From contig CAVUWV010000010.1 in NCBI GenBank assembly GCA_963745075.1, positions 416,001-480,000 of the forward strand: DNA of 64,000 nucleotides, given 5' to 3'. This DNA comes from Candidatus Hydrogenedentota bacterium (GTDB lineage: Bacteria > Hydrogenedentota > Hydrogenedentia > Hydrogenedentales > SLHB01). The notes under the pieces were generated by a model. The model was not told the DNA's origin and searched no databases. It worked only from the letters and a program-made list of their open reading frames with translations. A program made the position numbers and the translations under genes. Positions 1-64,000 of this stretch are shown here, one piece after another (positions within the stretch are counted from its first letter, which is position 1; every line of letters starts with the position of its first letter).

Positions 1-1
1 C

Positions 2-76
2 TTCGTCGAGAACAGCCGCGAACACGGCCCCGCGATCGTGCGACACATCGTCTCCAAAAGTGGTGCTAACGTATAG
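2..76 (+). CDS. 3' end of a gene entering from the left edge; C-terminus resembles YpdA-family (putative bacillithiol disulfide reductase) flavoproteins
   Basis: Frame 2 reads FVENSREHGPAIVRHIVSKSGANV*, similar to the 'FIENSRxH' C-terminal motif of YpdA-like proteins; only 24 codons visible. Confidence 0.4.
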   Translation, partial: FVENSREHGPAIVRHIVSKSGANV

Positions 77-168
77 ATAATTGGTTACTTGCGGCGTTGT
101 CGCGCGCATTAATCTGCGACTCGCCCTCCAGTGCGAAGTCTTCGCAGCCAATTGCCGATGTACGAAAC

Positions 169-329
169 TCCCCCTTTGAAGGGGGATCAAGGGGGATGTT
201 GTTTGTGCTTCTTACGCCAAGTACTTATAGGCACTCACGACCCGCAACCGTCGAAAGGGGCTATCGGGCTGGATAGGTCGGCTCGCGGCTTCGGAAGAAC
301 ATCCCCCTTGATCCCCCTTCAAAGGGGGA
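169..329. repeat. Inverted pair of a 32-bp REP-like palindromic element (family A)
   Basis: tccccctttgaagggggatcaagggggatgtt (169-200) and its exact reverse complement (298-329). Confidence 0.9.
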
Positions 330-381
330 ATTCACGCACGTCGGGTAAGATAAGTCGCGTGGTGCGCCGGGTCGGACGGCC

Positions 382-1104
382 GTGAGGTGCCATTTCATCG
401 AAGGCGCGTCGGGTTGTGCGTATGCCATTGAGCATCAATGTGTTGCGGTTGTCGTGGATGCGCTGCGCGCCAGCGCGACGGCTGCCTACCTTCTCCACTA
501 CGGAGCCGCGGAAATCATTGCCGTCACCGAGATTGAGCAGGCCTTTGCGGCGAGGGAACAGTATCCGGATGCGCTTCTAGCGGGGGAACGGGGCGGGCTG
601 CCACCCGAAGGGTTTGATCTCGGCAATAGCCCACGCCTAATCCAGGGGGTTGAGGGTCGCCGCGTCATCTTTACCACGACTACCGGCGCGGGCAGACTGG
701 TCGCATGTTGCAGTGCCCCAGTAATTTACATGGGCACGACCGTCAACGCCGCCGCCGTGGCCCATTCCATCCGCGCGCACGGAAGGGACATCGTACTCAT
801 TCCGGCGGGTCTGATGACCGACCCAAACTTCGACGCCCAGGAAGACTGGGTCGCGGCCGCAGCCATCGGCATAGCACTAGACCTTCCAACAGGGGAGGGA
901 CACGACCGGTTCGACTACTGGCGCGCGCGGGTCAAGTCAGAGGGCTTACCCCAACTCTTTGCTACTGCTCCCCATGCGGAGAAGCTTCGCTCCGTGGGCC
1001 TCGAAGAGGATATTCCGTTCTGTGCGCAACTCGACACGGTGACCACTGTGCCGAAGGTGCTGGGAAAGAACGATTTCGGCGTGACGGTAGGTCTTTATGC
1101 GTAA
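382..1104 (+). CDS. comB: 2-phosphosulfolactate phosphatase (ComB family)
   Basis: Motifs VVVDALRASAT, LLAGERGG, FDLGNSP, TTTTG are typical of ComB. Confidence 0.85.
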   Translation: MRCHFIEGASGCAYAIEHQCVAVVVDALRASATAAYLLHYGAAEIIAVTEIEQAFAAREQYPDALLAGERGGLPPEGFDLGNSPRLIQGVEGRRVIFTTTTGAGRLVACCSAPVIYMGTTVNAAAVAHSIRAHGRDIVLIPAGLMTDPNFDAQEDWVAAAAIGIALDLPTGEGHDRFDYWRARVKSEGLPQLFATAPHAEKLRSVGLEEDIPFCAQLDTVTTVPKVLGKNDFGVTVGLYA

Positions 1105-1155
1105 TCGATGGTATTATGGCTTTGGAAACTGGCTTCTGCACCTTGGACGAAGGTT

Positions 1156-1371
1156 ATGGGACGACTGCACAAAAACATAATCACTGATGAAAATGGCAGA
1201 CCAGTCGCCGTGCAGATTGACTACGCCGATTGGCTGGCACTTGAGCCGAAACTTGCTGAAGTACAAGCGTCCGTGGCGCGGAAGACGAATCTCGCCAAAC
1301 ATGCTGGAGTACTTGCGGCTGGTCTCGATCCCTTGGAGTACCAAAATGCGATTCGCAGCGAGTGGGGATGA
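1156..1371 (+). CDS. Putative antitoxin of a VapBC-type TA pair
   Basis: 71-aa ORF (IITDENGRPVAVQIDYADW...DPLEYQNAIRSEW); its TGA overlaps the ATG of the downstream PIN gene (ATGA). Confidence 0.7.
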   Translation: MGRLHKNIITDENGRPVAVQIDYADWLALEPKLAEVQASVARKTNLAKHAGVLAAGLDPLEYQNAIRSEWG

Positions 1372-1733
1372 TACGCGTACTCGACACGAACGCTGCATTG
1401 TATTTGCTTCAAGGCAAGCTCGCGGAACCGCTTGAGGATGCCGAATACGCGGTCTCCGTGATTACCGAATTGGAGCTTCTTTGCTTTCCCGATATCACTG
1501 AAGAGGAAGAAACGCTTATCAAACGGTTTCTTGCTGACGTGAAAGTCGTTGGTATTACGGACGACGTGAAGGATTCTGCAATTCGCCTGCGTCGTCGGCA
1601 CAAGCTCCCCCTTCCCGATGCAATAATTTGCGCCACAGCTTTCGTTCTTGATGCGGTACTCGTGACAAACGACGCTAAAGTAGCTAAGGTCGTGGATGTA
1701 AATTGTATCGGACTTGAATTAAGAAACGGCTAA
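1368..1733 (+). CDS. vapC: PIN-domain toxin (VapC family)
   Basis: VLDTN, SVITELEL, LPDAIICATA, LVTND PIN motifs. Confidence 0.9.
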   Translation: MIRVLDTNAALYLLQGKLAEPLEDAEYAVSVITELELLCFPDITEEEETLIKRFLADVKVVGITDDVKDSAIRLRRRHKLPLPDAIICATAFVLDAVLVTNDAKVAKVVDVNCIGLELRNG

Positions 1734-1841
1734 GAGCCCCTTTTATAGGAACTTAGGCGCTTCGCGGGTTTCTTCCTTCGGCAAACCGCTCGCGCCGTAT
1801 GATAGAATGCATTCAGTGAGTAGAGTACTGGGAGCGATTTC

Positions 1842-2036
1842 ATGGCAGGGGCATCATCCATCGCCGCGCTCGGCGCGGGACTTGAAAGCGCGCGGTTGGA
1901 AACGGAATACCAGGCGCTGGCGCTGCGGCGTCAAGTGGACGCGCTTAACCTCCAAGGCGACCTCGCCCTCCAACTCATCCAGTCCGCCGTCATCACGGAC
2001 CAGGCCGTCGGCGCGAATCTTGACGTGACCGCGTAA
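1842..2036 (+). CDS. Small YjfB-like (putative motility) protein
   Basis: 64 aa, GGAG upstream, 'LALQLIQSA...GANLDVTA' C-terminus resembles the YjfB family. Confidence 0.55.
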   Translation: MAGASSIAALGAGLESARLETEYQALALRRQVDALNLQGDLALQLIQSAVITDQAVGANLDVTA

Positions 2037-2114
2037 GCGGCGCGACGGAGTCCTTTTCCTACCCAAACCTTCCCGCGTCATGTATCCTTGGATCACCGGG
2101 AGGGCAGGGTGCAC

Positions 2115-2945
2115 ATGGGAATCAACTTCTGGCTGTATATCGCCATCTTCGCGGTTTTATTCGTCATCATCCAGAAGGCACTGAGTCACAGCAATCCCGC
2201 AGCGGGCGGCGCGGCCAAGAAGATCCGCGGACAACTCGAAGAGCTCTACGCCAACCCGCACGAATTCCGCGAGGTGACGCCGCAGGAGTTTCCGCACATC
2301 AACCCCGAGCATTACGACGTGTGTGAACGTTGGCTTGCAACGCAGGGGTTCAAGAAGGCGGCCGACCTCGAGGACCTCACGTTGTCCCGAGTGTATCCAA
2401 ATACGCGTACGTTTCTTCGCGTGTTTCTCAGTAAAGACGGATCGATCGTGGCGGCGTGTTACGACATTAATCCCAAGGGGTGGATGAAGTTGTTGCAGTG
2501 GGTTCACTTGATGCCGCAGCGTTTTCGCACGCTGGATTTTGAAACGGAGTTTGTCAATGGCGCGTTTCTGCGCACGTCAAATTCGTTGGGCAAACAACTG
2601 CTCGACGAGCCACCCGCCATCAGCCAAAACCTCTTCTCCGACGACACGCCCTTTGAAGAACTGCTGGCCTTTCACCGTGATACCATGGCCGACTGGCGTC
2701 AGATCGACGAAGGGTTTGCGCCGCGGTTGTGCACCAATCTTGATGACCTTATCGCCATGCAATACCGCGAGCAGGAAATCACCAGCGCGTGGCGCAAAGA
2801 GATCGGCTACGTCACGTCTGAAGAAATGAAACGCATGGCCGGAAAGTCGGGACAGGGACAGAAGAACGCCGAACAAGTCATGCAAGAGATTCAGCGGATC
2901 AACGAAAAGAAACGTCCCGGCCCTCCGCCCACGCCGGGAGCATAA
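2115..2945 (+). CDS. Hypothetical protein with N-terminal membrane anchor
   Basis: Long ORF with genome-typical codon usage; hydrophobic N-terminus (FWLYIAIFAVLFVII). Confidence 0.7.
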   Translation: MGINFWLYIAIFAVLFVIIQKALSHSNPAAGGAAKKIRGQLEELYANPHEFREVTPQEFPHINPEHYDVCERWLATQGFKKAADLEDLTLSRVYPNTRTFLRVFLSKDGSIVAACYDINPKGWMKLLQWVHLMPQRFRTLDFETEFVNGAFLRTSNSLGKQLLDEPPAISQNLFSDDTPFEELLAFHRDTMADWRQIDEGFAPRLCTNLDDLIAMQYREQEITSAWRKEIGYVTSEEMKRMAGKSGQGQKNAEQVMQEIQRINEKKRPGPPPTPGA

Positions 2946-4490
2946 CTACTCCCACTCGATGGTGCCGGGGGGTTTGCTGGTGACGTCGTAGAGGACGCGG
3001 TTGATGTGTTTGACCTCGTTGCAGATCCGGTTGGAGATGCGTTGGAGGACGTCGGGTGGGAAGCGGAACCAGTCCGCGGTCATGGCGTCTTCGGAGGTGA
3101 CGGCGCGGAGGGAGCAGACTTCTTCGTAGGTGCGCTCGTCGCCCTGCACGCCGACGCTTCGAACGGGTAACAAGCACACCAAGGCCTGCCAGATATCGCG
3201 ATACAATCCCGCGTTCCGAATCTCGTCGATGAAGATGGCATCGGCATCGCGCAACGTGTCGAGGCGCTCTTTCGTGACCGCGCCGATGCAGCGCACGCCG
3301 AGGCCCGGACCGGGGAACGGATGCCGCCACACGATGTCGTCGGGCAAGCCGAGTTCTTTGCCGAGCGCGCGCACTTCGTCTTTGAACAGTTCGCGCAACG
3401 GTTCGACGAGTTGAAGGTTCATGTGCTCGGGGAGCCCGCCCACATTGTGATGGCTTTTGATCGTGACGGATGGTCCACCCGTCGCCGACACACTTTCTAT
3501 GACGTCGGGATAGAGCGTTCCTTGCGCGAGGAAGTCGACGCCTTCTAGTCGGGTCGCCTCTTCTTCAAACACGTCGATGAAGAGTTTGCCGATGATTTTG
3601 CGTTTCTCTTCCGGCTCGGAGACTCCCGCCAACCCGTCGAGGAACCGATCCTCCGCGTCGACGTAGTGCAGGTCCACGTGGAAATTGTCGCGAAAGACTT
3701 TTTGCACGAGGTCCGCTTCACCTTTGCGGAGGAGTCCGTTGTTCACAAAAATGCACGAGAGCCGGTCGCCGATGGCTTTGTGAATGAGGGCCGCCGCGAC
3801 GCTGCTGTCTACGCCACCGCTTAACCCGCACACGACGCGTCCGCCGCCGACTTGTTCGCGCACGGTTTTCACCGCCGCGTCGAGGTAGGAGCCCATGTCC
3901 CAATCGGACGCGCAGCCGCAGACCTTGTGCACGAAGTTGGAGAGCAACTGCGGACCCTGCGGCGTGTGGACGACCTCGGGATGGAATTGTACGCCGTACA
4001 GTTTGCGTTTCGGATCGGCAATGGCCGCGAAAGGGCAATTCTCCGTGGTGCCGATGGTCGTGAAGCCGCTCGGCAACTGCGTGATCGCATCGCCGTGACT
4101 CATCCACACCTGCGTGCGCGACTCCATGCCGTCGAGAAACCCCGCGCCGTCGGTATGCTCGAGGTGGGCGATGCCGTATTCGCGTTTCGAGGCGCGCTCG
4201 ACTTTTCCGCCGAGCATGTCGGCGAAGAGCTGCGTGCCATAGCAAATGCCGAGCACGGGAACGCCCAGTTCAAACACGCCGGGGTCCGGTTTCGGCGCAC
4301 CGTTCGCGTGGACGCTAGCCGGACCGCCGCTGAAGATGATGCCGGCCGGTTGCTGCGATTTGATGGTGTCCAACGGTGTGTTGAACGGCATGATGAGACT
4401 GAAGACCTTCGCCTCGCGGACGCGGCGCGCGATCAGCTTGCTGTATTGCGCGCCGAAGTCGAGAACGATGATGGGTTTGCTGTGTTGCAT
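2946..4490 (-). CDS. guaA: GMP synthase (glutamine-hydrolysing)
   Basis: [45 protein letters not shown]. Confidence 0.98.
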
Positions 4491-4512
4491 TGGTTGTCTC
4501 GCGGTGGGGCGA

Positions 4513-6021
4513 TCACGTTTCCGGAGCGATGTCGCTTTCCTTCAGTTCGACGTCGTGCGCGCCGCCTTCCCGGATGCCGATGGCGGAGACGAGCGTGATC
4601 CGCGCGGTCCGGTGCAATTCAGGGATGGACAGGGAACCGCAGTTGCACATGGTCGACTTGACCTTGCCCACGGTCATGTCGAGATTGTCTTTCAAGCGTC
4701 CCGCGTAAGGCACGTACGCGTCGACACCTTCTTCGAAACTTAATTTTGAATCGCCGCCCACGTCGTAGCGTTGCCAGTTGCGCGCCCGGTCGGATCCTTC
4801 CCCCCAATACTCTTTCATGTAATTACCGCGTATACGCAGCCGCCGTCCGGGACTCTCGTCGAAACGGGCGAAGTAACGCCCCTGCATCACAAAATCGGCA
4901 CCCATGGCGAGGGCGAGCACCACATGATAATCGAGCACGATGCCGCCGTCGGAACAGATGGGCACGTAGATGCCGGTGTCCTCCAAATACCGATCGCGCG
5001 CTTTCGCGACTTCGATCACCGACGTGGCCTGGCCGCGGCCAATGCCTTTCTGTTCGCGCGTGATACAGATAGACGCCGGGCCGATGCCGACCTTGACAAA
5101 GTCCGCGCCCGCGTCCACAAGATAACGAAACCCTTCTTCCTCAACGACGTTGCCGCCGCCGATCTTGACGTTGTCGCCGTAAGTTTCTTTCACCCAGTGA
5201 ATGGTTTCGTATTGCCATTCCGAGAATCCGTCGGACGAATCCACGCAGAGCACGTCGACGCCCGCGTCCACCAACGCGGGCACGCGATCTTTGTAGTCGC
5301 GCGAGTTGATGCCCGCGCCCACAACGAGCCGTTTTTCGGCGTCGACCAACTCGTCGGGGTTCTCTTTGTGCTGGTCGTAGTCTTTGCGGAAAACGAGATA
5401 ACGAAGCTGGTGCTGTTCATTGATAATGGGGAGGCAATTGAGCTTGTGCTCCCAGATGATCTCGTTGGCTTCGCTGAGGGTGACGCCTTCTTGCCCGTAA
5501 AACAGTTTGTCGAAAGGCGTCATGAACTTCTCGATCGGCGCGTCGCGTCCCGCTTTGTTGATGCGGTAATCGCGACTGGTGAGGATTCCGAGCAAGGTGC
5601 CGTTCGCCGACCCGTCTTCCGTGACGGGAATCGTGGAATGGCCGGTCTTGGCAATGAGATCGACCACGTCGCCGAGCGTTTGGTCCGGGCGCAGGTTCGC
5701 GTCGCTCGGCACGAATCCGGCTTTGAACTTCTTCACGCGGCGCACCATGTCCGCCTGCAATTCGATCGGTTGGGATCCGAAGATGAACGAGATGCCGCCG
5801 AACCGCGCCAGGGCGATGGCCATGGTGTCGTTCGACACGGCCTGCATGATGGCCGAAGCAAAGGGGATGTTCAGGTGATTGGCCGGTTCGTCGCCCTTCT
5901 TGAATTTGACGAGTGGTGTGCGCAGGCTCACGTTCGACGGGGAGCAGTCCTTCGTCGTCCGATTGGGGATGAGGAGATACTCGCTGAAGGTGCGCGAGGG
6001 CTCGTTATAATACGTTGCCAC
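4513..6021 (-). CDS. guaB: IMP dehydrogenase
   Basis: [11 protein letters not shown] region, [29 protein letters not shown]; adjacent to guaA. Confidence 0.95.
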
Positions 6022-6354
6022 GGGCGCTCTCCTGTGATGGGCCGCACGATATATCGCGGCTGCTGGGTAGATCGGGACTCCTTCGACTTCCTGTGCTCAT
6101 GGGTACTCGCCGGTTCGGGAACGACTTCCAAATCCCCAAGGAACAAAGGGTTCCTTTGGAATCGGGTATTATAAGTTCACCCCATGATGCAGTCAAATTC
6201 GGCGCACGGCCGCCGCCGGATATCGGTCCGAATCCCGCAGCCCTTTCGGTTTTTTGACGCTGTCACGGGCGTTTGCTAGGCTTCCCATTTTCAATCTGCG
6301 CAGGAACTTGCCGGCAGCAGGGGCCAGTGAGATCGGCGGGACGGTGGAGGCGAA

Positions 6355-7797
6355 ATGACGGTTGGTGTCATCGGTGGGGGTCCGGCCGGAGCGACGGCCG
6401 CATATGAACTCGCGCGGCAGGGCGTCGATGTGGACCTCTACGAAGCCAGCGCACACATGGGCGGCCTTGCCCGGTCCCTGTCGCTGTGGGGGCAGACCGT
6501 AGACCTGGGTCCCCACCGTTTTTTCAGCAAGCTTCGTCGCGTCAATGGCTTATGGCTGGATGTCGCCGGCTCCGACTATGTCATGGTCAAGCGCAACACG
6601 CGGATCTACTATGACGGCAAGTTCTTCCACTATCCGCTGGTTCCTCGCAACGCCCTGACCGAACTGGGCCCGTTCGAGGCCTCGCGCTGCGTGATGAGCT
6701 ATTTTCGCGAGAAGGTCGCCCCCAGCGAATCGGCGCCCTACGACACCTTCGAATCATGGGTTGTAAATCGCTTTGGAAGAAGGCTCTACGAAATCTTCTT
6801 CAAGACGTACAGCGAAAAGCTTTGGGGGATTCCGTGCACGAATCTGGATTCGGATTTTGCCGCGCAACGGATCAAACGGCTCGACCTGATGGAAGCGGTG
6901 AAGAATGCCCTCCGCGCCAAGGGGGATGGCGCCGGACAACACCGAACGCTCGTTGACGAATTTGCCTATCCCCTGCATGGCACGGGGATGATTTACGAGC
7001 GCATGGCCGAGCGCGTGCGCCAGAACGGGGGACGCGTTCACCTCGAGACGCCCGTTCGCCGGGTGCTGACACGCCAGGGCCGGGCCCACGCCCTCGAACT
7101 GGAAGACGGTTCGCAGCGGAAGTACGACCACATCATCTCTTCCATGCCGATCGGTCTTCTCGTGACCCGGCTTCCGGAAGTGCCGGACGCGATTTACACG
7201 GCCGCTCAGTCCCTCCGATTCCGCAACACAATCCTCGTGTACGTGAACGTAGCGTGCGAGAACTTGTTCCCGGATCAGTGGCTGTACGTGCATTCCGCGG
7301 CGCTCAAGATGGGCCGCTTGACAAACTTCCGGAACTGGTCGCCGGCGCTGTATGGCGACGCCTCCGGGAGCATTCTGGCCCTGGAATATTGGGCAAATGA
7401 CGACGATCCGCTATGGGCAACGGATCCGGCAGTGCTGATCGATCTCGCAAAAAGTGAATTGCGTTCCACAAACCTTATTGGCGACGCCGCTATCACCGAT
7501 GCGTCGGTCCATAAGATCCATCGCTGTTATCCCGTCTACAATGCCGGATATAAATCAAGACTGTATCCGGTCCAGGATTATCTGCGCGGAATCGAGGGGC
7601 TTCAGGCGATCGGGCGCTACGGGGCCTTCAAATACAACAATCAGGATCACAGCATCTTGATGGGATCGCTCGCGGCGGAAAACATTGTCAAGGGTGCCGG
7701 CCACGACCTTTGGGCCGTCAACACCGACTACGACGAGTACCAGGAATCGGCTCGGATTACGGAGTTGGGCTTGCAGGAATCGGAGTCGAATTCGTAA
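6355..7797 (+). CDS. FAD-dependent oxidoreductase (protoporphyrinogen oxidase / UDP-galactopyranose mutase-like)
   Basis: GGGPAG FAD motif, DLGPHRFFSK, KTYSEKLWG, GRYGAFKYNNQDHS. Confidence 0.85.
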   Translation: MTVGVIGGGPAGATAAYELARQGVDVDLYEASAHMGGLARSLSLWGQTVDLGPHRFFSKLRRVNGLWLDVAGSDYVMVKRNTRIYYDGKFFHYPLVPRNALTELGPFEASRCVMSYFREKVAPSESAPYDTFESWVVNRFGRRLYEIFFKTYSEKLWGIPCTNLDSDFAAQRIKRLDLMEAVKNALRAKGDGAGQHRTLVDEFAYPLHGTGMIYERMAERVRQNGGRVHLETPVRRVLTRQGRAHALELEDGSQRKYDHIISSMPIGLLVTRLPEVPDAIYTAAQSLRFRNTILVYVNVACENLFPDQWLYVHSAALKMGRLTNFRNWSPALYGDASGSILALEYWANDDDPLWATDPAVLIDLAKSELRSTNLIGDAAITDASVHKIHRCYPVYNAGYKSRLYPVQDYLRGIEGLQAIGRYGAFKYNNQDHSILMGSLAAENIVKGAGHDLWAVNTDYDEYQESARITELGLQESESNS

Positions 7798-7949
7798 AGG
7801 GAAATCGAGGGATACCGTCAAATACCGGTCAGTTGACGGCGACAAAGGTCGTCAACTGCGCGCAAAAAGTGTCGCTTCCTTCCCTGAGGCCAAGGGGCCT
7901 TGCGTGTGTAAGTTATTAATGTATAACGTTTTGAAAACTAAGAGGCGCT

Positions 7950-7964
7950 TGGCACGCGTTGTGC
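7950..7964 (+). promoter_or_regulatory. Putative sigma54 (-24/-12) promoter
   Basis: TGGCACGCGTTGTGC matches TGGCACG-N4-TTGC with one mismatch and correct GG/GC spacing; AT-rich IHF-like tract at ~7908-7935 upstream. Confidence 0.6.
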
Positions 7965-8071
7965 TCCTCCCGGGATAGTTGAATCTCAGACGTTCCGCAA
8001 CGGGTTACGCGGCAGTCGGCGCCCTCTCCTGGGGCGCCCTTTCTTGGGCCTCTGAGAAGCGAGGATTTCGA

Positions 8072-8100
8072 TTGACAGGTTCCCGGGTCGATGTTATACT
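8072..8100 (+). promoter_or_regulatory. Near-consensus sigma70 promoter with extended -10
   Basis: TTGACA-17 nt-TATACT with TG at the extended -10 position. Confidence 0.75.
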
Positions 8101-8316
8101 GCGACCACTGTTATCGGTCGAGCCGTGGGAGGACTCGCGGTAACGGAGCCCGATTAAAGAGGTGCGGTAATCGGTGTGAGGGGAAATTCGGTAAACGCAC
8201 ATGCGGGTCTAACAAAGCGGGGTTATACTTTCCACTATCGCCTGTAATACCCAAACGGGTTGTTACCCTTAAAGGTCTGGTATGCAGTGTTCTCAAGGAA
8301 GGAGGTGAATGAATCT

Positions 8317-8781
8317 ATGAAAAAAGTAGCTGTTTTTGTTGCGATCCTCGGATTGGGTGCCATGACGGCGCTGGCAGGTACGATTTCGGTTCCTCACTAC
8401 GTTGACCGTGGTACTGATACCGATAGCGGTCTGTTCCCGCCCTCGTTGGACGCTTCGTGGGTTGTGTTGAAGAACAACACAGCGTCGCCTCAGGTGTACA
8501 CGTTGCTGTACTTCTCCCTGAAGGGAGATGACCTGTCCCCGACGGACAACACGTTCTCCATCGCGGGGAATTCGGCGCGTGGTTGGCGTCCGTTCAACAC
8601 TTCGGACGGAAACCAGGGTGCGGGTGCAAGTATTCCGCACGCGCAGTCGATCGCTCCGACCGCGCCGGATGGCGTGGGATCGATCACGATCCTGTACAGC
8701 GACCCGGCGGCTCCGTCCGGTCGTGTACTTATCAACCAGGCGGGTTCGAATTCGTCTTACGCGTATTCTTTGATCCCGTAA
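8317..8781 (+). CDS. Secreted hypothetical protein, probably highly expressed
   Basis: GGAGGT upstream; signal peptide MKKVAVFVAILGLGAMTALA; frequent GGT/CGT/GTT codons; followed by a strong terminator. Confidence 0.8.
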   Translation: MKKVAVFVAILGLGAMTALAGTISVPHYVDRGTDTDSGLFPPSLDASWVVLKNNTASPQVYTLLYFSLKGDDLSPTDNTFSIAGNSARGWRPFNTSDGNQGAGASIPHAQSIAPTAPDGVGSITILYSDPAAPSGRVLINQAGSNSSYAYSLIP

Positions 8782-8834
8782 AATATGTCACAGCCCTGGG
8801 GCTCAGGTATTCGAGCCTGGTTGGTGATAATTGG

Positions 8835-8874
8835 TGGGGTGGCCCGTCCGCGGGGGGGGCCACCCCATTTTTTT
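8835..8874 (+). terminator. Rho-independent terminator
   Basis: Stem tggggtggccc / gggccacccca followed by a T7 tract. Confidence 0.85.
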
Positions 8875-9175
8875 CTGCCCGCTAGCCCGTATTTCTCACC
8901 ACCCATCGGTATTCTGATGGACTCAGTCTTAGAGTGTGTTTCCAATGTAGGGTATTTGTCGTCATCCTGGGTGGCTACGTGCATCAGGAGCAGATTGGAA
9001 GCCCGCACCACGATTTAGCCTTTTTTGTTGGACAGCATCGGGACCACTCTTGAAGTACGCTCTGAGGAACTCGCGCGGACGGGAACCGTTCCCGTTTACA
9101 GGAACATCCCAATTCCGAGTGGCGATTTTCGGAGAACGTCGAGAGCGTAAGTCCAGTGGCACCGGAAAGGGCGGG

Positions 9176-10762
9176 TTACCCCGTCATGCCACGGGAGCGC
9201 AGCAGCTTGTAATCGATGCTGTCAACCAGGGCTTCGTACGACGCGATGATGATGTTCTCGGATACCCCGACCGTGTCCCACTCCATCTGCCCGTCGGAGG
9301 ATTCGATGAGGACGCGCGTCTTCGCCTTGGTCGCAGCGCGTGCGTCGAGGATACGCACCTTGTAGTCCTCGAGGTGCACTTCGTTCAACTCGGGATAGGT
9401 GCCATCGAGGGCCTTCCGCAGCGCATTGTTCAACGCGTCGACCGGGCCAGCGCCTTCGCCGACGGTATGCTTAATGGCGCCGTCCGGCAATTCGATCTTG
9501 ACCGTCGCTTCCGACACGCCCTCGGGTTCACCGTTGCGTCGTTCCACGGTAACGCGCAGGCCGTGCAGTTTGAAGAAGGATCGATGCTCGCCTTTCGCGC
9601 GGAGGATCAGCAGTTCGAGCGATGCGTCGGCGCCTTCGAATTCATAACCCTGGTTTTCCATTTCCTTCACGCGTTTCAACACAGCCTTGGTTTCGGGTGC
9701 GTCGCGGTCGAGTTCGATCCCGAAATCCGCGGCCTTTTGCAACAGGCTCGATCGGCCGGACACTTCACTCACGGAAATGTGGGTGCGATTCCCGACCAGC
9801 TCCGGCGGGATATGTTCGTAACTCGTCTTGAGCTTCTTCACCGCATCCGCGTGCATGCCGCCCTTGTGGGTGAAAGCGTCGCGTCCCACGTAAGGGTCGG
9901 AGTCCCGGGGGATCATGTTTGACAACTCGGCCAGCAGGTGGGAGAGCGGCGCGAGGCTCTCGAGCTGCGTCGGCGTTACAACCGGCAAGGCGAGTTTCAA
10001 TTGCAGCGCCGGGATGATGGTGCACAGATTGGCGTTCCCCGTGCGTTCGCCGTAACCGTTGATGGTGCCTTGCACGTGGACGGCGCCTTCTTCGACCGCC
10101 GCCAGCGTGTTGGCAACCGCGCAGCCGCTGTCGTTGTGGGTGTGGATGCCGATGGCGGCTTCGGGCAACCGTTCGCGAACCGACCGCGTGATGCGGGAAA
10201 TCTCGGACGGGAGACGGCCCCCGTTGGTGTCGCACAGTACGAGGACTTCGGCGCCCGCGCGAAATCCGGCTTCGAGGACGGACAGGGCGTATCCGTCGTC
10301 TTCGCAGTAGCCGTCGAAGAAATGTTCCGCATCCAGGATCACGCGGCGTCCCTGAGATTTCAGGTACGCCACGGATTCGGCCGTGAGCCGCAGGTTCTCG
10401 TCCAACGACACGCGCAGAATGTGCTTCGCGTGAGTCGGCGAGGACTTGGCGAAGATCGTGATGACTTCCGTTTCGGCGTCCAGAAGGGCCTTCAAATTCG
10501 CGTCGTCTTCCACCGCCGATTTGGGATGGCGCGTGCTGCCGAATGCGGCCATCTTTGCATGCTTGAGTTCCATGTCGCGCGTGCGGGCGAACAGTTCAGC
10601 GGCTTTCGGATTGGACGCGGGTTGACCGCCTTCAATGTAGGAAATGCCAAAATCGTCCAGCGCTTTGACCACCCGGATCTGATCTTCGGCGGAAAACTTG
10701 ACGAGACGCCCCTGGGCGCCGTCGCGTAATGTGGTGTCATAAATTTCTATGCGGGTCGACAC
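9176..10762 (-). CDS. cimA: Citramalate synthase
   Basis: YDTTLRDGAQ, DAEHFFDG, LCDTNGG, HTHND, GYGERTGNANL, HKGGMH, LeuA-type regulatory domain. Confidence 0.92.
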   Translation of the reverse strand: MSTRIEIYDTTLRDGAQGRLVKFSAEDQIRVVKALDDFGISYIEGGQPASNPKAAELFARTRDMELKHAKMAAFGSTRHPKSAVEDDANLKALLDAETEVITIFAKSSPTHAKHILRVSLDENLRLTAESVAYLKSQGRRVILDAEHFFDGYCEDDGYALSVLEAGFRAGAEVLVLCDTNGGRLPSEISRITRSVRERLPEAAIGIHTHNDSGCAVANTLAAVEEGAVHVQGTINGYGERTGNANLCTIIPALQLKLALPVVTPTQLESLAPLSHLLAELSNMIPRDSDPYVGRDAFTHKGGMHADAVKKLKTSYEHIPPELVGNRTHISVSEVSGRSSLLQKAADFGIELDRDAPETKAVLKRVKEMENQGYEFEGADASLELLILRAKGEHRSFFKLHGLRVTVERRNGEPEGVSEATVKIELPDGAIKHTVGEGAGPVDALNNALRKALDGTYPELNEVHLEDYKVRILDARAATKAKTRVLIESSDGQMEWDTVGVSENIIIASYEALVDSIDYKLLRSRGMTG

Positions 10763-10861
10763 GTTGGTACTCTCCTGACTAGGCGTTTCTCCTCAACGGG
10801 CTTATGCATACCCGGCGTCCCGGGGGATACCCTGTCTGACGGCCGGCGCGGGAGGCTGGAA

Positions 10862-12094
10862 TTATTTTGAAATGGCGCCCGCTTCCACCCGTGCCGATTG
10901 TATCATAAACGGCACCAGCTCGTGTCCGGTGGGGAAGAGGAGGCCCGTGTCCCGCGCGGCCGTCTCACTGTAACGCGTCGCGTCGTCGGGAACGACCCCG
11001 GGACCGCACATGGCGAAAGGTACGGAACCGCCCGCGTGGGTTCGGGTGGACAAGGCCGTCACGTGGTCCGGTGCAACGAGAATGCGAACGTCGCCGCGAC
11101 TCGCGGCATACTCGAGGCACGGCGCCACCACGTTCCGATCGAAATCCTCGATGGCCTGCAATTTGAGATCGAGGCGTCCTTCGTGGGCCGTCTCGTCGGG
11201 GGCTTCCACATGCAGGTACACAAAATCCAATCGCTCGAGGGCATCGAGCGCCGCGCGCACCTTGCCCGCGTAGTCGGTATCGAGATAGCCGGTCGCGCCG
11301 GGGACCTGCAAGGCCTCCATGCCTGCACATATGCCTATGCCGTTAACTAGGTCAACAGCAGAAACTACCGCGCCGCGGATCCCGAAGCGTTCGTGGAACG
11401 GCGCCATGACCGGGGAGCGGCCTTGGCCCCATAGCCAGATGCTTGTCGCAGGTGGCTTGCCCGCCTCAATCCGGGCGCGGTTCACAGCATGTCCATCGAG
11501 GGTCGCCCGGGAGCGCGTCATGAGCTCGCTGAGAAACGCCCCGGCGCCACCATCCGGAAGATGGGGGCGATAGCGCTGGTCCGAAATGTTATGGGGAGGC
11601 GTGCACACCGTCTCCGCAAGGTCTTCCAGGGGCACGGTAGAGGCTTGGATGATCGCGAGATGGCGGTAGCCGACACCGGAGTGAAAGCGGATATCGCCAT
11701 TCGGGAAGCTCTCATTCAGGGTGGCGATGAGTTCGGCCCCTTCGTCGGAGGAAATGTGCCCCGCCGTAAAGCTTTTCATAACATCGTCTTGGAGTGTCAC
11801 GAGGTTGCAGCGGAATGCAACCTCATTCTCGGCGAGCAGGATTCCCTGGCGGGCCGCTTCGAGGGGTGCGCGCCCCGTGTAGGTGACCTTGGGGTCGTAG
11901 CCGAATACGGAGAGATTGCCGACGTCGCTGCCCGGGGGAAGGTCCTCCGGGATGGGGTTGAACAAGGCGCAGAGCCCTTGCTTAGCGACTTCGTCCATCG
12001 CTGGGGTATGGGCTGCTTCGAGGGGGGTACGGCCTTTCAGTTCGGCTACTGGGAAGTCGGCCATGCCGTCTCCGAGCAAGACGAGGAATTTCAA
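10862..12094 (-). CDS. apgM: Cofactor-independent phosphoglycerate mutase (ApgM family)
   Basis: GDGMAD, GSDVGNLS, YTGRAPLEA, HVEAPDE, PDHVT; TTG start chosen from homolog-like N-terminus. Confidence 0.9.
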   Translation of the reverse strand: MKFLVLLGDGMADFPVAELKGRTPLEAAHTPAMDEVAKQGLCALFNPIPEDLPPGSDVGNLSVFGYDPKVTYTGRAPLEAARQGILLAENEVAFRCNLVTLQDDVMKSFTAGHISSDEGAELIATLNESFPNGDIRFHSGVGYRHLAIIQASTVPLEDLAETVCTPPHNISDQRYRPHLPDGGAGAFLSELMTRSRATLDGHAVNRARIEAGKPPATSIWLWGQGRSPVMAPFHERFGIRGAVVSAVDLVNGIGICAGMEALQVPGATGYLDTDYAGKVRAALDALERLDFVYLHVEAPDETAHEGRLDLKLQAIEDFDRNVVAPCLEYAASRGDVRILVAPDHVTALSTRTHAGGSVPFAMCGPGVVPDDATRYSETAARDTGLLFPTGHELVPFMIQSARVEAGAISK

Positions 12095-12310
12095 CGTAGA
12101 AGCCCTCCGGAGCACCGGGCTTGATCGGGTGCCACAATTAAGCGAAGATAGCATATTGCTAGAAGGGAAGTCAAGGCTATGTGGTTGGCTTTCTATGGAT
12201 TAGGAATATTGGATAAGCGCGCCGTGAAGGTGGATCGAAGTGGCGTTCGCGGCACTGGCTAAGTCTTTGGGGAATGTGGTATCCAAGCGTTTAGCTTGGG
12301 GGAGTAGCAT

Positions 12311-12976
12311 GTGATGGCCGACTTGTCTTTGGCCCTGGCGAAGCTGGAGAGCGCCGGGATTGACTTGGCAAATGACGTTGAGGACCGACTTTGTAAGCAC
12401 ATGGCGCTGGTCGGGGAATGGAGCCGTGTCGTGTCCCTGGTTTCCGTGTCGGATCTGGCGGAATTGGAGACGCGGCATGTCATCGATTCGTTGTCGTTGG
12501 TGCCCCTACTGGTGAATCGCGGGCTGACGCGGGGGTCATTGCTGGATATAGGGAGTGGGGGAGGTTTCCCGGCCATCCCTTTGGCCGTCGTTCTACCGGA
12601 ATGGCGTTTGGTCTTGCTCGAGCGGTCGGAACGGAAGGTGGGTTTCCTGCGCAAAGTCCACGGTGCGCTGGGTTTGGCAGGCGTGGAGGTGCGATGTGGG
12701 CAGTTCCCGAAGCATGCGTGGGACGTTGGGCCGGATGTGATTACCGCGCGGGCGGTGGAGAAGCCGGAGCGCATCGTCCGGGAAGCGGGCGTGTTTGTGG
12801 AGGCGGGGGCGCAATTGCTGTGTCAGGCGGGCGATCCGCGGGAACTGGCGCCCGAAATGTTTCACGTGGAACCTTCTGCCCAAAGGTTCCACGTGGAACA
12901 TTGGGAAGACGACTGGACCCGGGAAGGACTCCGCCGCGGCCAACTCTACGTCGTTTCTCCTGCAACTATCCCTTAA
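12311..12976 (+). CDS. rsmG: 16S rRNA m7G527 methyltransferase (GidB)
   Basis: RHVIDSL, LLDIGSGGGFPAIPLA, ERKVGFL, DVITARAV. Confidence 0.9.
   Translation: MMADLSLALAKLESAGIDLANDVEDRLCKHMALVGEWSRVVSLVSVSDLAELETRHVIDSLSLVPLLVNRGLTRGSLLDIGSGGGFPAIPLAVVLPEWRLVLLERSERKVGFLRKVHGALGLAGVEVRCGQFPKHAWDVGPDVITARAVEKPERIVREAGVFVEAGAQLLCQAGDPRELAPEMFHVEPSAQRFHVEHWEDDWTREGLRRGQLYVVSPATIP
12858..12873. promoter_or_regulatory. parS centromere-like site (copy 1)
   Basis: tgtttcacgtggaacc vs consensus TGTTTCACGTGAAACA. Confidence 0.85.
12885..12900. promoter_or_regulatory. parS centromere-like site (copy 2)
   Basis: ggttccacgtggaaca, 11 bp after copy 1. Confidence 0.85.
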
Positions 12977-14630
12977 GCCCGGTCAGCGTAACGCCTTGAA
13001 TAAACTGGCGCTGTGCCGCGAAGAACAGGACCATCACGGGCAAGGTCATCATGACCGACGCCGCCATCAGAATCTGATGGGCATTCACGTTCATCACCTG
13101 CAAGGAAAACAACCCCAAGCTTAACGGGTACAGCCGCTGATCGCTCAGATAAATAAGCGGTCCCATGAAGTCGTTCCAAACCGTCAAGAACGTGAATATC
13201 CCAATCGTCGCCAGCGCCGGCTTTACCAATGGCAGAATGATCCTTCGAAAAATCCCAAAGTAGCCGCAGCCGTCGATTCGCGCACTGTCTTCGAGATCCT
13301 TCGGTATCCCCAGCATGAACTGCCGGAGCAGGAAGATATAAAACGCGCTGCCGAACAGGGACATCACCCACAGCGGCTTCAGGGTGTTGTACCAGCCCAG
13401 CTCCTTGAAGATGAGGAACACGGGGATCATCGTTACCTGCGGCGGAATCATGAGGGTCGCCAACACGAGCACAAAACAGAAGTCCCGCGCCGGCCACCGC
13501 AACCGGGCGAAGGCATAGGCCACCAGCGACGATCCGAAGATCTGGCCCAGCACATTCAGAACCACCAGCAGCGTGCTGTTCCACGCGTACTTCTTCATTG
13601 GCGCCAGTCGCAAAGCCTCCCGGTAATTGTGGGTATATTTGTACCACGTCGCCAGCAGGTGGGGGGCGTGGGTGTACTTCAGCGTAATCCGGACCGTATG
13701 GGGATCGACGAGCGCCGACGGCCCGGTTTCCTTCAAGCGCAGCCAGTTCTTCATCTTGATGGAATCGTCGTCGGGGCTCGGGAACTGCCAAGTCAGGTCC
13801 TGCCACGTATCCGTACCCGCGAAGGCCTTCTCCGCGGACTCGAACTTCCGGCCGCCCACCTCGATGGTCGCATGAATGGGGTGCCAGGACCGATCGGCGT
13901 GATTCCCCACCACGATCTTCCGGAAATTCGCGAGGTCCATCTTCAACGGCACGGTCGTTTGCAGCGTGAACGATTTGTCGTTCTCAAAGGAGTAGTGAAC
14001 CTCCTGCGCGGGCCGCAATAACCCGGTCTCCCGCCGGATCAAGGTCGCGTCGCCGTCAACGACCTTCCAATCAAAGCCCGTGTCCCCGGTGGGATGCTCG
14101 ACGGTCAGGTCCCAGCCGTGAAGCGTAACCGTGGATACCGCGATCCGGCGATACACGGCGTCGAAGACCTCCCGCGCCAAGTCGGGTTTGACCGCGTCTG
14201 CAAACCACCGCGCGGCCTCGTCGGTTGGACGCGTGAAAACTTCGTTGGGAACCCGCCGGACCAACCGAGCATAGATCCCTTCCGCGAGCACAGGATTCGA
14301 CAGATTGGGACCAAAGAACGCCGGCAATTCGCCGCCAATCTTCTCGACGGCGCCGGAAATCGCTTCCTGCGCAACGGGACTGACCCGTTCCCAATCCTCC
14401 TCGGAAACCAGCCCTGGCCGAACGGGGCGCTCATTGATACGGATGCCGAAGTACGGCGACGTGACGACGCCATCGGGAATCTGCGGGATCCAGCGCGGCG
14501 GATACAACTCATCCGCGACCTTCGCGCTGGTGCTGAGCAGCCAGACGAAGGGAAACGCAAAGAGGATAGAACCCGCCAACAAAGCCGCGTGGGCAACGAC
14601 TCGTCGCGCGATGTACGCCAGTAGCTCCAC
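12966..14630 (-). CDS. Carbohydrate ABC transporter permease (MalG-like) with large extracytoplasmic insertion
   Basis: AYAFARL, EAA-like DLEDSARIDG, WNDFMGPLIYL; ~300-aa soluble segment after the first TM; GTG start just after the upstream stop. Confidence 0.85.
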   Translation of the reverse strand: MELLAYIARRVVAHAALLAGSILFAFPFVWLLSTSAKVADELYPPRWIPQIPDGVVTSPYFGIRINERPVRPGLVSEEDWERVSPVAQEAISGAVEKIGGELPAFFGPNLSNPVLAEGIYARLVRRVPNEVFTRPTDEAARWFADAVKPDLAREVFDAVYRRIAVSTVTLHGWDLTVEHPTGDTGFDWKVVDGDATLIRRETGLLRPAQEVHYSFENDKSFTLQTTVPLKMDLANFRKIVVGNHADRSWHPIHATIEVGGRKFESAEKAFAGTDTWQDLTWQFPSPDDDSIKMKNWLRLKETGPSALVDPHTVRITLKYTHAPHLLATWYKYTHNYREALRLAPMKKYAWNSTLLVVLNVLGQIFGSSLVAYAFARLRWPARDFCFVLVLATLMIPPQVTMIPVFLIFKELGWYNTLKPLWVMSLFGSAFYIFLLRQFMLGIPKDLEDSARIDGCGYFGIFRRIILPLVKPALATIGIFTFLTVWNDFMGPLIYLSDQRLYPLSLGLFSLQVMNVNAHQILMAASVMMTLPVMVLFFAAQRQFIQGVTLTGLKG

Positions 14631-14635
14631 CGCGG

Positions 14636-17099
14636 TCAGTCGCCTGACTCGTAGTGGACCCAGACCTTGCTGAGCCGCAACTGCACGATGGTTAAGACCA
14701 GGATGATGGCGAACAGTATCCACGCCATCGCCGAGGCGTAGCCCATCTTCATGTACCGGAACGCGTTGTTGAACAACGCGTAGACGTAGAACAGCGTCGC
14801 ATCCAGGGGGCCGCCCCGTGTCATGACGTAGGCCTGCGTGAAAATTTGGAAGGTACCGATGAGTCCCATGATGAGGTTGAACAGCACGTAGGGGCTCAGC
14901 ATGGGCAATGTCACGCTCCAGAACCGGCGGATCGGCCCTGCGCCGTCAATCTCCGCCGCCTCGTAAAGGTGCTTGGGAATGCCCTTGAGTCCCGCCAGCC
15001 AGATAATCATGCTGCCGCCCGCGCCCCAGACCAGCATGATGATCAGCGCGGGCTTTGCGATGTACTGGTTCTGGAGCCAGGCGGGGCCTTCGAGACCGAT
15101 CGAGCGGAGGAAGTTGTTCAGCACGCCCTCCTGCGGATTAAAAATCCAGAGCCAGAGAATCGACGCAGCCACGGCCGGCATGATCGCGGGCAGATAGAAG
15201 ATGGTGCGATAGAACGCCATGCCCCGGGTTTCGCTGCTCAGCAGCATGGCGATGGCCAGCCCGGCGATCATGGTCAACGGGATCGACAGCGCCATGAAGA
15301 GCGTGTTGTAGAGAGACTTATAGAACAAGGGGTCGTTGGTGAGAAGATCGACGTAGTTCTGGAAACCGACCCACTTGGGTGGCGACATGACGTCTGTACT
15401 GGCAAAAGCTCATGATGAGGGAGAAGAAAATCGGGCCGCCGCCGAAGACCAAAAAGCCGATAAACCACGGCGAGGCAAAGGCATAGCCGGCATGAAACTC
15501 CTTGCGGAAATACCCGCTCGCCTGCACGCGGCGGGACGCTATCCAGTAGACCGCGGCCGTCCCCAGGAGCAACAGGACAAGATATCCAATCACCACCGGA
15601 CGCCAACTGATGACCGGATAGGCAACGGGATGGTTCAATTTGTCGAGTTCCGCCTGGACAATCGCCGTGCCGCGGTCGAGGGCGATCTTGGCGTTCTCGT
15701 GCACGTCGGGGTCGTACTGCTTGTAGATCCCCGATTCCATGGCCCGGACCTGCTCGTTCCAGAGCAATTGACCCACGGGTGTCACCGGCCGGAATTTTGA
15801 AAAGGGCATGGCCTCGATGAACACTCGCTTGGCGACTTTGAATCGCTCCGCTACTGATGGAACACTATATAAGTATTTCTGCATCGCCCATTCGGTGATG
15901 TCGCGCCGCGCGCTCATTCGGGGGATGTACACGTTGCCCGCCGCGTTGCTGAGCTGCTTGCCCGCGTCGGCCTTGATTTCAAAGGCCCGTTGCGAGGAGA
16001 GGTACTTGATAAACTCCCAGGCTTCGCGCGGATGTTTGCAGCCCCGGGGGACGATGTAGGCGAACCCGCCGCACCAGCCGAGCTGCTGTTTCCCCTTGGG
16101 CGCAGGGGCCAACGCGACACCAATTCGCATATCGCGCCGCTTGTTGGCGATGTCGGTGAGGTAGTAGTCCCCGTCGATTTTCATGGCAATCTTGTCGGAC
16201 AGGAAGGGATCGAGATTGCCCCCCATGGCGCTGCTCTGGAAGGCGATGACCTTCTCGGCGCCGCCCATGATGTCGTAGAGTTCGGTCATGTAGGCGAGCG
16301 ACTCCACGATCCGGGGATCGTTCAGGGTGCACGTCTTGCCGTCGGCGCTCATGAACTTGCCGCCGTTGAGCCAGCCGTAGATATAGAGCCAGGAGTTGCC
16401 GAAATTGGGGCTGTGCGGCAAGAACCCAATGCGGACCAGGTCGCCTTGCGCGTTGAATTCCGTGAGGATGCGCGTGGCGTCCTTCAGTTGCTCCCAGGTG
16501 CGGGGCGGGCCCGGTTTGGTGGGGTCCTCGGGATCCACGCAACCTACGGCGATCAATTCATCGGCGTGCTTGTCGAGGATGTCCTTGTTGTAGAAGAGGG
16601 CGCGGTTGTCCGTGTCGTCGGGAACGGCATACAGCGTGCCGTGATACTGGCTTTCCTGCCAGCAGGCGTCGAAAAAGTCCTTGGGATGGAGCGTAAAAGG
16701 GTCGTCGGGACGTTCCTTGAGGTCCTCATCGAGGTACGGCTGGAGCGAGACAAAGGCGCCGCGCGACGCCCATTCGCCCACGGCGAAGCGGTCGAACCAC
16801 ACCACATCCGGCGGGTCGCCGCCGGCGATGGAACACAACAAGCGTTGCGGGTCGCCGGTGCGATCGATGGTCGCGCTTTGACCCAGGATGACTTTGATCG
16901 CGGGTTTGCCGTCGCTACCGTCGTGCAGGACTTGGAACTGTTGAATGAGATCGAGCGCGACGAGAACGTCGTTCTCGAGGGCGATGTCGTTCCCCCAATA
17001 ATAGAGCGTTACCGGTTCGGCGGACCAAGCAGCCGCGCACATGAGAAGACCGGCTCCCATCCGTGCGAGCCGCGTCGTCAGTAGCGTATGTCGAATCAT
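14636..17099 (-). CDS. Fused extracellular solute-binding protein + MalF-like permease, interrupted by a 1-nt insertion at 15395
   Basis: SBP motifs (GDPPDV, LFYNKD) then permease (GYAFASPWFIGF, LYEAAEIDGA); deleting base 15395 gives the continuous reading SFCQYDVMSPPKWVG. Confidence 0.85.
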
Positions 17100-17280
17100 C
17101 GCGTTGGCTCCCCTCGCGATCGGAGGGCATCAAACCACACGGTCGCGCGGGAAAGCAAACGGGAAACGCCGAATGTGCCCGTTACCGGCAAATGAACGCG
17201 ACGTTATTCTGAGCGCGGACCACGCCGCGAGCGTGGTTGTTGGCGGCGAGAACAGTCGAGCATGTTGCGACATACATCAC

Positions 17281-17385
17281 TCTCGAAATCGGGATCGAAA
17301 TCGGGATCGAAATCGAAATCGGAATCGAGAGCACTTGGCGCTTTCCACTTCGATTCCGATCCCGATAGCGATCCCGATTTCGAGA
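17281..17385. repeat. Inverted arrays of ATCG-based hexamers forming a long hairpin
   Basis: tctcgaaatcgggatcg... facing ...cgatcccgatttcgaga. Confidence 0.8.
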
Positions 17386-17492
17386 TTCGTTTGCGTTACA
17401 GCCGCATGTGACTGTTCTTCCGCGTATTCGCCGAGTTCTAAGCGCGGTCCGCCGCTCAGAATGACGGCGTCCATCCGGTTCGAGGATAGCTT

Positions 17493-18029
17493 TCAGTTCG
17501 CAATATCGCGCGAGATGTTCTGCGGCCGGCCGGCGTACTGAATCAGTTGGGCCTGTGAAACCGGCAGCAGGAAGGGAGGCCCGTCACCGAACTGGAGGTA
17601 GAAGCGATCCGTTTGCCCTTGGTCCGGCGACGGCGGTAACGCGGGATGCCGCGGATCTAACGAGAACCACGTGAGCCGGCCGTTCTCAAACCGGTACTGG
17701 AAATAGACGTCCGCCGCATCCTTCAAGCCGCCCTTGTGCGCGGTGCCGCCGAGGGACTGCATCAAGTCATCGTTCAAGTCGGACAACGCGTAGGCGGTAC
17801 CTTGTATGAAAACTTTCACCGGTGGCAGCGGCGAGGTGTCATCCGGCGCGCGCCACATAAACACGCGATAGTACTCTGTGCCGAAGGCGCCATCCGCGTG
17901 GCCGACAAAGGTCACGGGGCCGGGATACGTCGCGCGGTATTGCAGGATGCCGCGAATCGGAATCCACGCCAGAACCCCGAGGACGACGATTACAGCGAGC
18001 ACGATGGCGGTCAACGTTCTGGGTCGCAT
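17493..18029 (-). CDS. Hypothetical protein with N-terminal TM/signal anchor
   Basis: GGAG RBS, hydrophobic N-terminus, typical codon usage. Confidence 0.65.
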   Translation of the reverse strand: MRPRTLTAIVLAVIVVLGVLAWIPIRGILQYRATYPGPVTFVGHADGAFGTEYYRVFMWRAPDDTSPLPPVKVFIQGTAYALSDLNDDLMQSLGGTAHKGGLKDAADVYFQYRFENGRLTWFSLDPRHPALPPSPDQGQTDRFYLQFGDGPPFLLPVSQAQLIQYAGRPQNISRDIAN

Positions 18030-18190
18030 GGCGGTTTCTCCGGAGACCTTCGCGTCTCAGGATACACGAACTTTGGGGGCGGATTGTTGTTTCGGCGCTC
18101 CGTCCATCGCGTCCATTGCGTCCATGGCAACGCGCCCCGTGCGGTCGCGGTGGCAGCAGGTGGGAAGACTTGCTCTCCGGAAGAGGCCCC

Positions 18191-18859
18191 CTACCGCTCG
18201 ATATGCCGCGACAGGTCTTGGGGAAGATCGAAACTGTTGAACGGTGTCGCGTCTCGTCCGAATGTGCGTGAGACCTTGTTCGTATCGAGCACGCTGAACG
18301 AAAGGATCAACATCAGGAAGGTCGTCAGGATCAGACCGAGCAAGGCAATCGGGATGCCCAGGTTCCGCGCGGGGGCCGCCGCTTCGGCCGTGCCGCCGCC
18401 GGTGGGGTCGGTGTACGCCGTTTGCAGAAAGCCAAACACGAACTCGGAGAGCGCGAGCCCATACAACGCCGTCAACAACGCCACCGCCAGTCCGCCCCCG
18501 ATCTTGCCGGGGTCGTCCAGCGTCGTCAGCATTTGGATGACGCCCATGAGGCTGCCAATTACGCCCGAGGCGACGGCGAACCGGCTCCCGCTCCGCGCGA
18601 TCGCGGCGTACCGCGGATTCGGCGGAACCTTGACGAGAAAGAACGTGAGGAAGGCGTCCCCGCAGAAGCGGAGAAAATCTTCCCCGTGTAGCGCAGTCAG
18701 GAGCGCAAAGGTGAGTCCCAATACAAGAAGAATCGATGGGACGTTAACGAAGATCCCTGGAGCGCCACCCAACCAAACCACAACGATGAGGAACAGAATC
18801 GCTACGACGGTACCTGCCAACCGACAAACTGAGAACTTCCGAGAATTGTTCGCGGTCAT
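18191..18859 (-). CDS. MotA/TolQ/ExbB proton-channel family membrane protein
   Basis: FVNVPSILLVLG, GVIGSLMGVIQML..LDDP, GLAVALLTALYG; GGAGGA RBS. Confidence 0.75.
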   Translation of the reverse strand: MTANNSRKFSVCRLAGTVVAILFLIVVVWLGGAPGIFVNVPSILLVLGLTFALLTALHGEDFLRFCGDAFLTFFLVKVPPNPRYAAIARSGSRFAVASGVIGSLMGVIQMLTTLDDPGKIGGGLAVALLTALYGLALSEFVFGFLQTAYTDPTGGGTAEAAAPARNLGIPIALLGLILTTFLMLILSFSVLDTNKVSRTFGRDATPFNSFDLPQDLSRHIER

Positions 18860-19094
18860 TGTTTCGTCCTCCCTTGATGGCCCCTGCATTCCCCTGGCCG
18901 TAGTATACACCTATCGAGAGTGATTTCCGTCCCGGGAGTTCTGGTTGACTGAGTCCCTCAGAATACCGATGGATGGTGGCCAAACACGGGGTCAATCAGA
19001 AAGTACTGGACGGGAATCATTCCCGTCCTACAAGAACATCCGGATTCTGAGTACCGATTCGTGGAGTAGTACGAGCGAGTACGACCCCCGGTGC

Positions 19095-20330
19095 CTACTC
19101 CACCGCCTCGATGCGCTCACTCACCGGCGCGATGGGCGGGAGGCCGTTCTCGGGTGAATCGAGGTAGAAGAAGGCTACGGCCGACCAGTCGTCCTGCCGG
19201 TACATGTTGGTCCAGGCGTCATCGGGCGCTTCGTGTTTGCGGATGTCGATCTCTTTGTCCTGGTCGAAGAGCTTGACGAACTTGCCGTCGTAATCGAGAC
19301 TCACGGGTTTTATGTTGACCCCCTTATTCAGCAATTCGACGACCTGCTTCTTTTCCGCGCCGCCCATCTGTTGAATGGTCACGCGAATGTCGTTGTGAAA
19401 GTACACCGGGTCGGGGATGTGATACCGGTAGAACGTGTACTCCCGGTCCTTGCCGTCGGCGATGAGGCAGCCCTGGTAGCGGCGTTGAAAGGCGCCCTGT
19501 CCCCAACCGGTGCCGATGTAGTCTTCGGTGCCCGTACCGACGATGGTCGGCAAATCCGTGTCGCCGTCGAGGTACATCTTCACTTCACCTTCGCCCCACC
19601 AGCCGACGTTGTCCGGCTTTTCGATGATGCCGAGGTGCGCGCCGAGATAACGGCCTTCGCCGTGGACCGGCGGCAGGATTTCAAAATCCTTCATCAAGGT
19701 CGTCCACCGTTCCCGATGCCAGTACGCGTGAAAGTAGAGGGCGCCGTCGTCGGGTTTCGGCGTGAGTACGTAGTTGATGTCGTAAAAGAATTTCTCCACG
19801 TTCTGGTCCGACTCGTTGGTGACGACCACCTTCGCGCCGGTCTTGAAAGGCATGGGGATGTACATGTTGAACGACCGGCCTTCGGGATTCGTGAACAGTT
19901 CATTCTCAAACGCGACGGACCGTCCGAGGATTGCGCCGAAGAAGTCGCCGATGGGTGCCGACACGGCCGGGGTCAAAGCGCCATCCCAGAACATTTCCAG
20001 TTTGATCGCGCGCAACATCTCAGGATCGCGTTCGCGCATCGTGAACCACATGCGGTGAATGCAGCCGCTGCCTTCCGCGTGCATCAGCACGAGGGAGGAC
20101 CCGGCTGGAAACGGCACGAAAGCCGCGCCCTTCGCGCCCGCGTTCTCGTGTCCCCCTGCGCCGCGTGCGCCGTCCGGATTCTCAAAACTCGACCAGCGCG
20201 ATTCCGCGCCATCAGGAACTCGATACAACTCCATCGCGTTTTCCCCCTCCGCTGCTGCGATAGCCAGAAGAAGGCTTATCGCCATAATCCACGCACGCCA
20301 ATCCGTTCCGCCTGTCCAACGATGCATCAT
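19095..20330 (-). CDS. DUF2961 / glycoside hydrolase family 172 protein
   Basis: SSFENPDG, PIGDFFG, WWGEGEVKMYLDGD, GTGTEDY, YRYHIPDP. Confidence 0.9.
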   Translation of the reverse strand: MMHRWTGGTDWRAWIMAISLLLAIAAAEGENAMELYRVPDGAESRWSSFENPDGARGAGGHENAGAKGAAFVPFPAGSSLVLMHAEGSGCIHRMWFTMRERDPEMLRAIKLEMFWDGALTPAVSAPIGDFFGAILGRSVAFENELFTNPEGRSFNMYIPMPFKTGAKVVVTNESDQNVEKFFYDINYVLTPKPDDGALYFHAYWHRERWTTLMKDFEILPPVHGEGRYLGAHLGIIEKPDNVGWWGEGEVKMYLDGDTDLPTIVGTGTEDYIGTGWGQGAFQRRYQGCLIADGKDREYTFYRYHIPDPVYFHNDIRVTIQQMGGAEKKQVVELLNKGVNIKPVSLDYDGKFVKLFDQDKEIDIRKHEAPDDAWTNMYRQDDWSAVAFFYLDSPENGLPPIAPVSERIEAVE

Positions 20331-20430
20331 GGTCCGCACCTCCCCGAATATACGCCGCCACGTACGCTGCACAGGATACCAAATCTTTCCCTATAGCGGG
20401 TTGCCGGTTTGCACCGAAGACAAGTGGGGC

Positions 20431-20513
20431 CATGTAGCGCAGGCGTCCCGCCTGCAACTCTTAAGTCTCAGAACGCGGCCGCAAAATTGCAGGCGGGACG
20501 CCTGCGCTACATG
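20431..20513. repeat. GTAG-class REP doublet (27-bp perfect inverted repeat)
   Basis: catgtagcgcaggcgtcccgcctgcaa (20431-20457) and reverse complement (20487-20513). Confidence 0.85.
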
Positions 20514-20636
20514 AATTCCTGTTAGGGATTGAATAGTGGTATTTCCCCTCCGGCCTTCTTCCGCTATACTGGAACCCGGTGCGGCGCTGCCGGGGGGTGG
20601 CGTCTGTGGAACATTCGATAACGGGGGGATTCCGGG

Positions 20637-23600
20637 ATGTCCAGTTACGATGCGTGGTCCGGTCGCGTTTGGGTTTGGGGAGTACTGGTGCTAATGATGC
20701 TTGGTGCAGGGATTTCTGCGGTGTCCGCTGAAGACATTGCCGTCGTGCGGGACCAGTTCGCCGCGCCGCCGGTCGAGAACAGCCAGGGCCCCTTGTGGGT
20801 GTGGAACGACTGGATGACCGAAGACGAGGTCCGCCAGGCTCTGCGCGACCTCGCGTCGCAGCACGTCATGCAGGCCTTCGTCCATCCCCGGCCGGGGCTG
20901 ATGACGCCGTACCTCTCGGACCGGTGGTTCGACCTATGGGCCGTCGCGCTGGACGAAGCCGAGAAACTCGGCATGCACATCTGGATCTACGACGAGAATT
21001 CCTATCCCTCCGGATTTGCCGGCGGCTTCGTGCCGGACCAGATGCCCGAGTCTCGGGGCCAGGGACTGGTCTTCGAAGAAGTCACGGACGTGCCGAATCC
21101 GCTTCCGGAGGATGTGCTGCGCGTCTACGCCGTTATCGGCGACACCTACACCGACGCAACGCCGAAAGATGCGCAGACCGCGCTGCCTTCCGGCCGGTAC
21201 ATTCTCGCCAAACGCGCGTGGGCCCAACCGTCGCCGTGGTTCGGCGGGAAGACCTACGTCGATTTGCTGCGTCCCGGCGTGACGGAGAAGTTTCTCGAGG
21301 TGACGCTCGATGCCTGCAAAGCCCACTTCGGCGATCAGTTCGGCAAACGGGTTCCCGGATCGTTCACGGACGAACCGCACCTCGTGCCCGGTGGCGAGTT
21401 TCATTGGACCCCCGATCTGCCCGAAGTATTCCAGAAACGTTGGGGCTACGACCTCATGGAGAATCTCCCATCACTGAAGTACGACCTCGGCGACTGGAAG
21501 AAAGTGCGCCACGACTATTACGCCACGATCAACGAGTTGTTCATCGAACGCTGGGCGAAGCCGTATTACACCTATTGCGAACGCAACGGTCTCATGTTCA
21601 CCGGGCACTACTGGGAGCACGACTGGCCGCGACTGACACACGTGCCGGACGATATGGCCATGTCCGCGTGGCAGCATGCGCCCGGCATCGACATTCTCTT
21701 CAATCAATACAGCGAAGGCGTCCACGCCCAGTTCGGCAACGTGCGCGCGGTGATGGAACTGGCGAGTGTCGCGAACCAGCTCGGGCGACGGTTCCGGCTC
21801 TGTGAAACCTACGGCGGCGGCGGTTGGGATCTTCGCTTCGAAGACATGAAACGCATCGGTGATTGGGTCGACGTGTTGGGCGTCACGCTGAACAACCAGC
21901 ACCTGACCCACTCGACCTTACGCGGCGCGCGCAAGGGCGACTATCCCCAGTCCTTCTCCTACCACGCGCCCTGGTGGGATTCCTATCACGTGCTGGCCGA
22001 CTACTTCGCGCGCGTGTCGCTGGTGTTGTCCCACGGTGAGCAGATCAACGACGTGCTGGTCCTCGAACCGACGACGACCACGTGGATGTACCAGGGTCCC
22101 GGACGCGACCACAACGAACAGATTGGCGAGGCATTTCAAGCGTTCGTGACGCAATTGGCGAAGAAGAACGTCGAGTTCGACATCGGCTGCGAGTACATCC
22201 TCGCGAATTGGGGTCATGTCGAGCGCGGCAAGTTCGTCGTAGGACAGCGCGCGTATGATGTCTTCGTCATTCCGAAGGGCACCGAGAGTTTGGACACGGC
22301 GACGGTGGATCTTCTCGAAGCGTTCTTGAAGAACGGCGGAACCGTGCTCGACTACGGGGACACACCGCCGGCGATGATCGACGGGCGTCCATCCGGCCGT
22401 GTCGTGGACTTGAGCCAAGCAGCGAGTTGGAAGACGGCCGGCGAAGACGACTTGTACCAGAGGCAGCAGACGGTATCGCCGTTCAGCATTACCTTGGCCG
22501 ATGATAACCAAGGCATCGTTTACCATCAGCGGCGCACGTACGGGGACGGTGAGCTTCTCTTTCTCGCCAACACCAGCGATACGTCGAAAGGCATCGGTTC
22601 ATTTCGATCCAGTATGAGCGGCGTCGAACAATGGGACCTCGAAACGGGTGAAGCCGGCATTTCCTATCCGTTCACGCCCCGCATGGATGGCATTCTTGCG
22701 GACTTCGAGCTTGCGCCTTGCGGCAGCTTGTTGTTGTACCTGCCGAAAGCAACACGCGAGGTCGTGTCCCCGTCGCCGGAGCCGGTCTGGACCGCATTGA
22801 CTGCGACGGGCGACATGATTGTTGAACGTTCGTCACCGAATGTATTGACCCTCGACTACGTCAACGTCACCGCGGGCGGCGAAACGCGGGAGGCGCAGTA
22901 TTTCTACGCCGCCGCCGAATTTGTTTTCCAGAAGCACGGTCTCGAGAGGAACCCGTGGGACCATGCTGTGCAATTCAATGACGAACTCATCAGCAAGACC
23001 TTCCCGCCGGACAGCGGGTTTGAAGCCACCTACCGCTTCACTATCGAAGGCGATGTTCCGAAACCGTTGTATGCCGTCGTCGAGCGCACGGATCTCTACA
23101 CGATTACCTGCAACGGAAAACCCGTGACCGCGATGCCGGGCGAATGGTGGCTGGACCGCGCCTTCGGCGTGATCGACATCAGCGACTGCGTGCAGTCCGG
23201 AGAAAACACGCTGACGACCGTCGCGCAGCCGTTCACCATGTTCCACGAGTTGGAGCGCGCCTATATCCTCGGCGACTTCAGTCTGCTCAATGCCGATTCC
23301 GGATTTCATATCATCGCACCGAGCGTGCTGACGGCCGGTCCCTGGGATCAGCAGGGGTGTCCACTTTACGGCGCAGGCGTGACGTATAGGCAGACCTTTA
23401 CCGTCGACAAACCGGCGGGCACGTATCGCGTAAAGCTTCCCGCATGGCTCGGCAGCGTGTCGAAGGTGCGCGTGAACGGCGAGGGCGTGGGGTACATCTA
23501 CCATAGCCCGGCAACTTGCGATGTCAGCGATGCGATCAAGCCCGGGGAAAACGTCGTCGAAGTCGAAGTGATCGGCACGCCGAAGAACACGCTGGGTCCC

Positions 23601-23741
23601 CATCACGGGAATCCGCCTCTTGGCATCGCGTCACCCGACATGTTCCGGAAGGGCCCCATCCCCGGACCGCCCTCCGGAGCGGATTACAGCACCGTTGGTT
23701 ACGGCTTGTTCGCTCCGTTCGAAGTGCAAGCGACCGGGTGA
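20637..23741 (+). CDS. Secreted glycoside hydrolase (GH106-like / GH2 sugar-binding domain)
   Basis: Signal peptide; WVWND, HPRPGL, WIYDENSYPSGFAGG, FTDEP, C-terminal beta-sandwich. Confidence 0.8.
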   Translation: MSSYDAWSGRVWVWGVLVLMMLGAGISAVSAEDIAVVRDQFAAPPVENSQGPLWVWNDWMTEDEVRQALRDLASQHVMQAFVHPRPGLMTPYLSDRWFDLWAVALDEAEKLGMHIWIYDENSYPSGFAGGFVPDQMPESRGQGLVFEEVTDVPNPLPEDVLRVYAVIGDTYTDATPKDAQTALPSGRYILAKRAWAQPSPWFGGKTYVDLLRPGVTEKFLEVTLDACKAHFGDQFGKRVPGSFTDEPHLVPGGEFHWTPDLPEVFQKRWGYDLMENLPSLKYDLGDWKKVRHDYYATINELFIERWAKPYYTYCERNGLMFTGHYWEHDWPRLTHVPDDMAMSAWQHAPGIDILFNQYSEGVHAQFGNVRAVMELASVANQLGRRFRLCETYGGGGWDLRFEDMKRIGDWVDVLGVTLNNQHLTHSTLRGARKGDYPQSFSYHAPWWDSYHVLADYFARVSLVLSHGEQINDVLVLEPTTTTWMYQGPGRDHNEQIGEAFQAFVTQLAKKNVEFDIGCEYILANWGHVERGKFVVGQRAYDVFVIPKGTESLDTATVDLLEAFLKNGGTVLDYGDTPPAMIDGRPSGRVVDLSQAASWKTAGEDDLYQRQQTVSPFSITLADDNQGIVYHQRRTYGDGELLFLANTSDTSKGIGSFRSSMSGVEQWDLETGEAGISYPFTPRMDGILADFELAPCGSLLLYLPKATREVVSPSPEPVWTALTATGDMIVERSSPNVLTLDYVNVTAGGETREAQYFYAAAEFVFQKHGLERNPWDHAVQFNDELISKTFPPDSGFEATYRFTIEGDVPKPLYAVVERTDLYTITCNGKPVTAMPGEWWLDRAFGVIDISDCVQSGENTLTTVAQPFTMFHELERAYILGDFSLLNADSGFHIIAPSVLTAGPWDQQGCPLYGAGVTYRQTFTVDKPAGTYRVKLPAWLGSVSKVRVNGEGVGYIYHSPATCDVSDAIKPGENVVEVEVIGTPKNTLGPHHGNPPLGIASPDMFRKGPIPGPPSGADYSTVGYGLFAPFEVQATG

Positions 23742-23806
23742 GACGATCCCGGCACGCGGGTTTTCGAAGCTGCCGTGAGAGTCGGCAAAGGGTCGTATAT
23801 TGCCAA

Positions 23807-23857
23807 CCGGCCCGAAGGGGCCAAAACATGTTGGCCCAGGGCAACGCCCTGGGAAAT
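23807..23857. repeat. Short double-hairpin REP-like element between convergent genes
   Basis: ggcccgaaggggcc and cccagggcaacgccctggg palindromes. Confidence 0.6.
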
Positions 23858-23859
23858 CT

Positions 23860-25791
23860 TCACTGCTTCGGCAACGCTCGTAACGCCTGTTGCGCCTTGG
23901 GGAAATTCGGCTGGAGGCGCAGCGCCAATTCGAACTGCTCGCGGGCTTCGGCATACTTGCCTTGCGCGGCGAGGGCGAGTCCGAGGTTTTGGTGCAGGGA
24001 TGGGTCGTTCGGTGTCCGTTCGACCAGGGGCCGTAACTGCGCCTCGGCTTCCGCTGGACGGCCGGCGGCGAAGAGCGCGGCCCCATAATTCTCCGCGGCT
24101 TCCCGGTTTTTGGGGTCGGTTTTGACGGCCTTCGCGATAGCCTTCACGGCTTCCAGATGGTGACCGAGGCCCAGCAGGATAGTCCCCAGGTTGTTGTAGG
24201 CTTCGCTGTAACCGGGATCGAGTTCCGTCGCGCGGGTGTAGGCGGCGGCCGCGGCCTCCGGTTGTCCGAGGTTCTGCAGCACGATGCCCAGGTTGTACTG
24301 ATTCTCCGCATTGCCGGGATTTAATTCCGCTGCACGCGTGACGTGCGGCAATGCATCCAAGTACCGTTCCTCGGTAATAAGGGCTTTGGCGAGACCTCGT
24401 TCGGCGACCGCGTTCTCTCCCGTGACGGCCAGGGCGTGGCGGAACAGCGTCTCCGAATTCGCCCAATACCCCGCCTGGACCCAGGTCCGCCAAGCCAAGA
24501 CGGCGACCGCGAGCGCACCTGCCACACGCAGAACTTTCGGCGGCACGTGCAGCTTTGTGTCAGCGAGCTGCGATACCCCCCAGGCGACCACGATCGTCAA
24601 TCCGATGAGGGGGAAGTACGTATACCGGTCCGCCAACCCGTGGACACCAACCTGAACGATCCCGATGACGGGGACGAGCGTGCCCAGGTACCAGAACCAC
24701 CCCACCGGCAAGTAGGGGCTGCGCGCGCGCGCCAGGATGACGGTAATCGTAATCGCTGCAAGCAACAGGACACACAGGCTCGCCTGAATCGTCGTCAGCG
24801 AATTGCCGGGGTGCGGGTAGAAGGCCGCCAAGTGGCTAGGCCAAAAGGCCTTGACCCCGTACAGCACATAGGAATACGCCGCGTTCTTCAAGCGCAGCGC
24901 CATGGGCAGGGCGGCAAGCGAACTGGTGGCCCCTGCACCACGCTGGACCCACACGGTCAATGCGGAAAACACGATGGCCAACGCGAGGTGCGGCATCTTT
25001 TCCAAGAGTAAGCGAACAAGGCGGAACCCGTTGTTCGACGACGCTCCGCATCGCGCCGCAACAAACGCCGAAGACGCAAGACCGCGTCCCCGGCCCTCCC
25101 CGTGAACGGGGGGAGTTAGAGAGGGGGTGTTTCCGGTACCGGTCCAACGTCCCAGCGGCCAGTAATCGAGCAATAGCAATACGCAAGGGATGGTCACGAG
25201 CATCGGCTTTGCGAGCAACCCCAAGCCGAGCCAAGCCACGGTCATCGCGTATCGCAGGAGTGACGGTCTTTCGCAATACGCCGCGTAGGCCCACAGCGTC
25301 AGCATAGCGAAGAAGGTGCTGAGCACATCCTTCCGTTCGGATACCCACGCCACGGACTCGACATGGATCGGATGCAACGCGAACACGGCCGCCACGAACA
25401 GGCTCGGATACGTTCGCTTCGTCATCCGGCGCAAAGCCAGGAAGAGGACCACCGCGTTCAACCCATGCAATATGACGTTAGTGAGATGGTGGCCCCAGGG
25501 TTTCATCCCGTACATCGCGCAATCCGACATATGCGACAGCCACGCCAAGGGCTGCCACGTCCCGGAGTGCCCGTTGGTGAAGGCCCAAACCACGGACTCC
25601 GCGTTGAGGCCGGATCGCACCATGGGATTGTCGGTGACGTAAACGCCGTCGTCGTAATTCACAAAACCGGCCCGCAGCGCAGGGACGTACGCGACGACGG
25701 TAACCGCAAAAAGTAGAACAGCCACGACCCCTGCAACCCATGCATCGCGCGAAGGAGGTTCGGCCGGTACGTTGTGTGATGCGTTGTCCAT
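23860..25791 (-). CDS. Multi-TM TPR protein (TMTC-like putative O-glycosyltransferase)
   Basis: FVNYDD, HPIHVESVAWVSERKD, LLAKPM, ADRYTYFP, C-terminal TPRs. Confidence 0.85.
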   Translation of the reverse strand: MDNASHNVPAEPPSRDAWVAGVVAVLLFAVTVVAYVPALRAGFVNYDDGVYVTDNPMVRSGLNAESVVWAFTNGHSGTWQPLAWLSHMSDCAMYGMKPWGHHLTNVILHGLNAVVLFLALRRMTKRTYPSLFVAAVFALHPIHVESVAWVSERKDVLSTFFAMLTLWAYAAYCERPSLLRYAMTVAWLGLGLLAKPMLVTIPCVLLLLDYWPLGRWTGTGNTPSLTPPVHGEGRGRGLASSAFVAARCGASSNNGFRLVRLLLEKMPHLALAIVFSALTVWVQRGAGATSSLAALPMALRLKNAAYSYVLYGVKAFWPSHLAAFYPHPGNSLTTIQASLCVLLLAAITITVILARARSPYLPVGWFWYLGTLVPVIGIVQVGVHGLADRYTYFPLIGLTIVVAWGVSQLADTKLHVPPKVLRVAGALAVAVLAWRTWVQAGYWANSETLFRHALAVTGENAVAERGLAKALITEERYLDALPHVTRAAELNPGNAENQYNLGIVLQNLGQPEAAAAAYTRATELDPGYSEAYNNLGTILLGLGHHLEAVKAIAKAVKTDPKNREAAENYGAALFAAGRPAEAEAQLRPLVERTPNDPSLHQNLGLALAAQGKYAEAREQFELALRLQPNFPKAQQALRALPKQ

Positions 25792-25972
25792 GATTCCCCA
25801 AGGTCCGGCGATCCAGCCACGAGGATCGCGTCCCGACTTTACTGAATTCCGCGGATTGTCGCAATCGTTTTTCGAGGGTTATGAAAAGAATGTACTGGAC
25901 AGTTGCGAACAAAAGTGCTAAAGTGGGGCGAAGGCTAGTGTACTGCCAGCTATTTACTGAGCCGGGCGGAGT

Positions 25973-27145
25973 TTGTGCGTGAGAGCAATAGGTAGGTTGA
26001 CTGTGCAAGCGGGGAATCACGATCACGCCATCTGCCCCGTAAGCGCAGAGATACCAGTTAATTATATAGCGTTTGGCGACCCCGTTGCGATAGCAGTCCA
26101 GGACGCCCGCAGCGGCGCGTTCGAGCCGTGTCAGACCGCGCCAGCACGAAAAGGGACGCAACTGACGTTTCTGCTCAAGCGGCTTCGGGCCGGGGAAACG
26201 CGGAAATACCGAATCATCCCGCAGCGGGTACCCTTCGTGGACCGCGTGAAGTTGGTGAACGACGAAGAGTCCGGCCGGTTGGAGGTTTTGGTATCCGGAA
26301 AGCCGTTTACGACATATCATTATGGTCCTAAATGGGTTAGACCGTTCTTTCAGCCCCTTATCGGCCCCGGCGGCGTCAAAATGACCCGCAACTGGCCCGT
26401 GGAAAAGGGGATCGAAGGAGAGACCCGGGACCATCGTCACCATAAGTCCTTGTGGGTGGCCTACGGAGAATGCGATACTGTCGACAACTGGTCGGAAGAC
26501 AAGGGCCACGGGTACCAGCGGCACCGGCGTTTTTTGTCGCTCGTTTCCGGGCCGGTTTATGGCGAATTCGTGGCCAAGCTTGACTGGTGTAATGCCAAGG
26601 AACGCAAGCAGTTCGAAGAAACGCGCCGGCTTCGGTTCTACGCCGTCCCGGGAGGTGCCCGGCTTTTTGACGTGAGTATCTCGTTCAGGATGACGGAGCG
26701 TGAAGTCACCTTTCGGGACACCAAGGAAGGCGGCCTGATTTCGGTGCGGGTGGCAAGCGCGATGGATGTCCCGCGCGGCGGCCGAATCGAAAACGGGTAC
26801 GGCGGATGCGATGAGAAGGAAACCTGGGGCAAGAAAGCGCCCTGGTGCGACTATAGCGGAGTCGTTGACGGCCAACACGTTGGCATTGCTGTCATGGACC
26901 ACGAAACCAATCCGCGATATCCGACGGAATGGCACGTGCGCAATTATGGATTGATGACGGCCAATTGTTTCGGTTGGAGCTACTTCCGCCCGGAGCGGAA
27001 ACAACGGGGCGACATGCGGTTCCGTAAAGGAAGCGCAACGCCCTGGAATTATAGGATTTATATGCACAAGGGAGATGCAGGGAAGGCGAAGGTCCGGGAA
27101 CGGTTCCTTGATTACATCGCCCCACCCGAAGTGACCGTGGGGTAG
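25973..27145 (+). CDS. DUF6807 / 'PmoA-family' protein (not a methane monooxygenase)
   Basis: RPFFQPL, DHRHHKSLW, DTKEGG, WCDYSG, DHETN, WHVRNYG; start uncertain. Confidence 0.7.
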   Translation: MCVRAIGRLTVQAGNHDHAICPVSAEIPVNYIAFGDPVAIAVQDARSGAFEPCQTAPARKGTQLTFLLKRLRAGETRKYRIIPQRVPFVDRVKLVNDEESGRLEVLVSGKPFTTYHYGPKWVRPFFQPLIGPGGVKMTRNWPVEKGIEGETRDHRHHKSLWVAYGECDTVDNWSEDKGHGYQRHRRFLSLVSGPVYGEFVAKLDWCNAKERKQFEETRRLRFYAVPGGARLFDVSISFRMTEREVTFRDTKEGGLISVRVASAMDVPRGGRIENGYGGCDEKETWGKKAPWCDYSGVVDGQHVGIAVMDHETNPRYPTEWHVRNYGLMTANCFGWSYFRPERKQRGDMRFRKGSATPWNYRIYMHKGDAGKAKVRERFLDYIAPPEVTVG

Positions 27146-27149
27146 TGGC

Positions 27150-27259
27150 CCGCATTTCTCACCGCCCGAAGACGTCCACCTGTTGACGGTGTTTTCGGGG
27201 GGCGGTGAGAGATGCTCTCGAGAAGACTTGAAGGCTCACTGTTGAGGAATTTTCACACG
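27150..27259 (+). repeat. ~110-bp dispersed hairpin element, copy 1
   Basis: Aligns by eye along its length with the reverse complement of 55371-55481. Confidence 0.75.
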
Positions 27260-27385
27260 CACACTGTAAAGCTCAAGCGATTCGTCCATTTTCTGAAGGC
27301 GTAGCGCGGACTGAGGTTATATGTTCGACGATTTGTGCGTGTGGGAATTCCGGGGTAGGAAACCTACAGGAGACCGCGGGAAACC

Positions 27386-28807
27386 ATGGCAACGTCACGG
27401 AAGAAAGCGAAGAAAGCCGCCAAGACCAAGGCCAAACCGAAGAGGAAGCCCGTGAAGAAGCCCGCCAAGAAGTCCGTAAAGGCAAAGGCGGTCGCTAAGT
27501 CCAAGGTCAAACCCAGAGCGAAGTCCAAGCCCACGGCTCGGCCCAAGACCAAGCCGAAGGCCAAGCCCAAAGCGAAACCGAAGGCGAAGGCCTCGGTGAA
27601 AAGGAAGACGGTGTCGAAAAAGAAGGCTGTTGCCAAGAAGAAGCCGCCGGCGAAGAAGACGCCTGTTAAGAAAGCGCCGGCGAAGAAGAAGTCCGCATCC
27701 GCCAAGGCCGCGACCCGGAGCAGCGCCGCGCGGGTTCAAGCAGCGGCCAAGGCTAAGGTGGGCGCTGCAACGTCCCGGAAACGGCCCACGGCCGCGGGTC
27801 CGCCCGCGAAGAAGCCGAAGAACCGTAAGCCATTGCTGCCGCGCGAGTTCTTGTTGGAAGTAGCCGCCACGATCCGTAATGCCGTGCTGCCCTTGGTTCG
27901 GGCGGCGAAGGGCCGGGAGATCATTGGCAGCGCCACCAGCGGAGACGCGACCTTTCAACTGGACAAGGTGGCGGAACGGGCCTTGCTGAATTTCCTGCGC
28001 GACGCGCGCGTGCCCGTGGCCTTTTACTCGGAAGACGCGGGATACACGACCTTTACGAGCGCGCAACCCGAACATCTGCTAGTCGTGGATCCGGTCGACG
28101 GATCGCGCGCCGCCAAGAGCGGATTCGAGTCGTGCGTCGTGTCCGTGGCCAGCACCCGGGTGATCGAACGCCCGCGCATGTCAGACGTGGACAACGGGGT
28201 CGTCATGGAAATCGTGGGACCGCGGACCTTCTATGCCCAGCGCGGCAAAGGCGCCCGAATCTATGTCAACGACGCCGTCAAGAAGGCGAAGCTGTCGAAG
28301 AATTCCAATCTCGAAACCATCTCCTGGTCGATGACCGTGCCGGCGCGTCCGGCAGAACTCATTTTTCCGACAGCGGCCAAACTGGTCGATTTGTCCAGCC
28401 TGAAGGGCGGGTTCTTCGCATGCAACAGCACGTCTTATAGCCTGACGCGGATGTTGACCAATCAACTCGATGCGTGCGTGGACTTCGCTAACCGGTACCT
28501 GCGGGATATTCCGGATGCCGTGGAAGACCAGTTCATCAACGCCGGGCGGGGCATCGTCCTCGGGATCGCGCCGTACGACATCGCCGCGTCCTACCTTATT
28601 GCGATCGAATCGGGATGCGTGGTCACGGATGCCTACGGCGAGAGTCTCGACGACGTGCTCTTGCTGGACAGCAGCGTGTCGAACCACCGGTCACTTATCG
28701 CCGCGGCCAACAAAGATCTCCACGAGAAGCTCATGAGCTTCTTCGATATCCGCATCCAGCAGTTCGAGCAACTCCTGACCCGGCGCGCCAAACTCGCCGG
28801 GAAATAG
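27386..28807 (+). CDS. Inositol monophosphatase / FBPase (FIG superfamily) with N-terminal histone-H1-like Lys/Ala/Pro-rich region
   Basis: ~145 aa of KKPAKK-type repeats, then DKVAE, SED, VDPVDGS, YDIAAS motifs; AGGAG RBS. Confidence 0.85.
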   Translation: MATSRKKAKKAAKTKAKPKRKPVKKPAKKSVKAKAVAKSKVKPRAKSKPTARPKTKPKAKPKAKPKAKASVKRKTVSKKKAVAKKKPPAKKTPVKKAPAKKKSASAKAATRSSAARVQAAAKAKVGAATSRKRPTAAGPPAKKPKNRKPLLPREFLLEVAATIRNAVLPLVRAAKGREIIGSATSGDATFQLDKVAERALLNFLRDARVPVAFYSEDAGYTTFTSAQPEHLLVVDPVDGSRAAKSGFESCVVSVASTRVIERPRMSDVDNGVVMEIVGPRTFYAQRGKGARIYVNDAVKKAKLSKNSNLETISWSMTVPARPAELIFPTAAKLVDLSSLKGGFFACNSTSYSLTRMLTNQLDACVDFANRYLRDIPDAVEDQFINAGRGIVLGIAPYDIAASYLIAIESGCVVTDAYGESLDDVLLLDSSVSNHRSLIAAANKDLHEKLMSFFDIRIQQFEQLLTRRAKLAGK

Positions 28808-28810
28808 GAA

Positions 28811-28901
28811 AAATGCTAACAGTAACCATTTGTTCAACTGGTTAACGTCGAAATAACGAAGCGGCGCAGAGCGATGTGAATAAATGGTTACGGTCCCCAT
28901 T
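28811..28901. repeat. Short inverted-repeat pair (aaatggttac/gtaaccattt family)
   Basis: aaatgctaacagtaaccattt and aaatggttacggtccccatt. Confidence 0.55.
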
Positions 28902-28994
28902 CTTCCCGCGCCGCGTTGAGCGCCCCTCATACCTTTGGTACAATACCGTTTTGAGTTCTACGGCCGCTTCGGCCCATCCGTTTTGGAGCACGCC

Positions 28995-29777
28995 TTGAGT
29001 CACGATCCATTTGTAATAGCGGGACGCGAATTTCGGTCGCGGTTGATGATCGGGACGGGGAAATTCCCGTCCACGGAATCGTTGCGCGCCGCGTTGGACG
29101 CGTCGGACGCGGAAATCGTGACGGTAGCGTTGCGCCGGGCGGACCTGACCAACCCCGCGGGTGACGGTATCCTGTCCGCCATCGATTCGTCGAAGCATCT
29201 GCTGTTGCCGAACACGTCCGGCGCGCGAACCGCCGAGGAAGCGGTGCGGCTGGCGAAGCTGGCGCGTGCGGCCGGGTGCGAACCGTGGGTCAAACTCGAA
29301 TTGACACCCGAGCCGCGCTATCTCCTGCCCGATCCCATCGAGACCTTGCGCGCGGCGGAAATGCTAGTCAAAGATGGGTTCGTGGTCTTGCCCTACATCC
29401 AGGCCGACCCGATCCTCGCGAAACGATTGGAGGAAGCGGGCACGGCCACCGTCATGCCGTTGGGCGCGCCCATCGGCAGCAACCGCGGCGTCAAAACGCG
29501 CGACCTCATCAAGATCATCGTCGAACAAGCCACCGTGCCGGTCGTCGTGGACGCGGGTCTCGGCGCGCCGTCTCACGTGGCTGAGTCGATGGAACTCGGC
29601 GCAGATGCCGTGTTGGTGAACACCGCGCTCGCCGACGCGCGCGATCACGGCGCCATGGCCAAAGCCTTCGCCATGGCCACGGAAGCCGGCCGCATGGCCT
29701 ATGTCGCCGGCCTCGGCCCCGAACGGGACGCGGCCGAAGCGTCCTCGCCGCTCACGGGTTTCCTGGATTCGCTATAA
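28995..29777 (+). CDS. thiG: Thiazole synthase
   Basis: [47 protein letters not shown] start after GGAG. Confidence 0.95.
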
Positions 29778-29864
29778 GCGCATCCCGAAAGGGTTGATCG
29801 GACGGATCCGTCCGATCGGTCCGCTCCGTCGGATGGGCCAGGTGGCGGACCCAAAACAGAAAGG

Positions 29865-30317
29865 TCACGGCATGGTCTTCTTTGTCTCTTTCCCGTAGCG
29901 GACCAGGAGGGCCTTGACGATCCGCACGGTGTCGGTGGGGGCGGGGCCGAACTCGGGGCGGTCGTCGGGATCGCGGAATTCCTGGTAGCGATCGGTGTTG
30001 GGGACTTCCGACTTGTTGCTGGAGACGTAGACCAGTGCGTCCGCGCCGCGATCCATGGCGGCACGGATCATTTTCTTCTGCATGCGTTCAACGCCGACTT
30101 TGTTGGCCTGGGCCCGCGCGGTCAGCTTTCCGATCACGGTGTAGGGTTGTTCGATGTCTTCGAGCGCGAACAAGACGTCCACCTTGTCGGACGGCGCGAA
30201 GACGTCGCCATCATACTCGAGTGTCGTGCAGGAGCTGCCGTAGACGGCCAGCACTACGCAGGCAAGCGGAGCCCAAGGTGTAACGCGCCACCGATCCGAA
30301 GTCTTCCATGCGCTCAT
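29865..30317 (-). CDS. Putative lipoprotein
   Basis: Hydrophobic stretch ending in a lipobox-like YGSSC; 'YTVIG...A...GADA' pattern seen in YbjQ-like lipoproteins. Confidence 0.6.
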   Translation of the reverse strand: MSAWKTSDRWRVTPWAPLACVVLAVYGSSCTTLEYDGDVFAPSDKVDVLFALEDIEQPYTVIGKLTARAQANKVGVERMQKKMIRAAMDRGADALVYVSSNKSEVPNTDRYQEFRDPDDRPEFGPAPTDTVRIVKALLVRYGKETKKTMP

Positions 30318-30348
30318 TTCAAATACTCCGTTTATTCTCCCATTCACT

Positions 30349-30660
30349 CTAGACCTTGCGCCCGGCGATCGTCACGACGAGTCCGCCCGCGATGGCGACG
30401 GCCGCCGGCCCCAGCAATAGCACCCAGCCCACATAGCGGATGTAGATTGGCGGGATTCGGAGATGGGTACGAAACCTGGAGCTGAAATGCATTTTCGACA
30501 CCAGGTCCGGATACCAGATTAACCAGCACGCAACCATTATATAAACGAGTGCGTAGAACCCGGCCCACGTGTTCTTGGTGCTCGTGAGAGCAAGCCATAC
30601 ATATAACAACCCGATACAAAGCGAGATCATACGCTCTCGTTGTGACGAAGAAGTATTCAT
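30349..30660 (-). CDS. Small membrane protein
   Basis: ATGA overlap with the upstream gene stop; three hydrophobic segments. Confidence 0.55.
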   Translation of the reverse strand: MNTSSSQRERMISLCIGLLYVWLALTSTKNTWAGFYALVYIMVACWLIWYPDLVSKMHFSSRFRTHLRIPPIYIRYVGWVLLLGPAAVAIAGGLVVTIAGRKV

Positions 30661-31595
30661 TTGGCTCCCATGACTTCGGTAACGGGAAAGCGCCCCAGGC
30701 GAACTTCGTTGGTTCGGTTGGGGCGAGCCGCTTCGAAGTAGACGAAGATCTCGTCGCCTACGCGCATCCAGTGCGAGTAGCGCCACGTGTTGTGCAACTC
30801 GCCCGGGGTTGTGCTGACCAGCAGCGGCGCCGCGGGCGTGAGATCGTGAAAGTCTGTCAAGTCCGGCGTGTAGGCCAGGCCGGTGCAGATATTGTAGTTC
30901 GGGTCATACCATCCCAGTGCGGACCCTTCGTACACGAACAGGTATCCCACGGCCATGGGGAGAACGCTCGCGGGCCGGGTATACATGTTGTGCCAACCGC
31001 GGTTCTCGAAAATGGGCAGTGCACCGACCGGCGACCACGATTCACCGTCCGGGCTGACGAAATGATAGGTCCGCTCGATGCGGTCGAGTCCGATAACGAA
31101 CATGTGCCAATCGTTTCGGATGCGCAGGATCACCGGATCCTTGTAGCCCGCGATCTGGATCGTGTCATCGTCTTCCGGGTCGGCCTGCAACACGGGCCGG
31201 GCGGTCGACGCGTCGAAGGCGTCCGGACTCTCGGCGTCGTCGAACCGCATTACCGTCCAGCCTCGATCCAAACTCGCGCAACAATAGAGTCGGTATATGC
31301 CGTCGGCGGGATCCCACAGGAGGGTCGGCCGCTCAAACCCCGGGACCTTGGCATCCTCGCGCGTGAGGTGGGCGATGGGCTCGAAATTCACGCCGTCGGG
31401 ACTTCGGAGGATCCGGATTTCGTATCCGCGATGTCCTTTCGGGGATAGACCCTCCCGCATCCGGGCGGCCATGAAAAAGGCGCCGTCCGGCCCGCGGGTA
31501 ACCGAAGGCGCACCGGCCCACCACTCCGGCGTATCTTCATCCGGTTCCAACACGACCGTGTAGTTCGCCATGGCGGCTACAATCTGCGACAACAT
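30657..31595 (-). CDS. Beta-propeller glycoside hydrolase-like protein (GH43/32/130 clan-like)
   Basis: WAGAPSV, SPDG Asp-box-like repeats, GYKDPVI, TWRYS; AAGGAG RBS. Confidence 0.65.
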   Translation of the reverse strand: MLSQIVAAMANYTVVLEPDEDTPEWWAGAPSVTRGPDGAFFMAARMREGLSPKGHRGYEIRILRSPDGVNFEPIAHLTREDAKVPGFERPTLLWDPADGIYRLYCCASLDRGWTVMRFDDAESPDAFDASTARPVLQADPEDDDTIQIAGYKDPVILRIRNDWHMFVIGLDRIERTYHFVSPDGESWSPVGALPIFENRGWHNMYTRPASVLPMAVGYLFVYEGSALGWYDPNYNICTGLAYTPDLTDFHDLTPAAPLLVSTTPGELHNTWRYSHWMRVGDEIFVYFEAARPNRTNEVRLGRFPVTEVMGAK

Positions 31596-31745
31596 GTACT
31601 GCAACTCCTTGTAAGCGTGTCGGGATCATACCAAATATCCGAACGACCATTCCCGGCTTTCCCCGCCGTGGGATCTGGGTTACAATGGACGGCGTTGAAT
31701 GGTGCCGGATTGCTGAAGCGATGTTCCAACCCCAGGAGGTGATGC

Positions 31746-32738
31746 ATGTCCAGGGATCGAGTGAGTCGCAGAGAATTCATGCGGGATGCCGCCGTACTCA
31801 CGGGAGGTATCGCGGCCGCATCCGGTCCGGCGTTAGCGCAAGCGTCGCCGGAGATAAAGGTTCCAACCTCCGTCCTGGGGCGGACCGGCGTAGAAGTATC
31901 CCGCCTGGGCATTGGATGCGCGCACTTTCAGCGCCCGCAAGTGACGCCGGACGACGTCCACGCGGCGATGCACCGCGGGTTGGAGTGCGGCGTAACGTAT
32001 TTCGACACGGCCCCGAACTATGGCCGGGGCGAACACTTCGCAGAAGTCAAGATGGGCCCCACGGTGAAGGAGATCCGCGACCGAATCTTCCTGGTTTCCA
32101 AGACGGAAGATCCGACGTACGAAGGCACGTGGGATCTCATGCGGCAAAGCATGGACCGCTTGCAGACCGATCATCTCGACATGGTCCACGTGCACAACTT
32201 CGGGCTGGAATCCCGATTTGAAGACCTCGACTTCGTCTTCAGCGACAAGGGAACGTTGGGCGCCTTGCGCGAGGCCAAGAAGCAGGGGGTTATCCGGTTT
32301 ATCGGCGCGAGCGGACACCTCTACCCGTCCCGGTTCGACAAGATACTCGATACCGGCGACGTCGACGTGCTGATGAACGCGGTCAACTTCGTGTGCCGCC
32401 ATGTCTACGACTTCGAGACTAAGGTGTGGGAACGCGCACGCAAAGAGAATATTGGTCTGGTTGCCATGAAGGTACTTGGCGGCGCGTCGGGCGGCGATAA
32501 CACGTTTCGTCTCGCCAAGGAACATTACGAAATCGCCGTTCGCTATTCGTTGTCCATCCCTGGGTGCGCGGTCAGCGTCATTGGGTGTCTTGATGCGAAC
32601 GAGGTCGAAACGGCGGCGCGAACGGTCGCGACGGCCAAGCCGTTTACCGACGAGGAACGAACGCACGTCGCTGCCTTGGGTCAGGAGATGGCGACGAACG
32701 CGTCCTGGAAAGCCCCTTACGGGGAACCCTTGACCTGA
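31746..32738 (+). CDS. Aldo/keto reductase with Tat signal peptide
   Basis: SRREFM twin-arginine motif; LGRTG, YFDTAPNY, RLQTDHLD, AMKVLGG. Confidence 0.9.
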   Translation: MSRDRVSRREFMRDAAVLTGGIAAASGPALAQASPEIKVPTSVLGRTGVEVSRLGIGCAHFQRPQVTPDDVHAAMHRGLECGVTYFDTAPNYGRGEHFAEVKMGPTVKEIRDRIFLVSKTEDPTYEGTWDLMRQSMDRLQTDHLDMVHVHNFGLESRFEDLDFVFSDKGTLGALREAKKQGVIRFIGASGHLYPSRFDKILDTGDVDVLMNAVNFVCRHVYDFETKVWERARKENIGLVAMKVLGGASGGDNTFRLAKEHYEIAVRYSLSIPGCAVSVIGCLDANEVETAARTVATAKPFTDEERTHVAALGQEMATNASWKAPYGEPLT

Positions 32739-32830
32739 CCGGCGCCGGCGATTCTGTACTTCGACCCTGCTGAACGACGGTGGGGAATAGTACCACCTGA
32801 CGCGAGGTTTGCCTGTTTTTGACCTCAGAA

Positions 32831-32859
32831 TTGCGTGTCTTCGCGATCTACTGTATAAT
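32831..32859 (+). promoter_or_regulatory. Putative sigma70 promoter for trxA
   Basis: TTGCGT-17 nt-TATAAT. Confidence 0.5.
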
Positions 32860-33015
32860 CCGGCGTTTGGGCGTGGAGAGGCCGGAAGACATATCTGGAA
32901 ACCACGCAACCGGTTGCAGTATCAAGACATTAGAAACCAATTCGGGCCGGGTGCCCCGTCTTAACCGGAATAGCCGGGCGAGACGTACCGTTAGGCTTGT
33001 TCAGGAGGCGACACG

Positions 33016-33336
33016 ATGAGCAATGCACAGGAATTGACCACCAGCAACTTCGACACGACCGTCCAGGAAGGTGTGACCCTCGTAGACTTCTGGGCCGAGT
33101 GGTGTGCCCCGTGCCGCATGATGACCCCGGTGCTGGACGAGCTGGCGAGCGAATACGACGGCAAAGCGCGCATCGCCAAAATCAACGTCGACAACGAGCC
33201 GGATCTAGCCATGAAGTTCGACGTATCCAGCATCCCGACCCTCATTGTGTTCAAGAACGGCGAACTCTCGAAGCGTTTCGTGGGAGTGACGTCCAAGGAC
33301 GAACTCGTCGAGGCGCTGAACCAGGCAGCGAGTTAA
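33016..33336 (+). CDS. trxA: Thioredoxin
   Basis: VDFWAEWCAPC, SIPTL; AGGAGG RBS. Confidence 0.95.
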   Translation: MSNAQELTTSNFDTTVQEGVTLVDFWAEWCAPCRMMTPVLDELASEYDGKARIAKINVDNEPDLAMKFDVSSIPTLIVFKNGELSKRFVGVTSKDELVEALNQAAS

Positions 33337-33369
33337 TCCGGCGGCGACTTTCCACCCGCAGATCGCACC

Positions 33370-33870
33370 ATGCTCACGAAGCTAATCATTATTGGACTGT
33401 TCGGCGTAGTCGCCTATGCCGTGGCGTACCGCTTTGGCATGGACGGATCGCGCGGCATCCTCCGGGATCCCTTAACCATCGCGTTGCTGGCCATGCTTGT
33501 GGGCTACGGGGTTGTGCGCGCGACAATGGGCCCGCTGGCGGGACCGCTGGTGTGGGCCGCGCCCATCGCGCAAGTCCAGTCAGAAGCGGAGTTGAACCAA
33601 GTGGTGGCCGATGCGGGCGATGAGCCCGTACTCGTGGATTTCTTTGCGCCGTGGTGTGTGCCGTGCCGGGTCTCGGCGTCTGCCGTGAACACGATCGCGT
33701 CCGAAGGGTATCGGGTTGCGGTCGTCAACGTGGACGAAGCAAAGCAACTGGCCTGGAGCTACGAGGTCAGCGCGTTGCCGACCGTTTTGGTGCTGCGCGA
33801 CGGCAAAGTGGTGGCCCGATCGCAAGGGGTTCACACGGCGGAGGGGCTGCGCGCGCTCGTGAAGGGGTAA
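33370..33870 (+). CDS. Membrane-anchored thioredoxin-domain protein
   Basis: Two N-terminal TM segments then VDFFAPWCVPC. Confidence 0.85.
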   Translation: MLTKLIIIGLFGVVAYAVAYRFGMDGSRGILRDPLTIALLAMLVGYGVVRATMGPLAGPLVWAAPIAQVQSEAELNQVVADAGDEPVLVDFFAPWCVPCRVSASAVNTIASEGYRVAVVNVDEAKQLAWSYEVSALPTVLVLRDGKVVARSQGVHTAEGLRALVKG

Positions 33871-34019
33871 GAGCGCGCTCGCCGGCCGTGGGCTTGCGAG
33901 GATCCGCAGACATAACCATCAGTTTTGATTAAGCGTGGGCGTAGTGTATCCGGGCGCCGGATGCGCATAACCGTTTGAGATAAGGGAACCCATCTCGAAC
34001 AGAACGAACGGAGCGAATC

Positions 34020-35024
34020 ATGACACCGAAAGTGGTTGCCGTAGCGGGAGCTACCGGCTTGGTCGGGCGACAAATGCTGCACGTGCTCGAAGAGCGCAAC
34101 TTCCCCGTGAAGTCCATCAAACTGTTGGCTTCCGAACGCTCGAAGGGCAAGACGCTCACGTTCAAAGGTGAAACGATTCCGGTCGAAGTTCTGTCTGAGG
34201 ATTCGTTCAAAGGGGTCGACGTGGCCCTGTTCAGCGCGGGCGGTGGCACCAGCAAGAAGTTTTCGCCCTGCGCCGCGAAGGATGGCTGCGTGGTGGTGGA
34301 CAACTCGAGCGCCTGGCGCATGGATCCGAACGTGCCATTGGTCGTGCCGGAAGTGAACCCCGGCGATATCAAAAAGCACCAGGGCATCATCGCCAATCCG
34401 AATTGCTCCACGATCCAGATGGTGGTGGTATTAAAGCCGCTGCATGACGCCGCGAAGATCATGCGGGTCGTCGTGTCGACTTACCAGGCCGTGTCGGGCG
34501 CCGGCATCAAGGCGTTGGACGAGCTGAAAGAGCAGACCCGCGCCATCCTCGACGGCAAAGAGCCGCAGTGCAGCGTGTTCCCCTATCCCATCGCGTTTAA
34601 CTGTCTGCCCCAAATTCCGCAAAGCGATGCCTTCATCGACAACGGCTATTCGACCGAAGAGATGAAGATGGTCAACGAGACCAAGAAGATCATGGGCGAC
34701 GACAGCATTCGCGTCACCGCGACGACCGTCCGTGTGCCCGTGTTCAGCGGCCACAGCGAATCGGTCAACGTGGAGACCACCAAAAAGCTGACCGCCAACG
34801 AGGCCCGCGAGATTCTGTCCAAAGCGGAAGGCGTCGTGGTCCAGGACGACCTGTCCAAACAGCTTTACCCCCTCGCGCCGAATTCCGTCGGTAAGAGCGA
34901 AACCTTCGTCGGCCGCATCCGCGAGGATCTGTCGCACCCGTCCGCGCTGGACATGTGGATTGTGTCGGACAACCTTCTGAAAGGCGCAGCGCTCAACGCG
35001 GTACAAATCGCCGAGAAGTTGTAA
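34020..35024 (+). CDS. asd: Aspartate-semialdehyde dehydrogenase
   Basis: GATGLVG, DNSSAWRM, ANPNCSTIQ, TYQAVSGAG, DNLLKGAALNAVQIAE. Confidence 0.97.
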   Translation: MTPKVVAVAGATGLVGRQMLHVLEERNFPVKSIKLLASERSKGKTLTFKGETIPVEVLSEDSFKGVDVALFSAGGGTSKKFSPCAAKDGCVVVDNSSAWRMDPNVPLVVPEVNPGDIKKHQGIIANPNCSTIQMVVVLKPLHDAAKIMRVVVSTYQAVSGAGIKALDELKEQTRAILDGKEPQCSVFPYPIAFNCLPQIPQSDAFIDNGYSTEEMKMVNETKKIMGDDSIRVTATTVRVPVFSGHSESVNVETTKKLTANEAREILSKAEGVVVQDDLSKQLYPLAPNSVGKSETFVGRIREDLSHPSALDMWIVSDNLLKGAALNAVQIAEKL

Positions 35025-35046
35025 GCGAGTCGAATCGATTCAAACT

Positions 35047-35091
35047 GGGGAAACCTTTTCTGAGGAAGGGGTTTTCCCCATTTCTTTTTTT
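35047..35091 (+). terminator. Rho-independent terminator after asd
   Basis: ggggaaaacc...ggttttcccc stem followed by a T-rich tract. Confidence 0.8.
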
Positions 35092-35164
35092 GTGACGCGT
35101 TCACGCTGGGCTAGGTTCCTTAGCCCCGTCCGGGGCATATATTGCGAGAATGGGACTTGGATTC

Positions 35165-35246
35165 GTGGCTTGGGCGTCTCGCCCAAGGAGTCTGGTGGGA
35201 TGGCCCGCCAACGCGCAGGGACCTTGGGCAAGGATGCCCAAGCCAC
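35165..35246. repeat. GTGG-class REP doublet
   Basis: gtggcttgggcgtctcgcccaag and inverted cttgggcaaggatgcccaagccac. Confidence 0.75.
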
Positions 35247-35427
35247 CGGATAACAGTTCAGCGTTCCGGACATTTCCCCACTTCGATCTTTCGGAGCTGT
35301 TTCGGATTTCGTGCTTTGGGTTTCGGATTTGGCGACCGCTGTGTCCCGTAGCCTTGGTCTCTTTCCAAACGTTGACCCCGCGTGCGGTCAACCCGCATAC
35401 TGAACGGCGTTGTCAGGGAGAGGACCG

Positions 35428-36882
35428 ATGCGAAGGTTGGTACACGCCATTACCGTCATTATCGTCGTTGCGACGGCGCCGCTGGCTTGGGCCGCGTTTG
35501 ACGAGGATGCGGAAGCGGACCTGCTGGCGGCGTTTGATGCGTTGGGGCAGTCGCAGAACGCCCAGGCCGCGAACGCGGTCGCAGGGTATCTCTCCGATTC
35601 CCGGTACACGACCGCCGATTGGCAGAAGTTGTTCGCCACGTACTTCGACCAGGGTGGCGTGTTTACGCCCAATCACGCCACGTTCTGGAATTGGGCGTTG
35701 GGCAATACGTCCGGCGAGGTGCAGTTGCGCGTGGGACTCATTTCGGGGCTGTGGGCCGCGGAAGCCATCGGCAGCAGCCTCGGGTCGGGATCGGTCGGCG
35801 ATGCCACCGCAATTCAGACCCTCGCGGCCGGGTTCGACTGGCTCGAGACGATCTCTGCGGGCGTGGGCGCGAACGGGCGCAGCGCGATTTTCTCGGCGCT
35901 CGCCGATGCGGTCGGGAACCAGACCATCGCGGCGCTGGCCGAGTCGCCGCGGCGATACCCGGCGTACGTGCAATACGGGCTTACCTTGCGCAAATACGCC
36001 ACCGGGAATCCGGACAGCCGCGAGACCGTGAGCGACATTATGGGGTTCCGGGATGCGACACGGATGTTCTGGCAATCCCGGGGAATTCTCCTTTTCGACA
36101 ATGGTTCGTTGGACGGCGCGCAATTGAACAGCCTGGACCTTCTGCTGACCGTAATCCCGGACAATCTGCACAACATCGGGGCGTTCATCGTGCCCGACGC
36201 GACGGGGGTGGCGGCGGGTACACCGTTTACGACGGACATCCAGATCGTGTTCCTCGATCTGATTCCCACGGGCACGACGACCAGCCCGGAGGAATTCCCC
36301 GAGCGGCTGGGACAGCCCGTGGCATCCCTGTTCACGATCACGACGGCGGCGAGCATCATTCGCGCGGTGCAGGACGTGCAGTTTGCGAAGCGCCCGGAAC
36401 TGCGCGCCCGGCGCGACATCATCCTCGCGAACGCGCGGGGCAAACGGGAACGGTTCCTGCGCCGGTTCCAGATCGTGTCGCCTTCGGCGTACTACAACGA
36501 CCCCGACTTCCTCTTGCCGTCCGTGGCCTATCCCTATTTCATCGATTCCTCGCGGACGTTCGCCATGGGCATGCTCCTGTTCGAACTCGAAAAGCAGGAG
36601 GCCATCGATTCGTTCCTCTTGCTCGCAGACATGCTGTCCGGCGGGTCCAACACGACGGTGCTGTACGCCACGGATCCGTTGGGCCGGATCTCCCACTCGC
36701 GGACGGCCATTTCCCGCATTTTTCTCGGCCAAATCCGGCAGGCCGCACCGGACGACTTCGGCGTGCCCGGCGACTACGTACCCGCGAACATCAGCATCTG
36801 CAACGGCATCGCCATCAATGGCTACACCTTTACCTTCGAACCCGACCCCCAAGGGATCAGCATCCGGGTGAATCGCAGGTAA
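35428..36882 (+). CDS. Secreted hypothetical protein
   Basis: Signal peptide MRRLVHAITVIIVVATAPLAWA; typical codon usage; GGAGAGG RBS. Confidence 0.75.
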   Translation: MRRLVHAITVIIVVATAPLAWAAFDEDAEADLLAAFDALGQSQNAQAANAVAGYLSDSRYTTADWQKLFATYFDQGGVFTPNHATFWNWALGNTSGEVQLRVGLISGLWAAEAIGSSLGSGSVGDATAIQTLAAGFDWLETISAGVGANGRSAIFSALADAVGNQTIAALAESPRRYPAYVQYGLTLRKYATGNPDSRETVSDIMGFRDATRMFWQSRGILLFDNGSLDGAQLNSLDLLLTVIPDNLHNIGAFIVPDATGVAAGTPFTTDIQIVFLDLIPTGTTTSPEEFPERLGQPVASLFTITTAASIIRAVQDVQFAKRPELRARRDIILANARGKRERFLRRFQIVSPSAYYNDPDFLLPSVAYPYFIDSSRTFAMGMLLFELEKQEAIDSFLLLADMLSGGSNTTVLYATDPLGRISHSRTAISRIFLGQIRQAAPDDFGVPGDYVPANISICNGIAINGYTFTFEPDPQGISIRVNRR

Positions 36883-36895
36883 GACGGGGTTTATC

Positions 36896-37324
36896 TTGCG
36901 CAAACGTTACATCTTCGCGACCGTGTGCTACTGTGCCTTTATCTGGTTTCTATCCTCTCAGTCCGACGCCGGGGGCCTTGAATTGCCGTTCACGTTCGAC
37001 GGCATCGACAAAGTCGGACACATGATTCTTTACGGCGGGCTGGCGGCGGTCGTCTCCTTCGGGATTCGGCGGTCGGATCGGACGGCGACACCGTGGGTCC
37101 AGTGCTTTGTGCCGGTCCTGTTCGCTACGCTGTACGGCGTGACGGACGAGATCCACCAGTTATTCGTGCCCATGCGACACTTCGATATTGTCGACATTAT
37201 GGCCGACCTCGCCGGGTCGGCGGCAGTACAGTGCGGTCTCTGCTACCGCTGGTGGCAGGACGCGGGGGCCGCGGAAATGCAGGACGAACGAGTGCACGAT
37301 CCGCAACGCAACGAACAACCATGA
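36896..37324 (+). CDS. VanZ family membrane protein
   Basis: DKVGH, YGVTDEIHQLFVP.R, DIMAD. Confidence 0.9.
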   Translation: MRKRYIFATVCYCAFIWFLSSQSDAGGLELPFTFDGIDKVGHMILYGGLAAVVSFGIRRSDRTATPWVQCFVPVLFATLYGVTDEIHQLFVPMRHFDIVDIMADLAGSAAVQCGLCYRWWQDAGAAEMQDERVHDPQRNEQP

Positions 37325-37338
37325 AGGAGACGAGGGAC

Positions 37339-38475
37339 ATGAAGAGAGGTTTTGTAGTGGTGCTGGCGCTTCTGTTGAGCGCCCCTTTCCTGTACGCACA
37401 GTCGGCGCAGATGGACAGCCTGTACCAGCTCACCGACGCCCAATCACGATCCATCAGCCCCGAGAATTTCACGGGTGAGAAGGGGAAAGGCGGGATGGCC
37501 ACGCTCGAGGAAGGCAGCGCCGCCAGAGCCGCCCGGGAACTGGGCCAGGGATGGAAGGTGAATCCGTACATCAACATCAAGCCCGGCGAAACCTTTACCC
37601 TGGGCGAAATGGACGGACCCGGCATCATCCACCACATCTGGATGACGCCAGTCGGCGATTACCGGCTGATGATCCTGCGCTTCTACTGGGACGGCGAGGA
37701 CAACCCGTCCGTCGAAGTGCCGGTCGGCGATTTCTTTGCCGCCGGTTGGGGGATGCACCACGAGCCGCGGATTACGTCCCTGGCGGTGTGCGTCAACCCG
37801 CGAAGCGGATTCAATTCCTACTGGCAGATGCCCTTCCGGAAGAAGTGCAAGGTGACCATGGAAAACATGGGCGAGAAAGCGGCGAGCGTGTACTACCAGA
37901 TTGACTATTCCTTGCAGAAGGTGGAGAAGAATGCGCCGTATTTCCATGCCCAATTCCGCCGGGTGAACCCGTTGCCGTTCAAAGACGACTACACCATCGT
38001 CGACGGCATCAAGGGGAAGGGCCAGTACGTGGGCACCTATCTCGCCCACGGCGCCAACAGCGAAGGCTGGTGGGGCGAAGGCGAGGCGAAGTTCTATATT
38101 GACGGCGACAAGAAATTCCCCACCATCTGCGGAACCGGCGAAGAGGACTATTTCAACGGTTCCTATGGTTATGATGATCGCGAAGTAGACGGCAAGACCG
38201 TCTATACGAGTTTCACCAGTCCGTACACGGGCTTCTATCATGTGCCCTACGAGGGGGAGCAACGCCGTTTTGGCGAGTACCGCTGGCACATCCTGGATCC
38301 GGTACATTTCGATAAGGACTTGCGCGTGACCATTCAATGTTTGGGCTGGCAGAGCGAGGGTCGGTACCTGCCGTTGCAGGATGACTTAGCCTCGGTGGCG
38401 TACTGGTATCAACTCGAACCCCATAACCCGTTCCCGGCCCTGCCCGCGAAGGAAAACCTCGTGATCAAGTGGTGA
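37339..38475 (+). CDS. DUF2961 / glycoside hydrolase family 172 protein
   Basis: RSISPENFTGEKG, VPVGDFF, WWGEGE, GTGEEDYF, YRWHILDP. Confidence 0.9.
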   Translation: MKRGFVVVLALLLSAPFLYAQSAQMDSLYQLTDAQSRSISPENFTGEKGKGGMATLEEGSAARAARELGQGWKVNPYINIKPGETFTLGEMDGPGIIHHIWMTPVGDYRLMILRFYWDGEDNPSVEVPVGDFFAAGWGMHHEPRITSLAVCVNPRSGFNSYWQMPFRKKCKVTMENMGEKAASVYYQIDYSLQKVEKNAPYFHAQFRRVNPLPFKDDYTIVDGIKGKGQYVGTYLAHGANSEGWWGEGEAKFYIDGDKKFPTICGTGEEDYFNGSYGYDDREVDGKTVYTSFTSPYTGFYHVPYEGEQRRFGEYRWHILDPVHFDKDLRVTIQCLGWQSEGRYLPLQDDLASVAYWYQLEPHNPFPALPAKENLVIKW

Positions 38476-38509
38476 CCCCGGGCCGGCAACCTCGTACGCG
38501 CTAAAACCC

Positions 38510-38547
38510 ATGGGACCTATAGGTCGTATAGGACGTATAGGTCCCAT
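38510..38547. repeat. Palindromic 9-mer tandem repeat
   Basis: atgggacct-ataggtcgt-ataggacgt-ataggtccc-at with complementary ends; similar 9-mer runs at ~18101-18127 and ~29797-29836. Confidence 0.6.
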
Positions 38548-38637
38548 TTTTGAATTCAGGGAACCCGGATCGTCTTCCGGGGATAAGAAGTAGAGCACCT
38601 TTGTCCACGTGACCGCAGCATGGTACGATCTTCGATT

Positions 38638-40920
38638 ATGAGTGAATCCCAGACATCCGACCCCACCCCGATCCGCCGCATGCAGAGTCGCGGGTGCGGG
38701 TTTGTTTTCTTTCTCATCATGATGGTGATGGCCGCGGGATGGGGGGCCGCGCTCGGCGTGTTCGTACGGTATCTCGGCGATGCGGAGACGCAGGTTGTCG
38801 CGCTCGACACGTACCGCCCGAAGGTGGGGAGCAAGATCTACTCCGACGAAGACGGGTACCGCGGTGAGTTGCTGGGCGAGTACAACATCGAGTACCGGCA
38901 ACTCGTCAACCTGAGCGAAGTCCCGTTGCACTTGCAGAAAGCCTTCATCGCAACGGAAGACGACAAGTTCTACCACCACAAAGGCGTTCGGCCCGACGCC
39001 ATCCTCAATGCCGCGCTGTTTATTTTGCGCACCGGGAGAATCCGCGGGGGCAGCACGATCACGCAACAGCTCGTACGCGACGTGGAGTCGGTCACCGGCG
39101 TATCCCGCGAACAAACATTAGCGCGTAAGGCACGCGAAGCCATCGTCGCCCTCCAGGTGGAACGGGAATTCACGAAGGACGAGATCCTCGAACTGTTCCT
39201 GAACAAGAGCTTTCTCGGGGGCAGCGCCTACGGAGTGGAGGCCGCTTCGCAGCAATATTTCGGCACGTCATGCCGTAACCTGACCCTCGGCGAATCCGCC
39301 GTGCTGGCGGGGATCCTCCGCTCGCCGAATAACCTCCGGCCGGATCGGTATCCCGACGACGCCACGAAAAAGCGCAATACGGTCCTCGACCAAATGCTCG
39401 AGAACGAGTTCATCACTAAGGAAGAATACGACGCTGCGATTGCCGAGAACGTAGCCGAGGAAGTCATGACCAACGAGGAACGTGAAGCCCGGGCCGAGCG
39501 GGGAGAAAGTACGATCGTCCCCAACCACTTCCTCGCGCCGTACTTCGTGGAAGAGATGCGGCAGCGGGCCATGCGCGCGGATTTATTCTCCAAGGAAAGG
39601 CTGCTCGAACAAGGGCTCGAAATCACCACCACGCTCGACATGCGCTTGCAGCGCGCCGCGGAAGACGCCCTCTTCAAGCAGTTGGACGAGTTCGACGAGA
39701 AGCGGCGCAAATCCCTCGAATCGGCGGGGCGCCTGGACGAGTTCGAACCGGTATCCGGCGCCCTCGTGTGTGTCGACAATCGGCCGGGCAAGGAAGGTTT
39801 CGTACGCGCGCTCGTCGGTGGCCGCGACTGGAGCAAGGAAAAATACAACACGGCCACCCAGGCGCGCCGTCAGCCGGGTTCCAGTGTGAAGCCCTTCGTT
39901 TGGGCGGCTGCGTTGGACGAAGGACGAAAAACGAACCTCACCGCTGCGAGCATTCTGCAGGACAAAGAGTTCGTTCGATACGACGCCCTGGGCCGAACCT
40001 GGAATCCCCAGAATTTCGGCGGGGACCATGCAGGACCGGTGACGCTTCGCTACGCATTGGAGCATTCCATCAATACGATCAGCGTGCAATTGGTCGAGCG
40101 CTTGGGATTGCCGCTGGTGCGGACGTACATAGAAAAGGCGGGCTTCGAGATTCCCATTGACGAGTCGATCGGGCTCACGATCGGGCTCGGTACGCACCAA
40201 GTGACGCCCCTGGAACAGTGCCTCGCGTATTCCATCTTCCCGAACAACGGAATGTACCACCCCGCCGTGTTCGTGGAGGGAATCAAGGACCAGGACGGCA
40301 TCCCCATTTACGCCATCACCCCGGACAAGGTCCGCGACATGGAAAAACCGGCCTTCAAACCCGACCTTGCCTGCGTCATGACGCACCTCCTGCAAGGCGT
40401 GGCCACGTGGGGGACGGGCGCGCGTTCCGCCGATCTCAACCGCCCGCGCGCCGGCAAGACGGGCACGACCAACGATGCCCGCGACGTGTGGTTCTGCGGA
40501 TTTACACCGTATTACACCTGCGTCGTCTGGATCGGTTATCGCGACAACCGTTCGCTGGGTCGCGGCGCCAATTACACCGGCGGCCGCCTCGCGTGTCCGG
40601 TCTGGACCGAGTTCATGATCAAGGCCCATGAGGGGCTTCCGGTCAAGGACTTCGAGATTCCGAAGGGACCGGATGGGAAACCCGTTGTGGACGTCATTCC
40701 GGTCGAGCGACAGACGCGCACGGGTTGGAAAGGTGGTTTTGACGAGTATTTCCTGAAAGGCACGCACCCGCCCGCGAGCCGGGAAGAAGAAGAGCGGGCC
40801 CGCGAACTCGAGGAACAGATGGAGCAGCGGCTGCGCCAAACCTACAGCGAGCCGATGGCGCCGCCATCGACCAACGGGGTGCCCAGCGGTTCGCCGCCTC
40901 CGTTGGTGCCGCAGACCTAA
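38638..40920 (+). CDS. Penicillin-binding protein 1A family (transglycosylase-transpeptidase)
   Basis: ATEDDKF, GGSTITQQL, RKARE, RQPGSSVKP, SIN, GKTGTTN. Confidence 0.95.
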   Translation: MSESQTSDPTPIRRMQSRGCGFVFFLIMMVMAAGWGAALGVFVRYLGDAETQVVALDTYRPKVGSKIYSDEDGYRGELLGEYNIEYRQLVNLSEVPLHLQKAFIATEDDKFYHHKGVRPDAILNAALFILRTGRIRGGSTITQQLVRDVESVTGVSREQTLARKAREAIVALQVEREFTKDEILELFLNKSFLGGSAYGVEAASQQYFGTSCRNLTLGESAVLAGILRSPNNLRPDRYPDDATKKRNTVLDQMLENEFITKEEYDAAIAENVAEEVMTNEEREARAERGESTIVPNHFLAPYFVEEMRQRAMRADLFSKERLLEQGLEITTTLDMRLQRAAEDALFKQLDEFDEKRRKSLESAGRLDEFEPVSGALVCVDNRPGKEGFVRALVGGRDWSKEKYNTATQARRQPGSSVKPFVWAAALDEGRKTNLTAASILQDKEFVRYDALGRTWNPQNFGGDHAGPVTLRYALEHSINTISVQLVERLGLPLVRTYIEKAGFEIPIDESIGLTIGLGTHQVTPLEQCLAYSIFPNNGMYHPAVFVEGIKDQDGIPIYAITPDKVRDMEKPAFKPDLACVMTHLLQGVATWGTGARSADLNRPRAGKTGTTNDARDVWFCGFTPYYTCVVWIGYRDNRSLGRGANYTGGRLACPVWTEFMIKAHEGLPVKDFEIPKGPDGKPVVDVIPVERQTRTGWKGGFDEYFLKGTHPPASREEEERARELEEQMEQRLRQTYSEPMAPPSTNGVPSGSPPPLVPQT

Positions 40921-40933
40921 GAAAGCGCGGTGT

Positions 40934-41515
40934 CTACTGCCGGATACCCTCGACGCTTACCGTGAGTTCGACTTCCGCGCCAACGGGGCCCACCATCGTG
41001 TCCATGCCGAAGTCGGTTCGATCGATGGTGAATGTCGTTTCCAGTCCGGCACGCGTCTCGCCCTTCATGCCTTTCGCGATGCCGACGAACTCGGCCGTCG
41101 TGGTAATCGATTTGGTCACGCCATGAATCGTGAGATCGCCGGTGACCTCGAAATGAGTGTCGTCGATCTTTTTGAATGACGTGCTCTCGAAAGACATGGT
41201 GGGGAACGCTTCGACGTTGAAGAATTCCGGGCTGCGCAGGTGTTTGTCGCGGGCTTCCACGGCCGTGTCGATGCTCGCGGTTTTCACCTCGACGGCGATC
41301 TGGTTGTTCGCCGGATTCTCCGCGTCCAACGTGAATGTCCCCGACGATTCGTTGAATCGCCCGTACGTGTAGCTCACGCCCATATGTTTGATCTTGAACA
41401 GGAAGGTGCAGTGGACCGGGTCCAGGTCGTACGTGTCGGCGGCAAACGCCGGGACGGCGGCGAGCAGTGCGGCTGTTGCTGCCAATGCGGTAAGGTATCG
41501 CGTGGCGGATCGCAT
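40934..41515 (-). CDS. YceI family periplasmic protein
   Basis: Signal peptide; LDPVH, HMGVS..GRF, SIDT..RDKHLRS..FF, GDLTIHGVT. Confidence 0.92.
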   Translation of the reverse strand: MRSATRYLTALAATAALLAAVPAFAADTYDLDPVHCTFLFKIKHMGVSYTYGRFNESSGTFTLDAENPANNQIAVEVKTASIDTAVEARDKHLRSPEFFNVEAFPTMSFESTSFKKIDDTHFEVTGDLTIHGVTKSITTTAEFVGIAKGMKGETRAGLETTFTIDRTDFGMDTMVGPVGAEVELTVSVEGIRQ

Positions 41516-41591
41516 AAAGGAAATCTCCTTCCAGGTTGGCGGGTTCGGCAAAGGCCGTGTACTCTTGCGGAGTACACTGTCGTACGGGGTT

Positions 41592-42065
41592 TTATTCCAT
41601 GGAAGGAGGATTCGTCGCGCCGTTTGCGTTGGCGGGTTTGACGATCTCGAACGTGGCCGGTACTTCTGCCACGGCGATGGTAAAGGGCCGGGGATCGTGG
41701 ACCGGAGATTCGACCCCGGCAAGAACGCCGTTGCCAAACGATTCCAACATCGCGATCTTCAGCCGGCTTCGGGATGCGTAGACCACGCGTTCTTCGGTGT
41801 CGATGAGGAGAATGCGTGCGCGTGGGCGGAACTTGTACTTCCATTGCGGTACGGCAAGGTACCGCGAATCGTCCGACCAGAGAAAGTCCGGACCGCAATC
41901 CGGGACATCGAAGAGGCCATCGATGCGCAAGGTCCCTTTCGTCGGACCGGACATGAAGATCTCGACCGCGCCCTCCAGAGTCGCGCGCCAACGTCCGTCT
42001 GGCGACGTGGCCGCGTGCGATCGCCGCCACGGCGGCAGGTTGTAGGGATAGGGTTCTTCGGTCAT
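41592..42065 (-). CDS. Hypothetical protein
   Basis: 157-aa ORF with SPDGRW and WSDDSRYLAV propeller-like motifs. Confidence 0.6.
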   Translation of the reverse strand: MTEEPYPYNLPPWRRSHAATSPDGRWRATLEGAVEIFMSGPTKGTLRIDGLFDVPDCGPDFLWSDDSRYLAVPQWKYKFRPRARILLIDTEERVVYASRSRLKIAMLESFGNGVLAGVESPVHDPRPFTIAVAEVPATFEIVKPANANGATNPPSME

Positions 42066-42107
42066 GTTGACGTTCAATCCCGTATCGTCGATTCAGTAGC
42101 CAGCGTA

Positions 42108-43088
42108 CTACACTGAACGGGACAGCGCGTAGTGCCGAATCCAATTAAACGGATACTCCGTCCCCATGTCCAGCCCGGCGAGCGTTTCAAGGTAGTCGCG
42201 TGTGAAGGCGCGGCATTTTAGGTCCATGTCGGTGTGATTCGAATTCGATCGATTGACGCGGTCGACGTCCAGCCAGAGCCGCTCGACCGAAGCCAGGAAG
42301 CGTGACCAGTCTTTCCAAAGCGCCACACGTTGGTCGCCAAGCGCGTGAACGAAATCGGTTGAGTCGAGTCTGTACGTCCGTTCGCGGCCGGTACGTGACG
42401 ACACGAGAAGGCCGGAGCGCTCCATGTCCGACAAGGCATCGTAAACGGTCTTCTGAAAGTACCCCGTGCTGCGGGCGATTCCATACGAATGACCAGGTCC
42501 CTTGCACAACAGGTACGCCAGAATCTCGCAACGCGCACTCACGCCAAATAGCGCGCGCAGCCGCAGCAACAGCGCCGATGGCTTTTCGTGTGAAAATGGC
42601 CTCGCGAGCCCACGGAGTTGAACCGGGTTCCGAATTAAACCGTGCGCAAGAAAGTCCGGGTCGCGCTCGCCCGGTACCGGCAGCGGTGTGCCGTTCGCGA
42701 AACGAAACATCGGTTCAGGTGTGCCGTAGGTTGCCGCCGTTTCGCGAACCATCCGCCACTTGGACGACGTAGTGTGGCGTTGCATCGTGGCAACTACGGC
42801 GTTTGCAATCGCTTGGCTTGTGAAACCGCCGCGTTTGAACATCCCACGAAAGCGTTGGAGGTTGATGAAGCGCCCGTTCTCTACGAGCCAATCCAGGACC
42901 GCGTCGAAAAGCCGCGCGTCGTAACGGCCGACGGTACAGGTGAACGCCAACAAGGCTTCGGGATCGATTAACCAATCACCGCGTTCACGGGCGTACCCGG
43001 GAACGCCCAGCGCAGACCATTCCTGCCAGAGGAATTCCAACGCCTGGTCCAACAGCCGACCTCTAAAGTCGCTCCACGACATTTCCAT
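42108..43088 (-). CDS. Winged-helix domain protein, partner of the upstream nucleotidyltransferase
   Basis: IDPEALL, DARLFD, LRLRALFGVSARCEILAYL, HTH-like IARSTGYFQKTVYDAL; overlaps the upstream gene; start uncertain (43082/43088/43094). Confidence 0.7.
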   Translation of the reverse strand: MEMSWSDFRGRLLDQALEFLWQEWSALGVPGYARERGDWLIDPEALLAFTCTVGRYDARLFDAVLDWLVENGRFINLQRFRGMFKRGGFTSQAIANAVVATMQRHTTSSKWRMVRETAATYGTPEPMFRFANGTPLPVPGERDPDFLAHGLIRNPVQLRGLARPFSHEKPSALLLRLRALFGVSARCEILAYLLCKGPGHSYGIARSTGYFQKTVYDALSDMERSGLLVSSRTGRERTYRLDSTDFVHALGDQRVALWKDWSRFLASVERLWLDVDRVNRSNSNHTDMDLKCRAFTRDYLETLAGLDMGTEYPFNWIRHYALSRSV

Positions 43089-43677
43089 AACCAAGTTCCG
43101 TCAGTAGACGACCGAGCACTTCTCGAAAACCTTCTGAGACATCATGCGTCATCGTCCAACGCGCAGCCTGTTCTACTTCCTCTTCCGAAGGCTTCAATGC
43201 CATCAGATCCGCAATGTGATAACCTCCTCGATCCGTTGACGCGTACAGCTTGAGATAGACTTGGTCGATCCGGTCGATAAACCAGACCGACAACTTGTCC
43301 CCGTATTCGCGGCCGTGAAGGCGATTGCGAAGTCCGGGCGGTAGTCCCATTCGGAACAGCCCGCCCTCGCCGCGGCTGGGACGGTTGTTCAGCCATTCAG
43401 GGGGAAGACCGAGCAGCGTCTCGACCTCGGCGGCGGCATCCAGGAGATATGTTGGCAACGGGTCCGGGTCCGCCAATTCCCCGTCCGATTCCGTAAGTGC
43501 AAGGATGTCCACGTCGCGGGTCGTGCGAGAAACAAGTCCCATGGCAAGCAACGAGGCGCCGCCACACACAACGAGACCCACATGGGGTACCCCCATCGCG
43601 TGTAAACGCTTTCCCAGTAGGGAGAAAGCTTCGTCCAATCCAGACTGGTTTAAGTTCGTCATTGAATATTTATCCAC
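43063..43677 (-). CDS. DUF6036-like nucleotidyltransferase
   Basis: VVCGGASL, RTTRDVD, WLN, LKLYA motifs. Confidence 0.75.
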   Translation of the reverse strand: MDKYSMTNLNQSGLDEAFSLLGKRLHAMGVPHVGLVVCGGASLLAMGLVSRTTRDVDILALTESDGELADPDPLPTYLLDAAAEVETLLGLPPEWLNNRPSRGEGGLFRMGLPPGLRNRLHGREYGDKLSVWFIDRIDQVYLKLYASTDRGGYHIADLMALKPSEEEVEQAARWTMTHDVSEGFREVLGRLLTELGYGNVVERL

Positions 43678-43892
43678 TTATTCCAAGTGGTTTAAGTATA
43701 TCACGGTCTTATCCCATTGTGATCGATTGACGCAAAAACTAAAGCAAAGTCACCTTAAAGGCTGGACGCATCCTAATGCGCGGTCTGACTCTGCGAAAGG
43801 AGCGCCTCGTGCGTGTCCACCTGGCACAGGCCTATTCGTCGTAGAATAGAAGGAACGCGCTGGCGTTCCCCCAACCCCAAAGGAGCACGAAG

Positions 43893-44327
43893 ATGCGAGT
43901 CATGGTGATAGTCAAGGCGACGAAGAATTCTGAAGCCGGCGTGATGCCCAGCGAAGAGCTGCTTACCGAGATGGGCAAGTTCAACGAGGAACTGGTGAAA
44001 GCCGGCGTCATGCAGGCTGGCGAAGGCCTCCACCCAAGCAGCAAGGGTAAGCGCGTGCGGTTTTCCAGCGGAAAGAAGACCGTCATTGACGGCCCCTTCG
44101 CCGAGACGAAGGAACTCGTAGCCGGATTCTGGATTTGGCAGGTGAAATCCATGGACGAGGCCCTGGAATGGGTGCAACGCTGCCCGGACTGCATGCCCGG
44201 CGAGGAGTCGGAACTCGAGATCCGCCCGATCTTCGGGGCGGAGGATTTTGGCGAGGAATTCACGCCGGAACTCCGCGAACAAGAAGACCGCCTACGCGCC
44301 GAGATCGAGCGCCAGAGCGGGTCGTAG
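43893..44327 (+). CDS. YciI family protein
   Basis: GEGLHPS, DGPFAETKELVAGFW, EIRP. Confidence 0.92.
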   Translation: MRVMVIVKATKNSEAGVMPSEELLTEMGKFNEELVKAGVMQAGEGLHPSSKGKRVRFSSGKKTVIDGPFAETKELVAGFWIWQVKSMDEALEWVQRCPDCMPGEESELEIRPIFGAEDFGEEFTPELREQEDRLRAEIERQSGS

Positions 44328-44348
44328 CAGACCAGACCCACTGGGCGG

Positions 44349-44479
44349 CACTGGGAGCGCCTGGCAGCAGCCTGGCGAAACGTTGGAGCGACTGGATCGA
44401 GGCTGCGCAATCAGAGTCGGTGCTTCGCAGTCAGCAAACCTTCCCAACCTCGCCAGGCTGCTGCCAGGCGCTCCCAGTG
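44349..44479. repeat. 30-bp perfect inverted repeat doublet (CTGGGAGCGC REP-like family)
   Basis: cactgggagcgcctggcagcagcctggcga (44349-44378) and reverse complement (44450-44479). Confidence 0.85.
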
Positions 44480-44581
44480 GGGCATCGGTGTATACTGGAA
44501 CGGGAGCCGTCCCTCGGGGGACGGGCGGCTAAAACCGGACTGTGCCCGCTGCGGCGGCACGCAGGTTGGGGGGAACCAATC

Positions 44582-46042
44582 ATGACGACGTATTGGGATC
44601 GTCGGTCGTTTCTGAAATCCATGACGGCGTTGGCAGCGGCAGGAGTGCTGCCGGAAATGGGGCTGGGGCAGACACCATTAAACCTGCATCCGGGGCCGCG
44701 GAAGAAGCAGGCCGGTCTCGTGCGCGGGGCATTTTTCTATCCGCCGAAGCAAGTCGTGTTGGACGGCAAAGCCGAGGACAACTGGGCCAAGCACAACTGG
44801 TTCACGTGGCCGGGCAACCAGTTTTTGCCGGAAGAGCAGCAGGCCAAGTTCATGGCGCAGGTGAACCGCATCTGCGCGCCATTGGATCTCAACGTCGTCA
44901 TCGACGAGCGTTCGATCTACACCGACGAAGCAATCCAGGCCTTCATCGCGGACATTCAGGCGACCAAACCCGAGGCCTTGCTCCTTTTCAACTTCTGGAA
45001 CAGTTTCAGCAAGAAGATTGAACCCATCCTCGACGCCTACGACGGTCCGATTATCCTGTACCACCCGCTCGGCGCGAACCATCAATTGCCGCCGGAACGG
45101 TTCCGCACGGAGCCGGGCATGCAATACATCCACTCCATGGAGAATTGGGATGCGCTGGAACGCGGCCTCCGCGCGGTGCACGCGAAGGTGCGCATGCGGC
45201 AAAGCCGGTTGCTGCGGGTGTCCGGCAAACTCGAAGCCGAGGCCGACGACCGCGAGGACTTCTTCGACATGCCGATCCACGGCGTGCCCGCGGGCTACTT
45301 CAACGATCGTTTCGACGCGATGAAAGAGGCCCCTGAGTTGGTGGCGTTGGCGACTGCGGTTTACGGTGGCGCGCAATCCGTGACCGACGTACAGGAACCC
45401 GCCTTCGTCGACGCGGCCCGCGCCCATGCGACGGTCTTGCAGATGCTTGACGAATTCGATGCGGACGCGATCACCATCGAATGCCTGTTCCTGAAACATC
45501 GGAAACCGTGCATCAGCTTTTCCATGAACAATGGCGCACTCGTGCCCTGCGGATGTGAGAACGATTTGAACGCGTCGCTCACACTCATGCTCGGCGCGAA
45601 TCTCTTTGGTCGCGGCGGATTCCAGCACAACCCCGAATACGACACGGAAGAGAATCTGTACTTCGGATCGCACTGCACCTGCCTAACGAAACTGCACGGC
45701 CCGGACGGTGCGGATGCGCCATATGGCGTACGGCCCTTCTTCCATCAACTGCCGAAGACCGCGGCGTTGGACGTTATTTGGCCCGCGGGCGAACGGGTCA
45801 CCTTGTGCAAGTACAACTCGACGGACAAACGCCTCGACGCATGGACCGGCGAGTTGATCTCATCGCCGACCTGTCCGCCGACGGGTGGCTGTGCGACACG
45901 TGCATTGGTCAAACTCGATGATGTGGACGACGTGTGCACGACGTACCCGGGTCCGCATCCCGTGTTGTATTGCGGTGATTTCGGCCGGCAGGTGAAGACC
46001 TTTGCGGATCTGTACCAAGTGGAGCTGCGGACCAACGCATGA
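44582..46042 (+). CDS. Tat-exported L-fucose/L-arabinose isomerase-like protein
   Basis: DRRSFL Tat motif; DAITIEC, PC, GCEND, HCT pattern of FucI-like proteins. Confidence 0.65.
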   Translation: MTTYWDRRSFLKSMTALAAAGVLPEMGLGQTPLNLHPGPRKKQAGLVRGAFFYPPKQVVLDGKAEDNWAKHNWFTWPGNQFLPEEQQAKFMAQVNRICAPLDLNVVIDERSIYTDEAIQAFIADIQATKPEALLLFNFWNSFSKKIEPILDAYDGPIILYHPLGANHQLPPERFRTEPGMQYIHSMENWDALERGLRAVHAKVRMRQSRLLRVSGKLEAEADDREDFFDMPIHGVPAGYFNDRFDAMKEAPELVALATAVYGGAQSVTDVQEPAFVDAARAHATVLQMLDEFDADAITIECLFLKHRKPCISFSMNNGALVPCGCENDLNASLTLMLGANLFGRGGFQHNPEYDTEENLYFGSHCTCLTKLHGPDGADAPYGVRPFFHQLPKTAALDVIWPAGERVTLCKYNSTDKRLDAWTGELISSPTCPPTGGCATRALVKLDDVDDVCTTYPGPHPVLYCGDFGRQVKTFADLYQVELRTNA

Positions 46043-46101
46043 GGGTCAAGATTCACGGACGGACACGGACGGGGCGATGCAGGCTGTGTGCGTGCCGGGC
46101 C

Positions 46102-47291
46102 TCAGAATTCTGGTAGCTCCGGATTGTCCGCCGGGAACGACGGCAATCCCTTCGACCTCGATGAGCCAACCCGGCCTGCAGACACGCGCTTCGATCACTT
46201 CCACGGGCGCATCCCCAAAGCGCTTGCGCATCTCCGACCACGCGAGTCCGTAGTCGCTGGGATCGCGGATATAGACGATGAAGGCGCACACGTCGTTCAG
46301 TGTGGCACCGGCTTGCGCGAGAAGTGCTCCCACGTTTTCGAGTGCGCGGTCGAGCTGTTTCGATACGTCACCGGGATGAAGGATCTCGCCATTGCGATCG
46401 ATGCTCGCGGTGCCTGAAATGTAGATATGTTTCCGATCCCGATAGGCGACCGACGTGCCGCGTTCAAAGGTCACACCGTACACGTGGGTTGGACTGAGAT
46501 GGTCGAGGTCGGCGAGGTACGTGATCTGCCGGGACTCCACACCCGCGATGGCATACGCGTCCAGGAGGATTTTCGCAGACGGGTTTGCGCCGGTCCCTTC
46601 GACGCCGGTGCTGGCAATGAAATGGGTATCCGGCGTAAGCCCGCGTTCGGCGAACAATTCGCGGCGCGCGGCGACCAACCCCGAGTAATTCACGTCCACG
46701 TCTTGCACAAACAACCACGTTCGGATCACGTCGTTCGCCAGCGACAAATTGTGATCTCGGAGCGACGCCTCGTACTGCTCGAACACGCTGCGTGTTTGTT
46801 CGTACGCGGACCCGTCACCGGGACAGACCATGCCGGTGGTCCAAACATGCCGGAGACCGGCGCGGTCGAGTATGAGTGATGTCTTGTTGAACTTCTTATC
46901 GAGATCCGCCTCAGAATCGAATACGTGATACGCCCACAGCGCAACCTTGACCGGAGGCATCGGCGGCTGACAGACCCAGGACACGGCACACGGATCGTCT
47001 TGGTATCTCGGATTGGAGAATGGCCGGCTTTCGAGGTCGGCAACTTGATTGGGCATGTCGCTGCAATAAAACCGCCGGAACACGGCCGTAGCCAGACCAA
47101 TGCCGAGTGTGGCTAAAGCCTGCCGGTAGGCCTGATCCACCCACTCCAGTTGCGTGTCGGCTCCCGGCGTAGTCCGTCGGGCGTACGCACAGATGATACT
47201 CGCGCACGCCGCTATGTCCGGCAAAACACGAGAAGTTGACCGTAGCAGGCATATCCCCGCAATCCAAGACTCGATACTGCATAGACGGCAT
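46102..47291 (-). pseudogene. Rid family (RidA-like/chorismatase-like) protein with two 1-nt insertions (~47164, ~46134)
   Basis: RTWLFVQDVD, ASTGVEG, YGVTFERG, ISGTASID, RPGWLIEVE; removing one base at each site gives DYAGADTQL and VVPADNPELPEF*. Confidence 0.75.
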
Positions 47292-47337
47292 TCGTTCCTT
47301 CCGATCCTGTAGCGCCTGGAGGTACGGTGTCATCAGC

Positions 47338-49672
47338 TCAGCCTCCCGGCGCGACGACTTCGATGGGGATCGCGGGGAGGTACCCGAGCGGCACCCGGCG
47401 GGTTTGATCGGTCGGCGTGCCGTCCTTCGATCGTACGGGAAAATCGGCGAAGGCCTCGACGATGAGATTGTCGGTAAATCCCGGCGGCATCACATCGCCC
47501 TGCGCCTTCAGTGAAAACGCGAGCCCCTCGGACGCCGCCGTGGGGTTCTCGATCGACACCCCGTCCGGTGGATCGCTCAAGGTGAACTGCACCTTGGACA
47601 GGGCCGGACCTTTCGGCGCGCGAAGCTGCACGAACGCCGGAACCCCCGTTTGGAATCTGCACGGGAACAGCGCTCGCCAATCCGACGGACGGTTGCCGGC
47701 CGCCACCCTGCACCAGCACCAACAATTCCTCGGCAGGAACCAGGTGCTGGTAGATGAACGCCTGCATCATGTCTTCGGACGGGACGACGCTCCGGGTCAC
47801 CGTTCGATCGGTCACCCACGCCCGCCCCACCAAGTGCAGTGTCACGGGTTCGGGCGACGCGTCGCGCGGCGCGGTGATCGTCATGCGGATCCGATCCTTC
47901 CCGGCCGGGATGCGTTCGCCTTGCAGGGTAAAGCCGTCGGGTGGATCCTGCAACGCGACTTTGATATCGCCGTCGAATCCGTCTTTGCGAAATGCGTAGA
48001 CCGTGATCGGAACCGCACGGCCCGCACGCGCGTTCAGACTCGACGGCGTCATACGCAGGGCGAAGTCCGGCTGCGGCGCCGAGACACGCAGTCGATAGGC
48101 GTAGGCTTCGCCCCCGTGATTCTGGGAATCCGTGACAGTAAGAACGTATTCGCCGTCGGTCGGCAATTGCGTGCGCAAATACGAATCCGCGTGGTGGGTG
48201 TTTAATCCGGACTCGACCGCCGTGTTGTCGTCGTTCCAATCCACGAGTTTCTCGGAAGCGTCGGTGAGCCGCACCAACGAATCCAGCGGCGACCCCAACC
48301 GGCGGCCCGTGATTTCGGCGACAACGGTATCGCTGGCATGCCCCTCGAACCGGTATAGATCGGCGTCGCCTGCCGCTCCGATCGTCCCATTCACCACCTG
48401 GGGCAGGTCAATCCGCATCCCGGTCGGCGCGAGATTGTTGGGTTCCGCCTCGGCGCGCTCCGGAAGCATATCCACCGCGTAAGGAACGGCGTTCGAGACG
48501 CCCGCGTCTTGCGTGAGCGACAGGAAGTGTACGGAATCGCCCCGGGGTATGGTATCGAGCTGGACGCGGTCGCGCGCGAGGTTCCAACCCGTCACCGACG
48601 CGAATGCGGCACTGTCCGCAGGAGCGCCCAGGGGGAACACGGAGGTAATGAACGGTCGCTGGGACACGGTCACCCGATACACGAAATCTTCCCGGCCGCG
48701 ATACACGGCGTCGTGAACGTCGAGTTCGTAGACGCCGTCTTCGGGGACCGTGTAGCACAAGACCGGATCGGGATCGAAACGGTAGTCGTCATCGAAGGCG
48801 ACCTCGCGGCCTTGCGCGTCGTACAAGGTCACGACGGACTGGAACCAACCAGGCACGGCATCCGCCAGGAAAGGAATGAGATGACGGGCATCGACCTCCA
48901 CCACCAACGATTGCCCTTGTTGCGCGCGGAAGGAGAACCGATCGCGGTCGCCGGGCATAATCTGGCCGTTCATCACGAAGGGCACAGTTAGCGGCGGTGG
49001 TTCGGGAAGCTTCGAGTTCGTCCCGGGATCGTTGGGTTCCAGTTCGCTCACCTCGCGGAACTGCCCCACCTCAAAAACCATCGGATTCGTCAACCCGCCC
49101 GCCGTTTTGAGCCGCAATTCGCGTGGGCCCGGCGGCGTACCGGGGTCGATGGTAACTTCGAGGAGTGCCGTCTCGCCGATCTGGGCATTAAGTTGCCGCT
49201 TATCGCGCGGGAAGAAGATCATCCAGGAGATATTCGCTAATTCGCGCAGGGACTTGTTTTCCAGGTCGTACAGCAAGGGAAGTTGCACCGGCTGAAACGG
49301 TGGTTTCGAGTCGGCTTCAGGCTGGGTCGCCACTTCGACGGCGGGCGCCGGGGTTTCCCCCCGCTCTTCGGCAAGTCGGGCGTCCCGAACCGTCTTGAGA
49401 CGCTGTACCAACTCGTTGCGCTGTTCGCTCTTGATATTGCGGATGGGTTTGTAATACCCGAGCACCTCGGCGTGGACGCCCTCGCCGGACACGTAGACTT
49501 CCTTTACGCCGCGCAGGAACTGTCCGCCGACCGTGATGCGTGTGACCGTGCCGGCTTGTCCGCCCGCGGGATAGAGATAGCCGATGTGCGGTTCGCTCGG
49601 GGCGGTCTGGCCCCACGTGGAGGCAACACACAGAATCACTGCGGTGATTAAACCTGCAATCCTGCGCCTCAT
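47338..49672 (-). CDS. Secreted PPC-domain (pre-peptidase C-terminal) protein, 1-nt insertion at ~47639
   Basis: Signal peptide, YLYPAGGQAG, ELEPND/EAEPNN, DGVYELDVHD; C-terminal ~100 aa continue in another frame to YLPAIPIEVV. Confidence 0.8.
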
Positions 49673-49738
49673 GAGTGACTGAAGCCGAACCGCTAAGGGA
49701 GAGCAGCTCCTATACAACGTCCGAACGGCCCTAAATAC

Positions 49739-49898
49739 ACATCCCCCTTGATCCCCCTTCAAAGGGGGAATCGCCCAATCACGTTTTGTGGACTGCGGAT
49801 CGGCTCCTGCTTCGACGCGAAGATGCCTGATTATCTCCAAGTGCAACGCGAAGCGTTGCGAGAAGTTCCCCCTTTGAAGGGGGATCAAGGGGGATGTT
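49739..49898. repeat. Inverted pair of REP family A
   Basis: Copies at 49739-49770 and 49866-49898, essentially identical to 169-200/298-329; gcaacgc-gaa-gcgttgc hairpin between them. Confidence 0.9.
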
Positions 49899-49982
49899 CG
49901 CATACCGCGTAAACACTCGTTTGGCCCGGTAGGTCCCGACGTTTGCGTTCTTCCAAACAGCGACATGATACGTCCCCCGCCC

Positions 49983-51335
49983 CTACGTGAGTTCCCGAAC
50001 GCGCCCGGTGCCGTCACTGCCGGACGGCATGACCGGCACGTCAAGACCGCTCGAATTGGGCAACGCGCCATCCGGATCGATTCCGAGCAGTTCGACCATC
50101 GACGCGAGTAGATCTTCGGGATAGACCGCACGTTCCGCGACGGTTTCTCCCGTGGCATTGGACGCGCCGACCACGCAGCCGCCTTTGAATCCGCCACCCG
50201 CCACAACCGCGGAGAAACATTTCCCGTAATGGCTTCTCCCCCCGTTCCACGGCGGCTGCCATTGGATGCGCGGGGTCCGGCCGAATTCGCCGGTCCACCA
50301 CACAATGGTGCTGTCGAGCAGGCCGCGGTCCGTCAGGTCTTGGAGCAGGGTCGCCATGCCCGAATCCAATTCCGGCAATTTGCGGCGCATGATCTCGAAG
50401 TGTTGCTTATGCGTGTCCCAACCCTTGTAATTGATGGTCACGTACGGGACCCCACTTTCGACGAGACGCCGCGCCATCAGGCAGGACTGGCCAAAGCTGT
50501 TGCGGCCGTATCGGTCCCGGAGTTCGTCCGGTTCCTGGGTGAGGTCGAATAGCGAGCGCGCCTCGCCGAACATGAGGTCATACGCGCTTTGCTCGGTCCG
50601 ATCGAGATCCGCGAAGTGCGGATTCGCCGGCATGGCATGGCCGAGGGAATCCAGGGTATGCAGCAACTCGCGCCGACCATTCTGGCGCTCGTCTGAAATC
50701 CCCCTTGCGATAATCCCTTCCACGATGAATGGTTTTTGATTGGGGTCGCCGCCCGTCACGAACGGTCTATACTGTTGTCCCAGGAAACCGGCTTCCGAGA
50801 AACGGCCCTGGCCTTCCGTCAAGACGACGTACGGTGGAGTCAGCCCGTCGTAGCCGCGGTCGTACCCTTTGAACAGCGAGACCACTGCGCCCATGCTGGG
50901 GTAGACCAGCCGGCCGGGTTGGTGCCCGGTTTGGACGCGGTACGACGCCGTTTCATGGGCGTTGACGCCGTGGGTCATGCTGCGGATGATGGCGTACTTA
51001 TCCGCGTGCTGCGCCAGCAACGGCAGGTGTTCGTTAACGACGATGCCGTCCACGTTCGTGGGGATTACTTTGTCGAAGGGACCGCAATAATCGTAGCCCG
51101 CGTCCGGTTTCGGATCGAACGTGTCCAGATGAGACGGGCCACCCCACATCCAAATCTGGATTACCGCCTTGGCTTTCGCCGGGATCGTTGCGGGCTGCGT
51201 GGCAGCATTCGCCGCGGTGCTCTGCGCAAACGCCCGCGCGCCGGAACCGGTCAGGGCCAATCCCGCCGCCCCCGCAAGCCCCTGCCGAAGCAACGCCCGC
51301 CGCGTCATCGTGTACCGCATGTTCTGTCCGCTCAT
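49983..51335 (-). CDS. DUF1501 domain protein (Tat signal)
   Basis: TRRALL, WMWGGPSHLDTFDPKP, CLMARRLVESGV, WDTH, GEFGRTP. Confidence 0.92.
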   Translation of the reverse strand: MSGQNMRYTMTRRALLRQGLAGAAGLALTGSGARAFAQSTAANAATQPATIPAKAKAVIQIWMWGGPSHLDTFDPKPDAGYDYCGPFDKVIPTNVDGIVVNEHLPLLAQHADKYAIIRSMTHGVNAHETASYRVQTGHQPGRLVYPSMGAVVSLFKGYDRGYDGLTPPYVVLTEGQGRFSEAGFLGQQYRPFVTGGDPNQKPFIVEGIIARGISDERQNGRRELLHTLDSLGHAMPANPHFADLDRTEQSAYDLMFGEARSLFDLTQEPDELRDRYGRNSFGQSCLMARRLVESGVPYVTINYKGWDTHKQHFEIMRRKLPELDSGMATLLQDLTDRGLLDSTIVWWTGEFGRTPRIQWQPPWNGGRSHYGKCFSAVVAGGGFKGGCVVGASNATGETVAERAVYPEDLLASMVELLGIDPDGALPNSSGLDVPVMPSGSDGTGRVRELT

Positions 51336-51402
51336 TGTGTATTCTCTGTGGTTGTCTTCTCTGTCGTGCCGCAACAATTGTCCGGACTCTGGTAGGCCCC
51401 GT

Positions 51403-51562
51403 AACATCCCCCTTGATCCCCCTTCAAAGGGGGAATTACGCTGAACTTCGTTCACCAGTACCTACACGGTCAAACTTCAGATTCCAGATTTCTGTTGGCC
51501 CGAAACGCAACGCGAAGCGTTGCGGCCCATTCCCCCTTTGAAGGGGGATCAAGGGGGATGTT
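51403..51562. repeat. Inverted pair of REP family A
   Basis: Copies at 51403-51435 and 51530-51562; same gcaacgcgaagcgttgc hairpin inside. Confidence 0.9.
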
Positions 51563-51582
51563 CTTCGGCCGACCCAATTCAC

Positions 51583-53137
51583 CTAATGTCGATACAAGAA
51601 TTCCTTCGTGTTAATCAGTGCCCAAACCAAGTCTGTCGCGGCCTCCTGCAAACCCAGCGCATCGGTTTGGAAGTACGCTTCCACCGCGGCAACCTCCTCC
51701 GCTGTTGGTTGCCGCGAAAGCATTGCCAGGTAGACGGTCCGAACGAGCTGATCGGGGTTCTTCTTGAACTTCTTGACCAGATCGCGGAGCCGCCAGCCGC
51801 GTTCAATCTTGCTCTGGATATGACTCGAATTCAGCATGTGCAGGCGCTGCGCGTCCGTGGGCTGCACCGTGCGCTCGGATTCGAGACCCGTGTCGCGTGC
51901 CGGACGTCCGAACAGTTCGAGAAAGGGGCTGGTAATACTGCCGTCCGCGAGCGCGATGGAATGTTCGCTTTCGGGGATGAAGCTGAACGGTTCCGGGACT
52001 GCGCTGGAGTAACGTTCGCGGGTGCCGGTGATCCAGTTCAACGCATCGGCGAGAACTTCTGCGTCCAGTTGGCGCACGAGATAGTGGGCGAACAGGGCCT
52101 CCGCATCGGGATCGCTGCTTTGCGGGATGCAGGACTGTTGATACACCTCGGAATTCAGAATCAGACGATAGATGTGGCGGAGGTCGTACTGGCTTTGCAC
52201 CAATTCAGATTCGAGATACGAGAGCAACTCGGGATACACCGGCGGATTATCCGGCCGGATGTCGTCGGGTTCGTCAATGATCCCCCGGCCCAGCAGCCAC
52301 GCCCAGACGCGATTCACGATGTTGCGCGCGAAACACGCGTTGTCCGGCGCGATCAACCAATCGGCAAACACCTGCCGCGGATCCTGGTCCGGCCGGATCT
52401 GTACCGCCGTTCCGTCGGGAAATGTTGCGGTGAGAACCGTATCCGTGGCGGGATCGAGATAGACGATCTCCTCTTTCCATTCCGAAGTGCTCTTGTACGC
52501 GACGCGCGAGAAGAATTGGGCCAGGTTATCCTGCCAATCCTCCGACGAGCCTTCGAAACGGGTCCCCATGAAGGTCAGTGATACCGCCGCGGCGATGGTG
52601 GCCGGCTCCGTTCCCTGGATTGCCCGGTAGAAGTTGACCGGCGGGACGCGGAAATTGCTGCCGCTCGAACGTCAGGAGTTCGCGCGCAAACTGGTCGTAG
52701 GGCATGTTCTGCCGGATAGCGTCCCGGATCCAGTGGTGGTAGGCCTGGACGGCGTTTGGCCATAAGTTGATGGGAAACTCCGACTTAACGCGGAGCAAGT
52801 CGCACCATTTCAAGGCCCAGTAGTCGGCGAACTCCTCCCGTTCCAGGAGGTCGTCAATCAGCGCGGCGCGCTTGTTCGGGCGGCGGTCCTTCAGGAAGCC
52901 CTGGACTTCGCGGGGCGCGGGCAGCGTGCCGATGACGTCGAGATACACCCGCCGTATAAAGACTTGGTCCGAACAGAGATGGGCCGGTTCGATACCCTTT
53001 GCGCGCAGCCCGTCCAGGACGATGCGGTCAATGGGCGTTGCCGGAGTAATGGCGTGGTCGGTTTCGTACACGGACGCGGGGCTCTGTGCCGCAAGGCTCG
53101 CCATGAAAACCGCCGCCAGAAGCACGGTTCCCCCCAT
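51583..53137 (-). CDS. DUF1549/DUF1553 domain protein, 1-nt insertion at ~52668
   Basis: FIRRVYLDVIGTLP, PYDQFARELLT; then FARNIVNRVW..LLGRG, LILNSEVYQ, FGRP, DLVWALIN..EF; removing one base gives LLTSSGSNFRVPPVNFY. Confidence 0.85.
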
Positions 53138-53522
53138 TTTTACAGTCTCCCCCGAGACCAGCCCTCGGCGTCCCCCGACGCATGTGATGCCGTTGGCCGG
53201 TTCGTCCTGTGCCCTTTGCGAGATAATGGTAATTCTACGGCCTATTAAACACCAGTTCGACCCCCGCGTTCCCCCTGTGTATTCGTTCATCGTGGCGTTG
53301 CCGGCGCCCTATGCCGGTACCCTTACACTACGCCAGTCGGATTCGGAAACTCTTTGGAGTGCGGTCGCTTGCGGCTGCTTTTTTTCAACCGTGTGAGATT
53401 CGTCCGCCGCCGACAAAGCCCGCGGCAACGCGATGTTGTCAAGTCCGATTCCGAGAAGTCGCGGGAAGATCGGCATAAGGACACCCGCGGAGTGGCCGTA
53501 CCCCGCGGGCTCATTGTGAAGG

Positions 53523-53768
53523 TCATTCTCTGAAAGAAGTCATTGCGCGGTGCGCCGTCAAACTGTTTGCTGCGCATGCAGCACCGTTTGAAAGCGGTGT
53601 CCCGAGCCGCAGGGGCAGAGGTCGTTGCGCCCCAGCTTCTCGGTGAGTTCTTTGCCATCGCCGACAATGCGGCGGCCCCGTTTTACGCAGGTCTCCGAAG
53701 GGAATCCCTTGCGTCGCTTACGGGTAATTTCATGCGTGAAAGGAGTGTTCCTCGTAGTTCCCTGCCAT
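53523..53768 (-). CDS. Small SEC-C motif (Zn-binding) protein requiring three +1 frameshifts at C-UUU-CA
   Basis: GGAGGT-5 nt-ATG (53768); [26 protein letters not shown]...[37 protein letters not shown]; each junction is CTTTCA. Confidence 0.75.
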
Positions 53769-53859
53769 GATGCACCTCCCATCTTCCGGTTCTGGAAATC
53801 CAACTGTGTTCCCCGCTCACAGCGCGTTATGCGCATCGGGCCGCACGCAGCGGCGTACG

Positions 53860-54306
53860 TCATTCGCGGTTGACGAGGAGAGACAGCGTGAGAGATGCCA
53901 GGGCGAGGAAATACAACCCGGCGCCGGCGGCGTGAGAGTATTCCCATTGCCGCCGCAAGGCTTCCCAATTCTCAGGCATGGTGGTCCAGTTGGAGGTGGC
54001 CTGGTTTGCCGGAAAGGTGTATGCGAAGAATACGATCAGATCGACCGCGATGCATAGTCCCGCGAACAGAGCCAAGATGCAACCGGCAGGGCGTTTCCGT
54101 TCCAGAAAGGCGAGCAGCAACAACAGGATCAATGCCCCGACCACGGCAAATCCGAGATAATGCCATCCGCGGTAGTTCTGCTGAACGATTCGGTAATCAT
54201 TCTGGGACAGTCCGATCTTGTTCGGCAATTCGTAGAGGTGTGCAAAGCCGGCGGACATGGCGACGGCGGTGACCATGACCGCGGCGAAGCGAACAGCATT
54301 CAGCAA
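53860..54306 (-). CDS. DUF1772 / anthrone oxygenase-like membrane protein
   Basis: [29 protein letters not shown] start just after the upstream stop. Confidence 0.75.
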
Positions 54307-54310
54307 GCCC

Positions 54311-55261
54311 CTATCGCTCCGGGGCCGGCTGCCGGGTGTTCTCGAGTTTGCGGAGCTTCTTGATAACGGCATGCCATCCCTCCCGCACACTGGGGTACTT
54401 GGGCGCCCAATTGCAGTGTTCCCGGAGTTTTCGATTCGAGATTCGCAGCGATCGCGATAAGGTTTCGCCGACCGAGCCGAACAACTTCGCGGTCCAGGCC
54501 GGCGGCAGTTTCGGCGGTGGGACCCCCATCTCGTGGGCCAGCAGGTCGAAGTATTCGCGCCGCCGGACCGGTTGGTCATCTGTCACGTTGTAAACGCCCG
54601 CATCCGCATCAAGTACCGCAGCCACCGCGTTCGCGCTGTCACGGTGCGCTATCGACGAAACGAATCCCTGCGGGTCACCCGGAAACAAGGCCCAACCGTG
54701 GCGCAAGCTACGCATCATGTCGTGCGTTTGAAACGCGTCGGAACCGTAAAACAAAGCAAACCGCAGAATGATCCCTTTGCGCCCCCGTTCCGTAAACCGG
54801 TGCGCCGCCTCTTCCGCGTCCAGAATGGACCGGTTGTACCGCGTAGGCAAAATGCCCATGTTTTCGTCAATCCACTGGTCGCCGCAGTCCTCGTAGACTG
54901 GGGCGAACGATTCTTGAACGTACCGTTCGACGCCGCCGGCCAGGCACGCGTCCACCAGGATGGACGACGCGAAGGTTCGGAGCCGGTCGTTTTCACGGAA
55001 GGCGCCCGGAATAAGCGCGTGCAGAGAACTCGAGGGGATATGGGTGGCGAGGTTAACGACGGCGTCATGCCCGGCAACGGAGCGACGAACGGAGGCGGCG
55101 TCGAAGAGGTCCACTTCGACGGGCCGGGCACCCTTGAGTTCAAGGCCAAGGCGCTTCTTCGTGGTCCGGCCCACGGCGGTAACGTCGTGTCCTGCAGCGA
55201 GTAATTGCGGGATGAGCCGTTTACCCACGACCCCGGTGGCTCCAGCGACGAATATTTTCAT
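54311..55261 (-). CDS. NAD-dependent epimerase/dehydratase family protein
   Basis: IFVAGATGVVG, VVNLAT, LRFALFYG, YNVTDD. Confidence 0.9.
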   Translation of the reverse strand: MKIFVAGATGVVGKRLIPQLLAAGHDVTAVGRTTKKRLGLELKGARPVEVDLFDAASVRRSVAGHDAVVNLATHIPSSSLHALIPGAFRENDRLRTFASSILVDACLAGGVERYVQESFAPVYEDCGDQWIDENMGILPTRYNRSILDAEEAAHRFTERGRKGIILRFALFYGSDAFQTHDMMRSLRHGWALFPGDPQGFVSSIAHRDSANAVAAVLDADAGVYNVTDDQPVRRREYFDLLAHEMGVPPPKLPPAWTAKLFGSVGETLSRSLRISNRKLREHCNWAPKYPSVREGWHAVIKKLRKLENTRQPAPER

Positions 55262-55370
55262 GGCGGAACTCCCCAGCCCGGAAATCTCCCACGCACCAAA
55301 CGCCGGATCTATAACCCCAGTCCGCTCCGGGGCTTCACATACCCGTCCGAGCGTTCGGGGCTGACCGAGT

Positions 55371-55481
55371 CGTGTGAGAATTCCACACTCGTGATCCTAT
55401 AGCCCTTCTCGAAAACATTTCTCACCGCAGCCCAAGGTACCGGTCTGCACGTCGACGCCTTTCCGGCGGTGAGAAATGCGG
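55371..55481 (-). repeat. ~110-bp dispersed hairpin element, copy 2
   Basis: Reverse complement aligns with 27150-27259. Confidence 0.75.
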
Positions 55482-55718
55482 ACTAGCCGCGCGAGCCTAT
55501 CCGTGCTCTCTCCGGCGTTTCAAATTTGGCAGTTTTGGTGGAATTCGTCCCTCATGCGACGCGATATACGGTGCACCGTCTTCTAGGAAACGAAATGGCA
55601 GCGGCTATATGTTCCGCGTTGGGTTCGGTCGCCCACTGCGGGGAGCGCGAAGGGCCGAGACCAATCGCAGGACTTCCGCGTAGCCAATGTGGCATTCTTT
55701 CGCATGAAGGAGGGGGAC

Positions 55719-58319
55719 ATGAAAACCGCGCTGCGATTCATGGGAGTCCTGTTGGGAATGCTCGTCCTCGGTGCTCTCGGCCCCGGGTGGCGGGGCGCGT
55801 TGGACTTGGCACGCGCCGAACCCGCTGCAGCTCCGTCTCCGGAGTTCTTATTGGTTGACGGTGGGCAAAGTTCGTACCAGATCGTGCTTTCGTCCTTGGC
55901 GGGAGAGCCGAGTGCGTCTGAACGGCGCGCCGCGGAGGAACTGCAAGCATCTGTGAAAGCGGTGACCGGCGCGCAGCTACCGATCGTGGACGTGCCGCCG
56001 TCCGATGGGAACGCGCCCACCATCGTGCTGGGCGCCGGGGCCGAGGCCCAGCGCTTGGGCGTCAACCCGAGTGCGGACGACCTGGGCGAGCAAGGCTACG
56101 TGATGCGAACGGTGGGACCGCACCTCGTCATTGCAGGCACACCGGGTGCAGGCACGTTATACGGTGTCTACGACTTCATCGAACGCTCTCTCGGAATGCG
56201 CTGGTATGCGCCCGGCGTAACGAAGATCCCTCATCTCGAAACCCTGCCGCTACCGCAAATCGACGAATCGATCCGGCCGGCCTTTGCCTGGCGGCACACC
56301 AGCTACACGTGGCCGGGCCGCGACGCGGATTTCAACGCACACGTGCGGGACAATTCGGGATCGGGTGGTCCCGACGATTCCACCGGGATCCAATACGCCT
56401 TCGACGGCACATGCCACAGCTATTTTCGGTTTATCAGTCCCGATGAATACTTCGCCGATCACCCGGAGTATTTCTCCGAGATCGGCGGTTTCCGCCGCCA
56501 GGACGAAACGCAGCTTTGCCTCACCAATCCCGACGTGCTGGAAATCGTGACCGAGAAGATGCTCAAACGCATGGCAGACATGCCCGGCGTGCGCCAGCAC
56601 AATTTTTCGCAGATGGATTGGTACAACTTCTGCCAATGCGACCGCTGCCGGGCTATCGACGAACAATACGGTACGCCGGGAGCGACGCAGTTCTGGTTTG
56701 TGAATCAACTTGCCGAACGCACGGCGAAGGTATTCCCCGACAAGCTAATCGGCACGCTTGCCTATATGTATACCGAAGAGTACCCGAAGGGCATGAAGAT
56801 ACACCCCAACGTAGCGGTTTGGTTGTGCCATATGTTCCCCTCGTGCGACAGCCACCCGATTGCGACCTGCCCGCTCGAGGCTGCATACAAGCACCGCGCA
56901 CTCGAGTGGTCGGAGAACTGCAACCACCTGTACATCTGGCATTACGTGGTCGACTTCGCCCACTACTACGAACCCTTTCCCAACTTCCGTGCCATGGCGG
57001 CCGACATGCAGTTCTACAAGCAGATCGGTGTCGAGGGCATCTACCTGCAAGCCATGGGCCACGGCGGCGGCGGCGGCGAATTCAGCCTCTTGCGGGGATA
57101 CTACGGCATGAAGTTGCTCTGGGATCCCGGGCAGGATGCCGACGCGATTCTTCGCGACTTCCTTCAGGGGTACTACGGCACCGCGTCCGAACCCATTTGG
57201 CAATACATCACCATGATCCACGACAAGGTGGACAACGAAAACATCCACATGCACCTGTACACGAATCCCGCTCAGGGGTATTTGCCGGACGGCTTGCTGC
57301 AGACCGCCGGGGAACTTTTCGACCTAGCCGAAGAAACGGTCAAGGACGATCCGGAACTGCTGGAACGGGTTCGGGTCGCGCGCATGCCGCTTACCTATGC
57401 GCGCATCTTTCCGCGCAACGGGTACACCCTCGAAAACGGGACGCTGCGATTCGACGGCGACGTCGCGAGCATGGCGGAAACGACGGAATTCATCGAGCGA
57501 ATGAAGAGCCACGGCTTCCAGACGATTCGCGAGCGCGGCGGCGACCCGCAACAATTGACGATGTGGTCCCTTGTGGGTGCGATGGGCCTTCCGTACGAGC
57601 GCATCACCAACGGCCATCTGATCGTTGACGTTGTACCGGCCTTCGGCGGACGGGCGCTTCGCATCATTCACCGCGACTCTGCGGAATGCGTTACCGCGTA
57701 CGACACCACGCGCAATCTCTATTTCCCCTTCGCCGGCGGAGAGGAAACCCGTATGGGGACCGCATTCGAAGCGCCCCAAGGCACGTCGCTGGTTCCCTTC
57801 AGCATTGTGGAACGCACGGACGACGCCATTACACTGGAGGCAACCTTCGGCGGCGTAACATTGCGGCGCATTCTCACGCTCGCAGCGAATTCGCCGGTGC
57901 TAACGGTTACAAACGAAGTTACAAATCGAACGGATAAGCCGAAGCTCGTCTTAATCCACAGCCATCTCGAACTCCAGCTCGGCGACCTCATGAAAACCCG
58001 CGTCGCCTTTGTCAACCGCGGCGGCGAGAATGTGATGCGCGACATGCAACCCATCGTGGACGGGCTGCGCGAGGGCGAGGCCTACCGGGATCGCAACACC
58101 CCCAACGGCGCGTGGACTTTTACGGGAAGTAAAGGACTCCAAGTGACGCAGCGGTTCGATCCCGGACAAATGGACTTCACGTGGCTCTGCGCGTTCCCGC
58201 AAACCCTGAACGAACTCGAAGTCGAGGCCTGGGCGAAAGGTGTAACGCTGCCGCCGGGCGATACGTTGTCGTTCACCAACTCCCTGGAAGTCGGATACGT
58301 AGATGCCGATGGAGACTGA
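55719..58319 (+). CDS. Secreted DUF4838 domain protein
   Basis: GTLYGVYDF, PDEYFADHPEYFS, QLCLTNPDV, FCQCDRC, TLAY, KLLWDP. Confidence 0.85.
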   Translation: MKTALRFMGVLLGMLVLGALGPGWRGALDLARAEPAAAPSPEFLLVDGGQSSYQIVLSSLAGEPSASERRAAEELQASVKAVTGAQLPIVDVPPSDGNAPTIVLGAGAEAQRLGVNPSADDLGEQGYVMRTVGPHLVIAGTPGAGTLYGVYDFIERSLGMRWYAPGVTKIPHLETLPLPQIDESIRPAFAWRHTSYTWPGRDADFNAHVRDNSGSGGPDDSTGIQYAFDGTCHSYFRFISPDEYFADHPEYFSEIGGFRRQDETQLCLTNPDVLEIVTEKMLKRMADMPGVRQHNFSQMDWYNFCQCDRCRAIDEQYGTPGATQFWFVNQLAERTAKVFPDKLIGTLAYMYTEEYPKGMKIHPNVAVWLCHMFPSCDSHPIATCPLEAAYKHRALEWSENCNHLYIWHYVVDFAHYYEPFPNFRAMAADMQFYKQIGVEGIYLQAMGHGGGGGEFSLLRGYYGMKLLWDPGQDADAILRDFLQGYYGTASEPIWQYITMIHDKVDNENIHMHLYTNPAQGYLPDGLLQTAGELFDLAEETVKDDPELLERVRVARMPLTYARIFPRNGYTLENGTLRFDGDVASMAETTEFIERMKSHGFQTIRERGGDPQQLTMWSLVGAMGLPYERITNGHLIVDVVPAFGGRALRIIHRDSAECVTAYDTTRNLYFPFAGGEETRMGTAFEAPQGTSLVPFSIVERTDDAITLEATFGGVTLRRILTLAANSPVLTVTNEVTNRTDKPKLVLIHSHLELQLGDLMKTRVAFVNRGGENVMRDMQPIVDGLREGEAYRDRNTPNGAWTFTGSKGLQVTQRFDPGQMDFTWLCAFPQTLNELEVEAWAKGVTLPPGDTLSFTNSLEVGYVDADGD

Positions 58320-58362
58320 GACCCGTAGCCCATATCGACCATAAAGTCCACACAGCAAAAAC

Positions 58363-58398
58363 AATCGCCCCGGCGCCGTTCATCGCTCCGGGGCGATT
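58363..58398. terminator. Hairpin between convergent genes, possible terminator
   Basis: aatcgccccgg / ccggggcgatt stem with an A-rich left flank. Confidence 0.5.
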
Positions 58399-58416
58399 CA
58401 ATTTCGCGCGGGAGTG

Positions 58417-58902
58417 TTACGCGGCGTTGTACGCTTTCTCGAAGTCGTCGATCAGGCCGCGTAACGCTTTTGTGTTTTCGAGGTCGGTGGTTTGTTTGCA
58501 TTTCATCGCCGTGACCAGCATCTTGTGACAGAGCGTGAGGTGGTTCACGTACTTCTCATTCTCTGCCGCGTCGCCGCTTGCCGGCGTCTTGATGCGCTGC
58601 TGCAGGAAGTAGTAGGTCACCACCTCCGCCAATTCATCCGCGTGGTCGTCTTTGTTCATGACCCAGCGCACGAGTTGATTCGTGTTCTTGCCCGGTTCGG
58701 CCGACAGCTCATTAATTTCGTTCATGGATTTCTCGATGGTCGTCACGTGCTCGCGCATTTGGGCGAACCGCGCGGCGTCGTCGTAGATCCCGCAGGGGAT
58801 CTGACAGTGGGCAAAGGTGACCTGAGGGATGAACAACGCCGCCGCAACGGCGACCGCGCCCAGCGTAACAGCAGTAGCGAAAACCTTCTTGCGCTTCGTC
58901 AT
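58417..58902 (-). CDS. sodN: Nickel superoxide dismutase with signal peptide
   Basis: Ni-hook HCQIPCGIYD directly after TFA; RWVMNKDDHA, MKCKQT. Confidence 0.92.
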   Translation of the reverse strand: MTKRKKVFATAVTLGAVAVAAALFIPQVTFAHCQIPCGIYDDAARFAQMREHVTTIEKSMNEINELSAEPGKNTNQLVRWVMNKDDHADELAEVVTYYFLQQRIKTPASGDAAENEKYVNHLTLCHKMLVTAMKCKQTTDLENTKALRGLIDDFEKAYNAA

Positions 58903-59097
58903 GAAAAGTTCCTCCTTCGTTAATTGCAGTTACCGTTAGACCGGCCTCATGCCGATAGCGAGTATTTGGGTACGACCGTTAAGAACACCACACGCCGATG
59001 AAATATTCAAGAAGTTTACGGCCGACGAATCACCGTCGTCTTGCGACCGAACGGAGCGCTGGGCTATGGTGAACGTCCTGGAATGAGGGTGCCACTC

Positions 59098-60543
59098 ATG
59101 TGCAAATTGCCGGTGGTGACTGGGGTCTTGGCGGTTATTCTCTGTTCTGCGCCGTGGGCGAAAGCGGGATCGCTCCACACGGAAACGTTTGACCGCGATC
59201 CGCGTTGGGACGGGCTGAACAATCGGTCGGAAGCGTTCGAGAAGCGCGTTATCGTGCAGGATTTCGGTTACGCCCCGGACGTTCGCGTGGGGGAAAGCCC
59301 GGGCGCCATCGGCGGTCTGGTCACCCCCATCGGGGTTCCCTCGTATTATGCGAAGCCGGTTCCAGCCCGTGGCTACGATACGCCGTTCAGCGCCTCGGGC
59401 ACGATCCGCGTCGAACCGGGCCCGGGCAACACCCTCTTCGGTTTCTTCAACGCCGACACGCTCAATGAATGGCGCACGCCGAATTCGTTGGTCTTCCGGA
59501 TATATGGACGTGGGGACGTTTTTCACGTTCACGTCGAATACATGACATCGAAGTGGCGCGCGGGCGCGGGCGTCATCGGCCGCGTGGACAAAGCGGCGGA
59601 CCGCGTGTATCCACTGGAGATCGCAAGTGGAACTCTCCATACCTGGTCGCTTTCGTACGATCCGTCAAGCGCCGACGGGTGCGGCGAAATCGTCGCGACA
59701 TTCGATGACGTGCGCGCGGTGTGTGCGCTAACGGAAGCGCACCGGTCCGATGGAGCAACGTTCAATCGCTTCGGCATACTCGACGTTATCAAACATGCGG
59801 ACGGTCCCGGCAGGTTATGGCTTGGCGATCTGATGATCGATGGCGAACGACAGGATCTGAGTCGTGATCCGCGCTGGAAGGGCGTCGGGAATCGCACGCG
59901 GTTTGAGAGCAGCGACGTGCGGCCGCGTTTCGATTTCGGGTATAGCCCGACGCACTACGCGGGCGGCAAGGCCGGCGAAGTCGGCGGCTTGTTCTTTCGC
60001 GGCGATTGCCGGTATCCCGAACGGCTGGCATATTACGGCGCGCCAACCAAACCACTGAATCTCGAAAGCACACTGCACGCCGAAGGCAAACTCGCACTCT
60101 GCCGCGGCGTGACCGACAGCACCACGCTGTTTGGTTTCTTCAATTCCGCGAGTAGTGTATTGGTAAATGATTCCCAGCAGTACGCCGACCCCATGGACGT
60201 TCTCGGCATCGCCATCGAGGGTCCGTCCTCGGAAGGGTTCTTCGTGTATCCCGTCTACCGCGTGCACGGTGACGGCCACGCCGCGGGACGCGTCGCCGGA
60301 GCGAAGAACATTTACCCCGACGGCGCCGTGCACGCCTGGGCGTTGGATTATGCGCCCGGGAAGGCGAGCGACGAGGCACGCATTACACTTACCGTCGATG
60401 ATGTGACGGTCGATTTGCCCGTAGAATCGGATCACCTGAAGGAAGGCGCGACCTTCGATCGGTTCGGTTTCGTAACGCCGTGGATTGATGGAAACGGGCA
60501 GGTGGTTTACTTCGACGATCTGACCTTTACGGTCGAGCAATAG
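59098..60543 (+). CDS. Secreted hypothetical protein with two-fold internal repeat
   Basis: Signal peptide; RDPRW..NR..FGY..GGL and GATFxRFG each occur twice. Confidence 0.75.
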   Translation: MCKLPVVTGVLAVILCSAPWAKAGSLHTETFDRDPRWDGLNNRSEAFEKRVIVQDFGYAPDVRVGESPGAIGGLVTPIGVPSYYAKPVPARGYDTPFSASGTIRVEPGPGNTLFGFFNADTLNEWRTPNSLVFRIYGRGDVFHVHVEYMTSKWRAGAGVIGRVDKAADRVYPLEIASGTLHTWSLSYDPSSADGCGEIVATFDDVRAVCALTEAHRSDGATFNRFGILDVIKHADGPGRLWLGDLMIDGERQDLSRDPRWKGVGNRTRFESSDVRPRFDFGYSPTHYAGGKAGEVGGLFFRGDCRYPERLAYYGAPTKPLNLESTLHAEGKLALCRGVTDSTTLFGFFNSASSVLVNDSQQYADPMDVLGIAIEGPSSEGFFVYPVYRVHGDGHAAGRVAGAKNIYPDGAVHAWALDYAPGKASDEARITLTVDDVTVDLPVESDHLKEGATFDRFGFVTPWIDGNGQVVYFDDLTFTVEQ

Positions 60544-60639
60544 CAGAGTTCCCGGAATTCATTTGGTCCCGTTCATCCCCGTGCATTACAATCAAGTCCC
60601 GGTGACACCCCTTTCCCCCAACGCATGAAAGACGCCTGA

Positions 60640-61323
60640 ATGAGCGACAAATCCCCCGAATCCCTGTGGAATTTGATGAACCTGTTTTTCCGCGCGCACC
60701 CGTGGCACGGCGTGTCCATTGGCGAACGTGCGCCCGAGATCGTCACGGTCTACGTCGAAATGACGCCGACGGACAACGTGAAGTACGAGCTGGACAAGGA
60801 AAGCGGCCTATTGAAAGTGGACCGCCCGCAACGGTATTCGAGCGTATGCCCGACGCTATACGGATTCGTGCCGCAGACCTATTCCGGCGATTTGTCGGCG
60901 GAGTTGTGCCGGGAGAAAACCGGGCGCAAGGATATCGTCGGCGATAGCGACCCGTTAGATATCTGCGTGTTGTCCGAAAAGCCGATCCGGAAAAGCAACG
61001 TCCTGCTGCGGGCCATCCCCATCGGCGGACTGCGCATGCTCGACGGCAATGAGGCCGACGACAAAATCATCGCCGCCATGGTCGACGACGAGACCTTTGG
61101 CGAAATGAGCCGGATCGAGGAGTGCCCGTCGCGGCTGGTGGATCGCATGCGCCACTACTTCCTGACCTATAAACAGGCCCCTGATGCGGTCGACAAAGTT
61201 TGTGAGATCACCCACGTCTACGGCCGCGAAGAAGCCCAAGAAGTTATTCGCCGCGCCCAGGAGGATTACCACCGCCGCTACCCCGACATGGCGACAAGAC
61301 TCGCCGCCGCGTTGAAAGGCTGA
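60640..61323 (+). CDS. ppa: Soluble inorganic pyrophosphatase (family I)
   Basis: HPWHG, KYELDK, YGFVPQT, GDSDPLDI, DDKII. Confidence 0.93.
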   Translation: MSDKSPESLWNLMNLFFRAHPWHGVSIGERAPEIVTVYVEMTPTDNVKYELDKESGLLKVDRPQRYSSVCPTLYGFVPQTYSGDLSAELCREKTGRKDIVGDSDPLDICVLSEKPIRKSNVLLRAIPIGGLRMLDGNEADDKIIAAMVDDETFGEMSRIEECPSRLVDRMRHYFLTYKQAPDAVDKVCEITHVYGREEAQEVIRRAQEDYHRRYPDMATRLAAALKG

Positions 61324-61342
61324 GGCGGATACGTCGTTCTCG

Positions 61343-61897
61343 TTACTTGTGCTGCGGTTCCTGCTCCCGGCATTGGCCGTGGCGATGGCCGTGCTGACCG
61401 CCGCCACCGTGTCCCCCGCCATGACCGCAGCATTCGCCGTGATGGTGGCGTTCCTGGCCATGTTGGCCGGTGCAGGCGTGGCCTCGTTCTTCGGGGTCGC
61501 GGTGGAGGTTTTCGCTGGCGCAGGCCGGGCAGGTGTCCGGACGCGGCGTGCCGCACGGCACGGCGAAACGGTGGTTGCATTCGGAACAGATGAAATGTCG
61601 ATCGCGTTTCATGGCGATGGTTCCCCCTTCGACTCGTACCGCCAAGCCATGGACCAGCGCTTGCGCAACCTTTCGGCGGGCGCCTTCGATGAGCCGGCCA
61701 AAGGTTGCCCGCGATACGTTGATCTGCTTCGCGGCATCCCCGTGGTAGAGCCCCTCCAAATCCCCCAGGCGAAGGGCTTCCAACTCATCCAGGCGCAGCG
61801 TCACCGCGTCCATCTCCCGGACCGGAATTCCGGCGGGCTTGAACACCCGTGCAGGCGGGTCTGCGCCGATCCATCGGCATTTGTGTGGTCGAGCCAT
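61343..61897 (-). CDS. DUF134 DNA-binding protein with Zn-ribbon and His/Gly-rich tail
   Basis: MARPHKCR, FKPAG, DELEALRLGD, VSRATF, AR.KVA.ALV.G; CSEC...CPAC; HGGGHGGGGQHGHRHG. Confidence 0.88.
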   Translation of the reverse strand: MARPHKCRWIGADPPARVFKPAGIPVREMDAVTLRLDELEALRLGDLEGLYHGDAAKQINVSRATFGRLIEGARRKVAQALVHGLAVRVEGGTIAMKRDRHFICSECNHRFAVPCGTPRPDTCPACASENLHRDPEERGHACTGQHGQERHHHGECCGHGGGHGGGGQHGHRHGQCREQEPQHK

Positions 61898-61919
61898 GGT
61901 TGATAGCTTTCAGTTTCTA

Positions 61920-61939
61920 TTATGAGTATATGCTCATAA
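61920..61939. promoter_or_regulatory. 20-bp palindromic operator upstream of the DUF134 gene
   Basis: ttatgagtatatgctcataa (18/20 self-complementary), 22 bp upstream of the start codon. Confidence 0.65.
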
Positions 61940-62005
61940 CTGTGGTTTGTCAAGGACTGGGTTTATTGCCCCCAGTCTTCCCTAGTGCTCTTTCTTGGAG
62001 AAAGA

Positions 62006-62151
62006 CACAGCCGGGGCGGCTGTGCCACACGTCTAACTCCAGTGACTCCTGATTCGGCTTCCGTGACAGAGTGCTCATCGAAAATCCATGGCTGAAACTC
62101 CGAAGACGATGTGTCAGGAATGCGAGTGTGGCACAGCCGCCCCCGGCTGTG
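62006..62151. repeat. GTGG-class REP doublet
   Basis: cacagccggggcggctgtgccacac (62006-62030) and inverted gtgtggcacagccgcccccggctgtg (62126-62151). Confidence 0.8.
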
Positions 62152-62200
62152 GTCTTCCATGCCACGGGGACGAGTCTGTAATTGTCTCCTTGTGAATGCC

Positions 62201-63613
62201 TTACGCGTACTGCGCCACCACCGCCAACCCGGTGGCGACGCTGGTGAAGGTATCGCGCTGGAGGAGTTTTTCGGCCCCGAATCGGGAGGTAAGCATGCGG
62301 CGGACGGCGGGGATTAAACTGGTACCACCCGTGGTGAGGACCCGATCGATTTGGTCCGAGGTGATCCCGGCGGTCTTCTCGGCCTCGTCGATGCTGGCGA
62401 ACATATCCTCGAGGGTTGGCTCGATGATGTGGGTGAACTCGGTTCGGCCCAGCTTTTCGCTGATTTGGATGGCCTCTTTGTGGATCTCGAGGTGGGCTTC
62501 CCACTCCGTGGACAACAGCTTCTTGGCGGCCTCGACCTTACGGACGAGGGGGTAGCCGTAATTCCGCTGAATCAGCGTCCGCAACGCGCGGATGGCCTCG
62601 GGCTGCGTGGAACTCACCTCCGTGGCGATAAGCCAGTTGATGATCTCCTCCGTGTTCAGCTTGTAGAGGTTCTGCCAGTCGATAATCGAGTTATACACGT
62701 GCTGGGGCATGGGCAACTGGGCCGGACCGTATCGGGAGCGGCTCCCAAGACAGGGGAACACCTTCGCCCGGATAATCTCCTTGTCGATGGCGTCGCCCGC
62801 GATGGGGACGCCCGCCACGCCGAGGATGCGGCTTTCCGCCAGGCGTTCCGCGGCATTCTGCGCCCCGCCAAATTCCATGATGCAGATGTCGCAGGTGCCG
62901 CCGCCGATATCGACCACCATAAGCCGTTGTTTACGGTCCCGTTCGATGGCGTACTCGACGCAGGCCGCCACGGGCTCGTAGAAGAAAACCACCTCTTTGA
63001 ACCCGACCAAACCGGCCGCACGGCGGAGGCGCTCCTCGGCGACATCATCTTCACCCGGCCGCATGGAGAAATGGACCGGCCGCCCAAAAACCGCCCGCTC
63101 GACGGGTTCGCCCGCGAGGCGGTCCACGGCCTCCTTGATGGGCTGGAGAATCATGGCCGTCAGTTCTTCGATCTGATAAGTGGTGCCGAAAACCTCCGTG
63201 CCCTTAAAATCCCGATAACGGAGCGAGCTTTTGATGGACTGGAACAGCCGGCCCGGCGAATTAACCTCGACGGTCGCCCGCGCACGGACCGCTTCCCGCA
63301 TGCCGTCGCCGTCTTCCCGGGGGCGGTATCCTTCCGTCTTGTCCGGCTCGGAGGCGACGTAGCCCTCGATGTCGATGCCGAGATCGACTTGCTGAAGCAC
63401 GACTTCGCGATCGACGTTTCGATCGATGAAGGCGTTAGCAGCAGCACGTCCGACGATGGTTTCGCCGTCGCTCGAGATATAGAGCAGGGACGGGAGGGAC
63501 TTGGGGCTGTCGTTCAAGGCGTCTACGTCGAGGACGCGGACATCCTGATTCTCCGAAACCGCGACACTCGAATTCGAGGTCCCGAAATCAATTCCGCAGG
63601 CCAACCGTCCCAT
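62201..63613 (-). CDS. Hsp70 family protein (YegD-like)
   Basis: GIDFGTSNS, GRPVHF, EPVAA, VDIGGGTCD, LTTGGTS, TSVATGL. Confidence 0.9.
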   Translation of the reverse strand: MGRLACGIDFGTSNSSVAVSENQDVRVLDVDALNDSPKSLPSLLYISSDGETIVGRAAANAFIDRNVDREVVLQQVDLGIDIEGYVASEPDKTEGYRPREDGDGMREAVRARATVEVNSPGRLFQSIKSSLRYRDFKGTEVFGTTYQIEELTAMILQPIKEAVDRLAGEPVERAVFGRPVHFSMRPGEDDVAEERLRRAAGLVGFKEVVFFYEPVAACVEYAIERDRKQRLMVVDIGGGTCDICIMEFGGAQNAAERLAESRILGVAGVPIAGDAIDKEIIRAKVFPCLGSRSRYGPAQLPMPQHVYNSIIDWQNLYKLNTEEIINWLIATEVSSTQPEAIRALRTLIQRNYGYPLVRKVEAAKKLLSTEWEAHLEIHKEAIQISEKLGRTEFTHIIEPTLEDMFASIDEAEKTAGITSDQIDRVLTTGGTSLIPAVRRMLTSRFGAEKLLQRDTFTSVATGLAVVAQYA

Positions 63614-63768
63614 GCGAATACACCCACCCCGTCACGCCGACCGCCGGCGCGCTACTTACTTCAATTCCGTGGAAAACAACCCAAGCGCGGCACGCTCGAT
63701 CCGCTCTCACGGATGGCGCGCGCCGCGCTGAACTTCGACAGATAACACCACAAACCGGCAATCCATTT

Positions 63769-64000
63769 CTACCACGCCGGCAGATCGTATAGGACTTTAT
63801 CACGTTCTCGCGCGTTCGTTACGACTGGAACCATTCCGAGAACACTGCACCGCTCAAACTTGAACTGACGCGCCAATGTCGGAATTCCATCGTAACGCTC
63901 CACACTATAGGCCGCTGCTCGAATTTGAATCACCGGAACCACACCCATCCTGTACGATTCACAATAGAGCAGCCAGGACTCCGTCGCTGTGCCCTCATCA
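63769..64000 (-). CDS. Possible 3' end of a gene entering from the right edge
   Basis: Open frame of 76 codons (DEGTATESW...YDLPAW*) from the window edge; no recognisable motif. Confidence 0.35.
   Translation of the reverse strand, partial: DEGTATESWLLYCESYRMGVVPVIQIRAAAYSVERYDGIPTLARQFKFERCSVLGMVPVVTNARERDKVLYDLPAW

Follow-up and report, generated by a model that had tools for sequence, protein, structure and literature searches.

A small SEC-C zinc-motif gene with serial +1 frame breaks at UUU codons in a Hydrogenedentota bacterium and its relatives in many phyla

A gene on the minus strand of the window (the whole 64-kb stretch of DNA analysed here) gives an 80-aa SEC-C zinc-motif protein when TTTC in frame is read as one Phe step at three places, the reading ending with an RE-stop at 53523. 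This copy is an intact member of a widespread family, neither an error nor a product of decay, and comparison with its relatives makes it probable that the gene is read by serial +1 ribosomal frameshifts at three UUU_C sites. The role of the ribosome, the efficiency of the shifts and the role of the sites as a gate are inferred. The source genome of the window is designated G000, and a search of it found a single copy of the gene; G003 and G004 are the genomes of two other species of the same genus.

Organization of the gene

The frame breaks are carried by four fixed Phe positions of the family: S1 between leader and body, S2 within the SEC-C motif, S3 ahead of the DG tail and S4 ahead of the final R-E/D-stop. 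In the window copy S1, S2 and S4 are shifted and S3 is contiguous. The features are as follows.

53780..53782, minus strand: body-frame ATG, a possible bypass of S1, overlapping the Shine-Dalgarno site; window genome only
53774..53779, minus strand: Shine-Dalgarno sequence GGAGGT, 5 nt ahead of ATG 53768; GGAGGTGCATCATG is invariant in the three same-genus genomes
53739..53768, minus strand: leader segment, first frame, from ATG 53768 to TTT 53741-53739
53737..53742, minus strand: site S1, TCC TTT C, skipped base C 53738
53591..53737, minus strand: body segment, second frame, with the first half of the SEC-C motif
53589..53594, minus strand: site S2 within the SEC-C motif, CGC TTT C, skipped base C 53590
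53533..53589, minus strand: tail segment, third frame, with the second Cys pair and the family tail
53562-53560, minus strand: TTT of family site S3, contiguous in the window (TTT GAC, 53562-53557)
53523..53536, minus strand: site S4 and gene end, TTC TTT C AGA GAA TGA, skipped base C 53532, leading to RE-stop
53484..53509, minus strand: G+C-rich inverted repeat CCCGCGG...CCGCGGG with no T run, just 3' of the gene, read from the sequence

When no shift is made, the leader frame stops at TGA 53732-53730, the body frame read past S2 ends at 53560-53558 and the third frame is open on to 53323. The first-pass annotation had described the GGAGGT, the ATG at 53768, the frames, three CTTTCA hexamers on the minus strand (53742-53737, 53594-53589 and 53536-53531) and the 80-aa product, all of them correctly. 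Its third site is the family site S4, at which TTT TAG with a +1 R-E-stop is the norm in the family. The rough estimate given there, about 0.03 such hexamers per 250 nt by chance, lies near the recomputed expectation of about 0.05-0.06 per 250 nt of one strand, so that three in 212 nt are far above chance in this post hoc comparison; in the 64-kb window CTTTCA occurs 33 times on both strands, the shuffle mean being 22.8. The caution that the ATG at 53782 could bypass the first site was right for the window genome; the same codon is ATC in G003 and ATT in G004. An inverted repeat follows the gene at the same place in G003 and G004, and the one at 53484..53509 is absent from the output of the terminator scan.

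Integrity of the gene and coding constraint

It had been proposed that reads be mapped to the three TTT runs. In contigs of four public runs from three studies no indel is seen there: the segment 53459-53900 is covered in pieces without any inserted or missing letter, at a depth of only 2-3 and with one run that may be the source sample. When 60 relatives of the organism were searched, a full-length relative of the gene was found in only two same-genus genomes, G003 and G004, with the match split at the same place. The DNA identity to these copies is 72-77 %, and all three breaks are kept at the same Phe codons. S1 reads TCC TTT CGA in G003 and TCC TTT CCA in G004, the S2 sequence CCGCTTTCAAACGGTGCTGC is invariant across the window, G003 and G004, and S4 is TTT TAG in both relatives, followed by AGA or AGG and GAA TGA, with the same +1 R-E-stop. 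Because S1 and S4 vary in this manner, the hexamer CTTTCA with a CAN codon next, as put forward in the first-pass annotation, is not the conserved unit; the conserved unit is TTT followed by T or C.

Substitutions are of the coding type. Of the 32 differences between the body and that of G003, 24 affect the third codon position in the proposed frame, and the codon changes comprise 21 synonymous and 7 non-synonymous ones. For the tail of 19 codons the differences within the genus are 3/3/4 by codon position, the segment being too short to decide. Across the family, codon positions 1/2/3 have an entropy of 0.50/0.43/1.50 bits in the body (71 loci) and of 0.83/0.72/1.34 bits in the tail after a shifted S2 (45 loci).

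That the gene is a decaying pseudogene, or an artefact of assembly, with indels that arose by chance at T runs, is scarcely credible in view of these data. Indels do occur close by, as had been noted: the neighbouring DUF1549/DUF1553 gene is broken by a +1 indel, one that does not lie at a UUU, and neither G003 nor G004 holds an ortholog in which this frameshift could be compared. Decayed copies of the family also exist, for example on the plasmid CP114562.1. Against decay or artefact stand the identical breaks in three species, the independent contigs without indel, the conserved residues, all of which are intact, and the same four break positions in about 150 loci.

The SEC-C protein

The product of the three steps matched the Pfam SEC-C profile (PF02810) with 37.8 bits over 19 of 19 positions, the gathering score being 20.4; omission of the S2 step lowered the match to 28.2 bits and 14 of 19 positions. 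The four metal ligands, CPC...KRCC, are complete only after S2, and the 0-frame read is without the second pair. Proteins of the family have about 64-80 aa and consist of a basic N-terminal half, the motif CPCGSG..F-K.CC and a tail ..DG..R..YF-R-E/D. In a search of solved-structure sequences only the SEC-C knuckle was matched (YchJ-C 9l6b, E 1e-8; SecA 1sx0, 1tm6, 1ozb). The basic N-terminal half and the tail matched no Pfam, NCBIfam or PHROG family; NCBIfam and PHROGs gave motif-level matches below the cut-off only, and the protein Atlas gave SEC-C clusters only. AlphaFold2 applied to an alignment of 18 contiguous relatives produced a poor model (mean pLDDT 54.9).

The knuckle CPCGSG..F/Y-K-x-C-C/H is common to the SecA C-terminal domain, YchJ and YecA, and the metal-binding domain of SecA is described as binding Zn or Fe(II), SecB and ribosomes (PMC13178939). 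Unlike these proteins, the family protein stands alone at 64-80 aa and has its own conserved N-half and tail.

Frame breaks across the family

In a collection of 5.8 billion proteins, 1334 relatives with lengths of 44-140 aa were found. Among 120 listed relatives, the reading of 26 stops, or departs from K-x-C-C, directly behind the Phe of CPCGSG..F, and 12 have a called ORF whose last residues are ..GSG(H/R)(R/S)F. Natural contiguous relatives exist for each junction. One of them, P0003, is contiguous through every junction (MANNTHDWEESNFEITSKRRKGF...GSGHSFKNCC...DGSKRNHFF), and the C-termini of contiguous relatives read ..YFRK, ..YFRD and ..YYRE. Organisms in culture that carry the gene, according to the records, include Lysobacter sp. 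CA196 (L056), Pseudaquabacterium terrae (L085) and Haloferula sargassicola (P0067).

A scan of species-representative genomes detected 587 relatives. The best 80 of these, the window and its two genus mates formed a genome sample of 83 loci, of which 76, from many phyla, were parsed. A metagenome scan detected 541 relatives, and the best 80 loci were taken as a fresh sample, 74 of them being parsed. Loci are related by descent, so that the counts and Fisher tests overstate independence, and the metagenome proportions listed here are not prevalence estimates, since CPCGSG[HR][RS]F, one of two patterns used in the scan, selects preferentially for the shifted H/R-R/S-F subfamily.

S1: genome sample (n=76), +1 66, contiguous 4, tandem +2 (TTT T TTT C) 5, not classifiable 1; metagenome sample (n=74), +1 43, tandem 9, contiguous 19
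S2: genome sample (n=76), +1 56, contiguous 20; metagenome sample (n=74), +1 50, contiguous 24
S3: genome sample (n=76), +1 27, contiguous 48, ambiguous 1; metagenome sample (n=74), +1 21, contiguous 49
S4: genome sample (n=76), +1 50, contiguous 17, ambiguous 8, cut off 1; metagenome sample (n=74), +1 51, contiguous 13
Steps per gene: genome sample (66 fully classified), one step 1, two 11, three 52, four 2, none needing 0; metagenome sample (61 fully classified), two 27, three 27, four 7
0-frame next codon, genome sample: S1, CGA 27, TGA 26; S2, CAA 46, TAA 5; S3, TGA 20, CGA 7; S4, TAG 26, CAG 17

A rule that three steps return the reading to the start frame was dropped, as it holds for 52 of 66 genome loci but only for 27 of 61 metagenome loci.

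The family site consists of UUU, a pyrimidine (U or C) and two purines. Of 199 +1 sites in the genome sample, 196 have TTT in the P site, and in 197 a T or C comes next; contiguous S2 is TTC AAR in 17 of 20 loci, and of the 66 shifted S1 sites 21 have TCC and 22 have TGC as the preceding codon. When UUU is followed by U and two purines, a stop codon stands in the 0 frame, and when it is followed by C the codon is a sense one; U is as common as C, and stops are present at about half of the sites. Only Phe codons break, though the gene is rich in Lys codons AAA and AAG. A GGAGG-type site lies ahead of the leader ATG in most family loci. The first-pass annotation had left it to homologues whether the breaks recur or the reading frame is uniformly contiguous: frame breaks and UUU-Y are kept at homologous positions, and the homologues are not uniformly contiguous.

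The breaks could also be read as boundaries of separate translation units, the leader being a regulatory uORF and the body starting by itself, with a functional product that ends soon after ..GSGHRF and lacks the second Cys pair. Candidate starts for the body are available (ATG 53782 here and, in many relatives, the Met of MSKRRKGF, right before KRRKGF), the 12 of 120 listed database proteins end just where such a product would end, P0082 and P0089 read the Cys-pair region in the 0 frame and then return to the tail frame, His is common before the break, and the unshifted body is still above the Pfam cut-off for SEC-C. This arrangement is nevertheless unlikely. Across phyla, the reading frames that follow S2 and S3 are kept as coding, as is the R-E/D-stop that follows S4, and 0-frame tails are not conserved. 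A body-frame start codon is missing from G003, G004 and many other loci (e.g. ..FERTSKRRKGF), and it is the leader ATG before which the strong Shine-Dalgarno sequence stands. In contiguous relatives, moreover, leader and body are one protein, M...SNFEITSKRRKGF, and leader, body and tail are joined in one ORF.

Mechanism of the frame changes

Three of the features by which programmed +1 frameshifting is recognized are found in this gene: breaks at homologous codons, a P-site tRNA that can re-pair and purifying selection on the flanking frames. The proposal that one gene gives its full-length product by serial +1 steps at Phe UUU codons is strongly supported by the comparison; slippage of the ribosome is the probable means.

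In the serial slippage proposed here, translation would start at the Shine-Dalgarno-led ATG 53768, and at S1, S2 and S4 the P-site peptidyl-tRNA-Phe (anticodon GAA) would re-pair from UUU to the overlapping UUC, decoding being resumed one base on. Without a slip, the ribosome would release a peptide of 12 aa, a product lacking the second Cys pair or one with a long tail of junk sequence. The output would be the product of three site efficiencies, and since these multiply, a steep response to slowed A-site decoding or loosened tRNA-Phe is to be expected. P-site slippage of tRNA-Phe (GAA) from UUU to UUY is the simplest and most likely reading of the sites, and UUU_Ynn is described as notably +1-prone in bacteria, even without a stop codon (PMC5009743).

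Possible stimulators precede some of the shifted S2 sites. At the two positions ahead of a shifted S2 in the genome sample, AGR makes up 33 of 89 Arg codons, in comparison to 31 of 326 elsewhere in the same genes, the remainder being CGN. The fresh loci gave 21 of 72 versus 19 of 274, with an odds ratio of 5.5 in Fisher's test (p 2e-6) on loci that, being kin, are not independent. SD-like words of at least 4 nt precede 20 of 56 shifted S2 sites in the genome sample and 16 of 50 in the fresh one, in comparison to 2 of 20 and 2 of 24 contiguous S2 sites, respectively; the word is often GGGAGG with a 3-nt spacer. At S2 of the window no SD-like word was found, and downstream RNA structure at S2 gave no signal (median z -0.15 for shifted and -0.5 for contiguous sites).

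Several observations speak against ready slippage. The efficiency of CCC_UGA is given as generally <=2 %, with 15 % in pheL, such sites being termed 'shifty stop' (PMC3082878). Three serial sites at unaided efficiencies of a few percent would leave almost no product. Among 2763 long ORFs of G000, TTT has a share of 0.425 before C-starting codons and 0.484 in TTT CAA, in comparison to 0.308 overall; as TTT is thus preferred before C codons, UUU_C alone is not very slippery in this organism. The idea of hungry codons at the window sites was ruled out, CAC, CAA and CAG being common in G000 (15.5, 12.2 and 20.1 per thousand, which is ordinary), and the suggested sensing of Gln or His supply finds no support in these values.

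At every break site the T run exceeds that of contiguous relatives by one base (TTTC in place of TTC, TTTT A in place of TTT A), and at some S1 sites the runs reach 6-7 T. This would suit a change at the RNA level, by which transcriptional slippage on the T run or an editing step removes or bypasses the extra base and an in-frame mRNA is translated. Most of the runs, however, have only 3-4 T, and productive transcriptional slippage is known for longer runs. It is treated for T5C5 and longer runs in PMC5009743. The gene also has many Lys codons, whose A runs are never used, and the enrichment of SD-like words and AGR before S2 fits a ribosomal signal, so that a change of the RNA is very unlikely.

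Comparison with known recoding systems

The nearest bacterial parallel is prfB (CUU_UGA_C, with an SD-like element 3 nt upstream), with which the family would share a +1 P-site slip on a U-rich codon before a slow A-site codon. Many family sites are prfB-like in being UUU_UGA, UUU_UAA or UUU_UAG, about one third of the shifted S2 sites have an SD-like word, and a minority of prfB genes have UUU_U where CUU_U is usual (PMC5009743). Unlike in prfB, the slip codon of the family is UUU and not CUU, and the sense variants CGA, CAA, CAG and CAC are as common as stops; the CUU_UGA_C shift site itself is absent from the family sites, which are UUU_Y. Further differences are two to four serial sites in a gene of less than 250 nt, a product that is no release factor and is not known to feed back on its own shift and, in the window, sites without a stop and an S2 without an SD-like word.

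The same tetranucleotide and the same direction, with no need of a stop codon, are found in bacterial UUU_Ynn sites and the YopN-TyeA fusion of Yersinia (PMC5009743); those are low-level or single-site events, whereas the family has up to four fixed Phe codons across phyla. S1 of the window's genus, TCC TTT C(AC/GA/CA), resembles UCC_UUU_CGU of influenza A PA-X, and an effect of the E-site codon is reported for UCC (PMC5009743). PA-X differs in being a minor accessory product of a single site on a viral mRNA read by eukaryotic ribosomes. Genes of the ciliate Euplotes can likewise depend on more than one +1 step, the A site being occupied by a stop codon, but there this is a genome-wide trait of altered termination (PMC5009743); here, in contrast, the steps belong to one bacterial gene family in genomes that otherwise read UUU_C normally.

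Genomic context and possible role

About one fifth to one third of the relatives lie inside spare-tRNA arrays or adjoin genes for Ro60, RtcB, Thg1, Hen1 or RNA ligase. Pfam was applied to the longest open frame of each 1.5-kb flank (73 genome loci, 138 frames), and RNA-repair matches were obtained at 8 of the 73 loci, from different phyla: RtcB at L048 and L118, Hen1 at L064 and L100, Thg1-like at L058, L094 and L100, RNA ligase at L065 and the Ro60 vWA domain at L090. With those flank proteins as tblastn queries, matches were found in 17 of 80 fresh loci (median length 3.4 kb). Gene orders there, by Pfam, were as follows.

L146, L160, L190 and L194: TROVE and vWA_Ro60 directly downstream of the family gene
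L159: RtcR, Ro60, family gene, HEPN_AbiV, RtcB
L192: family gene, Band_7, RtcB
L163: NIF phosphatase, family gene, RNA ligase, AAA_33, RlaP, R2K, RlaP
L169: family gene, Thg1

ARAGORN predicted 66 tRNA genes in 233 kb of genome loci (9 of 80 loci) and 114 in 472 kb of metagenome loci (26 of 80 loci), in comparison to a rough expectation of 2-3 tRNAs per sample derived from about 46 tRNAs per 6.8 Mb. The array tRNAs are nearly all on the strand of the family gene, which sits within the arrays: in L087 it follows 15 tRNAs and precedes 5, and the order Arg(tcg)-Arg(gcg)-family gene-Cys(gca) is recurrent.

This setting resembles that of the L-arrays of Anabaena, in that same-strand tRNA arrays or genes for Ro60, RtcB, RtcR, Band_7, RlaP, RNA ligase, Thg1 or Hen1 stand beside the relatives. 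Anabaena L-arrays and rtcB are described as induced by translational stress, with protein genes embedded in the arrays (PMC8421152). In the text of that paper neither an SEC-C gene nor a frameshift occurs, and its figures or supplements may show the gene in L-arrays. Unlike in the L-array setting, the window copy is in no such cluster: its neighbours are a membrane protein gene and the DUF1549/DUF1553 gene, the 64-kb window gave no Rfam match, and the RtcB, Thg1-like and Band_7 genes of G000 are on other contigs than the window.

The arrays bring in a further explanation, by which the host's ordinary tRNA-Phe does not slip and UUUY is decoded, four bases in one step, by a dedicated or altered tRNA-Phe such as one with G37 from the arrays. 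G37 was seen in 8 of 10 array tRNA-Phe genes near family genes but in only 2 of the 34 other tRNAs for UNN codons in these arrays, and on the viral contig L211 three tRNA-Phe genes lie beside the gene. The tRNA-Phe of G000 itself has A37, unlike most of the array genes. All anticodon loops seen have 7 bases, though, most family loci have no tRNA in the DNA examined and the window copy is outside any array. Among the 46 tRNAs of G000 (genome completeness 89.7 %) there is one ordinary tRNA-Phe (GAA, A37-A38) and no tRNA with a four-base anticodon. A DNA-level query for array-type tRNA-Phe in five same-genus genomes gave no match, the search being uninformative. Four-base decoding by a special tRNA is very unlikely.

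The case is most likely one of a known mechanism in a new form, and its context offers a new lead to translational-stress and RNA-repair systems. No published description of the family was found in the literature on SEC-C with frameshifting, on the SecA metal-binding domain and on RtcB, Hen1 and Thg1; surveys of RNA-repair neighbourhoods may name the gene. The bacterial cellular genes with programmed +1 frameshifts are, to our knowledge, essentially prfB and a few others that have a single site. A gene that is conserved, widespread by horizontal transfer and dependent on two to four +1 steps within less than 250 nt would be a new design, and it would explain why annotation pipelines miss or shorten the family, many database proteins ending at a break.

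As a tentative suggestion, the serial UUU_Y sites could form an ultrasensitive gate, by which the zinc-motif protein is made when decoding is disturbed or the tRNA array is on, and then acts in a Ro60/RtcB/array stress response. Triggers of the gate might be, for instance, cleaved or undermodified tRNAs, damaged ribosomes or a shortage of release factor. An array tRNA-Phe with G37, not with A37 of the ms2i6A type, may be a slip-prone reader when the array is switched on, which makes it a candidate natural shifty tRNA, and the gated protein would act on ribosomes or RNA. An output that scales as a power of the slip efficiency would suit a threshold sensor of translational health. Were such a gate real, it would be a sensor-effector circuit based on frameshifting and spread by horizontal transfer across bacterial phyla; the link with arrays, Ro60 and RtcB offers a concrete lead on function.

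The phage collection gave no match to the family, and only 2 of 47 loci on viral contigs (L211 and L212) match beyond the motif. Three plasmid records were matched, the decayed copy of CP114562.1 being unannotated, and on the viral contig L211 the family gene lies in a 21-tRNA array.

tRNAs beside the family genes

Position 37 of the tRNAs in arrays adjoining genes of the SEC-C family (loci L048-L207 and the viral contig L211) is unusual. G37 was present in 8 of the 10 tRNA-Phe(GAA), the 26 readers of UNN codons for Cys, Trp, Tyr and Ser uniformly had A37, and 56 of the 70 readers of CNN codons carried A37. The tRNA-Phe of the source genome itself (contig C15, 117411-117486) has the canonical A37-A38, and its CNN readers have the canonical G37 (10/10).

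Relatives of the family gene

In two protein relatives, P0082 and P0089, the region of the Cys pairs is read in the unshifted frame (QGMLHEIW.., QALLHAL), after which the reading returns to the family tail (..YDGS.R..YF). Both represent a compensated double shift in which the second Cys pair is lost.

Two further loci contained the following features:

L210 (plasmid CP114562.1, Candidatus Manganitrophus sp.), 7001-7138: decayed, unannotated SEC-C family copy
L159, 10246-10291, minus strand: Acido-Lenti-1 RNA (Rfam; 49.1 bits, gathering score 37)

Decay of the plasmid copy is visible as an in-frame TGA within CPCGSG and the loss of Cys; it is flanked by a tyrosine recombinase on one side and SIR2/ATPase genes on the other. 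The Acido-Lenti-1 RNA lies directly 3' of the family gene, with Ro60 and RtcB to either side.

Surroundings of the SEC-C gene

The following features surround the SEC-C gene in the window:

53860-54579, minus strand: predicted membrane protein, 239 aa, upstream
53341-53389: 49-nt element, downstream
53361-53378, plus strand: terminator-like hairpin with T run, inside the 49-nt element
51583-53290, minus strand: DUF1549 (PSCyt2)/DUF1553 (PSD1) gene, split into two ORFs

The predicted membrane protein matched no Pfam family above the cut-off, and its C-terminal end can be aligned in the same-genus genome G003. The 49-nt element occurs in 32 copies over 10 contigs of the source genome, 13 of them in adjacent inverted pairs less than 400 nt apart, and is also carried by genomes G003 and G005. 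The DUF1549/DUF1553 gene is interrupted by a +1 break that does not fall at a UUU, the right frame being resumed at TCG 52668 (..ACG T TCG..). Since the contiguous counterparts in relatives are only paralogs (37 % identical), this break could be either an error or a mutation.
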